Shown: in pieces, positions 1-64,000 of the stretch
Layout of the letters: each line of letters begins with the position of its first letter
Position numbering within the stretch: position 1 is the first letter of the stretch
Origin: Eledone cirrhosa
Lineage: Eukaryota
Length of the DNA: 64,000 nucleotides
Assembly (NCBI GenBank): GCA_964016885.1
Contig: OZ024753.1
Coordinates: 38,688,001-38,752,000 of the forward strand
Direction: 5' to 3'
Notes under the pieces: model-generated
The model's database searches: none
The model's input: the letters and a program-made list of their open reading frames with translations, nothing else
Told to the model about the DNA's origin: nothing
Translations under genes and position numbers: made by a program

Positions 1-139
1 TCTAATAACCCAAAGATGAGACAGGGAAATGAAAAGAATCGAGTGTATTGTGTCTTAGAGAAATTAAGACATAATCAGTAGCTGACACTAAAATTCCATC
101 ATTGCACTAAAGCAAAAACACTATATAATAGATGAAGAT

Positions 140-300
140 GTGCCTGGGGGGTTAATAAGTTTGTCTCACAATCGCGAAGTACCAGGTTCGATCCCAGAGA
201 GAGGCATATATTTCAGGCAAGTTGTCTTTACCAAAGCCTCAGGTCAACCCAAGCATTGTGAGTGACATTGTGTAGACAGAATCTGTGTAGAAGCCTGAAA
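140..300 (+). mobile_element. degenerate tRNA-derived SINE
   Basis: B-box-like ggttcgatccc near 185, then ggcaagttgtctttaccaaagcctc...tgtgagt...gtagacagaa; a reverse-complement relative lies at about 23320-23410. Confidence 0.6.
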
Positions 301-1052
301 TATTGATGCCAGCTGTAACTGAAATGTGTAGGTTGAGTGTGGTGCTAAACACACACTCAGTGTCACACTAAAGTGTGGGTCTAAACACTGAGTGTGGGTC
401 TAAACACACACACACATCACATATTTGGTTTGTACCATTGAAGGAGCCATCTTCCTTTTATTTGTTCTACCTACGAATGTTATTTTTGACAGTCTAATCT
501 TGACACATTCTGTATGATACTGATTCAGTTTGGGAATTACATTATGTCTATGGAATACTGAACCACAGATATGTCAATTCTCCCCGTGCGACAGCGATAT
601 CTCCCACCCATTTTAGAGTGGGTGAGAGATGTTTTCTCTTGTGAAAAAATGGGTATAGCATGTAAAATCTCTCCATTTTGGGTCACTTTTTTTCATGGTA
701 CTCTTCGTTTATGTTTTTAGAGGTTGGCCAGTCTATTATTCTATCAGCATATATTTATTTACCACACCACCATACACACAGGAATTGTTATTTGTGTTTT
801 GAAATTCAACAAAGGTTCTTACATAGAATTATAATGAAAGATTTTTAGATAATTATAAACATTCTATTAGTCAAAGTATGATGGTACTCCCTGTTTGGGT
901 TTTTAGAGGTTGGCAGATCTGGAACCACTTAGACATTAAATCACCATTAGCATATTCAAATACTCAAACAACTGATGGCTCATCGTCGAAACTGACGTAA
1001 GATCCTCCACCCCACCACTGCAATGTGCAGTGTATTATTAAATCTGATTGCA

Positions 1053-1312
1053 GGGTGGATTGGCAGTATTGGTAGAGGGTTGGACCCCATGCTTTGCAGC
1101 AAAAAGTTACGGCCCTTTATGGTCAGAGTTCAAATCCTGAGTTCAAATATACTGATAGAATAATAGACTGGCCAACCTCTAAAAACATAAATGAGGAGTA
1201 CCATGAAAAAAAGTGACCCAAATGCCTTTCATCCTTAAGGGGTCAATAAAATAAAGTACCAGTAATGCACTGGGATAATTGCTGGCCTTGTGCCAAAAGT
1301 AGAAACAATTAT
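1053..1312 (+). mobile_element. tRNA-derived SINE with Nin/Deu-like domain, interrupted by a local inverted duplication
   Basis: ggtggattggcagtattggtagag (A box), gagttcaaatcc (B box), gcctttcatcctta-ggggtc-ataaaataaagtacc; matches many copies in the window. Confidence 0.8.
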
Positions 1313-1721
1313 TAAATCTGATTGTATGGTAAATGTTTCAGATATATAAATATCTCAGTGCCAGCAATATGACACAAACTGCTTGTCCACTAGACATTTC
1401 TGTTAACTACCCTATCCTATTGGACTTCTATCCTCCTCAAATATACTCCCTACTCTTGCAGACAAATAAACAAACATACATCAATTTATATTCAGTTATG
1501 AGGTTCACCATGGACACTCTTATTTAGTTTTTTCCTTCACTTATCCTCTTAATTCCATGTTAAGTACCAGGGAAGAGAGTGAGGGGGGGGGGGGCTATAA
1601 GAGTGATTTACAATGAGTGAGTGAGTAAAAGAAATAGATAAATAGATTGACAGATAGAAACAGGAGTAGATAGATATACAGACAGACACAGACACATACA
1701 CACATATATGTATATATACAT

Positions 1722-1753
<32 letters not shown>

Positions 1754-1900
1754 TATTATTATGTAATAAACAACATAAGGCAATTATTCCATTTACCAGT
1801 GGTTTCTTAAAAGCAAAAGGTTTTGCTTTCAATCCTCAGAATGAAAAATCCTGGTTTGTTTATTGAATATGGATCTAAAAAAAAAACAAAAAAAAAAAAC

Positions 1901-1992
1901 TTTCTGTTGCCTACATAGAGCACTCTTTTTTCCTGTTGCCTACATAGAGCACTCTTTTTTCCTGTTGCCTACATAGAGCACTCTTTTTTCCT
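1901..1992. repeat. about 29-bp tandem repeat, 3 copies
   Basis: tttcctgttgcctacatagagcactctttt repeated three times. Confidence 0.9.
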
Positions 1993-2112
1993 GGACTTTT
2001 CCGATGGAATTACTTCATTCACACATATATATATATATATATAGATAGAGAGATTGGCAGATAGATACACTGACACACGACAGATAGTTATAGATAGATA
2101 GTGAGAAAGTGT

Positions 2113-2163
<51 letters not shown>

Positions 2164-2165
<2 letters not shown>

Positions 2166-2300
2166 CGAAGGAATTGTGGTAAGGAACCAGATGGACCATA
2201 ACGCACCAGAGTACTCAATACTTAGGGTAGTAGAGTGGGTAATAGGAAAAAGTATGACCCTTACAGCAGAGCTCAAGCCGTTTCGATGGCTATTTCTCGA

Positions 2301-2304
<4 letters not shown>
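2164..2304 (-). mobile_element. family A (TA)n-inserted element, single arm
   Basis: aacgaagg(a)attgtggtaaggaaccag terminus shared with about 10 other copies; (TA)n on both sides. Confidence 0.85.
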
Positions 2305-2340
<36 letters not shown>

Positions 2341-2342
<2 letters not shown>

Positions 2343-2642
2343 CTAGGGCAGGTAAACTTCCCAAAATCCATGGACGAGTTCTCTCCAGCGGTCTCTGTCC
2401 CTCATCATTGCTGCCATGTCCTGTGTCTATTGGAGACCAGTTTCTCTCCTTAGGGCATCAACATATGTCATCCTCGGTCTCCTTCTTCTAGTGTGTCCAT
2501 GTAGGGGCTCCCACAGGAACACTGATTGCAGTGTCAACTCTGAATGTTGATGAGCATGTCCAGCTAACCTCAGTCTCTTCTGTGTTACTTTTGAGCTGAC
2601 TTTTGGGAGGCTCCCGCACAGCTCTGAGTTCTTCATCCTCAG
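2341..2642 (-). mobile_element. RTE-clade LINE 3' end, 5'-truncated, in (TA)n
   Basis: Translates to ...[48 protein letters not shown]...[12 protein letters not shown], typical of the RTE ORF C-terminus; contains an internal stop. Confidence 0.85.
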
Positions 2643-2670
2643 TGTATGTGTATATATATATATATATATA

Positions 2671-2873
2671 ATAAAGAAAGTGTGGTAAGATACCAGGTGG
2701 ACCATAACGCACCAGAGTACTCGATACTGAGGGTAGTAGAGTGGGTAATAGGAAAAGAGTCAGGACCCCCAACAGCTGAGCTCTGGCCATATTGACAGCT
2801 AGATCCGAATGTATCTGAATGAATCTAGCTGTCGAAACGGCTGGAGCTCAGCCGTCGGGGTCCTGACTCTTTT

Positions 2874-2877
<4 letters not shown>
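2671..2877. mobile_element. family A palindromic element, diverged subfamily
   Basis: Long arm gtggtaagataccaggtggacc...; short inverted arm gtcgaaacggctggagctcagccgtcggggtcc...ttccta followed by (TA)n. Confidence 0.8.
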
Positions 2878-2942
<65 letters not shown>

Positions 2943-2972
2943 AGATCAAAAGATGGTTAAAAGAGTTCCATG

Positions 2973-3043
2973 TATTTTATTATGCGCATTTCAAAAACAA
3001 ATATCATCATGCGATGACATTTGCGTTTTCGTCAGATAAAATA
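2973..3043 (-). ncRNA. type I hammerhead ribozyme (family P)
   Basis: Reverse complement of the motif at 4857-4927. Confidence 0.85.
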
Positions 3044-4247
3044 GGGAGACATGATATATTAAGGTTAAAAGACACTTGTGAATAGTGCAGTTTTAAATCA
3101 ACATATGAAAAGTAGTTTTAGATTGATGTGTGATATTGGGGAAAAAATTGAAGGGGGGGGGGTTGGAAAGGATGAAAAAGAGGAGGAGATGAGAGTAAAG
3201 AATGGAGGGGGAGGAGTATAATAAGGAAGGATGAGATAGGAGGAGAGATGGGTGATAGAGAGAGAGAGATAGCTTTTATAACTGAGAAAAATATATATTG
3301 TTTTACAGAGAGAGGTTAAAAAACCGCTGGAAGATAATATATAAATTAAAAGAATTTGAAAATTAACGAAGAGAAAAATTTTAAGAATAATGTTAAATTA
3401 AGGTTTGTATATTGAAGGGTTTAATAATATGTGCGATGAAAAGAAATTGTTAATATGTATTAAGAATAATATTAAGTTAAGGTTTGAATATTGAAGGGTT
3501 TAATAATATGTGCGATAGAAAGAAATTGTTGATATGTATTATTAAAAAAAATATAAAAATAGTAATGTAATTAAGGATATATTGTGAAAAGAAGTAGAAG
3601 AGTGGATGAATTAATATATGTAAATAGTTTGTTTACAAATGAGCGCAGAAAGCAAAGAAGGAGATAGTGTTTAAGGAGAAGACCTTAACATCAAAATATG
3701 TATGTTTATGAAGTATTTCCTAATGGTAATAATATAATGTAATAAAGGAGATTAGTTAGGGTTTAAGTTTGATTTTATGTGTTGTGATGTGTAATATGTA
3801 GAAGTTAGATGAGCATGAAAGGGAGAAAAAAATAATGTATTGAGGATGAATAATCTAACGTAAAAAAAATTGTTTATGTTTACGAAGGATTGTTCAAGGT
3901 GATACTATAAAGTATTTAAAAGGGTAATAGTTAGTTTTATGGCCAGTGAGAGGATGGAAGAAGGAAGAGTGGATATATTGTGGTGAGTAATAATAAGAAT
4001 TGCGAAGTATCTAGGAAGAAAAGGTACAGATTAGAGGTTAGAAATTAAAAGAAAAAAGGAAAAAAAAGGAAGAAAGAGAAGTGATAAATAGGAGTGATAT
4101 AGAATGAGTAACTAGTATTATATAATGTATAATAAATAACATTGAAATAAGGTAGAAAGATGAGTATATTTTTAAAGAAATATATATGTATATATATATA
4201 TATGTGCCTTTGAGAAAAAGGATTTTAAATTGGTAAAGTATTAGATA

Positions 4248-4411
4248 TTAGCTGTATACTTTATGGAATGTTCTGTGGAATTTATGCAAGCAGAGAGAAA
4301 ACAAGTCAGTGCGTCTATTTATTATAGAATCTAAATTAGATATAATGGTAAATTTCTCACATAAACAGAGATTACATATCTTGGATAGAGAGGCATTCAA
4401 GTATGGAGACA
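4248..4411 (-). pseudogene. C-terminal fragment of a Penelope-like RT/GIY-YIG ORF
   Basis: LSPYLNASLSKICNLCLCEKFTIISNLDSIINRRTDLFSLCLHK resembles the CxLCxxEK...(L/I)NxRxxLxSxCxH tail recalled for Naiad/Neptune-type PLE endonucleases. Confidence 0.7.
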
Positions 4412-4856
4412 ATTTCTTTCCATCGCACATATTATTAAACCCTTCAATATTCAAACCTTAACTTAATATTATTCTTAATACATATTAACAATTTCTTTTC
4501 ATCGCACATATTATTAAACCCTTCAATATACAAACATTAATTTAACATTATTCTTAAATTTTTCTCTTCGTTAATTTTCAAATTCTTTTAATTTATATAT
4601 TATCTTCCAACGGTTTTTTAACCTCTCTGTAAAACAATATATTTTTCTCAGTTATAAAAGCTATCTCTCTCTCTCTCTCTATCACCCATCTCTCCTCCTA
4701 TCTCATCCTTCCTTATTATACTCCTCCCCCTCTCATCTCCTCCTCTTTTTCATCCTTTCCAAACCCCCCCTCAATTTTTTTCCCAATATCACACATCAAT
4801 CTAAAACTACTTTTCATATGTTGATTTAAAACTGCACTATTCACATCATGTCTCCC

Positions 4857-4927
4857 TATTTTATCTGACGAAAACGCAAATGTCATCGCATGATGATATT
4901 TGTTTTTGAAATGCGCATAATAAAATA
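4857..4927 (+). ncRNA. type I hammerhead ribozyme (family P)
   Basis: TATTTTAT-CTGACGA-AAACGCAAATGTCATC gcat GATGATATTTGTTTTT-GAAAT GCGC ATA-ATAAAATA; 8-bp stem I, long stem II, palindromic minimal stem III, AUA site after 4919. Confidence 0.9.
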
Positions 4928-5053
4928 CATGGAACTCTTTTAACCATCTTTTGATCTTATATATTATTTATACTCCAGTCCTACAAACTGTAGAGTGCTA
5001 CTTATCCGATATCTGCATTGCTTTATTGTACTACAATAAAACTCACCTCCTAC

Positions 5054-5128
<75 letters not shown>

Positions 5129-5568
5129 CCATCCAGTGCTCATTATGAAAACAAAGATATAAAACTTAGTATACTATACAGAACAACAAAGCATGATATG
5201 AGGTCACTTTAATTTAGTTCTTTTAACATGGTTTCTGTTGTTGTTGTTGTTATTTATTGTGTTGTTCTTTTTACTTGCTGCAGTTGTTGTTGTTGCTGTT
5301 GCTGTTTTATTAGTGTAGTGTTAGTGTAAGTGTTAGTGGTGATTGTTGCTGTTGCTGCCATTGTTGTTGTTGCTGTTGCTGTTTTATTAGTGTAGTGTTA
5401 GTGTTAGTTGTTGTTGTTGTTGTTGTTGTTGTTGTGTGTGTTAGCGGTGATTGAAGGAGCTGTGTTAACCACAATTGATGTCAGAACCAGACCAATGGAG
5501 GGCATTAGTCCGGCAGTAATTGTCAGCCAAACAAATGATAGTTTGATAGTTTAGAGATAGGAAACGCT

Positions 5569-5569
<1 letters not shown>

Positions 5570-5667
<98 letters not shown>

Positions 5668-5674
5668 CCACTCA

Positions 5675-5723
<49 letters not shown>

Positions 5724-5871
5724 CCACTCACTCACAAACACACTCACACACACACACACACATACACATACACACATACACACACTCACATACTCACACA
5801 CCCACACACACAGATACAGACACACACACACAGAGGGAGAGAGAGAGAGAGAGAGAGAGAGGGAGATGGAG

Positions 5872-5936
<65 letters not shown>

Positions 5937-6130
5937 CCTAAACTGAATGAGTGAATAAAAGATAGAGAGAGAAAGAGAGAGATAGATAGATAGAGAAAGA
6001 GATAGACAAAAAGAGAGAGTGTTATATACATATATATATATATATATCTTTATATATATATGTATATATTGAGAGAGTGAGAGAGAGAGAGAGATAGAGG
6101 GAGAGAGAGAGAGGGAGGGAGAGAGAGAGA
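5570..6130. repeat. compound (CA)n/(GA)n/(TA)n microsatellite block
   Basis: Direct reading. Confidence 0.95.
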
Positions 6131-6235
6131 TGAGTGAAAGGAGGAGCTGGTGATATAAAGAGGTGGACAAGACCTCATGTATAGAAAAAAATAAAAAGTA
6201 TTTTTTACCTTGTTTAACCAAGAGTACGGGGAAGG

Positions 6236-6515
6236 GAGTGTGGTGGTGTAGTGTGGTGGTGTGGTAGTCTGGTGGTGTGTTGGTGTGGTGGTGTGGTGGT
6301 GTAGTCTGGTGGTGTGGTGGTGTAGTGGGGGTGGTGTGGTGGTGTAGTGGTGTGGGGGTGGGGGTGGTGTAGTGGTGTGGTGGTGTGGTAGTCTGGTGGT
6401 GTGATGGCGTGGTGGTGTAGTGTGGTATGGTGTGGTGGTGTGGTGGTGTAGTGTGGGGTGGTGTAGTGCTGTGGTGCTGTGGTATGGTGTAGTGTAGTGG
6501 TGTGGTGGTGTGGAG
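6236..6515. repeat. degenerate (GTG/GTGTG)n simple repeat
   Basis: Direct reading; a similar block lies at 27790-28250. Confidence 0.9.
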
Positions 6516-6753
6516 GAAGGATTATATGAGAGTGTGAGCCAAAGGTTGGGAAGTGCAATCAGCTATTACTTGGTGAAAGTCTCTCTCTCTCCCTTGTTAT
6601 AATTGCTCTTTAACTGTTGGTAATGATCCCTAAAACGGCTCTCTCTGACATGTTTTTATATTTTAGTGTTTATTTCTTTGTACGTTGTATAGTTTGACCG
6701 CCTCCTAACTTTGGCTATTGGCCATAATTAGGAGATTGCAAATGAGCTACGTT

Positions 6754-6794
<41 letters not shown>

Positions 6795-6933
6795 GATAGA
6801 TAGATATATAGATAGAGAGAGAGAGAGAGGGGGTGGCGTGATATACATACATACATATATATATATTTATATATATATATATATAAATGAAAGGTATAGA
6901 AAGTATTGTAGCAAGAAGCCAACAGTATTCCAT

Positions 6934-7035
<102 letters not shown>

Positions 7036-7414
7036 AAGAGAGTAGGAAAACAAGATCGATAGAATGAGGTAGTGAAATAGAGCGAATGAGAGAAAAACAG
7101 AGAGAGGGAGTAAGGAGGCACTTGAATGATGTTGATGATGATGATGATGATGATGACGATGATGATGATGAGAAGGGGGGGGGGGAGAAGGAGAGAAGAG
7201 AACGGTGGTAGAAACCAGAGCAGCAATAGATACGAAGTGAGTTGGTGTAACAAACGGACGGAACATTTAGAAGGAAGTATATATGTCATATGTTAGAATG
7301 CAGGAGGACAAGACTCACTACTTAGTCATACATAATAAATGAATACACACACATACACATACACACACATACACATACATACACATACACATACACACAC
7401 ATACACACACATGT

Positions 7415-7620
7415 ATATAGATGTGAGAAAAACCACAGACCCTCCACCTCAACTCTACTTTTGAAAAGCAGAAGAACTGCGAAACCGGTAAAGGAACCAA
7501 ATAAATATATATATTTAAAAAAAAATAAGACTCCAGTTGCATTTTCGATTTCATCTTTTTTTCTTTATACTTTCACTCGGTTATTTTTCATTCTGTAAAA
7601 AAAACCCTCACTTTCTAATA
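7415..7620. mobile_element. family M element with variant hammerhead-like fold (7456-7495, +)
   Basis: CTT-TTGAAAA-GCAG aagaa CTGC-GAAAC CG GTA-AAG; further copies at about 19097-19330 and 61375-61582 in the opposite orientation. Confidence 0.65.
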
Positions 7621-7682
7621 TATATATATATATATATACAATGATATTAAATAAATGGAAACTATATTTATAAAACCATATT

Positions 7683-7747
7683 TATTTTATTATATATATT
7701 TCAAGGGTAACCAAGACAGCGTTGGTACGCTTTCATCAGATAAAATA
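7683..7747 (-). ncRNA. type I hammerhead ribozyme (family C variant)
   Basis: Minus strand: TATTTTAT-CTGATGA-AAGcgtACCAA..TTGGTtaccCTT-GAAAT ATAT ATA-ATAAAATA. Confidence 0.85.
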
Positions 7748-8027
7748 CAAAGTTTGTTTTATAAATAGAGACATACCCATGAAAATCATACCTTATCGGT
7801 TGGAAATTCACTGGATAGTGGAAATATATTAGAGATTATTCAAACTTATGTGTGAATATGCAAATGAATATGTAAATAATTGAAAAACAACCGTTTATTT
7901 AAATGACACTGGAGAAAGAGAGAGAGAAAAAATATAAGGGGATAACGATAAAAAATATTACGAGAGAGATAGAGAGAAGAAATAGACAAGAGAAGATGAA
8001 TAATCAACAAATTAAATACCACTTCTA

Positions 8028-8096
<69 letters not shown>

Positions 8097-8099
<3 letters not shown>

Positions 8100-8634
8100 T
8101 AAATCTACCAAAAGTTTACGGTAGTGTCCAATCCGTATGAAGAACTCAATGTAATCCGGATATCATGGAAAGAAGAGATGCATTCAAAAATCACTTTCGG
8201 TGGAAGATAAACGGAATACAGAGTCAAGATAAAATATTAAAAAAATAATGAATAAAACAATGAAACAGTTCCTTATATTAAACAAAAAAAGTTCATTATT
8301 TAACGATCGTTTCTAGGACATATATGTGTTAGAATTGGCATGCATATTCAAAAGATCTATGTACAAAATTATACAAACTATCAAAGAGAATATACATACC
8401 AACACATATATATGCTGTCTTCAGAAATAATGTCTTCAGAAATTATTTCTGAAGACAGCATATATATGTGTTGGTATGTATATTCTCTTTGATAGTTTGT
8501 ATAATTTTGTACATAGATCTTTTGAATATGCATGCCAATTCTAACACATATATGTCCTAGAAACGATCGTTAAATAATGAACTTTTTTGTTTAATATAAG
8601 GAACTGTTTCATTGTTTTATTCATTATTTTTTTA

Positions 8635-8643
<9 letters not shown>
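8097..8643. mobile_element. family B palindromic element with two hammerheads (8295-8431 -, 8442-8578 +)
   Basis: ATTATTT-CTGAAGA-[about 105-nt stem II]-GAAAC GATC GTT-AAATAAT in both arms; (TA)n flanks. Confidence 0.85.
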
Positions 8644-8724
<81 letters not shown>

Positions 8725-8938
8725 TTTAACCTGTTTGTATTTTCCTTGTTGTAGTATTAAAGTGGCAGTATGCTTCCGGTCACATATCTAACTTATAGTT
8801 ATTACCCTGAGCAATAATTTATCGACTTATTGATATCATCTCATTGAGTGCTTCGTGGCAGCCTCAGAAAATTGATTTCGAAACTGATTTTGCAGCTGCA
8901 ACTTCGATTCTACTCACTATATATATATATATATATAT

Positions 8939-9130
8939 AACGAAGGAAATGTGGTAAGGAACCAGGTGGACCATAACGCACCAAAGTACTCAATACTTAG
9001 GGTAGTAGAGTGGGTAATAGGAACGAGTAGGACCCCGACGGCTGAGCTAAAAAAAAAAAAAAGCATTTTTTTAAAGTCCAGAATTAGCCGTCGAAACGGC
9101 TTGAGCTCAGCCGTCGGGGTCCTACTCGTT

Positions 9131-9134
<4 letters not shown>
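8939..9134. mobile_element. family A palindromic element
   Basis: Long arm from aacgaagg; A/T-run spacer; short arm ending ttccta(TA)n. Confidence 0.9.
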
Positions 9135-9187
<53 letters not shown>

Positions 9188-9596
9188 AGTATAGAAATTA
9201 TTGTGAGCAACAAGCCAACAGTATTCCATAATATATAAGTGACTATAACGTCAAAATGGAAAAATAGTTAACGTAAGATGTGGGAAAATAATTCAAACTC
9301 AATTCAAAAAGAATCGGGACATAGATTCATCCACAGAATTTAGTGAAATCCAGGGAAAAATCAATAGAGCCTTAACTCAGAATAAAATAAAGTTTAAAAT
9401 ACTCATCCTTCAATTTGGAAAAACTACAAATGCTCTGTATAGTCTTAAAAAAGACTATTTCACGAAACTTTCAGTGGGGATGGTCACGGTTGGAGTCGAT
9501 CATCAGCAGAGCTCGAAGACACGATAACCAAAGTCCAACTGTTTATAATATGCCAAAAAGGGAATTTAAAAACAGGCTAGTTCAACATCATGCGTA

Positions 9597-9800
<204 letters not shown>

Positions 9801-10004
9801 CATTTAACTGTATATGTGTGACTATGTATGTATGTGTATGTGTGACTGTGTATCTATGTGTATGTGTGACTGTATGTATGTGTATGTGCGACTGTGTGTG
9901 TATGAGCCTTTATGATTTCTCTAAGGTTTTGTGCAATAACTAAATAGTTATTGCTCTACTCCTATATTCTATCGATGGTGGGTTTACGTATGTTTCTGCA
10001 TCTA

Positions 10005-10082
<78 letters not shown>

Positions 10083-11018
10083 CTCTCACTCTCTCTCTGT
10101 GGTTACAATTTGCAGAATGTTTTTCTTTTTTCAGAAGGGATTCATCAGAGATTATTAAAAAATACATTATAAAAATTTATATATAGTATATAGTTAAGGC
10201 GGTGCCCCAGCATGGCCACAGACAAATGAGTTAAGCAAGTAAGAGCATAAAAGAATAAACAAGTATAGGTGACAAAATGGAGGAGAGAGGAAAGCACTGA
10301 ATGTGTTTAAAGTGGGTCGTGTTAGAAATAAAAACTGTTATTTATTGTTCGATTCAGAAATACGTACTGGATCACTTTTAAATTGAAATATAAGCATAAA
10401 TTATATATTCAAATGTAGATAGGTGCTGATAACACGCATAAAAGGTGATGCAATATAAATTAGTATTTTCGCGTAAATATATTCTATTCGGTTATGAATA
10501 GGAAACCAAGTGTTACTACATCTGTTTTGTAAACATTAATAATAGAGAAAAAGTATGGTTATTTAATATAGAAGGTTGAATTTACTACCATTGTTAGGAA
10601 AATGTTTGAAAATAATTAATATAAATAAGCAAAAAGAATATATATTGTTGAATTTATAATAGCGTGCATATACAATGAATTAAGATGTCGTCTGCTCTAG
10701 TGATTAGACGTTAGTATTGCTAGGGATGTTATAATTTTTTTTGTTGGAGATATAACGTTAAACATATACTTATCTAGTGTGATTGTTGAAAAGGAAAATA
10801 TATAAAACAGGAAACTAGAGAGGGAATAAGATATGAAATTGGTAAATATAATATATATTGAAATATTAGAAAGAAAGATGGAAATATTCAATGATATATA
10901 GGAACACATTAATTGATATTTGCGTGTATGCATACATACACACATACATATACATCTGCTCAAATACAAACGTATAAAAAGGCATATACATATATTCATA
11001 TACATGTATATGTATATA

Positions 11019-11065
<47 letters not shown>

Positions 11066-11390
11066 TTATATATATATACAAATAGATCGTGGTGACCAAA
11101 TGCGTACGAATACACGTATATATGTATATACATATACATATATACACGCAATGTATATATAAATTATATAAACAGATAGGCTGGTGGATAGAATGTAATA
11201 ATAAAACATCTTGTAAATAAGGACATAAGAAAAGAGAAGTATGAATACTAATCAGGTATATATACATACATATGAAAATATGAATATATATATATATATG
11301 CAAACATACATATATATCTCTATATATCTATATATGCATACACACACATATATATAATGATATGTATAATGATATATATAATTATATACA

Positions 11391-11485
<95 letters not shown>

Positions 11486-11531
11486 CATAATACAAGGACG
11501 AATGGTTACTCCTTCATTACGTTTATTGGTT

Positions 11532-11616
11532 GGTGACACGTGTTTCGCTACTGATCAGCTAAAGGTTCGATCTGTATCGATCTAGCCCGACTCTGGAACC
11601 AAAAGCTCGTCGGACC
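11532..11616 (-). ncRNA. hammerhead-like motif, CCGACGA core variant
   Basis: Minus strand: GGT-CCGACGA-GCT...AGC-GAAAC ACGT GTC-ACC inside a (TA)n-flanked insert (11482-11653); stem I is only 3 bp. Confidence 0.65.
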
Positions 11617-11650
11617 TCTGCTGTAGTGATGACAGAATGAATGTTACATT

Positions 11651-11705
<55 letters not shown>

Positions 11706-11787
11706 GTTATCCGGGTTGAATCGGAGGTAACCACAGTAAGTAAGGTACTCAATACATTGCAGAGTATAAAAGTTTTAATATAGATGA

Positions 11788-11836
11788 GATTCTACAGGAC
11801 TAGAACTGTTTCATTCTTTAGAAATCATCAGGAATC
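11788..11836 (-). ncRNA. type I hammerhead ribozyme (family G)
   Basis: GATTC-CTGATGA-TTTCTaaAGAAT-GAAACAG ttctagtc CTGTA-GAATC; stem I covaries with GGCTTC/GAAGCC in the copy at 61133. Confidence 0.9.
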
Positions 11837-11850
11837 ATATATATATATAT

Positions 11851-12594
11851 GTAGAAGTTCAATTTAAATTGTTGGGATACAACAAGCAAATATTATTATA
11901 ACTGATATACGGGGTCGATAAAATAAAGTACCAGTAATGTACTGGTAATTGCTGGCCTTGTGCCAATAGTAGAAACAATTATTATAACTGATATAAAGCA
12001 CTCAACAAAATATTGGAGTAGAAATACGATATATTAACAAATGGAAACTACATTTATAAAACCATATTTAATTTCATTATACATATTTCAAGGACACCAA
12101 GTTAAAATTAAGGTGTGCATTCATCAGATAAAATATAATATAGAGCAGTTTTATAAATAAATATTGACATACCCTTAAAGAATGCGACCATTTCTGTTGG
12201 AAGCTCCCGGATAGTGGATAATCTTTCTCTTTTTCTTGTTTTCTTATTTTCCTCTTAGAGTTTTCTCTTTTTTCTCTTTTTTCTTTTTCTCTTTCTTTTC
12301 TTTTCCTTTTCTCCATACCCCAACGGCTTATTTTAAATCTACTGTGATTTAAAAATATACGACACTAATTTGCATAATAGTATAAATAAATTTATAACCC
12401 CAATATCCGGGAGCTTCCAACAGAAATAGTCGCATTCTTTAAGGGTATGTCAATATTTATTTATAAAACTGCTCTATATTATATTTTATCTGATGAAAGC
12501 ACACCATAATTTTAACTTGGTGTCCTTGAAATATGTATAATGAAATTAAATATGGTTTTATAAATATAGTTTCCATTTGTTAATATATCGTATT
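11851..12594. mobile_element. family C palindromic element with hammerheads (12071-12134 -, 12483-12546 +) and a nested SINE 3' fragment (11909-11983)
   Basis: ATTTTAT-CTGATGA-AAGcACACCA...TGGTGTcCTT-GAAAT ATGT ATA-ATGAAAT; inverted arms; ttataactgatat duplicated around the SINE fragment. Confidence 0.85.
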
Positions 12595-12947
12595 ATATAT
12601 ATATATGTATAGTTTAATAAATAAACAGAGAACAGAAAAACAGAAAAACAAAGAGGAAGTACAAATGATATTACTATTAGTTTCACGCTTGAGAGTGGGG
12701 GGTGAGGGACGCACGTGTATGTTTGTGTTTATATGTGGTGTGGATGTAGGTGGCGTGGTTCGAAAATAATGTAAGTGTTTGTTCGTGTGTATGTTCCTAA
12801 GGTATTTCCATGGAGTGTGAGACAAGATGTTGGAGATTCCTCGTGTCGTAGGATGGATAACTGGAACGATGACCAGTGGTGTGAAATCCTGATATATATA
12901 TATTATATATATAATTATATATATAATTATATATATATATATATATA

Positions 12948-13230
<283 letters not shown>

Positions 13231-13273
13231 ATATATATATATATATATAATTATATATATATATATATATATA

Positions 13274-13343
<70 letters not shown>

Positions 13344-13389
13344 TATATATATATATATATATATATAATTATATATATATATATATATA

Positions 13390-13590
13390 TTGTTATGCTT
13401 TGGGAGGGTCATGTTGCCAATATGAAACACACGCATCAGTTGCTTTCACTTCAATTTATTATAAATTAAATTTATAAATTTAGGAATTTATAAATTTCCG
13501 GTTGGTTGGTTGGTTCCACAACCAGACGATTGTTCATATATTGTCAAAGTTCTTTCGTCACACATTCTGTGACCTCTTCAGAAACGAAAT
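13390..13590 (-). mobile_element. family L element with a hammerhead lacking the 5' strand of stem I
   Basis: ttgttatgctttgggagggtcatgttgcc terminus (also at 31700 and 60382); minus strand CTGAAGA-GGTCACA..TGTGAC-GAAAGAACTT. Confidence 0.75.
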
Positions 13591-13835
13591 ATATATATAT
13601 ATATGTATATATGTGTTTGTATGAGGATGAACATGTGTTAGATGTGTGTAGGTTAAAGAATACGTATGCAAACAAAAATATCTTCAACATCAACAACAAG
13701 AATAACAAAAACAACCTACAACAAGACTTGTCCATTAATTGGCTACAGAAGAATCAGGCGTAGAAGCGCCAGAGATAGGACAGAGGAAGTATTGGTAGAG
13801 CGAACACACCTAGTAGAAAAATGAGTAACTAGACT

Positions 13836-13966
<131 letters not shown>

Positions 13967-14287
13967 TATATGTATATATATATAAAATATACAAAATATA
14001 GGTATATTATATATATATTATTTGTAGTATATATATATATATATATGTGTGTATGTGTGTGTGTATGTATATACATATATATACATATATATATATATGT
14101 ATATATATATGTATATATACATATGTGTGTGTGTGTATGTATGTATATATATATATATACACGTATATGTGTGTGTGTATGTGTATGTATGTATGTATAT
14201 ATATATATTATACGTATATATGTGCGTGTGTGTGCATCTATGTATATATATATATATAATCTAGTTAGTCATTTCTATATATATATG

Positions 14288-14344
<57 letters not shown>

Positions 14345-14346
14345 GC

Positions 14347-14501
<155 letters not shown>

Positions 14502-14849
14502 TATGTGTAGGTGGGTTCCTCTTCCTTGCTCATTGCACCATGCAATATGTTTGGTAAAGGGTGATAAAGTTTAACTCTGGGTTTCTATTCATCTAATACT
14601 TCCTGTGAGAAAAAGATCTAGGACGTGTTCGCCAATATGATGTGAAAAAAACTGAACCCCTTGTCGGTCAATAAACTGTTCACACATACACGTGCATCAC
14701 TATATATATAACTATATATATATGTATATATATATATAACTATATATACATACATATATATATATATATATGAGTGAAAAATAACTCGGATCAGCATACA
14801 ATAAGGTTTATTCCAAGTATATTTATATATATATATTTTTATTTTTATT

Positions 14850-15062
14850 TAACGATCGACTTTCGTCAAATCGGACCGACGAAACAATGTTTCCGTTGGA
14901 CTTTCCAGTTGCTAATACTATCTATTGGTCGCAACTCCAGGTAGAAGGAGCAACGTGAAATAAAGTCTCTTGCTCAAGGAGATAACGCATCGCCCGGTTA
15001 GGGAATCGAACTCACAACCTCACGATTGCGAATCCGATTCTCTAACCCCTCAGCCACATGCC
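14850..15062 (-). mobile_element. tRNA-derived SINE with CORE-like domain
   Basis: Minus strand: gttgtgagttcgattcc...ccttgagcaagagactttatttcacgttgctcc; related copies at 20370-20500, 22608-22820, 28430-28680, 57813-58150 and 63700-63810. Confidence 0.8.
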
Positions 15063-15115
15063 TCCATTATATATATATAATAGTTATAAAATGTGGAGAA
15101 GGAGCACACGAGTTG

Positions 15116-15535
<420 letters not shown>

Positions 15536-15558
15536 TATATATATATATATACACATGT

Positions 15559-15614
<56 letters not shown>

Positions 15615-15663
15615 TTTTTTCTTCCTAATAATCGTCTTTTTCTCCCTATTTTCATATATATAT

Positions 15664-15697
<34 letters not shown>

Positions 15698-15915
15698 GAA
15701 AATAGGGAGAAAAAGACGATTATTAGGAAGAAAAATATTGTTGTCTCCTTTTAATTTTTTCTCTTTTTTTCTGGGTTAGAAAATGTTTAAAACAAAATAT
15801 TTTACTTTGTGTGAAGTGTTAAGGTATTAGTTAATACATTTATTAATTAACAATGGCATTTATTTATTTATTTATATATTTAATAATTGTCATATATATA
15901 TATATATACACACAT

Positions 15916-15972
<57 letters not shown>

Positions 15973-16070
15973 TGTGTGTAAGTGAGTATGTAGTCATATT
16001 TACATCTATCGATCTATCTACCACCTACCTACCTACCTGACCTTACCTACCTACTGGACATTGAAGTTCC

Positions 16071-16102
<32 letters not shown>

Positions 16103-17184
16103 GTCTGTCTCTACACACACGCAAATATATATATATATATATATATATATCCAAAGAGATCGGTATATAATATTATGATCCTGCGTCTGTATGAAGCTAA
16201 AAATCCAAGACCTCAGGGAGTTGGCCCATTCAAATATCACAGGAAACCACATATCTCGTATTTTGTAGGGAATGATATCATTAGACTAAAAACAAAAACA
16301 AAGAGACAGAATAAGTATTACATTTACATGACGGCTGAAGGATTGATTTTTCTATTGAATACTACGTTAATGTGCAAAATTGGACACCAACAAGGTGGCT
16401 GACGAGGTAGAGATTCAGTTGTTTGCTCGTGGTTTGTAATTATGTTTCTGTGTACATTTTCTGGTGATTACTCAGCCACTTGCACGTTAGTATGAACAAG
16501 CTGTCCCTTTAACATAAAAAAACTTAAACACTCATCATCGAAATCAACGGAGCTCCATTCCATTCCATTCCTTTCCATTCCATCCTACTAGTTATTGTTA
16601 TTCAGGCCAACATTTTAATGGAGGACTGTCATATCTTTTATCAACTTCTTATGGCGTATATAACTATATTTTGTTTTCTATAAAATAAAATGCTACTGAA
16701 TATTTTACGTTTGTTTTTACATTTTACATTTTACATTTTACATTTTACATTATACGTTTTTTACTTTCCTATTAATTATCAGTGTACTATAGCTGCGACA
16801 AATATAATTTTATCGAAATAAACATTATCATGTGAAAACTTGATTCCTTGTCTGAGGATAATTTATATTGCCTGTTGGTTCATATCGAATTATGTCTCTG
16901 AGCAATATTCCATCTTTGACCCACTGCCAAGCGTTGTCAATACTGCAACGGCTGTCAAAATTTCTCGTCAAATAAAGAGAGAGATAAAGAAGAAAAAATA
17001 AAAAGGGGTGGTAGAAAATGTCTGGCAAGCATTGAAAGGAATTTTCTGTAAAGCCGATAGAGTTTAGCCGGAAGCGGAACAGATTCATTTGTCTGCCATG
17101 CTCTTATATATATATGTATATATATATATTTTTTTCCATATTCAGTGGGAAAAAAATGTACAACTGAAAGGATAAATGGTGAAG

Positions 17185-17284
<100 letters not shown>

Positions 17285-17789
17285 AAAATAACAATAACGG
17301 AGCAAAAAATATACAGACAATATGAAGATAAGATCGTTGTGAAAGGAAACAGAAGATAGAAGTAAAATAAAATGAAATGAACTCGTATATATATATATAT
17401 ATCATATTATTTATTTATGTTCATATATATATGTATATATATATATATGTATATGTGTATGTATATATAAAATGTCTTAGAAAAAATATAGGGGAAGCTT
17501 AGAATATTAATATTTTTACTCGCATTTCCTTTTTGACCCGAGGATATCATTGTGAGATATGTCATATTCCACCTCAGGCAATTATACCATATTCACTAAT
17601 GAATGATGACGGCAAATAAAAATGGATTTTATGACCAAGAGGATCTGTTCCCTAACCTTTAGTCTTGCAGTTCTTCATCAGGTCAAGGGTGCTGGATAAC
17701 TGAGGGGGATCGTATTGAAATAAAGGGTTATACTAGTAAATGTAAAAAAAAAACAAAAAAAAACAACCAAAAACCCAAAACAAAACCAA

Positions 17790-17987
17790 AGAAGAAGAAG
17801 AAGAAGAAGAAGAAAGAAAGAAGGAAAGAAAGAAGGAAAGAAAGAAGGAAAGAAAGAAGGAAAGAAAGAAGGAAAGAAAGAAGGAAAGAAAGAAAGAAGG
17901 AAAGAAAGAAGGAAAGAAAGAAGGAAAGAAAGAAGGAAAGAAAGAAGGAAAGAAAGAAGGAAAGAAAGAAGGAAAGAAAGAAAGAAA
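17790..17987. repeat. (GAA)n/(AAAG,GGAA)n purine microsatellite
   Basis: Direct reading. Confidence 0.95.
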
Positions 17988-18204
17988 ATATTTCTTGACT
18001 TTAACAGACAGTGCAGTGAATATCTTGGGAATATTTTGGCTCGTGAACTGACATTATTTCGCTGTATCAAGTTCTAATCTAAGCTATCATACATTTCTGT
18101 TTGAGACGATTATTACGACCTAATCGAATTAACTAGAGTATTATTTCAGATTTGTTTTCAAAGACAAGCTTAGGATTTGAAGGAATGTGATAAGATTGTA
18201 GTGA

Positions 18205-18352
18205 ACGACGAGTTGGCAGAGGCGTTAGAAATTCAGATAGAATTCTTTGCGGTAATTCGTTTCAGCTCTCAACGCTCTGAGTTCGAATTTCCGCCGACGT
18301 CGACTTTTCATTTTTATCATTTCTAGGTCGATAAATAAAGTATCAATCCAAC
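18205..18352 (+). mobile_element. degenerate Nin/Deu-domain SINE
   Basis: gagttggcagaggcgttag, ctgagttcgaa, gtcgataaataaagtatc. Confidence 0.65.
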
Positions 18353-18751
18353 ACTATATATTTATTTATGTAATAAACAACATAAGACAATTATTCCATT
18401 TACCAAAAGGTTTCACGAAGACAGACTAGCTCGACACAGACGTCTGAAGTCGTTCGTCAGAATGAAATATATATATATATATATATACATGAATATATGT
18501 TAGGCTTCTACATAAACTGGAAACATTCTCCTAATTTGTAGAAAACTTATAATGAAACAATTGTTTGGAAAGAGAGATATATTTTAACTTTAATTATATC
18601 TCATAAAATAATACAACTGGCTTTCCACATAATACATATAGTTAGCACCCCAAACACTTAAATTGGGTTTATACTAACATATAACCTAATGTTTGTTGAG
18701 TGAGGTGGTTACCAGTCAGAGTTTAGCTTTAAGCTATCTCTGTTATTGTAT

Positions 18752-18801
<50 letters not shown>

Positions 18802-18806
<5 letters not shown>

Positions 18807-19041
18807 ATAATAATAAATTTGAAGTCTAAAATCCAAAGAGGGCTCGATAAGAATAAATATATATCAAATATATAAGAACCGTAGTGCAAACATTTATTAA
18901 AATAACAGATTAAAGTTTAAGCAAAGAATCGCTGCTTTCACCCTTAACGGGATCTTCTGAGTTTCAGAAGATCCCGTTAAGAGTGAAAGCAGCGATTCTT
19001 TGCTTAAACTTTAATCTGTTATTTTAATAAATAATTAATAA

Positions 19042-19045
<4 letters not shown>
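18802..19045. mobile_element. family E palindromic element with CAGAAGA-core hammerhead-like motif (18960-19010 +)
   Basis: AGTTT-CAGAAGA-TCCCgttaaGAGT-GAAAGCA gcgattctt TGCTT-AAACT; other copies at 36570-36710, 53200-53605 and 62164-62355. Confidence 0.8.
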
Positions 19046-19120
<75 letters not shown>

Positions 19121-19542
19121 AAAAAAGATGAAAACAAAAATGCATCTGGAGTCTTTTTTTAAAATATATTTATTTGGTTCCTTTACCGGTTTCGCAGTTC
19201 TTGTGCTTTTCAAAAGTAGAGTGGAGATGGAGGGTCTGTGGTTTTTCTTACATCTGGTTGGTGTTTGAATGTTACTTCTGTTTTATATGGAAAAAAAGTG
19301 GCTCGAAATGCTAGGTTTTTAGAGAAGTAATTTGGTTGGTTGGTGAATAAGTATATATATAGATAAGTAGTTCCACAACAGTTAGGAAATTGCGGAAAGT
19401 TTTGCCCTTGCAGGAAATGGGGAAGGATCCCCATAACCTTTGGCGTCCCGTTGACAACCACTTGCGTGGAAAATAAACCGGATATGTAATACCAATTGCC
19501 TGTGGTAAATGTTCAATAATAACAATGATAATAATAATAATA

Positions 19543-19925
19543 ATTGTTTCTACTTTAGGCACAAGGCCAGCAATTACCCAGTACATTACTGGTACTTTAT
19601 TTTATCGACCCCGTAAGGATGAAAGGCAAAGTCAACCTCGGCGGGATTTGAACTCAGACTGTAAAGGGACGTAACTATGCTAGAAAGCATGGCGTCCAAC
19701 CCTCTACCGATACTGCCATTTCTACTATAGGCACAAGACCAGCAATTTGTGGAGAGGGGAAGTTGATTAAATCGACCCCAGTGCATTACATATGCTTTAT
19801 TTTATCGACCTCGTAAGTATGAAAGATAAAGCAAACCCCAGCGGGATTTGAACTCAGAACGTAAAAAGGCCGTAGCTCTATGTCGATAAGCATGTTGTCC
19901 GACACTCTACCGATTCTGTCAATCC
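19543..19925 (-). mobile_element. two tandem Nin/Deu-domain tRNA SINEs
   Basis: Reverse complement of the SINE consensus twice (ggatttgaactcag, tttatcgacc, gatgaaaggc). Confidence 0.85.
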
Positions 19926-20588
19926 AATATTGAATATAAAATTCTAAAATATTATTATGTATATAATTGTATATAATTTAACAAAACAAATAACAATTGA
20001 TAACATATGCAGAAAATTGCAGATTTTCGTAAAAAAAAAGGGGTTTTAAGTTTTTGACATTTACGATGAGTTCCTGTGACAGAAACGAAGCGAAAAATGA
20101 AAACTTACATATATTCACTGAACACAGCAACCTACGTACACACACACACACACACACACATTATCATCATCATCATCATTTTACGTCCGCTCTTCCCTGC
20201 TTGCAAGGGTGGGACAGGAACTGATTCTGGCTTGATTTCTACAGTTGGATGCCCTTCCTAACACCAACCTCATTTACAGTGAGTGCTGGGTGCTTTTTTT
20301 TTGCCGTGGCACCCCCACGACCACTTTGCAGTGGAATGATAGGGACTCCAGTCCTATCATCTCATTTCTACAGCTGAGTAAACTGGAGCAATGTGAAATA
20401 AAGTGTCTTGCTCAAGGAAACAACACATCACCTGGTCTGAGAATTGAACTCACAACCTTTCGATTGCAAGGCCAATGCTCTAACCACTAAGCCATGTGCC
20501 ACACACACACACAATTGCTTAGAGAAATATAGGTAGATATAGTAGTGTGTGTACTTTACAAACAATACAGACAATATATTAATCAAAC

Positions 20589-20617
<29 letters not shown>

Positions 20618-20620
<3 letters not shown>

Positions 20621-21158
20621 GATAAATCTACCAAGAGTTTACGGTAGTGTCCAATCCGTATGAAGAACTCAATGTATTCCGGATATCATGGAAAGAAGAG
20701 ATGTAATGAAAATCCACTTTCGGTGAAAGATAAACGGTATACAGAGTCAAGATAAAATATTAAACAAATAATGAATAAACAATTCCTTATATTAAACAAA
20801 AAAAGTTCATTATTTAACGATCGTTTCTAGGGTATATATGTGTTATAATTGGTATGCATATTCAACAGATCTATGTACAAAATTATACAAAATTATACAA
20901 ATTATCAAGATTAAATATACATACCTAACACATATATACGCCGTCTTCAGAAATAATTATTTCTGAAGACGGCGTATATATGTGTTAGGTATGTATATTT
21001 AATCTTGATAATTTGTATAATTTTGTATAATTTTGTACATAGATCTGTTGAATATGCATACCAATTATAACACATATATACCCTAGAAACGATCGTTAAA
21101 TAATGAACTTTTTTTGTTTAATATAAGGAATTGTTTATTCATTATTTGTTTAATATTT

Positions 21159-21160
<2 letters not shown>
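20618..21160. mobile_element. family B palindromic element with two hammerheads (20809-20957 -, 20956-21104 +)
   Basis: Perfect inversion centred on aaataattattt, which is stem I of the ribozyme; CTGAAGA...GAAACGATCGTT. Confidence 0.88.
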
Positions 21161-21193
<33 letters not shown>

Positions 21194-21298
21194 ATCTATG
21201 TATATATACATACATATATATATGTGTAAGTGTGCTTGTATTTGTATACATATATCGAGATATTTATATGTATTTGCATATATATATATATACATATA

Positions 21299-21342
<44 letters not shown>

Positions 21343-21414
21343 TAGAGAGAGAGAGAGAGAGAGAGATAGATAGATAGATAGATAGATAAATATACACGGG
21401 TGTGTATGATTGTG

Positions 21415-21731
21415 TATAGAAGATTATATTAATAAAAGGAATTCCAACTTTGTCTGATTTACTCGTTTTATTTACAATCCTTTAAAATTTATAATGCTAT
21501 TAGAATGAAATAGTATGGTAGAATATTAAATGTTAAGTGTTAATTGAACAAGTACTTTCATGCTTTCGCAATCTTCAGGTTCATAATGTGTGGTGACAGT
21601 CAAGTTTGCAATTTTCAGAAAATTAACACTTAACATTTAATATTCTACCATACTATTTCATTCTAATAGCATTATAAATTTTAAAGGATTGTAAATAAAA
21701 CGAGTAAATCAGACAAAGTTGGAATTCGTTT

Positions 21732-21735
<4 letters not shown>
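21415..21735. mobile_element. family F palindromic element with minimal hammerhead (21545-21583 -)
   Basis: TGAAC-CTGAAGA-TTGC gaaa GCAT-GAAAG TA CTT-GTTCA; about 105-bp inverted arms. Confidence 0.85.
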
Positions 21736-21768
<33 letters not shown>

Positions 21769-22195
21769 ATGTATGTGTATATATATATATATATATATAC
21801 ACATACACACACACAGAGAGACCTACCCCCCCCACACATATATATATTTATATATATATATACATTTACCCCATAACAAAATTAACTACGGTATTGTTTA
21901 GTGAGGAGAAATCAGAAATGTGCTTCAGATACGCCTTACGTGAGAAAAATTCTCATGTCATTATATCTACATCTAGAAATGTGTGGGAAGAGTGTAACAA
22001 ATTGACCGGACATCCTGTGTTGTAGTAATAAATCTCACTCTGTTATGTGTGAATGGAAGCCCAATCTAAGCCCCGTAGCCCTTATACAATACGTTAAACA
22101 GTGTACACTTATATTATTGTATAGTCTAAGTTCAAATCAAACCGTATCGTTCAATATTTTGCTTAATCTTTCTGCGTTGGAACACAAATTGCTTC

Positions 22196-22372
22196 AACTG
22201 AACTAGAACTGTTTCATTCAAAATATATCATCAAGAAAGCTTTCCTGATGATATCTTTTGAATGAAACAGTTCTAGTCCTATAGAAGCCATTTCTATATT
22301 AAATATGATGTTTACACTCTACAAATTTATTGAGTACCTTACTAACTATGGTTAGCCCCGAATGAACCCGGG

Positions 22373-22378
<6 letters not shown>
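22196..22378. mobile_element. family G palindromic element with hammerhead (22240-22288 +)
   Basis: ttc-CTGATGA-tatcttttgaat-GAAACAG ttctagtc CTATA-gaagc. Confidence 0.8.
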
Positions 22379-22408
<30 letters not shown>

Positions 22409-22487
22409 TTCCTGCTATATCAAGCGTTAACCTAATATATCCCTTCCATATACTGTACCGATTGTGTTGTTATTTCTGTTTACCTTT

Positions 22488-22541
<54 letters not shown>

Positions 22542-23094
22542 GGATGAATGTGAGTCTTTAACTCTATTTTTTAAATTTGATATATATATATATATGTATA
22601 TATATATAGTCGATCGACTTTCGTCAAATCGGACCGAGGAAACAATGTTTCCATTGGTCTTTCCGATTGCTAATACTATCTATTGGTCGCAATTCCAGGT
22701 AGAAGGAGCAACGTGAAATAAAATGTTTTGCTCAAGGACATAACGCATCGCCCGGTACAGGAATCGAACTCACAACCTCACGCTGGAGAGTCTAATTCTC
22801 TTACGACTCACCCACACGACTTATATATATATATACACAACAGACAGAGTTCCACAATGTTTGTTATTTCCAGTAAATGTTTAACAACAAACCTATAGGT
22901 TTACTCCTTTGAAGGTGAGTCAATAATGGAGTTTATATTTCGCTCCACTTGATGTGTTAACGATTAATTAGACATAAAAGTGACATATGGTTAAGAATAG
23001 GAGACGATCGATTGTGGTGTGCTGGTGTCACATCTCAACAATCGATAGCCAATTAATAACAAAAGAATAGCCAGCTGTAGAGCAATAAAAATAA

Positions 23095-23310
23095 TCATGG
23101 ACCTCCGTTGGTTTCGATGATGAACGTTCCAGTTTTTCTATTAATGGAACAGCCTGCTAATTAGATTTGCGTGTAATTTGTCGAGCCGTCCATGGACACG
23201 TCGTGTACTCCTAACGTAATTCGCTAATTCGTCGTAATTCGCTAATTCTTACGGAGATTCAACATGACACAATGTCTTATAAGGTTGGCCCTTTGAATTA
23301 CAGATAAACA
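23095..23310 (+). mobile_element. old interspersed repeat (probable SINE body)
   Basis: ctccgttggtttcgatgatga...; a diverged reverse-complement copy lies at about 16400-16555. Confidence 0.5.
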
Positions 23311-24540
23311 TCCATCCTACGAGCTTCCAAAGAGTTTCCGTCCACACGATTTTACTCACAATGTATGGGTCGACTCGAGGCTATGGTAAATGACACTCGC
23401 TGAAATTGCCACGGGATCTAGTAGCTGAGTAACCATTTAAAGGATCGCTTGTTTGTTGGTGCTCTCTACGAAATGAAAATCTGTCTCGACGGGGGACAGA
23501 GAAGTTGTTTCTCTCGAGAATGGGATACACTGTTGGGATATAGTTTCATTTATTTAAATAGAAATCTGTATATGGAGAAAAAAGATGAAAAATTTGCCAA
23601 ATACAAGAGAATATGGCTCAGGAACACACTGTCTCAAGGTAGTATAACATCGTGAGGATGGCTCACATTGTGAGGACGGAAGGATTGAAAAGCCGTCGTC
23701 TTTTGTATGTGCTTGGCATAATACTGTGTCACCTAGAGCTGTGCAGAGATGACGGTGACATCAGAAAGTTTAAATATTAAGGTATATAGACAGAACAGAT
23801 TTAGACACAAGTAACAAAATATGTTCAAGGAATTTTATGTTAAAATTACAGGTGAAACAAAGTTATGTAGAGTCAACAACTAAGATCTAAACACAAGGAA
23901 TAACTGTATTTAGATCTAACACTTTGACTATGTAACTTTGTTTCTGACGGAACTATATTGTACATAAACATAAATTGCAACCATGCTCAACTATTGCAAA
24001 GAAAAAATCCCACTGGAAATATATATACAAACGATTCTTCAAAATAACTTCATATAAAATAGAAGTTTGATCAGCAACAGACTATTATAATTATGTTCTG
24101 AAAAATGGCGATACAGCCATAAGGTAAATATATAGTAAATAACAACAATCAAATATATGGTGGATAACATTCGTTTCAACTGAGTCATAATGCAAACCCC
24201 ATCAGCTTGGCCAGATAATTACAGGCCTCACAATCGAATATGTTACTTTGAGATACGTATTACGGTGTATCTACAAGATTATATTACAGTATTCTTTTTC
24301 AGAAACAGTGTAGAAGGAACATATACTAAACTTATTCATAAAAGTAAATACATTGCAACAGTTTACCGTTACTTTCTTGTGATAAGCATTAATAAATAAA
24401 TAAATGAATAAAATAAAATATATGGAATAAATAAAAGGAAAAATATGTTCATCTATCATCATAGGTGTTATAAATCTCTTTGCTGTTGGCATCTCAGCAG
24501 GAACATTGAAAGTTTAAAATGTTTTTATGCTAGTTTATAA

Positions 24541-24700
24541 GGCGTCGAATTGGCAAGAGTGGTTACATCGTCTGATATAAGGCTTTGTTGTATTTGTTCC
24601 GGCACTCTGCTCTCTGAGTTTAAATCCCACCGAGGTCAACTTTGCCTTTCATACTTTTACAGTCGATAAAAAAAATACCAGTCTAGTACTGGGGTCGTTC
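24541..24700 (+). mobile_element. Nin/Deu-domain SINE
   Basis: ggcgtcgaattggcaagagtgg, ctgagtttaaatccc, gcctttcatac..gtcgataaaa. Confidence 0.75.
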
Positions 24701-25319
24701 CTTCCTCTATACCTCTTTCTCTCTTCTATTTTCTCTATTTCTCTATCTTTCTCTGGAAGAAATCATGGACCAAATGAGGTTTATTTTTCAACATAGTCCC
24801 TGGGAAGAAACAATGCAGTTATTAATAAGAAGAATTAAAATGAACGTATGCAAAATTTCACAGCAGTAGAATCAATCCTTCATAGTCAGCCTATGAGATT
24901 TTCATCCCACCCTCGTACAACAGATGCACACCGCATGGAAATGAAATATTCAGCAATATTTTGTATGAACCGATGACTTATCAAAGTCATCTTAACTCTT
25001 CAGATTCGTGATTCCTAATCAATGTCTGCATATTTTAATGACAATTGTTATTAAATGAATTGGACAATATTGTAATGACAGTAAATTATATAAATTATCT
25101 CTAAATTTCAGTGCAGCAGCTTGCTGCAGATATTCATCTTGATATAATGTCCCAGGTGACGAAACACAAAGTTACTTTCTATACAAGAAATACCTTAAAA
25201 TGCTTTGCATAATTTCTAATAATCTCTGTAATAATAACTTCATATAACTGGACGGTAGAAGTTTTATTTCAAGTTCGATGTCTATATTCAAATTGAATTA
25301 TCCGCTCAAGCAAACTCTT

Positions 25320-25660
25320 TTACTGGTTTCAGTCATTAGACTCCGGCCTTGCTGGGGCACAGCATTGAAGGGAGATTTTTACTGGTTTCAGTCATTAGAC
25401 TCCGGCCATGCTGGGGCACAGCATTGAAGGGAGATTTTTACTGGTTTCAGTCATTAAACTCCGGCCATGCTGGGGCACAGCATTGAAGGGAGATTTTTAC
25501 TGGTTTCAGTCATTAGACTCCGGCCATGCTGGGGCACCGCTTTGAAAGGAGATTGGTTTCAATCATTAGACTAGTCATTCTCAGGCACTACCTAGAAGGA
25601 CTCTTTAGTGGTTTTAGGCATTAGGCATTAGACTGAGGCCATACTGAGGCATCGGAGTAA
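25320..25660. repeat. about 59-bp minisatellite (4 good plus 2 degenerate units)
   Basis: tactggtttcagtcattagactccggccatgctggggcacagcattgaagggagatttt. Confidence 0.9.
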
Positions 25661-26416
25661 AGGTATTTTTAAGATGCCCAGGCGACGTTGTTTGTCACTA
25701 AGCTGCCATTACGACTCTATCAGCTGTTACAAATCCATACATCTCAGATAAAAACGGCTTCACATTCGTTTTATTTTTTATGCTTGAATTATTTTGAAAG
25801 AAACTTGTGTGTAGTTAATACCATGCAAATAAATACATTGTTGGAAAACCATTGAACATTTTCCCAGTCATTTAACAAAGGTGTACATTGTAGCTGTAAC
25901 TCCTGGCGCAGTCATAGGGGCACCATCATGTCAAACGTCGTGTCTTAAGCACTTTAAATCAGGCGGAATCCAGGAAAAAGAGTGAATGATAGAAAGGAAG
26001 TGACTTAGAGGAAGAATCGACTCCAGTATTAGACTGGTACTTCTTTTCATCGACCTCAAAAGGGTGGAAAACGATATTAATCTCAGGAGAATCGGAACTC
26101 AGAAAGTGCAGAGTACCAGAACAAATTACCGCGAAGCTTTCTCACATCTTTGTCAGTTCGTCGACTTTCTAAGAACATATGGGGTTCAATTCCCCGTAAC
26201 GGCCAATGGAAATCTCTTTTTCCGTCTTTTAAGGGTTTTTACCCAATTTTATAAGCTATCTTTATAGCATTTCTGCACTTGAGCAATGTCTTCGTACTTA
26301 TATATATGTACATATATTCTCAACACTTCAAAAGCCGAAAATATATATATATATAGGCATATACACATACATACACACATACACACACATGTATGTATGC
26401 GTATATGTATATATGC

Positions 26417-26469
<53 letters not shown>

Positions 26470-26794
26470 AATAATGGAGCTGCGCGTTGCAAATGGGATA
26501 CATATGAAAAAGTAAGTCCTTCATCAGTGACCCTCCAACCGTCCCAGGCATTTCATCGCTTTAAGGGCCATATACCTCAGGTTGGTGCGAACAACGGCTA
26601 AAAAAAGTCGTTGGGACACGTAAATAAAGGGGACGTTAGGGTTAACAAACAAAATGGTTTAAGCAACAGAAAGTGAGAAGAAAGAGACAAGTCCCAGATT
26701 TCTATGAATATAAACTCGGTGAAATCGTGAACAAGAGACAAAAGACCATCAAACCTGGTTGAAATGTGAGCAAGGAAGGAATTTATACATATAC

Positions 26795-26841
<47 letters not shown>

Positions 26842-26854
26842 CATATACAGAGAT

Positions 26855-27152
26855 TATATGCCGGCCTCCCACGCATATCAGTCGTTGTACGTAAAAGGAG
26901 AGTAAGATTTGCTGGCCACTGCCATCGTGCCACCTACGAGACTGTGTCCCCCATTAGTGCTTTGGAAACCACAAGCAGTCACTAATAACAGGGGACGCAA
27001 GCTCTCCTTCCCCGATGTCATCTCCAGAGATTCTGGTATTGAAATCCAGGACTTGGCAACGGCAATGAACGACAGACCCACGTGGCGATCAATTGTTGAG
27101 TCTATTTCGGCTGAGGCCGCCACCGGATGATGATGATGATGATGATGATGAT
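26855..27152 (+). mobile_element. RTE-clade LINE 3' end with (GAT)n tail
   Basis: RRVRFAGHCHRAT / PLVLWKPQAVTNNRGRKLSFPDVISRDSG...AMNDRPTWRSIVESISA* (frameshifted), followed by (tga)n. Confidence 0.85.
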
Positions 27153-27324
27153 ATCTGTATAGGAATATTATATATATCATATAACATATATATATATCAT
27201 ATAACTTAGTTATAAATACATATAACATAGTACAACATATATTTATTTGCATACGTCTGTTCACATACACGAATTATATTAATTTGTCTAGTATAAAGTT
27301 TTAAAAATACATCACAACCACATG

Positions 27325-27483
27325 ATTCCTTCTTCTTCTTCTTCTTCTTCTTCTTCTTCTTCTTCTTCTTCTTCTTCTTCTTCTTCTTCTTCTTCTTCTT
27401 CTTCTTCTTCTTCTTCTTCTCCTCCTCCTCCTCCCCTTCTCCTCCTCCTCCTCCTCCTCTTCCTCCCCCTTCTTCATCTTCTT
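27325..27483. repeat. (TTC)n/(CCT)n microsatellite
   Basis: Direct reading. Confidence 0.95.
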
Positions 27484-28997
27484 CAATGTCTTTACTTCTA
27501 TCTTCGATACGATATACAAGAAGTTATATTATTAGAGCAAAACTCCATAAATATACTGTCAGGGAGTAAAATTGATAACCTTCTAAAAATTATTTGAAAT
27601 TAAACTCATATTAAGTACGATGGGGAATTAGTGGCTGAGTTAAAAATATGAAAGATTTATAAGTAAGGTTATAGAGTCAATTGGTCACACAGTTTCAATT
27701 AATGATGTGTAATAAACGTAGACCGTATTTCTGGAAGCGGTAGTTGTTTGTTGATAGTTTATGATCATTGGGTGGTGTTTTTGTTACTCTGGTGTGGTAT
27801 AGTGTGGTGATTGTCGCGTGGTGTGTTGTGGTGTGGGGTGGTGTGCTATGGTGCGCTGTGCTGTGGTGTAGTATGGTGTGCTATGGTGTGCTGTGGGGTG
27901 CTATGGTGCGCTGTGCTGTGGTGTAGTATGGTGTGCTATGGTGTGCTGTGGGGTGATGTGGTGTGCTGTGGTGTGGTGGTGTTTGTGGTGTGGTGGTATT
28001 GGTGGTGTCTGTGGTGGTGGTGGTGGTATTGGTGGTGTTGGTGGTGGGGTTGATCGTGGTTGGTGGTGGTGATGTTCGTGTTCGTGTTGATGGTAGTAGT
28101 GATGGCGGTGACGGTAATGGTGGTGGTTGTGGTGTTGTGGTGTTGTGGTTGATGGTAGTGATTGTGATGATGGTAACGATGGAGAGGTGAACATGTAGTT
28201 ATAAAAACATCATAGTGGTGGTGTTGTGGTTGATAGTGGTGATGGTGGAGTGTAGAAGAGACAATGTAGTTCAAAAGACATAAATGTCTGTCGGAAGGAA
28301 TCATAAGATCTGATTAATTGACGTAAGAAACTAATATTGATTAGCTTCGGAATCTATTAAAATCTATTTTGAAAGAATTCACATGTTTCATTACCTCATC
28401 AATAACAATTAAAGCAATAACCCGTGGAAGGTGCGTGGCTTAGTGGTTACGGTTTTGGGCTCTCGATCGCAAGGTTGTGAGTTCGATTCTAAATGTCTAA
28501 AGTCTGTCTCGAGACCAGAGTTTCACCAGGCTGGTATTTATCCCGGTTTTCTTGCCCGTTGCGATGGACAGGACGCCAGTCCATCGCAAGGTTAAACCCC
28601 AAGCTATTACTGGTATACATACGCAGCTGAATATACTGGAACAACGGGAAATGTAGTGTTTGGCTCGAGAACACAAAGTGGTCCAATTTGACTTTCATCG
28701 ATTAGGAGTCGATAAAGAAAGTTTCAGTCCAGTGTTTAGGTAACACATCTTCCACTGCATCAAAGAAGTGACGGTCTGTGTGTGTCACCACGACAGCATA
28801 TATATGTTAGATAATTCCGAAGGAAAAGCAAAGGAAAAAAGAGTGCTCTATGTATAGAACAGAGCTATTTAATTAGAAATTGAACAGCACAAAATCTAAC
28901 TACACCATTACCAAAGGTTTCTGGATCACAGACGATAATAATATACGTCTGGATCGGTCGTCAGACACAGATGTTATATTTTGTGTTATATATTGTG

Positions 28998-29033
<36 letters not shown>

Positions 29034-29283
29034 GCCCCACATACAGACTCACAGACACACAGACACACACACACATGCGACAGCAGGCCACCTAAAACCT
29101 TTATTGAAAGCATGGTACATATTACCAAGTTGTACTCGATTGCGAGTGATGGATGTAGTCAAAATATATATATTTCTTAGTTAAGTAATAATAACTTAAT
29201 ATACAGTCACTTGCGTTCATATTCGATCAGCTTTAATTCAATAGATGAAATACAAATACAAACATTCATACATTCATACACAC

Positions 29284-29390
<107 letters not shown>

Positions 29391-29487
29391 AATGATTTCG
29401 TAACATCTTTTGTTATGCTAATACAAAGCTTAATATTCTCAACTAAGGCATAATTACCTTCCATAGGCGTTCTGTTGTTAGATTGAG

Positions 29488-29563
<76 letters not shown>

Positions 29564-29604
29564 TAGAGAGAGAGAGAGAGAGAAAGAGATAGATAGATAG
29601 ATAG

Positions 29605-29698
29605 ATATATTTCTTTATTAGCCACAGGGGCACAAAAGAAGGGGACAAATACAAAGGGGGAAGTTTACATACAATAAAAACGTGTAAAATGTTATCAC

Positions 29699-29700
<2 letters not shown>
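29605..29700 (-). mobile_element. short 3' end of the (GATA)n-associated LINE
   Basis: Near-identical to 45550-45645; flanked by (GATA)n. Confidence 0.8.
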
Positions 29701-29735
<35 letters not shown>

Positions 29736-29752
29736 CAGAGAGAGAGAGAAAG

Positions 29753-29865
<113 letters not shown>

Positions 29866-29868
29866 AAG

Positions 29869-29917
<49 letters not shown>

Positions 29918-30032
29918 TGTAGGGAGAAGTGAATTATGTTAAATATGGTTGATCAACTAAACATATATTTATACTCGGCAACCATATTTTGTTTTAGAAT
30001 GAAATATATGTACAATAGGTGTTATTATAACA

Positions 30033-30535
30033 ATAATTGTTTCTACTTTAGGCACAAGGCCAGCAATTACCCAGTGCATTACTGGTACTTTATTTTATCG
30101 ACCCCGTGAGGATGAAAGGCAAAGTCAACCTCAGCGGGATTTGAACTCAGATCCCGCCGAGGTTATTATAACAATAATGGCGGTGGATTGGCAGTATCGG
30201 TAGAGGGTCGGACGCCAAGCTTTCCAGCATAGTTACGTCCCTTTACGATCTGAGTTCAAATCCCGCCGAGGTTGACTTTGCCTTTCATCCTTACGGGGTC
30301 GATAAAATAAAGTACCAGTAATGCACTGGGTAATTGCTGGCCTTGTGCCAAATGTAGAAACAGTTATTATAACAATAATAGGAAAGTTATATATATTTTT
30401 TCAGATACAAACATGTTTCTACTTTTGGCACAAGGCCAGCAATTATCCCAGTGTATTACTGGTACTTTATTTTATCGACCCCGTAAAGTTAACCTCGGCG
30501 GGATTTGAACTCAGACCGTAAAGGGACGTAACTGT
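30033..30535. mobile_element. cluster of three Nin/Deu SINEs (-, +, -)
   Basis: Near full-length + copy at 30179-30368 flanked by inverted partial copies. Confidence 0.85.
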
Positions 30536-30661
30536 ACAGCATTTCATTAATAACCTTGTGTTGTATACAATGCTTCTCAATCATTCCTCCGAATTGAAAT
30601 ACATATAATTAATTGACTTTGGAAAGTAATTCACCATTAAAATGTTGATATATATAACTAT

Positions 30662-30743
<82 letters not shown>

Positions 30744-30746
<3 letters not shown>

Positions 30747-30933
30747 AACAAGTAAGACCGCGACGGCTGAGCTCAAGCCGTTTCGACGGCTAATTCTGTA
30801 CAGAATTAGCTGTCGAAACGGCTTGAGCTCAGCCGTCGGTGTCTTACTTGTTCCTATTACCCACTCTACTACCCTAAGTATTGAGTACTTTGGTGCGTTA
30901 CGGTCCACCTGGTTCCTTACCACATTTCCTTCG

Positions 30934-30968
<35 letters not shown>

Positions 30969-31155
30969 AACAAGTAGGACCCCGACGGCTGAGCTCAAGC
31001 CGTTTCGACGGCTAATTCTGTACAGAATTAGCCGTCGAAACGGCTTGAGCTCAGCCGTCGGTGTCTTACTTGTTCCTATTACCCACTCTACTACCCTAAG
31101 TATTGAGTACTTTGGTACGTTATGGTCCACCTGGTTCCTTACCACATTTCCTTCG

Positions 31156-31157
<2 letters not shown>
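30744..31157. mobile_element. two tandem family A palindromic elements separated by (TA)n
   Basis: Both have the centre aattctgtacagaatt, the short arm on the left and the long arm on the right. Confidence 0.9.
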
Positions 31158-31247
<90 letters not shown>

Positions 31248-31627
31248 ATATTAAACCATTAACCTCAAAGCCATAGAAGCGAACAAGCTATTCGGGTCAA
31301 ACAAATAATAAAATATGATTGAAAAATATACCCGGACCCATGGAAACGGTGGTAAAATCCAATATGGGGTTTCTGCAACTCCTAAATCAGGTGCTGTCTG
31401 CTTAAACAAATAATGTTAAGCTTTTGGTATGATGATCGAACAAGGAAGTCACTTTTTCAACAGGCATTTACTTCTATGCAAAGCTAAGGAACTGACTGTT
31501 ATCTGAACCCACGTGCGGGGTTAGAAGGGAGAGAACCCCTAGTTTTGGCATCTGAATTCAGTATGTGTGGTTATTGCAAAATTGCAAAATATCACAAAAC
31601 GAATTAAGCTCTCGACAGAATAGTTTT

Positions 31628-31704
<77 letters not shown>

Positions 31705-31761
31705 ATACTTTGGGAGGGTCATGTTGCCAATAATTCAGAAACGAAATATATATATATATAT

Positions 31762-32227
31762 ATGGAAAGTTATATTTAAAATTGTTGGGTTACAACTAGT
31801 AAATATTTATAACTGATATAAAAGCACTCGACAAATATTTGGAGTATATTTACAATATTAAATAAATGGAAACTATATTTATAAAACCATATTTATTTCA
31901 TTATATATATTTCGGGGATATCATATTAACAATATGCTATGCCTTCCTCAGACAAAATACAATATAAACAGTTTTATAGATAAATAGATTCGACATACCG
32001 TTATAACACCGACTTCCATTTGAAGAGGTTTAAGCTGGCAGTCTGCCAGCTTAAACCTCTTCAAATGGAAGTCGGTGTTATAACGGTATGTCGAATCTAT
32101 TTATCTATAAAACTGTTTATATTGTATTTTGTCTGAGGAAGGCATAGCATATTGTTAATATGATATCCCCGAAATATATATAATGAAATAAATATGGTTT
32201 TATAAATATAGTTTCCATTTATTTAAT

Positions 32228-32233
<6 letters not shown>
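31762..32233. mobile_element. family C variant palindrome with hammerheads (31894-31959 -, 32125-32190 +)
   Basis: TATTTTGT-CTGAGGA-agg...ccc-GAAAT ATAT ATA-ATGAAATA; centre ctggcagtctgccag. Confidence 0.85.
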
Positions 32234-32285
<52 letters not shown>

Positions 32286-32310
32286 AATATATATATATAT
32301 AGAGAGAGAG

Positions 32311-32342
<32 letters not shown>

Positions 32343-32360
32343 CGAGAGAGAGGGTAAGAG

Positions 32361-32415
<55 letters not shown>

Positions 32416-32614
32416 TCACAGAGCACACCATCTAGTTCGGGTGATTTCCCCATCCCAGCCATCCAGTGCGTTCGTTATTTCCTCTGCTGAAATTAATTTT
32501 TCTCATTATATGTGATTTCTGGGGAATAACTTGAGACAAACCGTCATTTCAGTTAGGGGTTTCTTGAGAACATGTTGGTAAACTGTGGTTGAAATTATTA
32601 TTACAAATCCGAGT

Positions 32615-32800
32615 AGTGCGGTGAATTAGCTGTATCGGTAGAGCGTCTATCAACATGCTTTGGGGCCTATAGTTGCAACCTTTTATTCTCTGAGTTCAAA
32701 TCCCACTGTGGTTAGCCTTGCCTTTTATCCCTACGAAGTCGATAAAATAAAGTGCCGTTGGGTTCGATTTAATCGACTTTCTCCTTCCTTTCAAATTACT
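32615..32800 (+). mobile_element. degenerate Nin/Deu SINE
   Basis: gcggtgaattagctgtatcggtagag, tgagttcaaatccc, gtcgataaaataaag. Confidence 0.7.
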
Positions 32801-33383
32801 GTTTTACCTTTGTATTATCGTCTACATGATTAGGGGTGATATTGTGCTAAAAGCACCGACCACATATTTACAGCGATGTGGAAGATGGTCCGTTGCGTGA
32901 AAGAGTAAAATAAATACATCGAGTGTACAGTGAGCACGATACTTATAGCGAAGCACGAACCCCTAACCTTTTGGCTGCTAGTGTGATCACCTTATCGATT
33001 TAATCAGTCACCTACAACATATAACAGTCATTAAATCAACTGTAATAAGGAACGAAAAGGACGGGAACCTCACATTAAAATCGCAGTCGTTTTTTTTTTT
33101 TTCCAATTTAACGTCTCTAAATTTGTCATGCTAATTTGTTTATGAAAATGTTATCGTTCAATCAAACAACAACAAAAACAACAACGACAACACGACTAAC
33201 AATAATAACACTAAACAATAAAATAATACAAAATATCAACAATATTAAAATAAGAGAAATAAATTCGCAAAGTAAACCAATACCATGTATTTGATACTTT
33301 GATTCAAATGATAAACACGACCAGGAATCTTACTATAAGTGGCAATATTTCCCAGAATAGAAACAACATACACATAAACACAC

Positions 33384-33422
<39 letters not shown>

Positions 33423-33638
33423 TAAATATATATGTGTGTGTATATATGTATATATATGTATATATATATATTTACATATATTTATATGACACAGAAACAA
33501 ACGCACACTTATATAGGTATATTATATATATTATACATACACACATATATATATAAATATAAATATATATACATATATATATACCTATATAAATATATAT
33601 ATATATATATATAAATATATATACATAAATATATATAC

Positions 33639-33712
<74 letters not shown>

Positions 33713-34377
33713 ATGTATAAGGGAAATAAGCAAAAACTAAGAATAAAACAAAAAAAAGGAACTACTATTTGTTGGATCGAAGTTTTCAATAGAAGAAGAA
33801 GAAGAAGTTGGTGAATTAATTCAGGCCAAATAAAGCTATAAATTCTCTACAACAACAACAACTACAATAACAACAATAACAACAATACTCCCTCCCCCTA
33901 CAAAACAAACCCCCACCTCACTCACACCCAACCTCCCAGAACTGGTACCATACAAACAATTGTAATTACTTCACTTTATTGTATATTGGAAGATTAAAAC
34001 AACGTAACACTGTTTGACATCCGTTTTAGCGTTTTATTGAAGCAAGCTGAAATTTTATGGCCCAAACGTTCTTCTTTATGACTATCGTTTTATTTTTTTT
34101 ACAGTATTTCTTCTGCCCCCTCTTTCTTCATTTCTTTCTTATCTCCTTCCTTCTGTCTTTACGAACGTCGTTCTTTCCCCTTTTTACATTCTTGTCTCAC
34201 TTTCACTTTTACTTTTCGTATCTTCCTATTTTTATTTCTTTCCTTATTTAGTCCTTTCTTTTTTTTATCTCCTTCTTTCTTTCTTTCTTTCTTTCTTTCT
34301 TTTCTTTCTTGTTTCAGTTTCATTTTGACTTTTCGTATCTTTCTATTTTTATTTTCTTCCTTATTTCTTTCTTTCGT

Positions 34378-34430
<53 letters not shown>

Positions 34431-35359
34431 ATATCCTTTCCATCTTTCTTTCTTTCTTTCTTTCTTCCATCTTTAGTCCTTTCTTTCTTCATAGCCTTCT
34501 TTCCATCTTTCTTTCTCTCTTTCTTTCTTACTTATTTCGTCCCAACTTTCAGTTTCTATTTTCGTATCTCACAGTTGTTGTTATTGTCTATTTTTTATTT
34601 CCTCTCCTTTATTTATTATTTATCTTTCTATGCATTGCCCTCAACATATTTCTCTCTCAGTAAATTATGTTATCTGAATAAATATTCTCCATGTTATTGT
34701 ATAACTAAAGCTTGTAAGTTAAAACATACCCAACACCAGCCATTTTGTTTTTTTTTCCGATTTAGTTTTAATGGCTGCATTTCTTTCGTTGTGTCAATAA
34801 TTTCTTTTAAAAGTATAAAAATAACAACAGAAAAAAAACCTTCACTCCCTAAACTATTAAGTACCAAACAATAAAATCTAAATCCATAAACTTAGAAATC
34901 CACTTCTTATCAGTTACAAGCGAAAGAATTGAAAGATATGCCAGCAAGAATATGAAGCAAATCTATGACATTAACAGAATAACGAAGATTCTAAGCAGCT
35001 TCTTTTATATTATATTCTCGGGAAAGACGAAATTAAGAGAACTACAGTGTTTAAATCGCGTCAATGATAAAAGAAAAATCTTTCTCCTTAGGTTAGACTT
35101 CTCGGGTAAAATCAGTTTTATTAATAATACTTCAACAAAAATTTGAAATAATTTGATGAATCGATAAATTGATAAATACAAGCTTAGAAATTAGATAAAT
35201 ACATGCAGCAAAATGCCAGAATCGTTACAATGCCGGGGAGGATACTTTGCAGTATTTGTCCCGTGTAGAGGAAGAAGCTTTTTATCGAGTTATCGAGATC
35301 GAAAGGATGAAAGGCAAACTTGACCTCGGCGAGATTTGTACTCAGAGAACAGAGACACG

Positions 35360-35729
<370 letters not shown>

Positions 35730-36011
35730 GGAAAAAATGAAACGAAATTTCATTTCTCACTCTTAGTACGGCTGTTACTTAAATATAAGTATGTATACGT
35801 ACATACATATATGTATACAGACGTACAGTAGTATGTATATATATATACATATATGCACACATATATATATGTACGTATGGATTTACCGAAATGTTCGGTA
35901 AATCCATACGTACATATACATACATACTACTGTACGTCTGCTTACATATATGTATGTACGTGTACATACTTATATATATATATATATAAATAATTTATTG
36001 TGGATAAGTGA

Positions 36012-36069
36012 CAATCCTTGATACTCTGGAGTTTCACCTGTGTTCTCACAACATCATCAGATTGGATTG
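36012..36069 (-). ncRNA. hammerhead-like motif with disrupted stem I
   Basis: CTGATGA-tgtTGTGagaaCACAggt-GAAACTC ca GAGTA; stem I is mismatched next to the core. Confidence 0.55.
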
Positions 36070-36707
36070 CGTTGGTAGAGAGAAGATACATATATATACA
36101 CATGCATAATTATACACATACATACATATATATATACTTATATATATATATATATAAATATATATACATATATATATATATTTATATATATATAAATATA
36201 CACACACGCCTTTATCCTTCTACCTTCCAACGCAATCCTACAATACAAAGGTTTGCACCTGGTCCATTAAAGAAATTAGGAAAGAGAAAATATAATACCT
36301 ATATAGGCACGGGAAAGTTATGACAACAATTCACAGAGTATATTACAAATAATTCATTGTAAGACAGGTTCCTTTGAGAACCAACAAGACCCATTCAGAA
36401 ATTAAAGCTAACACATCATGTGACAATGGCGGCCCCTGTATGTGGTTGTTTGCATGAGATACTAGAAATAGTAGCTAAATATTCCTTAGTTCATACCCTA
36501 CCAGCTTAAAAAATTATAAGGTTATATTGCATAATATAGTCTTAGACACATACATCTATATATACATAGGGTAAAAGCAGCGATTCTTTGCTTAAACTTT
36601 AATCTGTTATTTTAATAAATATTTGCTCTACGGGTTTTTATATACATTTATATATATATAATCCTTATCGAGCCCTCTTGGATTTTAGTCTTCAAATTTA
36701 TTATTAT

Positions 36708-36800
<93 letters not shown>

Positions 36801-36804
<4 letters not shown>

Positions 36805-37315
36805 GGAGGTGAGTTTTATTGTAACACAATAAAGCAATGCAAATATCGAAATATCGGATAAGTAGCACTCTACAGTTTGTAGGATTGGAGTATAAATAAT
36901 ATAAGATCAAAAGATGGTTAAAAGAGTTCAAAGTATTTTATTATGCGCATTTCAAAAACAAATATCATCATGGGATGATATCTGCGTTCTCATCAGATAA
37001 AATAGGGAGACATGATATGAAGCTTATGTTGATTTAAAACTTCACTGCTCACAAGTGTTTTTTAAGCTTCATATCATGTCTCCCTATTTTATCTGATGAG
37101 AACGCAGAGATTCCCATAATGATATTTGTTTTTGAAATATGCGCATAATAAAATACTTGGAACACTTTTAACCATCTTTTGATCTTATATTATATATTAT
37201 ATATATATATAAGATCAAAGATCAAAAGATGGTTAAAAGAGTTCCAAGTATTTTATTATGCGCATTTCAAAAACAAATATCATTATGGGATGATATCTGC
37301 GTTCTCATCAGATAA
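36801..37315. mobile_element. family P short palindrome plus a third arm; hammerheads at 36934-37004 -, 37085-37155 + and about 37250-37315 -
   Basis: Same sequence family as 2937-5055, here with a CTGATGA core. Confidence 0.85.
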
Positions 37316-37659
37316 TATATATATATATATCAGTTTGACAATCGCCACAGACAGACGAATGCGAGAAAGTTCTCCAACCCAAGTTAACCAGGAATCTTTA
37401 AAATTCTGCCCAGTGAAGTTAATTAAGAACTTATTGGATCTACCAACTCATAATATTATAATATTATTAAATTAAATCAAAAATTTGTTAACACTACAAG
37501 TGAAGTCATTCTTTTCCTTTTTTTCAAATATATATAACTGTACCAAGGATCTCACACATTTTCCAATATATATATATATATATATCCGGGAGCTTCCACG
37601 GTAATGGTCGCATTCTTTAAGGGTATGTCAATATTTATTTATAAAACTACTCTATATTA

Positions 37660-37724
37660 TATTTTATCTGATGAAAGCACACCATAATTTAACTTGGTGT
37701 CCTTGAAATATGTATAATGAAATA
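37660..37724 (+). ncRNA. type I hammerhead ribozyme (family C, single arm 37585-37852)
   Basis: TATTTTAT-CTGATGA-AAGcACACCA..TGGTGTcCTT-GAAAT ATGT ATA-ATGAAATA. Confidence 0.85.
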
Positions 37725-37853
37725 AATATGGTTTTATAAATATAGTTTCCATTTGTTAATATCGTATTTTTACTCCAATTATTTGAGTGCTTTATATCAG
37801 TTATAAAAATATTTGCTTGTTGCATCCCAACAATTTAAATAGAACTTCTACAT

Positions 37854-37911
<58 letters not shown>

Positions 37912-37913
<2 letters not shown>

Positions 37914-38019
37914 CGAAGGAAATGTGGTAAGGAACCAGGTGGACCATAACGCACCAAAGATTTAGTCCAGAATTAGCCGTCGAAACGGCTTGAGCTCAGC
38001 CGTCGGGGTCCTACTCGTT

Positions 38020-38088
<69 letters not shown>

Positions 38089-38194
38089 CGAAGGAAATGT
38101 GGTAAGGAACCAGGTGGACCATAACGCACCAAAGATTTAGTCCAGAATTAGCCGTCGAAACGGCTTGAGCTCAGCCGTCGGGGTCCTACTCGTT

Positions 38195-38199
<5 letters not shown>
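37912..38199. mobile_element. two identical internally deleted family A copies in tandem
   Basis: aacgaagg...gcaccaaag|atttagtccagaattagccgtcgaaac...ttccta twice, with a (TA)n spacer. Confidence 0.9.
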
Positions 38200-38241
<42 letters not shown>

Positions 38242-39126
38242 TGCAGATGTGATATCTGATTTGAAGGAATACTAGATGTGAAATGAACGCTATATCCTTT
38301 GCTAAATGTATGGCGAGTTGTTGTGATTTCGTTGATTCATTAATTAGACAAAATTATCAGTAATTCTATATGCCAGGACACGATGTTATATCTGTTAGGT
38401 TGCTGGTGAAGGTTTGGTGTAGATTACAAATATAAAGCTTGAAATGAAAGGCGTAGTGTATAGAAAGGTTGGAAATATATAGCGTTTTTTTTTAGTTTAG
38501 TCTGACGTGCGGGGGTGGCACTTTTATGTGTGCGCAGATGGGGTGGATTTCGTCAGTGGGAACGTCTTTGAGGTTCGTATCTCCTTCGTGTGTGTTATGC
38601 ATACACATATATATGCATATGTATATATATATGCATATATATATTGCAGACTCCTGCAATAGGAATTTGTCGATCATGGATTTGCAGAAACTTAGCGCTG
38701 CCGCTGCGTGCGATTTTGCGATCAATATTGTGGAAACACCATGTGGATTGTATATTTTACACCCAGCCTCAGCGTTATGTCCAGGTCAGTAAAAAATTTT
38801 TACCTGGGTCCTGTATTTTCGTTGCTCTAGTGATGCGGTCGGACTGCCGACTGCTATATCTAATTTGCTAAGCTGTCTGAACATAATGTTATACTCTGGG
38901 GTTTTACCTCATATGAGTGCTAAAGCTACAAACCGAATAAGCATACACGCTAGCTTGGCCGTATACTAGAGCTTCGTCTATGCTGTACTAACATTTATAT
39001 ATGCATATATATATATGCATATATAATATGCATATATATATATATATATGCATATATATATATATATATATTTATTAGTATATGTATAAATAAATGAATA
39101 TATATATATATATATATATATATAAT

Positions 39127-39350
39127 AATTGTTTCTACTTTAGGCTCAAGGCCAGCAATTACCCAGTGCATTACTGGTATTTTATTTTTCGACCCCGTAA
39201 GGATGAAAGGCAAAGTCAACCTCGGCGAATGATTTCTAGTATAGGCACAAGTCCACTAATTTTGGGGGAGGGGAAAGTCGATTTAATCGGCCCCAGTACG
39301 TTACTGGTGCTTATTTTATTGACCCCGTAAGGATGAAAGGCAAAGTTAAT
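39127..39350 (-). mobile_element. Nin/Deu SINE 3' fragments (two)
   Basis: Reverse complement of the SINE tail. Confidence 0.8.
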
Positions 39351-39369
39351 ACAAGGAGCAATGGTTACT

Positions 39370-39409
<40 letters not shown>

Positions 39410-39523
39410 GCATGTATATATGTATATATATATATTTATATATAAACACACACAAATACACACATTCGTATATATATCAACGAATGAATATTGCACAATT
39501 ACAAAACGATGGAATTTAAACAG

Positions 39524-39668
<145 letters not shown>

Positions 39669-39914
39669 ATAGTTTTGTATTCTCTAGTGGGCCAAAATGC
39701 TAAAATAATCACATAGAGGCAGATAGAGATGATTTAGACTTGGCCAAGAGATCCGATGGGCTGCTGTTCAGAAGCAATTATATTGCATAGTGTTCCATTA
39801 GCAATGGGAGGTAATTTTAGACATATTATCGTATTTTGATAGGGTGAAACAACGATCAGAGAATACCGACGGGAGAATCCAATGTCTAGCGATTAATGTT
39901 TTCTCACTGCCCGT

Positions 39915-40670
39915 TAAGTCGTCGAATTGGCAGAGTCATTAATTAGAACGTCGGATTAAAGATTGATTCTGTATTTGTTCTGGCTCAGTACGGTCTGAGT
40001 TCAAATCTCGCTAAAGTTAGCTTTGTCGTTCATTCTTACATGGTCGATAAAATAAAGTATCAGTCACGCACTGGGGTCGATTTAATCGACTTCCCCCTTC
40101 CCTAGAATTGCTGGCCTTGAGCCTATATAAGAAACCATTAATTAGGATTTCTGAGGGCGGTGGATTGGCAGTATCGGTAGAGGGTCGGACGCCATGCTTT
40201 CCAGCATAGTTACGTCCCTTTACGATCTGAGTTCAAATCCCGCCGAGGTTGACTTTGCCTTTCATCCTTACGGGGTCGATGAAATCAAGTACCAGTAATG
40301 CACTGGGTAATTGCTGGCCTTGTGCTTAAAGTAGAAACAATTAATTAGGATTTCTGATTAAAGATTGATTCGGTATTTGTTCTAGCTCAGTATGTTCTGA
40401 GTTCAATTACTGCCGAGGTTAGCTTTGCCTTTCATCCTTGCGGGCTCGATAACATAAAGGACCAGTAACGCACTGGGATCGATTTAATTGATTTCTCCTA
40501 CTCCAGAATTGCTGGCCTTGTGCTTGGATCAGAAACTCTTATTCGACTTATAATTACAGCCCTTTTCATTCTGAGTTCAAATCCCGCCGAGGTTAGCTTT
40601 GCCTTTCATCCTTACGGCGTCGATAGAAAAATAGTACCAGTAAGGCACTCGGGTCAATTTAATCGTCCTC
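39915..40670 (+). mobile_element. head-to-tail cluster of four Nin/Deu SINEs
   Basis: ctgagttcaa...gcctttcatcc...tcgat motif four times. Confidence 0.85.
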
Positions 40671-40989
40671 CCACCAGAAAAAAAACAAAACAAAAACAAA
40701 CAAAAATAAATAAATAAAACAGATTGTTGTCCTTCTGCTTAAATTAGAAAATATTAATATATATTTTTTTAAATCTACTATTTTCGGATTTTTGTATTTT
40801 TATTATCAAAGATTCGCAATTTGTTAATTTGTTAATTAAAAATAAAATAAAATTAAGTGAAACCCAATCTAGAAATTGGTTTGGTTTAGGTTTCTGTCTA
40901 ATCTTTAGAGGGTTGTTGTTGTGAAATATAATTGTGTTAGCCGGAAAGTCTGCGTAAAGGGACACACTCACTCCACACACACAGAATAC

Positions 40990-41059
<70 letters not shown>

Positions 41060-41070
41060 ATATATATATA

Positions 41071-41111
<41 letters not shown>

Positions 41112-41131
41112 ATATATATATATATTTATAT

Positions 41132-41179
<48 letters not shown>

Positions 41180-41267
41180 AATATATACACACACACACAT
41201 ACACACACACATATACATTTTTATTTCGTTAAATAATAGAACCCCTCCTCCTCCCCTGAAAAAAGAC

Positions 41268-41331
41268 TCATTATCAATATCATCACCATCATCTTAATCA
41301 TCATCAACATCATCATCATCAGCATCTTTAC

Positions 41332-41362
<31 letters not shown>

Positions 41363-41475
41363 TTCATCACAATAATCATCATCATCACCATCATCATCAC
41401 AATCATCATCAACATCATCATCATCATCATCATCACCATCAACATCATCATCAGCATCATCTTCACCAACATCGC

Positions 41476-41522
<47 letters not shown>

Positions 41523-41592
41523 CCATCAACATCATCATCAGCATCATCTTCACCAACATCGCAATCATCATCATCATCATCATCATCATCAT
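41268..41592. repeat. (CAT)n microsatellite with an internal duplication
   Basis: Direct reading. Confidence 0.95.
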
Positions 41593-43744
41593 ACCTATAT
41601 AAAAATAAACCATTATCGTCATCTTCATTGTCACGCTTCGTTGTTGATTTCGTGCTCCAAGTAATAATGATGACAATTTTAGTTTGCAGTAACAATCGTA
41701 ATGTAAACGTGCTAGAATGGTCGTTGTCAATTTATCTTTTTTCTTTTTACTTTGCGTTTAAATGCACAAAAAAAAAAAAAAAAAAAAAAAAATAGAAATC
41801 GTCTCGGATTATTATCAATTTCGAAGTTTCTCTGAGTTTAAATACCGTTTCATATATTTCTCTCTATCCAAAATGTATCCACTTGTATCCATAAAAGTAA
41901 AAACCGTTCCTGATGTTTGTTTACTGTCTTTTATTCTCTTCTAAATGATTTTGCTGCAGGGCAAGTGTCGCTCGTCTATTTGTTGGTTTCTATTCCACAT
42001 CATGGCGACCATATTTAGCAGTCCATTCACGTACCTTTACTTTTGTTACACGAGCAGAAATCTAAAACAGCTATTCTCTTCGATTCCTTCGTTTAGAAGG
42101 AAGGAAATTCGAGAGGCATATTGAAAAGAAATGACTGTAACAGAACTAATCTGAATGTGAATATAACAACAAAACAACAACACCACCACCACCACCAACA
42201 GCAACAATAACAACAACAGCAACAACAACAGTAACAACAGTATAGAAATAACATGTTTATCTATTAACAGGTTGTTAGAGCTTTCTTTTTAAATAGTTTT
42301 TTTGTTATGGTTTTGTTAAAAACTTACCCTTACAAGTATCACGATATCACGTAATATTTTTTTTATCACAAAACAGATGCGTATACTTTTTTTATTTCTC
42401 GCTTAACCAAATTAATCCCTATTGATAAAAGCCAAACATTGTGTTAGATGTGAAAAAGGTGTTGAGGAGGGTGTGATAGGCAGAGTAGGCCAGAGAAACT
42501 TAATTTGATAGGGTAATAGAATCAAGAAAATGGTGCTCAATGAAGGATCATGGAAACCAAAAACTCAAAGTAGCCGTGACAGTGGTTTAGCCACAGAATT
42601 TACGTTCGTTGACATTCAATTTTCCTCATCTGGTTTTTGATTTCGTATCAAACTATTAGATATTCTTCACAGTTGAGTAGAATATATTAGAGTATTATCG
42701 CATTAAATAACCCCACAAAAACAAAAAAAAAAACAAACATTTTATGTTATGTCATGAATTATTTTACTGCTGAACAACCATAAAAGACAGCACATGATTT
42801 AGTAGAAAGAAAACATCGACTATTGGACAAGTAAACAACATATGAATGAAGGTATAGTGATTCAGCATGGCCTGAGTTATAATGTGTAAAACTAACTAAA
42901 GAAACATAAGCACGAAAACAACAATATGGCGAACTTTTAAAACTACAAATGAAAACCTTATAAGATTAAATGTTGCACAGAAGATGGACGTCAAATTAGT
43001 TGCAAGATACTTCTAAGCTAAGGTAAAGGGTGAATCAATTAGTATAATTTACTGTTAGCTATTTGTCCGTGGATTGTGAAGGTTGTCGATAATTTCTGAA
43101 GATGATATCAAGAAAGATCGAAACTCGGCTCAAGTCGTTCATCGTTTTTTAGTCTAAGAGAAAACATAAATAAAATATGTTTACGTGTTTAGATATATAA
43201 CTGTGCTTATATAGATGTTTCACACAGCATCGATTACAACCTATAGTGTTTGCGTACACACATGAATTTATAACTTACTGTGGTCATTTCTGTGGATTTC
43301 TGAATATAGAAATGCCCAATAATAGGATGTCACCCTTACTGACTTCAAATGAAGAGAAGTATTAATTGTGATAAAGGATTAGTAGTGGAATGAGTATGAC
43401 ATACTAAGAATCAAAAGCTTGTGGTGCTATTAAGTTAGACATGGCCTGGGCCAATACTGGCCGAAACCTATCAAAGTTATCAAAGTTATGGCTGTCTCGC
43501 TTCACAGGAAACTTGACTCATATATACGGAAGCTATCAACAGTGTGGGTACTAAGGACACCAAAGGTGTCGATGGAGACCAGTACAAATAGGGGGCGGTC
43601 GGTCAGGCCCCAGTATTTAACTATCCTTCTCTCCTCTGTAAATCTTAATAAAGCTGCTATCAAAACACTTTAAAAATTACCTATCCCCACCAGTAATGTG
43701 ATAAAGTCAATATGAGTCACTTAGCTAAGAAACGAACTTCTTAA

Positions 43745-43915
43745 GAATGGTTTCTGATAGAGGCACAAGGCCTGCAATTTGGAGGAGGGGAAAGTCGATT
43801 AAATCGACCCCAGTGCGTGACTGGTACTTTATTTTATCGACCCCGCAAGGCTGAAAGGCAAAGTTAACCTCGGTGGGATTTGAACTCAGATCAAATCCCG
43901 TCGAGGTTAACTTCA
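43745..43915 (-). mobile_element. Nin/Deu SINE fragment (another at about 44580-44730)
   Basis: Reverse complement of the SINE core. Confidence 0.8.
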
Positions 43916-44125
43916 CAGTCAGCTCTAGGCTTTACTCATTCAACCAAGAATGATGATTCATGGTGGTGGTAGTTTAATTTCCATACTAAATGCCTTACGT
44001 TTGTATTGTTGTCGTAATGAACGAAGAAACGCGGGAAATATCAGCTTCAAATGAATATATAAAGTCTAAACATCTATTGAGTTCTTTTTATCTCTCGTTT
44101 GTACACCCAAACACGCACACACACC

Positions 44126-44165
<40 letters not shown>

Positions 44166-44168
44166 CAG

Positions 44169-44207
<39 letters not shown>

Positions 44208-44227
44208 GTATGTAAATATATGTATGT

Positions 44228-44305
<78 letters not shown>

Positions 44306-44408
44306 TATATGTATGTGTGTGTGTACGTGAGTTTCTATGAATATCTAATTACTTGTGTGTGTATTCACACATACACACACATATGTATGTAGGTATACAT
44401 ATACATAC

Positions 44409-44477
<69 letters not shown>

Positions 44478-44981
44478 CATGATTTATGATATATATATAT
44501 ATATATATAATCACGCTGGTTAATATACTGAAACAAAAGAAAATTGTTTTTGAGGTTCGGTTAAATATTGATTTATAACATTGGCACGATGCCATAGATT
44601 TTGTGGAGGGTATAGTCGATTAAATCGACCCCAGTTCTCGTCGATTGGTAGTTTATTTTATCGATTACTGGAAAACATGAAAGACAAAGTTGACCTCGGC
44701 GGGATTTGAATTCAGAAACATAAAAAAAGCAAGTTACTAAATACTTGCCAGTCATTTTTGTTTGACTTCTATTTTTTCTTTTGTTGTTGTTTTGTTTTGT
44801 TTTGCTTAAATATTAGATACAGAATTAGCAATGAATAAATAAGGTCACAAGTCAATCGAATCTGAAGGAGCGAAACAGAGTTATTTGCCAAATATCGTTT
44901 TTATCGCAACTCTGAATCAGCTGTCTTATCTTGGAGTTGTACAACTTTTAATAAGAATAACTTAATCTCAAAAAAAAATAA

Positions 44982-45072
<91 letters not shown>

Positions 45073-45074
<2 letters not shown>

Positions 45075-45290
45075 CGAAGGAAATGTGGTAAGGAACCAGG
45101 TAGACCATAACGCACCAAAGTACTCAATACTTAGGGTAGTAGAGTGGGTAATAGGAACGAGTAGGACCCCGACGGCTGAGCTCAAGCCGTTTCGACGGCT
45201 AATTCTGGACTAAATTCTGGACTAGATTTTAGTCCAGAATTAGCCGTCGAAACGGCTTGATCTCAGCCGTCGGGGTCCTACTCGTTCCTA
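45073..45290. mobile_element. family A palindromic element
   Basis: Centre aattctggactaaattctggactagattttagtccagaatt. Confidence 0.9.
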
Positions 45291-45547
45291 TATATATATA
45301 TATATATATATATGCACAGAATATAGAGGAGAGAAAGCTTTTTTTTAGTTTCTTTATCTACATCAGTGACTCCTAAGCCACGTGACTCGGTACACTGGTG
45401 TGTTGCGAAAGAGCAACATTCTATTTCACAATATGAAAAAAAATCGTGAATTAAAATTCGCAATAAAGTTCTTATATAACTGTCAAAGTAAGGAAAAAGT
45501 AATCCCAGAATGAAAATATTGCCAAAACCACCTATAGATGGATAGAT

Positions 45548-46495
45548 AGATATGTTTCTTTATTAGCCACAGAGGCACAAAAGAAGGGGACAAATACAAA
45601 GGGGGAAGTTTACATACAATAAAAACGTGTAAAATATTATCACAAATGCAATTTAAAAATTAGTCGATTTTCCCCAATAGGGGGAGACAGTTCATATGGG
45701 TAACACATACCCCCGAAAAAATGTGCAACCCTCATCTCCAGGAGTACGAAGAGTTTGTACTCCTTTCTTCTCCTTTTCCTCAACCTACAGGCTGATATAG
45801 CGAGAAGGCCCATTCACTCGGGCCATTCTCGCCACTTTCACCCACCTTTCATAAAACTTGCTGGGGTACAGCACCTCTCTCTCCATCCTGATTCTTCTTC
45901 CAAAGTGGTATTTGAAAAAAAGAATCAATTGTTGGCCGGAGAGAAAGGTGTCTGACCTCAGCCCTTTCAACCTTGTCCAACATACAACCTCTTTCGCCAT
46001 AGCTATCACACAAAGATAGATAGATATGTTTCTTTATTAGCCACAGGGGCACAAAAGAAGGGGACAATTACAAAGGGGGAAGTTTACATATAATAAAAAC
46101 GTGTAAAATATTATCACAAATGCATTTTAAAAATTAGTCGATTTTCCCCAATAGGGGGAGACAGTTCATATGGGTAAAACATACCCCCGAAAAAATGTGC
46201 AACCCTCATCTCCAGGAGTACGAAGAGTTTGTACTCCTTTCCTCTCCTCCTCCTTTTCCTCAACCTACAGGCTGATATAGAGAGAAGGCCCATTCACTCG
46301 GGCCATTCTCGCCACTTTCACCCACCTTTCATAAAACTTGCTGGGGTACAGCACCTCTCTCTCCATCCTGACTCTTCTTCCAAAGTGGCATTTGAAAAAA
46401 AGAATCAGTTGTTGGCCGGAGAGAAAGGTGTCTGACCTCAGCCCTTTCAACCTTGTCCACCATATAACCTCTTTCGCCATAGCTATCACACAAAG
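45548..46495 (-). mobile_element. two tandem about 470-bp 3' ends of a Tx1/L1-like LINE in (GATA)n
   Basis: Minus-strand ORF end IAMAKEVIWWTRLKG...FYERWVKV, then 3' UTR, AATAAA and (TATC)n; clade assignment is by recalled resemblance only. Confidence 0.6.
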
Positions 46496-46614
46496 ATAGA
46501 TAGATAGATAGACAGATACAGTGTGTTGATGTTGACTGTATAGATAGATAAATATATAATATATATACATTGTGTAGATGTTGACTGCATAGAAAGTTAG
46601 TTTTACACACACAC

Positions 46615-46704
<90 letters not shown>

Positions 46705-47160
46705 AGAAAGAGAGAGAGAGAGAGGAGAGAGAGAAAGAGAGAGAGTTAGATACAAGGTGTAGATATTGACTGTGTATTTGCAGTAAAAAAAGGAAGTATA
46801 AATAATTTTCTGAGTTTTTAATTATTTATATTTCAACTTTATGCTATCCTAAATTATATAAATACGTTTTAGAATTTAATACAAAAGGAGTCAAATAAAT
46901 TTCACTTGTTCTAAATTGCACTAAAATATTTCTATTTGTTCTAAATAGACTCGTAAGCAAAAAAAAAACAACAATAAACAAAAACACGTACATAGACATT
47001 AGTATAGCGAGGTGTGATTAAATCTTTAGCCTTCTAAGCTGTCATGTTATTGTCTGAGAGTAAATATAGTCATACTTTTATTTTTTCAATTGATTTAAGA
47101 GGTCTTTTTTATGTGACGAGTGGTAGAAATTGGTAGGAAGTAATTTGGTGGAATAACTGA

Positions 47161-47871
47161 AGTTTTTTTGGTGTTGGTGTTGGTGTTGGTGGTTATGGTG
47201 ATTTTGGTGGTGTTGGTGGTGTTGATGTTGGTAGTGTGGGTGGTGTTGGTGGTGTTAATGGTGCTGGTATTGGTGTTGGTGTTGTTGGTGTTGGTGGTTA
47301 TGGTAATTTTGGTGGTGTTGGTGGTGTTGATGTTGGTAGTGTAGGTGGTGTTGGTGGTGCTGGTGTTGGTAGTGTGGGTGGTGTTGGTGGTATTAATGGT
47401 GCTGGTATTGGTGTTGGTGGTGTTGGTGTTGGTGGTTATGGTGATTTTGGTGGTGTTGGTGGTGTTGATGTTGGTAGTGTGGGTGGTGTTGGTGGTGTTG
47501 GTGTTGGTGTTGGTGGTTATGGTAATTTTGGTGGTGTTGGTGGTGCTAGTGTTGGTAGTGTGGGTGGTGTTGGTGGTATTAATGGTGCTGGTATTGGTGT
47601 TGGTGGTGTTGGTGTTGGTGTTGGTGGTTATGGTAATTTTGGTGGTGTTGGTGGTGTTAGTGTTGGTGTTGGTGGTGCTGGTGGTGTTGGTATTGGTGTT
47701 GGTGGTGCTGGTGGTGTTGGTGGTGTTGGTGGTATTGGTGGTGCTGGTGGTTGGGGTGTTGGTGGTGTTGGTGGTATTGGTGGTGTTGGTGGTTGGGGTG
47801 TTGGTGGTGTTGGTGGTTTTCATAGTGTTGGTGCAAACATGCAAACCCCATTTATAAGCCGAGGCATCTAA
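47161..47871 (+). other. GGT/GTT-based higher-order repeat, open as a Gly/Val-rich ORF (possible structural-protein exon)
   Basis: About 236 stop-free codons with recurring GGYG(N/D)FGGVGG and GSVGGVGG(I/V)NGAGIGVG; no start codon or strong acceptor. Confidence 0.3.
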
Positions 47872-47973
47872 TCCACACATTATTTAGATGATGTATATAA
47901 GCTGACACCCACCCTGATTTTACCATCGATTATGGTCACATATTCCTCGACTTATATTCGAGAATATACAGTA
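47851..47973. mobile_element. pogo/Tigger-like MITE remnant
   Basis: Right TIR-like tcgacttatattcgagaatatacagTA; partial left TIR tataagccgagg. Confidence 0.55.
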
Positions 47974-48703
47974 TATTCCACCATATTTCTTTACAAGTTC
48001 CTTCTCCTCTTCTGTGTGGTTTTTTTTTCCAGTTAATCCTCAAATTTCTCATCCAAGGGAAACCTCTCACTCTGCCGTTATTCCCTCATTGATGTGTGGG
48101 TGGTGGAACATTAGCAGAACCGTGTGGAGTTCTAACAACTGAGAGATTACAAGATACATCAAACATCAAACAACAACAACAACAACAAAACAACAACAAA
48201 TAAAACCTACAAACAAACAAACAAGATGGTAGCAACTATTTTAAAGATGGGTGACGACAGTTATCATACTTTGTGACTTCAGCAAATTCAGCTATTTACA
48301 CAGAGAATATATCTTGCAGTGTAGAGAGATCACATAGAAAAACAAAGACAAAAACTATAAGAAAAAAAACTAAGAAATCTTTGAGAGAATATATTTATAT
48401 AATAAATAAATAGATAGATATATAAATAAAATGAATTAAATAATAAATATAATAAATTATAGAATAAGATAAAATAAATAGAATGAAATGGAATAATAAC
48501 AAAAATTCATAATAAAACTGAATAATAAAATATATAGGCTTTTATTTTTATTGTATAGGGACGAACAGAAGGACATATGAAATAATAGATAAAAAATGTA
48601 GAAGAAAATGAGTTGACTCTATATAACAAAAGATGATATTCATATACATACCTATGATATTTTTGTATGTATATATATGTATATATATATATATATATGT
48701 TTG

Positions 48704-48780
<77 letters not shown>

Positions 48781-49090
48781 CTATATATATGCATCTGTAT
48801 GTGTATAACGATTATTATAATGGGTTTTTCTTTTAGGTTTATTATATATATATATATATATACAAACATATATATATACATGCATATACATATATAGATT
48901 TTAGATTTCTTATATATATATATATATATATTTATATACAAACATATATATATATATATATATACAAACATATATATACATGTATATACATATATACATT
49001 ATATATATATATATATATATATTTATATACAAACATATATATACATGTATACACATATATACATATATATACATTATATATATGTTTGTT

Positions 49091-49135
<45 letters not shown>

Positions 49136-49340
49136 TAAGAAATCTAAAAGAAAAAAACAATTACAATAATCTTTATACACACACAGATGTATATATATAT
49201 ATGTATATATATATGTGTGTGTATATATATCTATATATATATGCACACACATATAAATATATATACATATATATATATAATGGCAAGAAGAGAAAAATGG
49301 CTGGGTGTAGATAATGAAGTTAGAATCTGTAGTGTGGGTG

Positions 49341-49374
<34 letters not shown>

Positions 49375-49641
49375 CAAAGAAAATATGAGGGAGACAGAGA
49401 GAGAAGGGTTAGAGAGGGATCGTAAGGGAAGACGATGTGTTCGATGTTTGCTTAGCTTCGAAGATTCGTTACAGAAGTTTGAAGACAATTGCTGTCGGCC
49501 ATTTTATTCCTTGTGAAAGTTTTCTATATATTTTTTACATCTTTTCACTACGGACCATTATGTCTAACGTGTCTAACCGACCGTGTCAATGAACATATCA
49601 CCTCGTATGTTAAAGATCTTATCCTGAGACATACATTGCGC

Positions 49642-49705
<64 letters not shown>

Positions 49706-49738
49706 ATATATATATGTATATATATGTATATATATATG

Positions 49739-49774
<36 letters not shown>

Positions 49775-49827
49775 TATGTGTATATGTATATATATATAGT
49801 TGTGTATATATATATATATATACACAA

Positions 49828-49912
<85 letters not shown>

Positions 49913-49918
49913 CAAATT

Positions 49919-49959
<41 letters not shown>

Positions 49960-50636
49960 GAGCTCCCTTTTTATACACATTCATGTACATCAATATTATA
50001 TGCAAGTTTAGATGCGTTCCCTTATACACACACACATCACATACGTACATACATACTTGCATATATTTCATGCATACATACATACACACTTATATATCAG
50101 AGATATACAACCATACATAAAGATACGTATCACCTCACAAAGAAGGGCTCGTCATTAATAGATACACATAAGAAGAATTTTCTTCAGGTTTTTTTTTTGT
50201 TAGAATTGGATATATTCCTAATTTGTCTTTTAAGAAATCAATTGGGTCGATGAAGTACAAACGTTGATATTTTTCAATTATTTTTGGAGAATTTATTTGA
50301 ACAAAACACATTGCCGTGTAATTATATTATTGTTGTCGTTGGGATTATTGTTGTTGTGGGTTTTATTACTAAAGATTTAGCTCCTTTTTACTGTGATTGT
50401 GCTGAATATTGAAGTCTATTTAGAAAATTACAAATCGACATAAAAGCTTTATAAGAAAGCAAGCAAGAATTATTCATGTTTCTGTAGTATTGTTCCATTC
50501 TAAATAATTTTCACAGAAGAAAAATATTCATATGACTCAATAGTATACCATGTCATAAGCCCTGAGATTTTTCATTGAGTTGAATAGGAAAACCTAGAAT
50601 AAGGGAGATGAATTAACAGGATTGAGGTCTATTTTA

Positions 50637-50676
<40 letters not shown>

Positions 50677-50739
50677 GTAGTATATACTGGTGAGTAATAT
50701 CCGCAGTAGCAGCGTACTCAGTCCAAGGGACGAGTTTAG

Positions 50740-50800
<61 letters not shown>

Positions 50801-50803
<3 letters not shown>

Positions 50804-50991
50804 TTTATCCTGGGTTCAATCGGGGGTAACTACAGTAAGTAAGGTACTCAATACAAAGCAGAGTATAAATATTTAATATAGAAATGGCTTCTACAGGACT
50901 AGAACTGTTTCATTCGGGAGAAAACATCAGGAAGCCCTGATGATTTCTCCCGAATGAAACAGTTCTAGTCCTGTAGAAGCCATTTCTATAT
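50801..50991. mobile_element. family G palindrome with hammerhead motifs in both arms
   Basis: Centre catcaggaagccctgatga; GAAACAG ttctagtc CTGTA GAAGCC. Confidence 0.88.
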
Positions 50992-51088
50992 AAAAAAAAA
51001 AAATATATATATATACATACATGCATATGTATATATATATATACATACATATAAACACACACACACACATACACACACACACATATAA

Positions 51089-51122
<34 letters not shown>

Positions 51123-51167
51123 TTATATGTATGTATATATATATATGTATATATATATATGCATATG

Positions 51168-51281
<114 letters not shown>

Positions 51282-51291
51282 TGTGTGTGTT

Positions 51292-51328
<37 letters not shown>

Positions 51329-51364
51329 ATATATATATGCATACGCATATATATATATATATAT

Positions 51365-51524
51365 AGGAACCAGTAAGACCCCGACGGCTGAGCTCAAGCC
51401 GTTTCGACGGCTTGAGCTCAGCCGTCGGGGTCTTACTGGTTCCTATTACTCACTCTACTACCCTAAGTATTGAGTACTTCGGTGCGTTATGGTCCACCTG
51501 GTTCCTTACCACATTTCCTTCGTT
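51365..51524. mobile_element. family A palindromic element
   Basis: Centre gccgtttcgacggc. Confidence 0.9.
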
Positions 51525-51934
51525 TTATATATATATATATATATATAAATACGTGTGTGTGTTTGCGTGTGTACATGTGTTTGTGTTTGTGTGTGTGTGT
51601 GAGAGTGTGTGTCTGTGTGTGTGTGTGTTTCTATAAACTCGCAAGCTTGTTTAATAATCATTATTGAAAAAAATGATTCGTAAATTAAGTTATTTAAAGG
51701 ATAACCTAATTCACCTGATGTTAAATAAAGAATCCATCATAAGGGTCGATACAGACAGAGCAACATACTGCCTTGCACCACCCCTTCCTCCCTCCACCCG
51801 TGACCATATCTGACATTTGTTATTTAAATTTTTACTCATAAATTAAAAAATATTGGTAACGACATTTCCATGCTTAAAATAATGATGACAATGATGAGGG
51901 TAATTTATTCAAATAATTTGACAAATAAAACCAG

Positions 51935-52129
51935 CCGTAGCAGCAACAACAATACCAACAGCAACAACAACAACAAGACAACAACAACAGCAACAACAGC
52001 AGCAGCAGCAGCAACAACAACATACAACAACAACAACAACAAGGCAACAACAACAGCAACAACAGCAGTAGCGGCAACAACAATACCAACACCACCAACA
52101 ACAACAAGACAACAACAACAGCCACAACA

Positions 52130-52160
<31 letters not shown>

Positions 52161-52482
52161 CAACATACAACAACAACAACAAGACAACAACAATAACAGC
52201 AGCAGCACAGCAACAACAACATACAACACACAACAACAACAACAACAACAGGACAAAACAACAACAACAAGAACAACAGCAGCAACAACAACAAGGCAAC
52301 AACAATAAGAACAGCAGCAGCAACAACAACAACATGCAACAACATAGAACAACAATAACAACAACAACAACAACAACAACAACAGAAACAACAACAACAG
52401 CAACAACAACAGCAACAACAGTAGCAACAACAACAACAACATACAACATACAACAAGAAGAAGACAACAACAACAACAACAG
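51935..52482. repeat. (CAA/CAG)n trinucleotide repeat
   Basis: Direct reading. Confidence 0.95.
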
Positions 52483-53088
52483 AAATCCGCAGCTGTTTAA
52501 AATGCTTAAAAAAAAAAAGAACAAAAAAAAAAACCCAGTTGTGATCACCTATGAGGGCGTGGGGGAGGGGGGGGGTTCTTTGACAAAACATTTTTAGATT
52601 GGTGACATTTGGTGGAATTACTGCATTGTTGTTAGAAGAAACAAACACTGCGGGGGTTTTATATAAAGTTGGGTGGCTTAGTGGTTAACGTTATCCAGCT
52701 CACAGGTCAAGATCGTAAGGACGAGAGATCGATTTCTGATTCGACAGGCGCGTTGTTTTCTATTTGAGTGATATACTGTACGTGGGTCGCCCGAAAAGTT
52801 CATAGAAAGATTATGAAGGTGTGTCACCAGGTCGTACATGCACGCAAACAGGCACACGTTCACACGTTCACACACACACACATGCACGTACACACGCACA
52901 TGTTCACACACGCACACGTTCACACACATACACGTTCACACACTCACACGTTCACACACATACAAGTTGAAACACAAAGACATATTTGTTTGTACTGCAT
53001 CTCTGTTTTTGTTCCCATTTTCACTATATATATATATATATATATATATTTACTTACTGTGGTTACCTCCGATTCAACCCGGAATAAC

Positions 53089-54060
<972 letters not shown>

Positions 54061-54061
54061 A

Positions 54062-54284
54062 TCTATCTAAGGCGGGTAAAATTCCCGAGATCCATGGACG
54101 AGTTCTCTCCAGCGGTCTCTGTCCCTCATTATCGCTGCCATATCCTGCATCTCCAAGTGACACAGAGGAGACTGAGGTTGGCTGGACATGCTCACCGACA
54201 TCCAGAGTTGACATTGCACTCAGTGCTCCTTTGGGAGCCCCTACATGGACACACTAGAAGAGGAAGACCAAGGTTAACATATGT

Positions 54285-54288
<4 letters not shown>
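54062..54288. mobile_element. RTE LINE 3' end with 5' inversion in (TA)n
   Basis: 54066-54156 is the 3' end on the minus strand; 54157-54288 is the upstream segment on plus ([18 protein letters not shown]...[11 protein letters not shown]). Confidence 0.85.
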
Positions 54289-54314
<26 letters not shown>

Positions 54315-54317
<3 letters not shown>

Positions 54318-54643
54318 AACGAGTAGGACCCCGACGGCTGAGCTCAAGCCGTTTCGACGGCTAATTCTGGACTAAAAAAAAAAAAAAAAAAATGTGTGGT
54401 GTAGTGTCTACTGTAGGAGGTGTGGTGTAGTGTTTACTGTAGAAGGTGTGGTGTAGTGTCTACTGTAGGAGGTGTGGTGTAGTGTCTACTATAGGTGGTG
54501 TAGTGTAGTGTCTACTGTAGGTGTAGTGTAGTGTCTATTGTAGGAGGTGTGGTGTACTCGTTCCTATTACCCACTCTACTACCCTAAGTATTGAGTACTT
54601 TGGTGCGTTATGGTCCACCTGGTTCCTTACCACATTTCCTTCG

Positions 54644-54646
<3 letters not shown>
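54315..54646. mobile_element. family A palindrome with poly(A) and a 26-bp minisatellite at its centre
   Basis: Short arm, A-run, about 6 copies of gtgtggtgtagtgtctactgtaggag, long arm. Confidence 0.85.
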
Positions 54647-54709
<63 letters not shown>

Positions 54710-55676
54710 AACTTATTAATATATATATGTATGTGGTCCTGGTAGGGTCGTAGGGTCACCGTATTGACATACGACGTTTCTAAGGCATTTTAAGCCTAGC
54801 GGAGCCCAACCCCTCTCCAGTTCTGAGTACAGCAGAATTCTTCCAGAGAAAGATAGAAAGTAAGAGAGAAGAAATGAGGTATATGAATCGACTTAAACCT
54901 CGAGTCATCGAGAGGGCCTCTACAGTGTCATTCGTGCAGCTAGACATATCAGCCAAATCTCCTCTAAATCACAATCTCCTGCTTTAAATTGCAATATCCT
55001 ATAATGATTTAACAGGAAATATCTAAGAATATTTTGTTATCAATTTTGTTGGTTATAGTATCTGTACTAGTGGACAGATCATTATGAAAATATGTAGTCT
55101 ATTTAAATAAAAGTTGAATGGCGTCCGTCCGTGTGTCAGTCCGTTATTTTGAACATTTAAAGTATTTGTTGTTAATAGGACTTCATGTGATTTATTAATT
55201 CAAATATTTGAAATGCTTTTACTAGTGCACACATTGTTGTAAACAATTGCGGTGTTCGAGTAAAGACATTAATTTGTAATGTGATACAATCACACTGCTG
55301 TTTTGTACTTTTCAAAATATATACAGAATATTAAAAGTTAGATAGAAATATAAATTCATTCGACAATGTAGTCCAGTGTGGCTGGATCGTCACGGCTGTG
55401 ACGCCCTAAATCATAGGTCGGCTCAATCAGGGCCAGACAACAGCTATGCAATCTTCATTAACAAAATTATCGTAACTGCGACAACAGCTGTAAGAACAAA
55501 ACACCACCGTTACACCACCATTACACCACCGTTATACCTTTTCTGGTTGAATAAAAGGCCTACATTCTACCTTGCCCACGATCTCACACCTGATTGTACA
55601 TTTAAAGATATTCCACCAGCTGTGCCCAGTGTCACTTCCAATTATATATATATGTATATATGTATGCGTGTGCGCG

Positions 55677-55818
<142 letters not shown>

Positions 55819-56364
55819 TACATATATATATGTGTGTGTGTGTGTGTTAGGTCGCTCTCGAGTGCTACTGGTAACACGTAACTCAGTACAACATCTCTCA
55901 TGGCCGGGTCGTCGGGGTCTAAACCGACAACCCCCACCAAGCTTGCTTGGTGAGGTGGGTGATATTTGGTCACCCTGCGGAATGAAATACAAGAACTTGC
56001 AAAGGGCGGAGGAACTCAGCAGAGTCAACAACCATCCAAATAGCACTTTTTTCTTCACCTGAAAGTGAAAGGCCCCCAGTTGTTAGCACACCTTTCTAGG
56101 AGAGGGGAACTCTGAAAAAACAACCCTTTGGCTTCGGAAGTATCCGATGATGTTGACCAGTTCTCCTTTTCGGGTGGTGTTTTTTCGATGCTCGGAGAGT
56201 GGGAGTGGTCGAGTGCAAGGCTTTTCCCCACTTACAAAACCTTCAAAACACAGGCATTGCTTGTTCAAGATCTGTTGCAGGTCCGTGTGGCTGGCCGAAG
56301 CTTAAAAGTGCACCATTTTCTGTAATCTAACAAGCGATTGCAATACTCTCAGCAGAGTTTGCAG

Positions 56365-56412
<48 letters not shown>

Positions 56413-56430
56413 TGTATATATATATATATA

Positions 56431-56480
<50 letters not shown>

Positions 56481-56515
56481 TGTATATATATATACTGTAT
56501 ATATATATATATATA

Positions 56516-57242
<727 letters not shown>

Positions 57243-57254
57243 TGTATATATATT

Positions 57255-57294
<40 letters not shown>

Positions 57295-57812
57295 CATATA
57301 CGTATATATCTTGAGGAGCCACCAGACGCAGATGATTATAAATACTAGTTGAGAAAATCAGGTAAATATTTCTTTAAAACTGCCGCTCAATATTATTTTT
57401 TCATAGAGAGTTATGCATTGGGGCGGCGAGGTAATGCTGAGTGGGGAGCTATACCTTTGTAAACTCTGGGATCCCCGTGACCCCCCACGGCTTCGTGACA
57501 TCTGTAGATAGAGAGATAAATATATAAATAGGTTAATTAGTTAGTTCGCTTGTTGTTGAGCCACAAGTCAAGTCTGATCAAGCAGAACCATTAACGAATG
57601 TGTTACAGCTGTTAACAGACGCTGTTTGCTTAGCTTCTGTTTTGTTTGTATATGTATGATTACATTGTTTAATATTTCTTTCATTTTGTTTATGACATGG
57701 CATGATTTGAAGGTGATTTGGTTGCTATTTCTAGCAGGTGGAGTAATATTAGATACCATCGGTTCAATCTTCATATAATATTACATTTCTTTATATATAT
57801 ATGTTCTCAAGT

Positions 57813-58150
57813 GAAGGCTTAGTGGTTAGAGCATTGGGCTTGCAATTGAGAAGTTGTGAGTTCGATTCTCGGACCGGGTGATGTGTTGTGTCCTTGAGCA
57901 AGACACTTTATTTCACGTTGCTCCAGTTTACTCAGCTGTAGAAATGAGTTGAGACGTCACTGGTGCCAAGCTGTATCGATTCATTGCCTTTCCCTTAGAC
58001 AACATCGGTGGCGTAGAGAGGGGAGACTGGTATGTATGGGCGACTGCTGGTCTTTCACAAAAAAACCTTGTTCAGGCTTCTACCTCGAAAGGAAACTTTC
58101 TAGGTGCAAAACCATGGTCATTCGTGACCTAGTGGGGACAAAGCAAAGAA
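57813..58150 (+). mobile_element. near full-length CORE-like tRNA SINE
   Basis: ggcttagtggttagagc (A box), gagttcgattctc (B box), gtgtccttgagcaagacact. Confidence 0.85.
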
Positions 58151-58529
58151 TATGTTCTCAGCAGGGATGGATTAAACCTGCACGGAGCCCCTGGGGTCAT
58201 TGCGTATTATATATTGTAGCAATAAATAAATAAGTAAACAAATAAATTTTGGGGCACTGACTGAAACTGCGGTGCATTAATTTAAAGTAGCATAAAAATA
58301 TATTCAGGGACCTTTAAATATGGTGGGGGTTCATCGACACAGCTCAGTCAGCCCAACTCTAGGCCTTATTTCATATATATATAATAATTTTGATCAATAC
58401 ACAAACTATCACTCAGGAGTGCTAAAAGTAGCTCATCATTAGGTCCTTAAGTCAGCTCAACTAAATTAAAATTAAAAAAAAAGATTTTTTAGGAGCAGAA
58501 ATACTTACTTTCCGATTTTCGTATGTTAT

Positions 58530-58584
<55 letters not shown>

Positions 58585-58646
58585 GTATGGACTTGGATAC
58601 ATTTTGTCTAGGAAATATTTATACTACTATGTTATTCTATCATATT

Positions 58647-59060
<414 letters not shown>

Positions 59061-59136
59061 ATACTCTGCTCTGTAAGAGCATCGGGTGCTCAAACGGCCT
59101 ACCGCATACGGACGCTTTAAGCATCCCACACCAATT

Positions 59137-59286
<150 letters not shown>

Positions 59287-59340
59287 TTACACTCACACGT
59301 GTGTGTATATACCGAATGTATTCTTCATTAAATAAATATA

Positions 59341-59371
<31 letters not shown>

Positions 59372-59640
59372 AAAATCAATGGAATAATTTAAAAGAAGGA
59401 AACTCTAATTAGTTATTCAGTCTTTGCTGTTGTATGTTGATTGATTTGTAATGTAAATGTAATAATTCTCTATATATAGGTTACACTGAACCGTTATAAC
59501 AATACACATACGTATATGTTTATATATATGTGTATATATACATATATATATGTATATAAATATATATATGAATATGTATATATATATATATATATATATG
59601 TATGTCTGTATATATATATGTGTGTGTGTGTGTAAGACTA

Positions 59641-59713
<73 letters not shown>

Positions 59714-59744
59714 TTATATATTTATATATACATATATATATATG

Positions 59745-59808
<64 letters not shown>

Positions 59809-59989
59809 TATATATATATGCGTGTATATCTATGTTAGCTCGTATGTAACATCTGCTGCAAGCGTTCCGCCATCTCTATGCTTTTGTTTACGAAGCAATG
59901 TTGCTCAGTGTTAATTTACGCTTGACTACTGTCAAGCGTAAATTTTAATTTACTTATGATTTCTGATGTTACGTTTATAATGTTGTTTT

Positions 59990-59995
59990 TGTAGC

Positions 59996-60049
<54 letters not shown>

Positions 60050-60156
60050 TTTAGTATTAGTAGTAGTAGTAGTAGTAATAGTTTTAGTATTAGTAGTAGC
60101 AGCAGTAGTAGTAGTAATAGTAATAATTTTAGTAATAGCAGTAGTAGTAGTAATAA

Positions 60157-60202
<46 letters not shown>
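59990..60202. repeat. (TAG)n microsatellite
   Basis: Direct reading. Confidence 0.95.
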
Positions 60203-60204
<2 letters not shown>

Positions 60205-60349
60205 CTGTTGTTCTTTTTGTTGTTTAAACCAAATTCAGCTCTCGTCCCCATCCAGTAGACCCGCTGCCACAAAACACTAATGCTGTGACCATCCTGCCTT
60301 TGTTTCCTTAATTATGTTACCCTCACTACTAATGAGGGAGATACGGTTG

Positions 60350-60387
<38 letters not shown>

Positions 60388-60537
60388 ATACTTTGGGAGG
60401 GTCATGTTGCCAATAAGAAACACACGCACCAGTTGCTTTCACTTCAATTTATTATATATTTATAAATTTACAAATTTACAAATTTATAAATTTCTGGTTG
60501 GTTGGTTGGTTCCACAACCAGATAGTTGTTTATATAT

Positions 60538-60582
60538 AGTCATAGTGCTTTCGTCACACACTCTGTGACCTCTTCAGTGACT
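60538..60582 (-). ncRNA. type I hammerhead ribozyme (family L)
   Basis: AGTCA-CTGAAGA-gGTCACA gagtg TGTGAC-GAAAG CA CTA-TGACT. Confidence 0.85.
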
Positions 60583-60669
60583 GGGGATTCCTTTCTTTGT
60601 TTCTGTGCCTTTCCTTTCTTCTGTCCTACGCCATTTTGTATATATATATATACATATATATATATATAC

Positions 60670-60852
60670 AGGTAAGTTATTCCGGGTTGAATCGGAGGTA
60701 ACCACAGTAAGTAAGGTACTCAATACATAGCAGAGTATAAAAGTTTTAATATAGATGAGATTCTACAGGACTAGAACTGTTTCATTCTTTAGAAATCATC
60801 AGATTTCATCAAAGAATAAAACAGTTCTAGTCCTGTAGAATCTCATCTATCT
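60670..60852. mobile_element. family G palindrome (GATTC subfamily)
   Basis: Same sequence as 11701-11840 plus an inverted short arm. Confidence 0.85.
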
Positions 60853-61028
60853 CTCTCTCTCTATATATAAACATATACATGTATATATATGTACTCCTGA
60901 AAAACCCGACACGTCGAACTTTCTTTCCTCTTTTCCATATAAAACTTATATGAAACTAAGAAGATTTTGTATCGTTCTTTTGCCGTCTCGTTTAACTATA
61001 TATGCATATATATATATGCATATATATA

Positions 61029-61129
<101 letters not shown>

Positions 61130-61132
61130 AAT

Positions 61133-61183
61133 GGCTTCTACAGGACTAGAACTGTTTCATTCGGGAAAAATCATCAGGAAGCC
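61133..61183 (-). ncRNA. type I hammerhead ribozyme (family G)
   Basis: GGCTTC-CTGATGA-TTTTTCCCGAAT-GAAACAG ttctagtc CTGTA-GAAGCC. Confidence 0.9.
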
Positions 61184-61313
61184 GACTGTACAAGTAATAT
61201 GGTGGTATTTATACATTTTTAGGTGATAGGAGAGGATGGTGATGGTGATTGGGATGGGTTGGAGGTCATTGGTTGATTGATTTAAAGAAAAGGGGAACCC
61301 TGGATAAACTTAT

Positions 61314-61362
<49 letters not shown>

Positions 61363-61573
61363 ATATATATATATAAAAAAAAGATGAAATCGAAAATGCA
61401 ACTGGGGTCTTATTTAAAAAAATATATATATTTATTTGGTTCCTTTACCGGTTTCGCAGATCTTCTTTTCAAAAGTAGAGTTGAGATGGAGGGTCTGTGG
61501 TTTTTCTCATATCTTTATACTTTCACTCGTATAGGACACCTCGTTTATTTTTCATTTTGTAAAAGAACCTCAC

Positions 61574-61611
<38 letters not shown>

Positions 61612-61815
61612 GGGAGGAGGTTATAGTTCACTTGAAGCATTGTGTAATGAGGTATAAACGTTTGAATATGTGTAATAAGGCCGAAGAAGAGATATTATCT
61701 CGAAAATTAAGGACATTTAAATAAATTCAAGGTGAAAGACGAATTCTTTTACTATTGCATTCTTTTTTCTATGTCCATACCTGCATTGTTTTGGCCTTAT
61801 TACACATATTCAAAC

Positions 61816-61933
<118 letters not shown>

Positions 61934-62121
61934 CAAACAACCACGCAAAACCTTGTTTATGTGTGAGTCCCGCAAACATTGTTACATAGTGATGTCAATT
62001 TGTGGTGTTTAAACATTCGCGAATAGAATAACGTTCCTAGTGTGAATATCACTACCAGCATACTGTCAACTGACAGTTTAAAAGTCTATGGTCCATCTGG
62101 TTCCTTACCACAATTCCTTTG

Positions 62122-62163
<42 letters not shown>

Positions 62164-62167
<4 letters not shown>

Positions 62168-62349
62168 TTGAAGACTAAAATCCAAAGAGGGCTCTAACCA
62201 AAGTATCGTCTTCCTGTTTTCCTTCGGTTGTAACGTTTTTTGAAATATTTACCTCTGCGTTCACAGATTGATATTTTTAGTTTCAGAAGATCCCGTTAAG
62301 GGTGAAAGCAGCGATTCTTTGCTTAAACCATAATCTGTTATTTTAATAA

Positions 62350-62406
<57 letters not shown>

Positions 62407-62615
62407 GATAAATCTACCAAAAGTTTACGGTAGTGTCCAATCCGTATGAAGAACTCAATGTAATCCGGATATCATGAAAAGAAGAGATGCATTCAAAAAC
62501 CACTTTCGGTGAAAGATAAACGGAAAACAGAGTCAAGATAAATAATAATGAACTTTTTTTGTTTAATATAAGGAACTGTTTCTTTGTTTATTCATTATTT
62601 TTTTAAATAATTTAT
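62164..62615. mobile_element. adjacent rearranged family E (motif 62279-62329 +) and family B copies
   Basis: Termini match 18802 and 8097; each is (TA)n-flanked. Confidence 0.8.
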
Positions 62616-63574
62616 ATATATATATATATATATATGGGATAACAAGTTATCGTTTTAGGTAATTCAGTTTGAGGTTGTGAGTAGTCTGTACTGTGGATAG
62701 TTTTAACGTACGGCGTTGTTTGACTCAACAAGAGGTTTCCTTAGTTAGGTAGCGAGTTCGCGAGAATTGCCATGTAGGTTATTCTTGGAGTAATAGTAGT
62801 GAAAGGGTGAAGAATAACATGGTCGGCTGTACAAAAAGTGTTTTATTCATAGTATTAACAATTGTTTCATTGACCAGGTGAGTCTAAAGGCCGCTGATCA
62901 CTCGAAGTTGCGTCACTCGACCTTAAATACAGTGTGTGTCTCTGATCAAATAATCGGAATATATATATATATTTACATACTGGAGTCATATGCCAGGTAT
63001 ATATGGAAGTATACGTTAGCTACTGTCGGTAACACTAGATATATAAATACAAATCTATAAATATATTAATAAAATTAAATAAATGAATTCATTACATAAG
63101 TGTTTTAATGACTAAGATAATTTATGCTCGCATAGTTGTATTGTTTATCATTGTTATTACTGCTGTTGATTAGCCTGGGTACACCTAGACTAAAAATCCA
63201 TCCTGCCGTGACAATCCATATTGTTTAACGCTTTCGTTAAAATATTTCCAATAAAAGACACTGCCTATTATTTCCCAAAGAAGTTTGAATATACTCAAAA
63301 GCTTGGAGAGATTTAATATAACTAAGTTTTTAATTAAACTTGAGTGAGGTTGTTGGGTTGGCATAATCGTTATAGCGCCAAACAAATGGGTTATTGCCTT
63401 TTGTCAAGATTGTGTATCTCTCTCCAATCACTCACATATAAAACCCGCGAATGCATTTATGTATCAGCTACAGTAGAGCGAAAAACAAAATTCTAATTTT
63501 TTTACACACACACATACACGTATATATATATATTAGAAATAGGATTTAGTCGTAGCTATACAAACACAGGAACA

Positions 63575-63618
63575 ACCGTCTATGCATTTCAGACTTGACT
63601 GTTCTTCATCAGGACGGT
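63575..63618 (-). ncRNA. minimal type I hammerhead ribozyme
   Basis: ACCGTC-CTGATGA-AGA acagtcaag TCT-GAAAT GC ATA-GACGGT. Confidence 0.85.
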
Positions 63619-64000
63619 CCCTAAAGTAACGGACCAACTTACTGAATCAAGAGAACGCTTTCCTTTGAAAAACCGTGGCTAAGACAGCAACGTAACATAA
63701 AATATATTGCTCAAGAACACAACACCCCTTCCTCTCAAGGATCTGAACCTACAACCTTCAAATCCTGAGTCAAAAACATTCTAACCACTAGTCAACCTGC
63801 CTTTACGCATCAACCAAAATAGACGTAAATCGCTGGCGTATGAGGAACATGTACTTTTAGATGGCAAGAAAAATTGTACTGAATTTATTATATACAATAA
63901 TAAAATTGGAAAAGCAGTGTCCCCTATATACATATATATGTTAATCAATTGAAATATATGTAAGGTTTTCCTAAGAAGCGACTTATTGTATGTAACGTAT

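What the first reader, a model, noticed from the sequence alone, without database searches (positions are those of the whole stretch)
2937..5055. Anchor copy: hammerhead palindrome contiguous with a Penelope ORF C-terminus
On the minus strand, a CNLCLCEK...INRRTDLFSLCLH peptide (4248-4411) is followed by about 1.2 kb of 3' sequence and then the hammerhead at 2973-3043. An inverted copy of the last about 600 bp forms the other arm. This is the only coding link in the window between the short palindromes and an autonomous element. The short copies at 36801-37315 belong to the same family.
Basis: partly seen in the sequence, partly recalled or inferred. Interest (0 to 1): 0.75.

Follow-up and report, generated by a model that had tools for sequence, protein, structure and literature searches.

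The report
Hydra-clade Penelope two-armed insertion
This is a broken, back-to-back copy of a very abundant Penelope-type jumping gene carrying a predicted self-cutting RNA motif; its thousands of sister copies end at fixed points, which suggests the enzyme copies one RNA twice from two start sites and that the short palindromes are likely copies of the capped front end of the element's own RNA.

Summary
Observation confirmed. The peptide is the endonuclease end of a Hydra-clade Penelope-like element (PLE), not a Naiad; no selenocysteine. The family has 10,324 exact hammerhead-core matches and some uninterrupted ~800-aa ORFs with a telomerase-like RT fold. The window copy lacks RT, so it is a sibling of the short palindromes, not their source.

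Family-wide footprints:
(1) Two fixed 3' ends ~89 nt apart; two-armed insertions use each once (46 of 51; 27 of 28 in an unbiased sample).
(2) The two arms share subfamily variants.
(3) About 5,050 arms stop at one base 71 nt upstream of the ribozyme core, against 26 at a control site and 227 at the ribozyme cut site. G is the commonest extra base there, and such arms never paired with longer ones (0 of 28, P=0.0014).

Best reading: both target strands are primed on one uncut RNA, and the short palindromes are run-offs to the capped start in the upstream pLTR. Long copies need a multimeric or circular template. No RNA data were available. This scan noted the same ideas before on other DNA (this genome and others). 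New family of a known clade, with a testable mechanism.

The parts
2877..2938 (.). (TA)n target tract, left flank
2937..4409 (-). long arm (~1470 nt), 5'-truncated sense copy ending at the tail-less 3' end E1
4248..4409 (-). last 53 codons and stop of the Hydra-type endonuclease (CxxC..E..N..CxH)
3044..4247 (-). 3' UTR / pLTR, with an ~81-bp tandem duplication at 3381-3541
3106..3106 (-). A of C|ATATG: base at which ~5,050 genomic arms begin; inferred capped transcription start
2973..3043 (-). type I hammerhead, long stem II, palindromic stem III; predicted cut after 2981
4409..4410 (.). head-to-head junction of the two arms, 1-2 nt microhomology
4410..5055 (+). short inverted arm (~643 nt) ending at the tailed 3' end E2; has a 22-nt and a 12-nt deletion
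4816..4816 (+). inferred start-site base in the inverted arm
4857..4927 (+). second hammerhead, identical to the first
4965..5054 (+). ~89-nt tail between ends E1 and E2
4972..5001 (+). small bulged hairpin motif just past E1; a related motif lies just past E2 in the 5' UTR of full-length copies
   Evidence: weak as a fold on its own
5055..5103 (.). (TA)n target tract, right flank
36801..37021 (-). tailed (E2) arm of a short two-armed insertion, other subfamily
37022..37190 (+). tail-less (E1) arm of the same insertion, beginning at the inferred start site
37204..37319 (-). separate single E1 arm in the adjacent TA tract, 5' side of stem I cut short

Best explanation
The element is a 5'-truncated, RT-less, two-armed insertion of a high-copy Hydra-clade Penelope-like retrotransposon, likely made when both strands of a (TA)n tract were cut and each primed reverse transcription on the same uncut element RNA at two fixed start points ~89 nt apart. 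Shown: clade motifs, the two ends, one use of each per insertion, shared variants between arms, and a sharp 5' end in the pLTR. Inferred: the cDNAs were joined at their 3' ends by microhomology. The short hammerhead palindromes arise when the same two start points are used in the upstream pLTR of the mRNA and RT runs off the capped 5' end. The window copy and most full-length copies came from a downstream pLTR of a multimeric or circular RNA. The ribozyme probably needs a dimer to cut and is not the end-defining step.
For: Monomer ~3,555 nt: 5'UTR-ORF-3'UTR-hammerhead-E1-tail-E2. ORF motifs RWI, D/NKT, FDIASYY, YRDD, CxCx5C, LIY..YFG, CxxC..E, N..CxH match Craig et al. section 11 and the supplementary alignment. 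Model pLDDT 89.3; best fold match telomerase RT, Z 16.2, rmsd 4.8, 291 aligned. Ends: 46 of 51 well-covered two-armed insertions are E1+E2, plus 8 of 8 less-covered ones; 27 of 28 in the position-ordered sample. The tail is on the short arm in 32 and the long arm in 22 of 54. In the window copy each arm holds sequence the other lacks, so neither is a fold-back of the other. Arms of one insertion differ by 2.4% against 6.0% between insertions (34 pairs, 0 of 2000 permutations). 5' hot spot: 20 of 96 arms. Base before it genome-wide: G 2410, T 1905, A 736, native TTTC 5275. Control C|A site 26; ribozyme cut site 227, of which 8 of 20 inspected are mutations. Hot-spot arm paired with a longer arm: 0 of 28 pairs, P=0.0014. 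In vitro precedent: a Poseidon PLE cuts and extends both strands, starts internally at two sites bounding the tail, and uses unprocessed RNA (PMC11167929).
Against: The cap reading of the G is partly confounded. Of the first 30 G loci, by my reading, only 12 are clearly untemplated; 8 can be templated by the partner arm, 5 are a central G:C that may be the partner's native C, 3 are local duplications, 1 is a point mutation and 1 is genomic. 18 of 32 full-length copies have an upstream pLTR reaching past the inferred start and only 1 starts on it, so a second template class is required and is unobserved. Exceptions to one-of-each: 3 E2/E2 and 2 E1/E1; of 7 non-contiguous pairs left out, 3 were E2/E2. 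Arm similarity could come from gene conversion or single-master bursts, and the partner was the nearest sequence in only 11 of 34 pairs. The two hairpins are not more stable than shuffles (z -0.5 and -0.1), and their likeness (44 of 5000 shuffles) ties with one other place in the monomer. The first stem II pair is A-U, not the usual G-C. The GIY-YIG domain has no Pfam hit in this family, only weak hits in homologues.
Confidence: 0.72

Rival explanations
1. The short palindromes are an independent non-autonomous family (retrozyme- or SINE-like) with their own short masters, mobilised in trans.
For: Thousands of copies share one 5' end. Many loci of the 36.9-kb subfamily are short. Animal retrozymes are proposed to derive from pLTRs (bioRxiv 10.64898/2026.07.22.740005, abstract, introduction and start of methods read).
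Against: The same 5' end occurs in all subfamilies. Junction sequences differ from copy to copy. No tandem arrays of the short unit were seen in the loci inspected. The variant hammerhead is also found on ORF-bearing copies (L043, L051, L057). One full-length copy begins at the same base (L139).
Confidence: 0.13
2. The 5' hot spot is an RT pause or a microhomology-favoured joint (palindromic CATATG, TA-like), not a transcription start.
For: Perfect palindromes centred on CATATG exist. T is common at the -1 base. A small hairpin lies just 3' of the site.
Against: A pause would act on each arm separately, predicting about 5 hot-spot+longer pairs; 0 of 28 were seen. G is the commonest -1 base (48%), against 7 of 26 and 21 of the first 100 at the two control sites.
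Confidence: 0.12
3. The inverted arm is a fold-back or self-primed copy of the first cDNA, and the tail is trimmed later by the endonuclease at an internal TA-like site (as suggested in PMC3846280 and PMC8557442).
For: E1 lies in a TATATATT run that resembles the target. Arms share variants. Palindromic junctions occur.
Against: In the window copy the long arm has ORF sequence but no tail, and the short arm has the tail but no ORF. The tail is on the shorter arm in 32 of 54 cases. Trimming of a fully tailed intermediate is not excluded.
Confidence: 0.1
4. The element is a Naiad selenoprotein element.
For: (TA)n targeting and Cys-rich motifs only.
Against: The EN is C-terminal, a canonical hammerhead is present, and there is no in-frame TGA in three uninterrupted ORFs.
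Confidence: 0.01

Closest known systems
Hydra clade of C-terminal EN+ Penelope-like elements, incl. Hydra-1_Obim (Craig et al. 2021, PMC8557442; section 11, passages and supplement parts 2, 53, 58 read)
   Same: Single ORF, RT then EN, RW-x and DKT motifs, CxCx5C linker, CxxC and CxH around E and N, canonical type I hammerhead, (TA)n target, pLTR and inverted truncated copy.
   Different: A distinct family: monomer ~3.55 kb against <3 kb (Hydra-1_Obim 2507 bp); RWI instead of RWK; an ~80-aa Asn-rich, low-confidence insert before the linker; ~1.2-kb 3' UTR; a different hammerhead with a 36-nt stem II; tail ~89 nt against 30-40; >10,000 copies. Comparison with Hydra-1_Obim was by eye, no identity computed.
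PAc (Poseidon, Anolis) in vitro mechanism (Frangieh et al. 2024, PMC11167929; parts 1-2 of 4 read)
   Same: Two RT start sites bounding the tail, both strands extended, uncut RNA as template.
   Different: Here the evidence is genomic. It adds strict one-of-each use per insertion and a fixed 5' run-off point. The start sites lie upstream of the ORF rather than inside it.
PLE hammerheads and animal non-LTR retrozymes (PMC4209133, passages read; bioRxiv 10.64898/2026.07.22.740005, part 1 of 5 read)
   Same: Type I motif with palindromic helix III, enlarged helix II, opposite-strand pairs 100-700 bp apart.
   Different: The short copies here are not tandem arrays; they are one- or two-armed end fragments.
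Adineta vaga Penelope elements (PMC3846280, passages read)
   Same: Inverted pLTR with optional tail, palindromic junctions, Inr-like site in the pLTR, Asn-rich insert between RT and EN.
   Different: That paper explains the inversions by self-priming on an antisense template; the data here favour two primings on a sense RNA.

Membership tests
EN+ Penelope-like element | Telomerase-related RT in a single ORF | tested here: met
   Uninterrupted ~800-aa ORFs in 3 of 37 loci; best fold match TERT Z 16.2, rmsd 4.8, 291 aligned
EN+ Penelope-like element | GIY-YIG endonuclease | tested here: inconclusive
   Motif LIY..YFG and downstream R/H/E/N pattern align with the published Hydra EN; no Pfam hit in this family, homologues E 9e-4 and 0.012; the domain was not folded and searched alone
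EN+ Penelope-like element | pLTR partial tandems, inverted 5'-truncated copy, one-sided tail | tested here: met
Hydra clade | C-terminal EN with CxCx5C linker | tested here: met
   CNCPVKNKC at residue 658, EN motifs at 677-788
Hydra clade | CxxC and CxH flanking conserved E and N | tested here: met
   CNLCLxE at 758, N..CLH at 777-788; this is the window peptide
Hydra clade | RWK and DKT motifs | tested here: met
   DKT in L154, L163 and most copies (NKT in L156); RW present, with I in place of K
Hydra clade | Canonical hammerhead; (TA)n insertion | tested here: met
Hydra clade | Phylogenetic placement with reference Hydra sequences | not tested
   Reference sequences were seen only as text in the supplement; no tree was built
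Naiad | N-terminal EN; no canonical hammerhead | tested here: not met
   EN motifs are C-terminal and the hammerhead is present
Naiad selenoproteins | In-frame UGA at Cys positions | tested here: not met
   ORFs translate without stops under table 1; SECIS was not searched
Type I hammerhead ribozyme | Conserved core and three stems, with variation that keeps pairing | tested here: met
   337 copies: core bases 97-100% (the 3' half was the search anchor), N7 varies C/T, six stem II positions vary only by wobble-compatible one-sided changes, no two-sided changes
Type I hammerhead ribozyme | Self-cleavage | not testable with these tools
   needs an in vitro assay of monomer and dimer
Non-LTR retrozyme | Tandem arrays of hammerhead units | tested here: not met
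   The 30 short-variant loci show single or head-to-head arms (display of L055-L056 partly cut)

The most novel reading that the evidence does not exclude
A Hydra PLE writes one RNA molecule into both ends of a cut (TA)n tract from two hairpin-marked internal start sites, one site per strand. When those sites are used in the upstream pLTR, thousands of tiny hammerhead palindromes result that record the capped start of the mRNA. Full-length copies that carry a longer pLTR come from a multimeric or ribozyme-made circular RNA. One family would thus show both template classes, and explain the PLE tail, the inversion and the short hammerhead 'bloom' by one mechanism.
Probability: 0.5. Interest if true: 0.72.

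Novelty: new member of a known kind. Interest (0 to 1): 0.5.

Why it matters
How Penelope-like elements make their inverted arms, one-sided tails and pLTRs is still open; only one has been reconstituted in vitro. This family supplies thousands of young insertion products with three sharply defined end points and uninterrupted ORFs. That makes specific predictions testable: where the cap is, where RT starts, and whether one RNA serves both strands. It also warns that many genomic hammerhead palindromes may be by-products of an autonomous element, not separate mobile families.

Tried and rejected
- Rfam: no hammerhead family among the 150 listed window hits (of 334), nor among the 8 local hits. 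The motif rests on my descriptor, folding and variation.
- Pfam and PDB sequence searches gave nothing for this ORF. Fold searches were filled by RT matches, so the EN fold is untested.
- RNA: no RNA holder listed.
- Ribozyme cut site as the 5' end of short copies: rejected (227 against 5,051).
- A peak of arm ends near monomer position 2800 is an alignment break with a diverged subfamily, not a real end.
- Six 'partner upstream' rows for short arms: I read two as native arms, three as spurious short hits and one as real (L112).
- Private shared variants in the window copy's own arms: none beyond subfamily level.
- Target-site duplication cannot be read in (TA)n.
- Paper searches found no report of this family or of a cap-derived G in PLE insertions. 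The library lacks most subscription papers, and the Schostak 2008 promoter paper was seen only as cited.
- Earlier-finding look-ups by sequence and by nearby place were empty.

Full report
Observation. Positions 2937-5055 lie between two (TA)n tracts. The minus strand carries the last 53 codons of an ORF (4409-4251, stop 4248-4250), ~1.2 kb of 3' sequence and a type I hammerhead at 2973-3043: 8-bp stem I, CUGACGA, a 36-nt stem II hairpin, GAAA, palindromic UGCGCA, AUA (fold z -2.69). From 4409 an inverted copy of the 3' end runs to 5055. It repeats the hammerhead at 4857-4927 and goes ~89 nt beyond the end of the direct arm. The arms differ by 6 substitutions in 560 bases; the nearest of 130 other copies is 1.5% away and the median 5.0%. 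Rfam does not recognise the ribozyme.

Identity. A genome search with the ORF end and 3' UTR gave 2,173 candidates; the 40 scored were 95-100% identical. Upstream of the peptide these copies carry an RT, a CxCx5C linker and endonuclease motifs. A search with the ORF start gave 612 candidates. Of 37 loci fetched, three hold an uninterrupted ATG-to-stop ORF of about 800 aa with no TGA; each has some substitution in a conserved motif, so activity is not shown. The monomer is ~3,555 nt: 80-nt 5' UTR, ORF, 3' UTR, hammerhead, end E1, tail, end E2. A model built on 117 sequences has pLDDT 89.3 with one disordered Asn-rich stretch (585-648). Its best structural matches are telomerase RTs (Z 16.2, rmsd 4.8, 291 aligned); the EN fold was not tested alone. 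The motifs are those that Craig et al. 2021 (PMC8557442, section 11 and supplement) give for the Hydra clade, with RWI in place of RWK. Naiad is excluded by domain order and by the hammerhead. The published Hydra-1_Obim is shorter and has a different hammerhead, so this is another family. A 36-nt stretch of the ribozyme has 10,324 exact matches and 0 for the reversed control. Homologues at 35-42% identity are widespread (373 clusters at E<=1e-30). The host is not given; earlier notes call the genome octopus-like, which I did not test.

Hammerhead. Across 337 distinct copies the core bases are 97-100% constant, though the 3' half served as the search anchor. Subfamily changes fall on N7 and on six stem II positions, each keeping a Watson-Crick or G-U pair; there are no two-sided changes. 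Palindromic helix III suggests cleavage as a dimer (PMC4209133, passages). The first stem II pair is A-U. Cleavage is untested.

Two fixed 3' ends. Copies end at E1 (102) or E2 (81), or run on into the 5' UTR (33). Among two-armed insertions, 46 of 51 with coverage >=0.85 have one E1 and one E2; 3 are E2/E2 and 2 E1/E1. The 8 with lower coverage, the window copy among them, are all mixed. In 60 loci taken in positional order along contig C1, 27 of 28 contiguous pairs are mixed, and the exception has an interrupted tail. Seven non-contiguous pairs were left out (4 mixed, 3 E2/E2). The tail is on the shorter arm in 32 and the longer in 22 of 54. In the window copy each arm has sequence the other lacks, so a simple fold-back cannot explain it. 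The two arms of an insertion are of one subfamily and differ by 2.4%, against 6.0% between insertions (34 pairs; 0 of 2,000 permutations). The partner was the nearest sequence in only 11 of 34, and conversion is not excluded. Frangieh et al. (PMC11167929) showed in vitro that a Poseidon PLE extends both strands and starts at two internal sites bounding its tail, on uncut RNA. The pattern here is what one RNA serving both strands would leave (inference).

A fixed 5' end. 20 of 96 arms in the unbiased sample begin at or within a few bases of the A of C|ATATG, 71 nt upstream of the ribozyme core. Genome-wide, the base before it is G in 2,410, T in 1,905, A in 736, and native TTTC in 5,275. A C|A site 19 nt upstream gives 26 non-native cases (its pattern is more subfamily-specific). 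The ribozyme cut site gives 227, with 8 of 20 inspected being mutations. Arms ending here never paired with an arm reaching further upstream (0 of 28 pairs; P=0.0014). In all loci held, 75 partners ended at or 3' of the site; of 6 flagged otherwise I read one as real. An extra G is the known mark of a copied cap (recalled, not from a call), and Craig et al. state that Penelope's start site lies in the pLTR. The G is only partly diagnostic: of the first 30 G loci I read 12 as untemplated, 8 as possibly templated by the partner, 5 as an ambiguous central pair, 3 as duplications, 1 as a mutation and 1 as genomic. The best reading is a capped start, with the short palindromes made by using E1 and E2 in the upstream pLTR of the mRNA. 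The pair at 36801-37190 fits: its E1 arm starts at this site, its E2 arm is shorter, and it is of another subfamily whose hammerhead variant also occurs on ORF-bearing copies.

A second template class. Both arms of the window copy extend past the start site. 18 of 32 full-length copies have an upstream pLTR that does so too; 1 starts on the site and 13 start downstream (2 rows dropped as misaligned). These need a multimeric or circular RNA, or a template jump. A circle made by the ribozyme was proposed in PMC4209133. No RNA evidence was obtained.

Hairpin signal. A bulged hairpin motif follows E1, and a related one follows E2 in the 5' UTR. By eye, similar motifs with different upper stems occur in the published Hydra consensus ends. 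In this family alone the support is weak: 44 of 5,000 shuffles score as well, the score ties with one other site, and folding z is near 0. This lead came from earlier notes.

Verdict. The element is an ordinary dead copy of a new, very abundant Hydra family, and it identifies the parent of one family of short hammerhead palindromes without being their source. The value lies in the family-wide footprints. The scan had noted the two-ended pattern and twin hairpins elsewhere in this genome and the capped start in other genomes. I found the 5' hot spot and the G before seeing the latter notes; the notes are not counted as support.

Noticed in passing
window 12490(+), 37668(+), 7739(-): Hammerheads of another related family (stem III TATGTA/TATATA, ~30-nt stem II) in short TA-flanked fragments.
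   Followed up: no
window 18460(-), 1839(-), 58902(-), 63612(-): Further hammerhead motifs of other sequence types; 58902 has a 62-nt stem II and sits in a palindrome; 1839 and 18460 share their 3' flank.
   Followed up: no
window 2236, 2742, 9011, 13133, 45145 (-); 30863, 31085, 51452, 54573 (+): A different short palindromic repeat family carries a hairpin of the same shape as the one after E1 (nine copies), hinting at use of a Hydra-type enzyme.
   Followed up: partly
window 1903-1990 and 28865(-): A ~28-bp tandem unit next to the 1839 hammerhead, and a similar GCTC..GAGCACT hairpin motif at 28865.
   Followed up: no
window 56580-57161, 15130-15614, 20752-21161: Long near-perfect palindromes (291, 238 and 205 nt arms).
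   Followed up: no
L156:4270-4520 (protein residues ~576-657): Asn-rich (24%) low-confidence insert between thumb and linker, absent from most homologues in the 9-sequence alignment; recalls the N-rich inserts of Adineta Penelopes.
   Followed up: partly
L025:644-1505(+): Remnant of another PLE type (thumb plus CxxC linker and GIY-YIG, Neptune-like by my recall) 2 kb from a family copy.
   Followed up: no
L024 minus strand, 531-aa ORF near 540-2140: ORF resembling a Helitron Rep/helicase (label recalled, not from a search).
   Followed up: no
L077, L086, L278, L280: Junctions with repeated short re-copies of the first 8-16 nt after the inferred start, as if RT re-primed several times at the RNA 5' end.
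   Followed up: no
L022, L131, L144, L145, L149, L150, L151: 7 of 32 full-length copies begin 17-37 nt upstream of the inferred start; unexplained.
   Followed up: no

What the first reader, a model, noticed from the sequence alone, without database searches (positions are those of the whole stretch)
7456..7495. UUGAAAA pseudo-core shared by families M and I
Three family M copies (7456, 19179, 61441) and both arms of palindrome I (about 56800 and 56910-56945) keep the hammerhead geometry and an ACCGGTA stem III/GUA site. They have TTGAAAA instead of CTGANGA. This is a C3U plus G8A double change, which would preserve the known 3-8 tertiary base pair (C-G becomes U-A). Stem II covaries (GCAG/CTGC versus GCATTT/AAATGC). 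Family I additionally has GCAAC for GAAAC.
Basis: partly seen in the sequence, partly recalled or inferred. Interest (0 to 1): 0.7.

Follow-up and report, generated by a model that had tools for sequence, protein, structure and literature searches.

The report
U3-A8 hammerhead of Penelope retrotransposons
This is the small hammerhead-shaped RNA motif carried by a very abundant group of Penelope-type jumping genes; its swapped core base pair is already published, but one young family also lacks a normally invariant core base, so it likely spreads with a weak or dead self-cutter.

Summary
The motif is real: 5 matches in the window against 0.01 expected, and 32,585 in the genome (control 47). It is the minimal type I hammerhead in the terminal repeat of Neptune/Nematis-like Penelope elements; full-length family M and I copies encode reverse transcriptase and GIY-YIG endonuclease. 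M and I share the core by descent, and the two I arms are one duplicated copy. The 61441 copy has lost stem II.

U3-A8 is the norm for this element group; single mismatches are about 0.5% each. Stems I and II covary across eight related families. A sister family has C3-G8, U3·G8 and U3-A8 states if one inserted base is allowed. U3-A8 is published for Penelope hammerheads (Cervera 2014, with the same UUGAAAA heptamer; Perreault 2011), and this scan noted it before on other DNA, including this genome.

Not found in the papers I could read: A13C, fixed in 12,293 very young family I copies. Stem I is only 3 bp, and cutting is untested (no RNA run was listed). Best reading: a likely weak, dimer-dependent ribozyme whose catalysis may be dispensable for spread.

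The parts
7419..7617 (+). Family M short copy: 5'-truncated pLTR of a Neptune/Nematis-like Penelope element with tail, ending at an (AT)n tract
   Evidence: 90% identical to the 3' end of full-length copy L061
7458..7460 (+). Stem I 5' strand (CTT), pairs with 7491-7493
7461..7467 (+). Core U3 U4 G5 A6 A7 A8 A9 (U3 = 7461, A8 = 7466)
7468..7480 (+). Stem-loop II, GCAG/CTGC, 5-nt loop
   Evidence: pair probability 0.90
7481..7490 (+). G12 A13 A14, palindromic ACCGGU (7484-7489; predicted intermolecular stem III) and A17; predicted cut after 7490
7491..7493 (+). Stem I 3' strand (AAG)
19114..19324 (-). Family M copy; motif 19213-19184 with 3-bp stem II
61376..61514 (-). Family M copy; motif 61472-61446 with stem II destroyed by a deletion
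61512..61604 (+). Inverted tail piece of the same family M insertion
56626..56870 (-). Family I copy, left arm of the perfect palindrome; motif 56830-56800
56871..57115 (+). Family I copy, right arm; motif 56911-56941 with U3-A8, 5-bp stem II and C13 at 56933
   Evidence: 99.6% identical to the pLTR of full-length copy L228

Best explanation
The motif is the minimal type I hammerhead sequence in the terminal repeat (pLTR) of a group of Neptune/Nematis-like Penelope retrotransposons, with U3-A8 in place of C3-G8; it is predicted to fold only as a dimer through its ACCGGU palindrome and likely cuts slowly, if at all, after GUA. Shown: it lies about 1 kb downstream of the RT + GIY-YIG ORF and again in the upstream pLTR of tandem copies; the window's sites are truncated or inverted insertions in (AT)n tracts; U3-A8 is shared by families M, I, T, T2 and D. 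Inferred: U3-A8 was fixed once in the group's ancestor; the fold stayed under selection between families; most genomic copies were reverse transcribed from RNA in which the motif was uncut (or rejoined), since they run through it; family I (A13C) is likely the weakest cutter.
For: Full-length copies L061 (M) and L228/L249 (I) encode RT, a CxxxxCxxC linker and GIY-YIG (Pfam GIY-YIG above its cut-off, RVT_1 E 4e-6 just below). L228 has the motif at both ends of a 4,851-bp unit plus an inverted copy, and no CTGANGA...GAAA motif inside the unit. Genome counts: U3-A8 32,585 (control 47), C3.A8 206 (29), U3.G8 151 (18). One copy from each of 8 families: 20 of 24 stem I and 26 of 32 stem II positions pair, against permutation means of 11.3 and 15.3 (families are related, so the fractions 1e-4 and 3e-4 are not strict probabilities). 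N7 varies (A, U, C) while U3 and A8 stay. The cofold minimum-energy dimers of M and I pair through ACCGGU with stem II kept. RT-EN tree: the C3-G8-bearing AG family groups with I, T and T2 (bootstrap 97), with M and D outside. The same anatomy, including UUGAAAA with a 3-bp stem I, is published for a Schistosoma mansoni Cercyon element.
Against: No cleavage data. Stem I is 3 bp and is not predicted to form in the window copies (probability 0.00-0.01; 0.55 in the CCTT subfamily). A deep mutational scan of another hammerhead reports low activity for all double mutants of this region except C3G/G8C. Family I has A13C. Family T has a 2-bp stem I, and an old relative (K) shows C3.A8 with a 1-bp stem I in 7 of the fetched loci plus L116 and L308, all picked for that state. 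None of 91 M and 58 I segments begins at the predicted cut site (most loci were chosen to contain the motif, so power is low). The placement of M and D in the tree has weak support (62, 80).
Confidence: 0.7

Rival explanations
1. The motif is catalytically dead in M, I and their relatives; it is a decaying or structural relic (hairpin plus dimerisation palindrome) carried along because reverse transcription starts just downstream of it.
For: A13C in 12,293 copies of a family with identical copies on several contigs; 1-3 bp stems I in M, I, T, K; hammerhead-dead mutants of an anole Penelope element insert normally in vitro; Naiads spread without canonical hammerheads.
Against: Across families whose proteins are only about 50-75% identical, U4 G5 A6, A9, G12, A14, A15.1, the CCGG palindrome and UH stay fixed while stems covary. 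My patterns required these bases, so this conservation is partly built in. No core position varies at 3% or more in M contigs of run X1.
Confidence: 0.2
2. All variants, including A13C, are efficient ribozymes in the cell, rescued by dimerisation or by the element's own protein, and they cut tandem transcripts into unit-length RNAs that circularise.
For: Tandem and inverted copy structure fits the circle model proposed by Cervera and de la Pena; Perreault 2011 states U3-A8 was shown active in vitro.
Against: Published minimal PLE hammerheads cut weakly even as dimers; no pile-up of copy ends at the cut site (weak tests).
Confidence: 0.08
3. The resemblance to a hammerhead is chance in A/T-rich repeat DNA.
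For: TTGAAAA is low in complexity; no hammerhead family is among the best 150 of 461 Rfam matches listed.
Against: Position in the pLTR, stem covariation across families, and a published match of anatomy.
Confidence: 0.02

Closest known systems
U3-A8 minimal hammerheads of Cercyon Penelope-like elements, Schistosoma mansoni (Cervera and de la Pena 2014, PMC4209133; read parts 1-2 of 4 and supplement parts 1-2 of 3)
   Same: Type I, in the pLTR, palindromic stem III, short stem I; S. mansoni(4) has UUGAAAA with a 3-bp stem I; about 1,300 U3-A8 hits reported.
   Different: Here the palindrome is ACCGGU, stem II is 4-5 bp with no extra base after A9 in M and I, the host element has a Neptune/Nematis-type linker, copies exceed 32,000, and family I has A13C. 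The GAAA column of their Fig. S3 reads GAAA (one AGAAA) in the part I saw.
Natural U3-A8 hammerheads (Perreault et al. 2011, PMC3088659; passages read)
   Same: Same covariation, stated to be active in vitro.
   Different: The passages name A6C, A6a, U13a and U15.1-A16.1 as other variants; A13C and a base inserted after position 3 are not in the passages read (Fig. 5 itself not seen).
PAc, Poseidon element of Anolis (Frangieh et al. 2024, PMC11167929; passages read)
   Same: Hammerhead in the pLTR, two fixed 3' ends (tail), A/T-rich targets.
   Different: PAc has C3-G8, with cleavage shown and not needed for insertion in vitro; its ORF starts inside the hammerhead.
Neptune and Nematis clades of Penelope-like elements (Craig et al. 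2021, PMC8557442; passages read)
   Same: C-terminal GIY-YIG, CX2-5CxxC linker, microsatellite targets, tandem and inverted copies, ORF1 separable by a frameshift.
   Different: Not placed against reference elements, so Neptune versus Nematis is open.

Membership tests
Hammerhead ribozyme, canonical consensus | C3 U4 G5 A6 N7 G8 A9 core | tested here: not met
   U3 and A8; met only as the published compensatory variant
Hammerhead ribozyme, canonical consensus | G12 A13 A14, A15.1-U16.1, H17 | tested here: inconclusive
   Met in family M; not met in family I (C13)
Hammerhead ribozyme, canonical consensus | Site-specific self-cleavage after NUH | not testable with these tools
   No assay available
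Minimal PLE hammerhead (min-HHR) | Located in the pLTR of a Penelope-like element | tested here: met
   L061, L228
Minimal PLE hammerhead (min-HHR) | Palindromic, near-absent stem III able to pair between two copies | tested here: met
   ACCGGU duplex -8.3 kcal/mol, used in the predicted dimers
Minimal PLE hammerhead (min-HHR) | Stem II with G10.1-C11.1 | tested here: met
   7461, 19213 and both I arms; not 61472
Minimal PLE hammerhead (min-HHR) | Stem I closing the core (2-5 bp in published cases) | tested here: inconclusive
   3 bp possible and covarying between families, but not predicted to form in the monomer
Penelope-like element, EN+ | RT followed by GIY-YIG endonuclease | tested here: met
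Penelope-like element, EN+ | Tandem or inverted pLTRs, 5' truncation, tail, microsatellite targets | tested here: met
   (family I 3' ends at +161 in 28 and +204 in 26 of 58 segments)
Neptune or Nematis clade | CX2-5CxxC linker between RT and EN | tested here: met
Neptune or Nematis clade | Phylogenetic placement with reference elements | not testable with these tools
   No reference PLE proteins held

The most novel reading that the evidence does not exclude
Family I is a recently active Penelope element whose only hammerhead motif is catalytically dead (A13C on top of U3-A8 and a 3-bp stem I), yet it made over 12,000 copies. With its relatives (U3-A8; C3-G8 plus an inserted base; C3.A8) it forms a natural allelic series showing that hammerhead cleavage is dispensable for Penelope spread in vivo and that the fold is kept for dimerisation or protein binding.
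Probability: 0.35. Interest if true: 0.55.

Novelty: new member of a known kind. Interest (0 to 1): 0.3.

Why it matters
The U3-A8 swap itself adds nothing new. The group matters as test material: why Penelope elements carry hammerheads is open (Craig 2021 calls it unclear; Frangieh 2024 found cleavage unnecessary in vitro). Related families here differ in core state, age and copy number, so one cleavage panel could show whether spread needs catalysis. It also shows that CUGANGA-based searches miss the dominant motif of this class in this genome (32,585 against 101 for the CCGG type).

Tried and rejected
Rfam scan: no hammerhead family among the best 150 of 461 matches listed; 311 were not shown. 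Expression: no RNA holder listed; only contigs could be laid, which cannot show RNA ends. C3-G8 subfamily inside M, I or T2: rejected. Of 15 C3-G8 matches fetched outside the main canonical family, three are true double changes in M- or T2-type context (L063, L066, L068) against 0.7 expected by chance; all 29 nearest relatives of L068 are U3-A8; L065 and L067 are junction artefacts and L064 is unclear. Pile-up of 5' ends at the cut site: not seen; three M segments starting 3 nt upstream have junction microhomology. A conserved in-frame stop in the ORF (readthrough or editing idea): rejected; it is the end of ORF1, with RT-EN in the -1 frame. An alternative UGCGCA dimer created by A13C: same duplex energy but not the predicted minimum. 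The energy of the full dimeric hammerhead could not be evaluated (non-nested). No ORF found for the main canonical CCGG family, so it is not in the tree. Lunse et al. 2017 on PLE hammerhead variants and four other hammerhead papers were not held; the first could already report A13 or insertion variants. The per-mutant data of Roberts 2023 are not in the supplements held; file 1 of the Cervera supplement was not searched.

Full report
Observation. The five sites exist and exceed chance: 5 matches of TTGANAA-N10-20-GMAACCGGTH against a mean of 0.01 in 100 shuffles. At 7461 the anatomy is stem I CTT/AAG, U3-A9, stem II GCAG/CTGC, GAAA, CCGG, UA. The 19213 copy keeps 3 bp of stem II and the 61472 copy has lost it (pair probabilities 0.55 and 0.00 against 0.90). 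The two family I sites are arms of one perfect 291-bp inverted repeat, with a 5-bp stem II and C at position 13. M and I align upstream of the core as well.

What carries it. The window lies in a 3.0-Gb animal genome. Longer M copies extend about 1 kb upstream into an ORF. L061 holds an inverted pLTR piece, the tail, RT, a CxxxxCxxC linker, GIY-YIG, the 3' UTR, the motif and the tail. L228 is the family I equivalent, with the motif at both ends of a 4,851-bp unit and an inverted copy beside it; a scan found no CTGANGA...GAAA motif inside the unit. Copies end in (AT)n tracts at two fixed 3' positions and are often inverted pairs. These are the features of Neptune/Nematis Penelope-like elements in Craig 2021 (passages). 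The window copies match the pLTRs of these elements at 86-99.6%.

How common the states are. With the CCGG palindrome: U3-A8 32,585 (reversed-pattern control 47), C3.A8 206 (29), U3.G8 151 (18), C3-G8 101 (5; GAAA form only). Most listed single mismatches are scattered M or I copies, as expected from decay after insertion. U3-A8 with N7 other than A numbers 2,653 and reveals further families T, T2, D and GATTG. U3-A8 with A13C numbers 12,293 (control 9). Family I is young: the best hits are identical over 220 bases on several contigs, and 10 of 12 copies found by other routes are 97.5-99.1% identical.

Covariation. Copies of one family inherit one source, so only comparisons between families count. 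With one real copy from each of eight families, 20 of 24 stem I and 26 of 32 stem II positions pair, against permutation means of 11.3 and 15.3 (two of the chosen copies are partly decayed, and the families are related). In an RT-EN tree of 17 rows, the AG family groups with I, T and T2 (bootstrap 97), with M and D outside at weak support, so U3-A8 is likely ancestral for the group. The AG family (140 matches, control 0) has one extra base between stem I and U4. Reading it as an insertion after position 3, my hand count of the 100 listed matches gives C-G 57, U.G 19, U-A 18, C.A 2, other 4: a compensatory path through a wobble pair. Against this: the copies reflect few events; the other register gives A3.G8 and G3.A8; and the U.G and U-A copies of the TCG subfamily mostly have a broken stem I. 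An old relative, K, shows C3.A8 with a 1-bp stem I in loci picked for that state; its majority state is unknown.

Mechanism. Stem III cannot close in one molecule; the predicted M and I dimers pair through ACCGGU and keep stem II, as described for minimal PLE hammerheads, which cut weakly even as dimers (Cervera 2014). Stem I is marginal; a CACCTT subfamily, about a fifth of depth in run X1, extends it to 4 bp. Copies run through the intact motif, and 47 of 91 M and 17 of 58 I segments begin 35-48 nt upstream of U3, none at the cut site (most loci were chosen by queries that contain the motif and begin near that position). I infer that reverse transcription starts in the tail and mostly copies uncut or rejoined RNA up to a likely transcription start. 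This fits Frangieh 2024, where dead hammerheads did not reduce insertion in vitro. That A13 is needed for fast cleavage rests on the consensus in Perreault 2011 and on my recall of older mutagenesis; I could not read a measurement of A13C. Roberts 2023 saw rescue only for C3G/G8C, whereas Perreault 2011 says U3-A8 was active in vitro.

What is known. Natural U3-A8 was reported in 2011 and in Penelope elements in 2014, with about 1,300 hits in S. mansoni and a UUGAAAA example with a 3-bp stem I. This scan's earlier notes reached the same view on other DNA, one in this genome; look-ups by the M and I sequences found nothing. Paper searches for A13C with hammerhead gave no relevant listing, but Lunse 2017 was not held, so the novelty of A13C and of the inserted base is provisional.

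Verdict. A real, known type of hammerhead variant in new Penelope families. The only part beyond the literature I could read is the core erosion, above all A13C in a young 12,000-copy family. Interest 0.3.

Noticed in passing
L249, L257, L248, L061, L062, L261 (full-length relatives): ORF1 and the RT-EN ORF overlap in the -1 frame, with a conserved T TTT TTA heptamer at the NHFL/FFR junction in 6 of 6 copies from four families: a likely programmed -1 frameshift. Craig 2021 notes that ORF1 can be separated by a frameshift; 'slippery site' is my recalled label.
   Followed up: partly
L162-L195, L244-L248, L268-L297 (AG family): Hammerhead motif with one extra, variable base between stem I and U4, and a strongly covarying stem II; 140 matches to one pattern. 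Not seen in the papers read.
   Followed up: partly
window 1839(-), 3035(-), 4865(+), 7739(-), 12490(+), 18460(-), 36996(-), 37093(+), 37311(-), 37668(+), 63612(-): Eleven canonical CUGANGA type I hammerhead candidates of other repeat families, most with palindromic stem III.
   Followed up: no
L031-L058 (most), L239-L243: A C3-G8 family with the same CCGG palindrome (most of the 101 matches) has two unpaired bases before C3 and a second CCGG in loop II; no ORF found near the copies fetched.
   Followed up: partly
window 7419-7425 and 56866-56875; many loci: 5' ends and palindrome centres of short M and I copies cluster at a shared CAGAT word 40-48 nt upstream of U3; a possible transcription start or second-strand priming site.
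   Followed up: partly
L298-L303, L306, L308, L116, L120: Old family K with C3.A8 or U3-A8 and only a 1-bp stem I; possibly a decayed ribozyme lineage that still spread.
   Followed up: partly
G000:C1:348863669-348911675: Six family M motifs with the same U3C change at about 9.6-kb spacing, i.e. a tandem segmental array that inflates the C3.A8 count.
   Followed up: no
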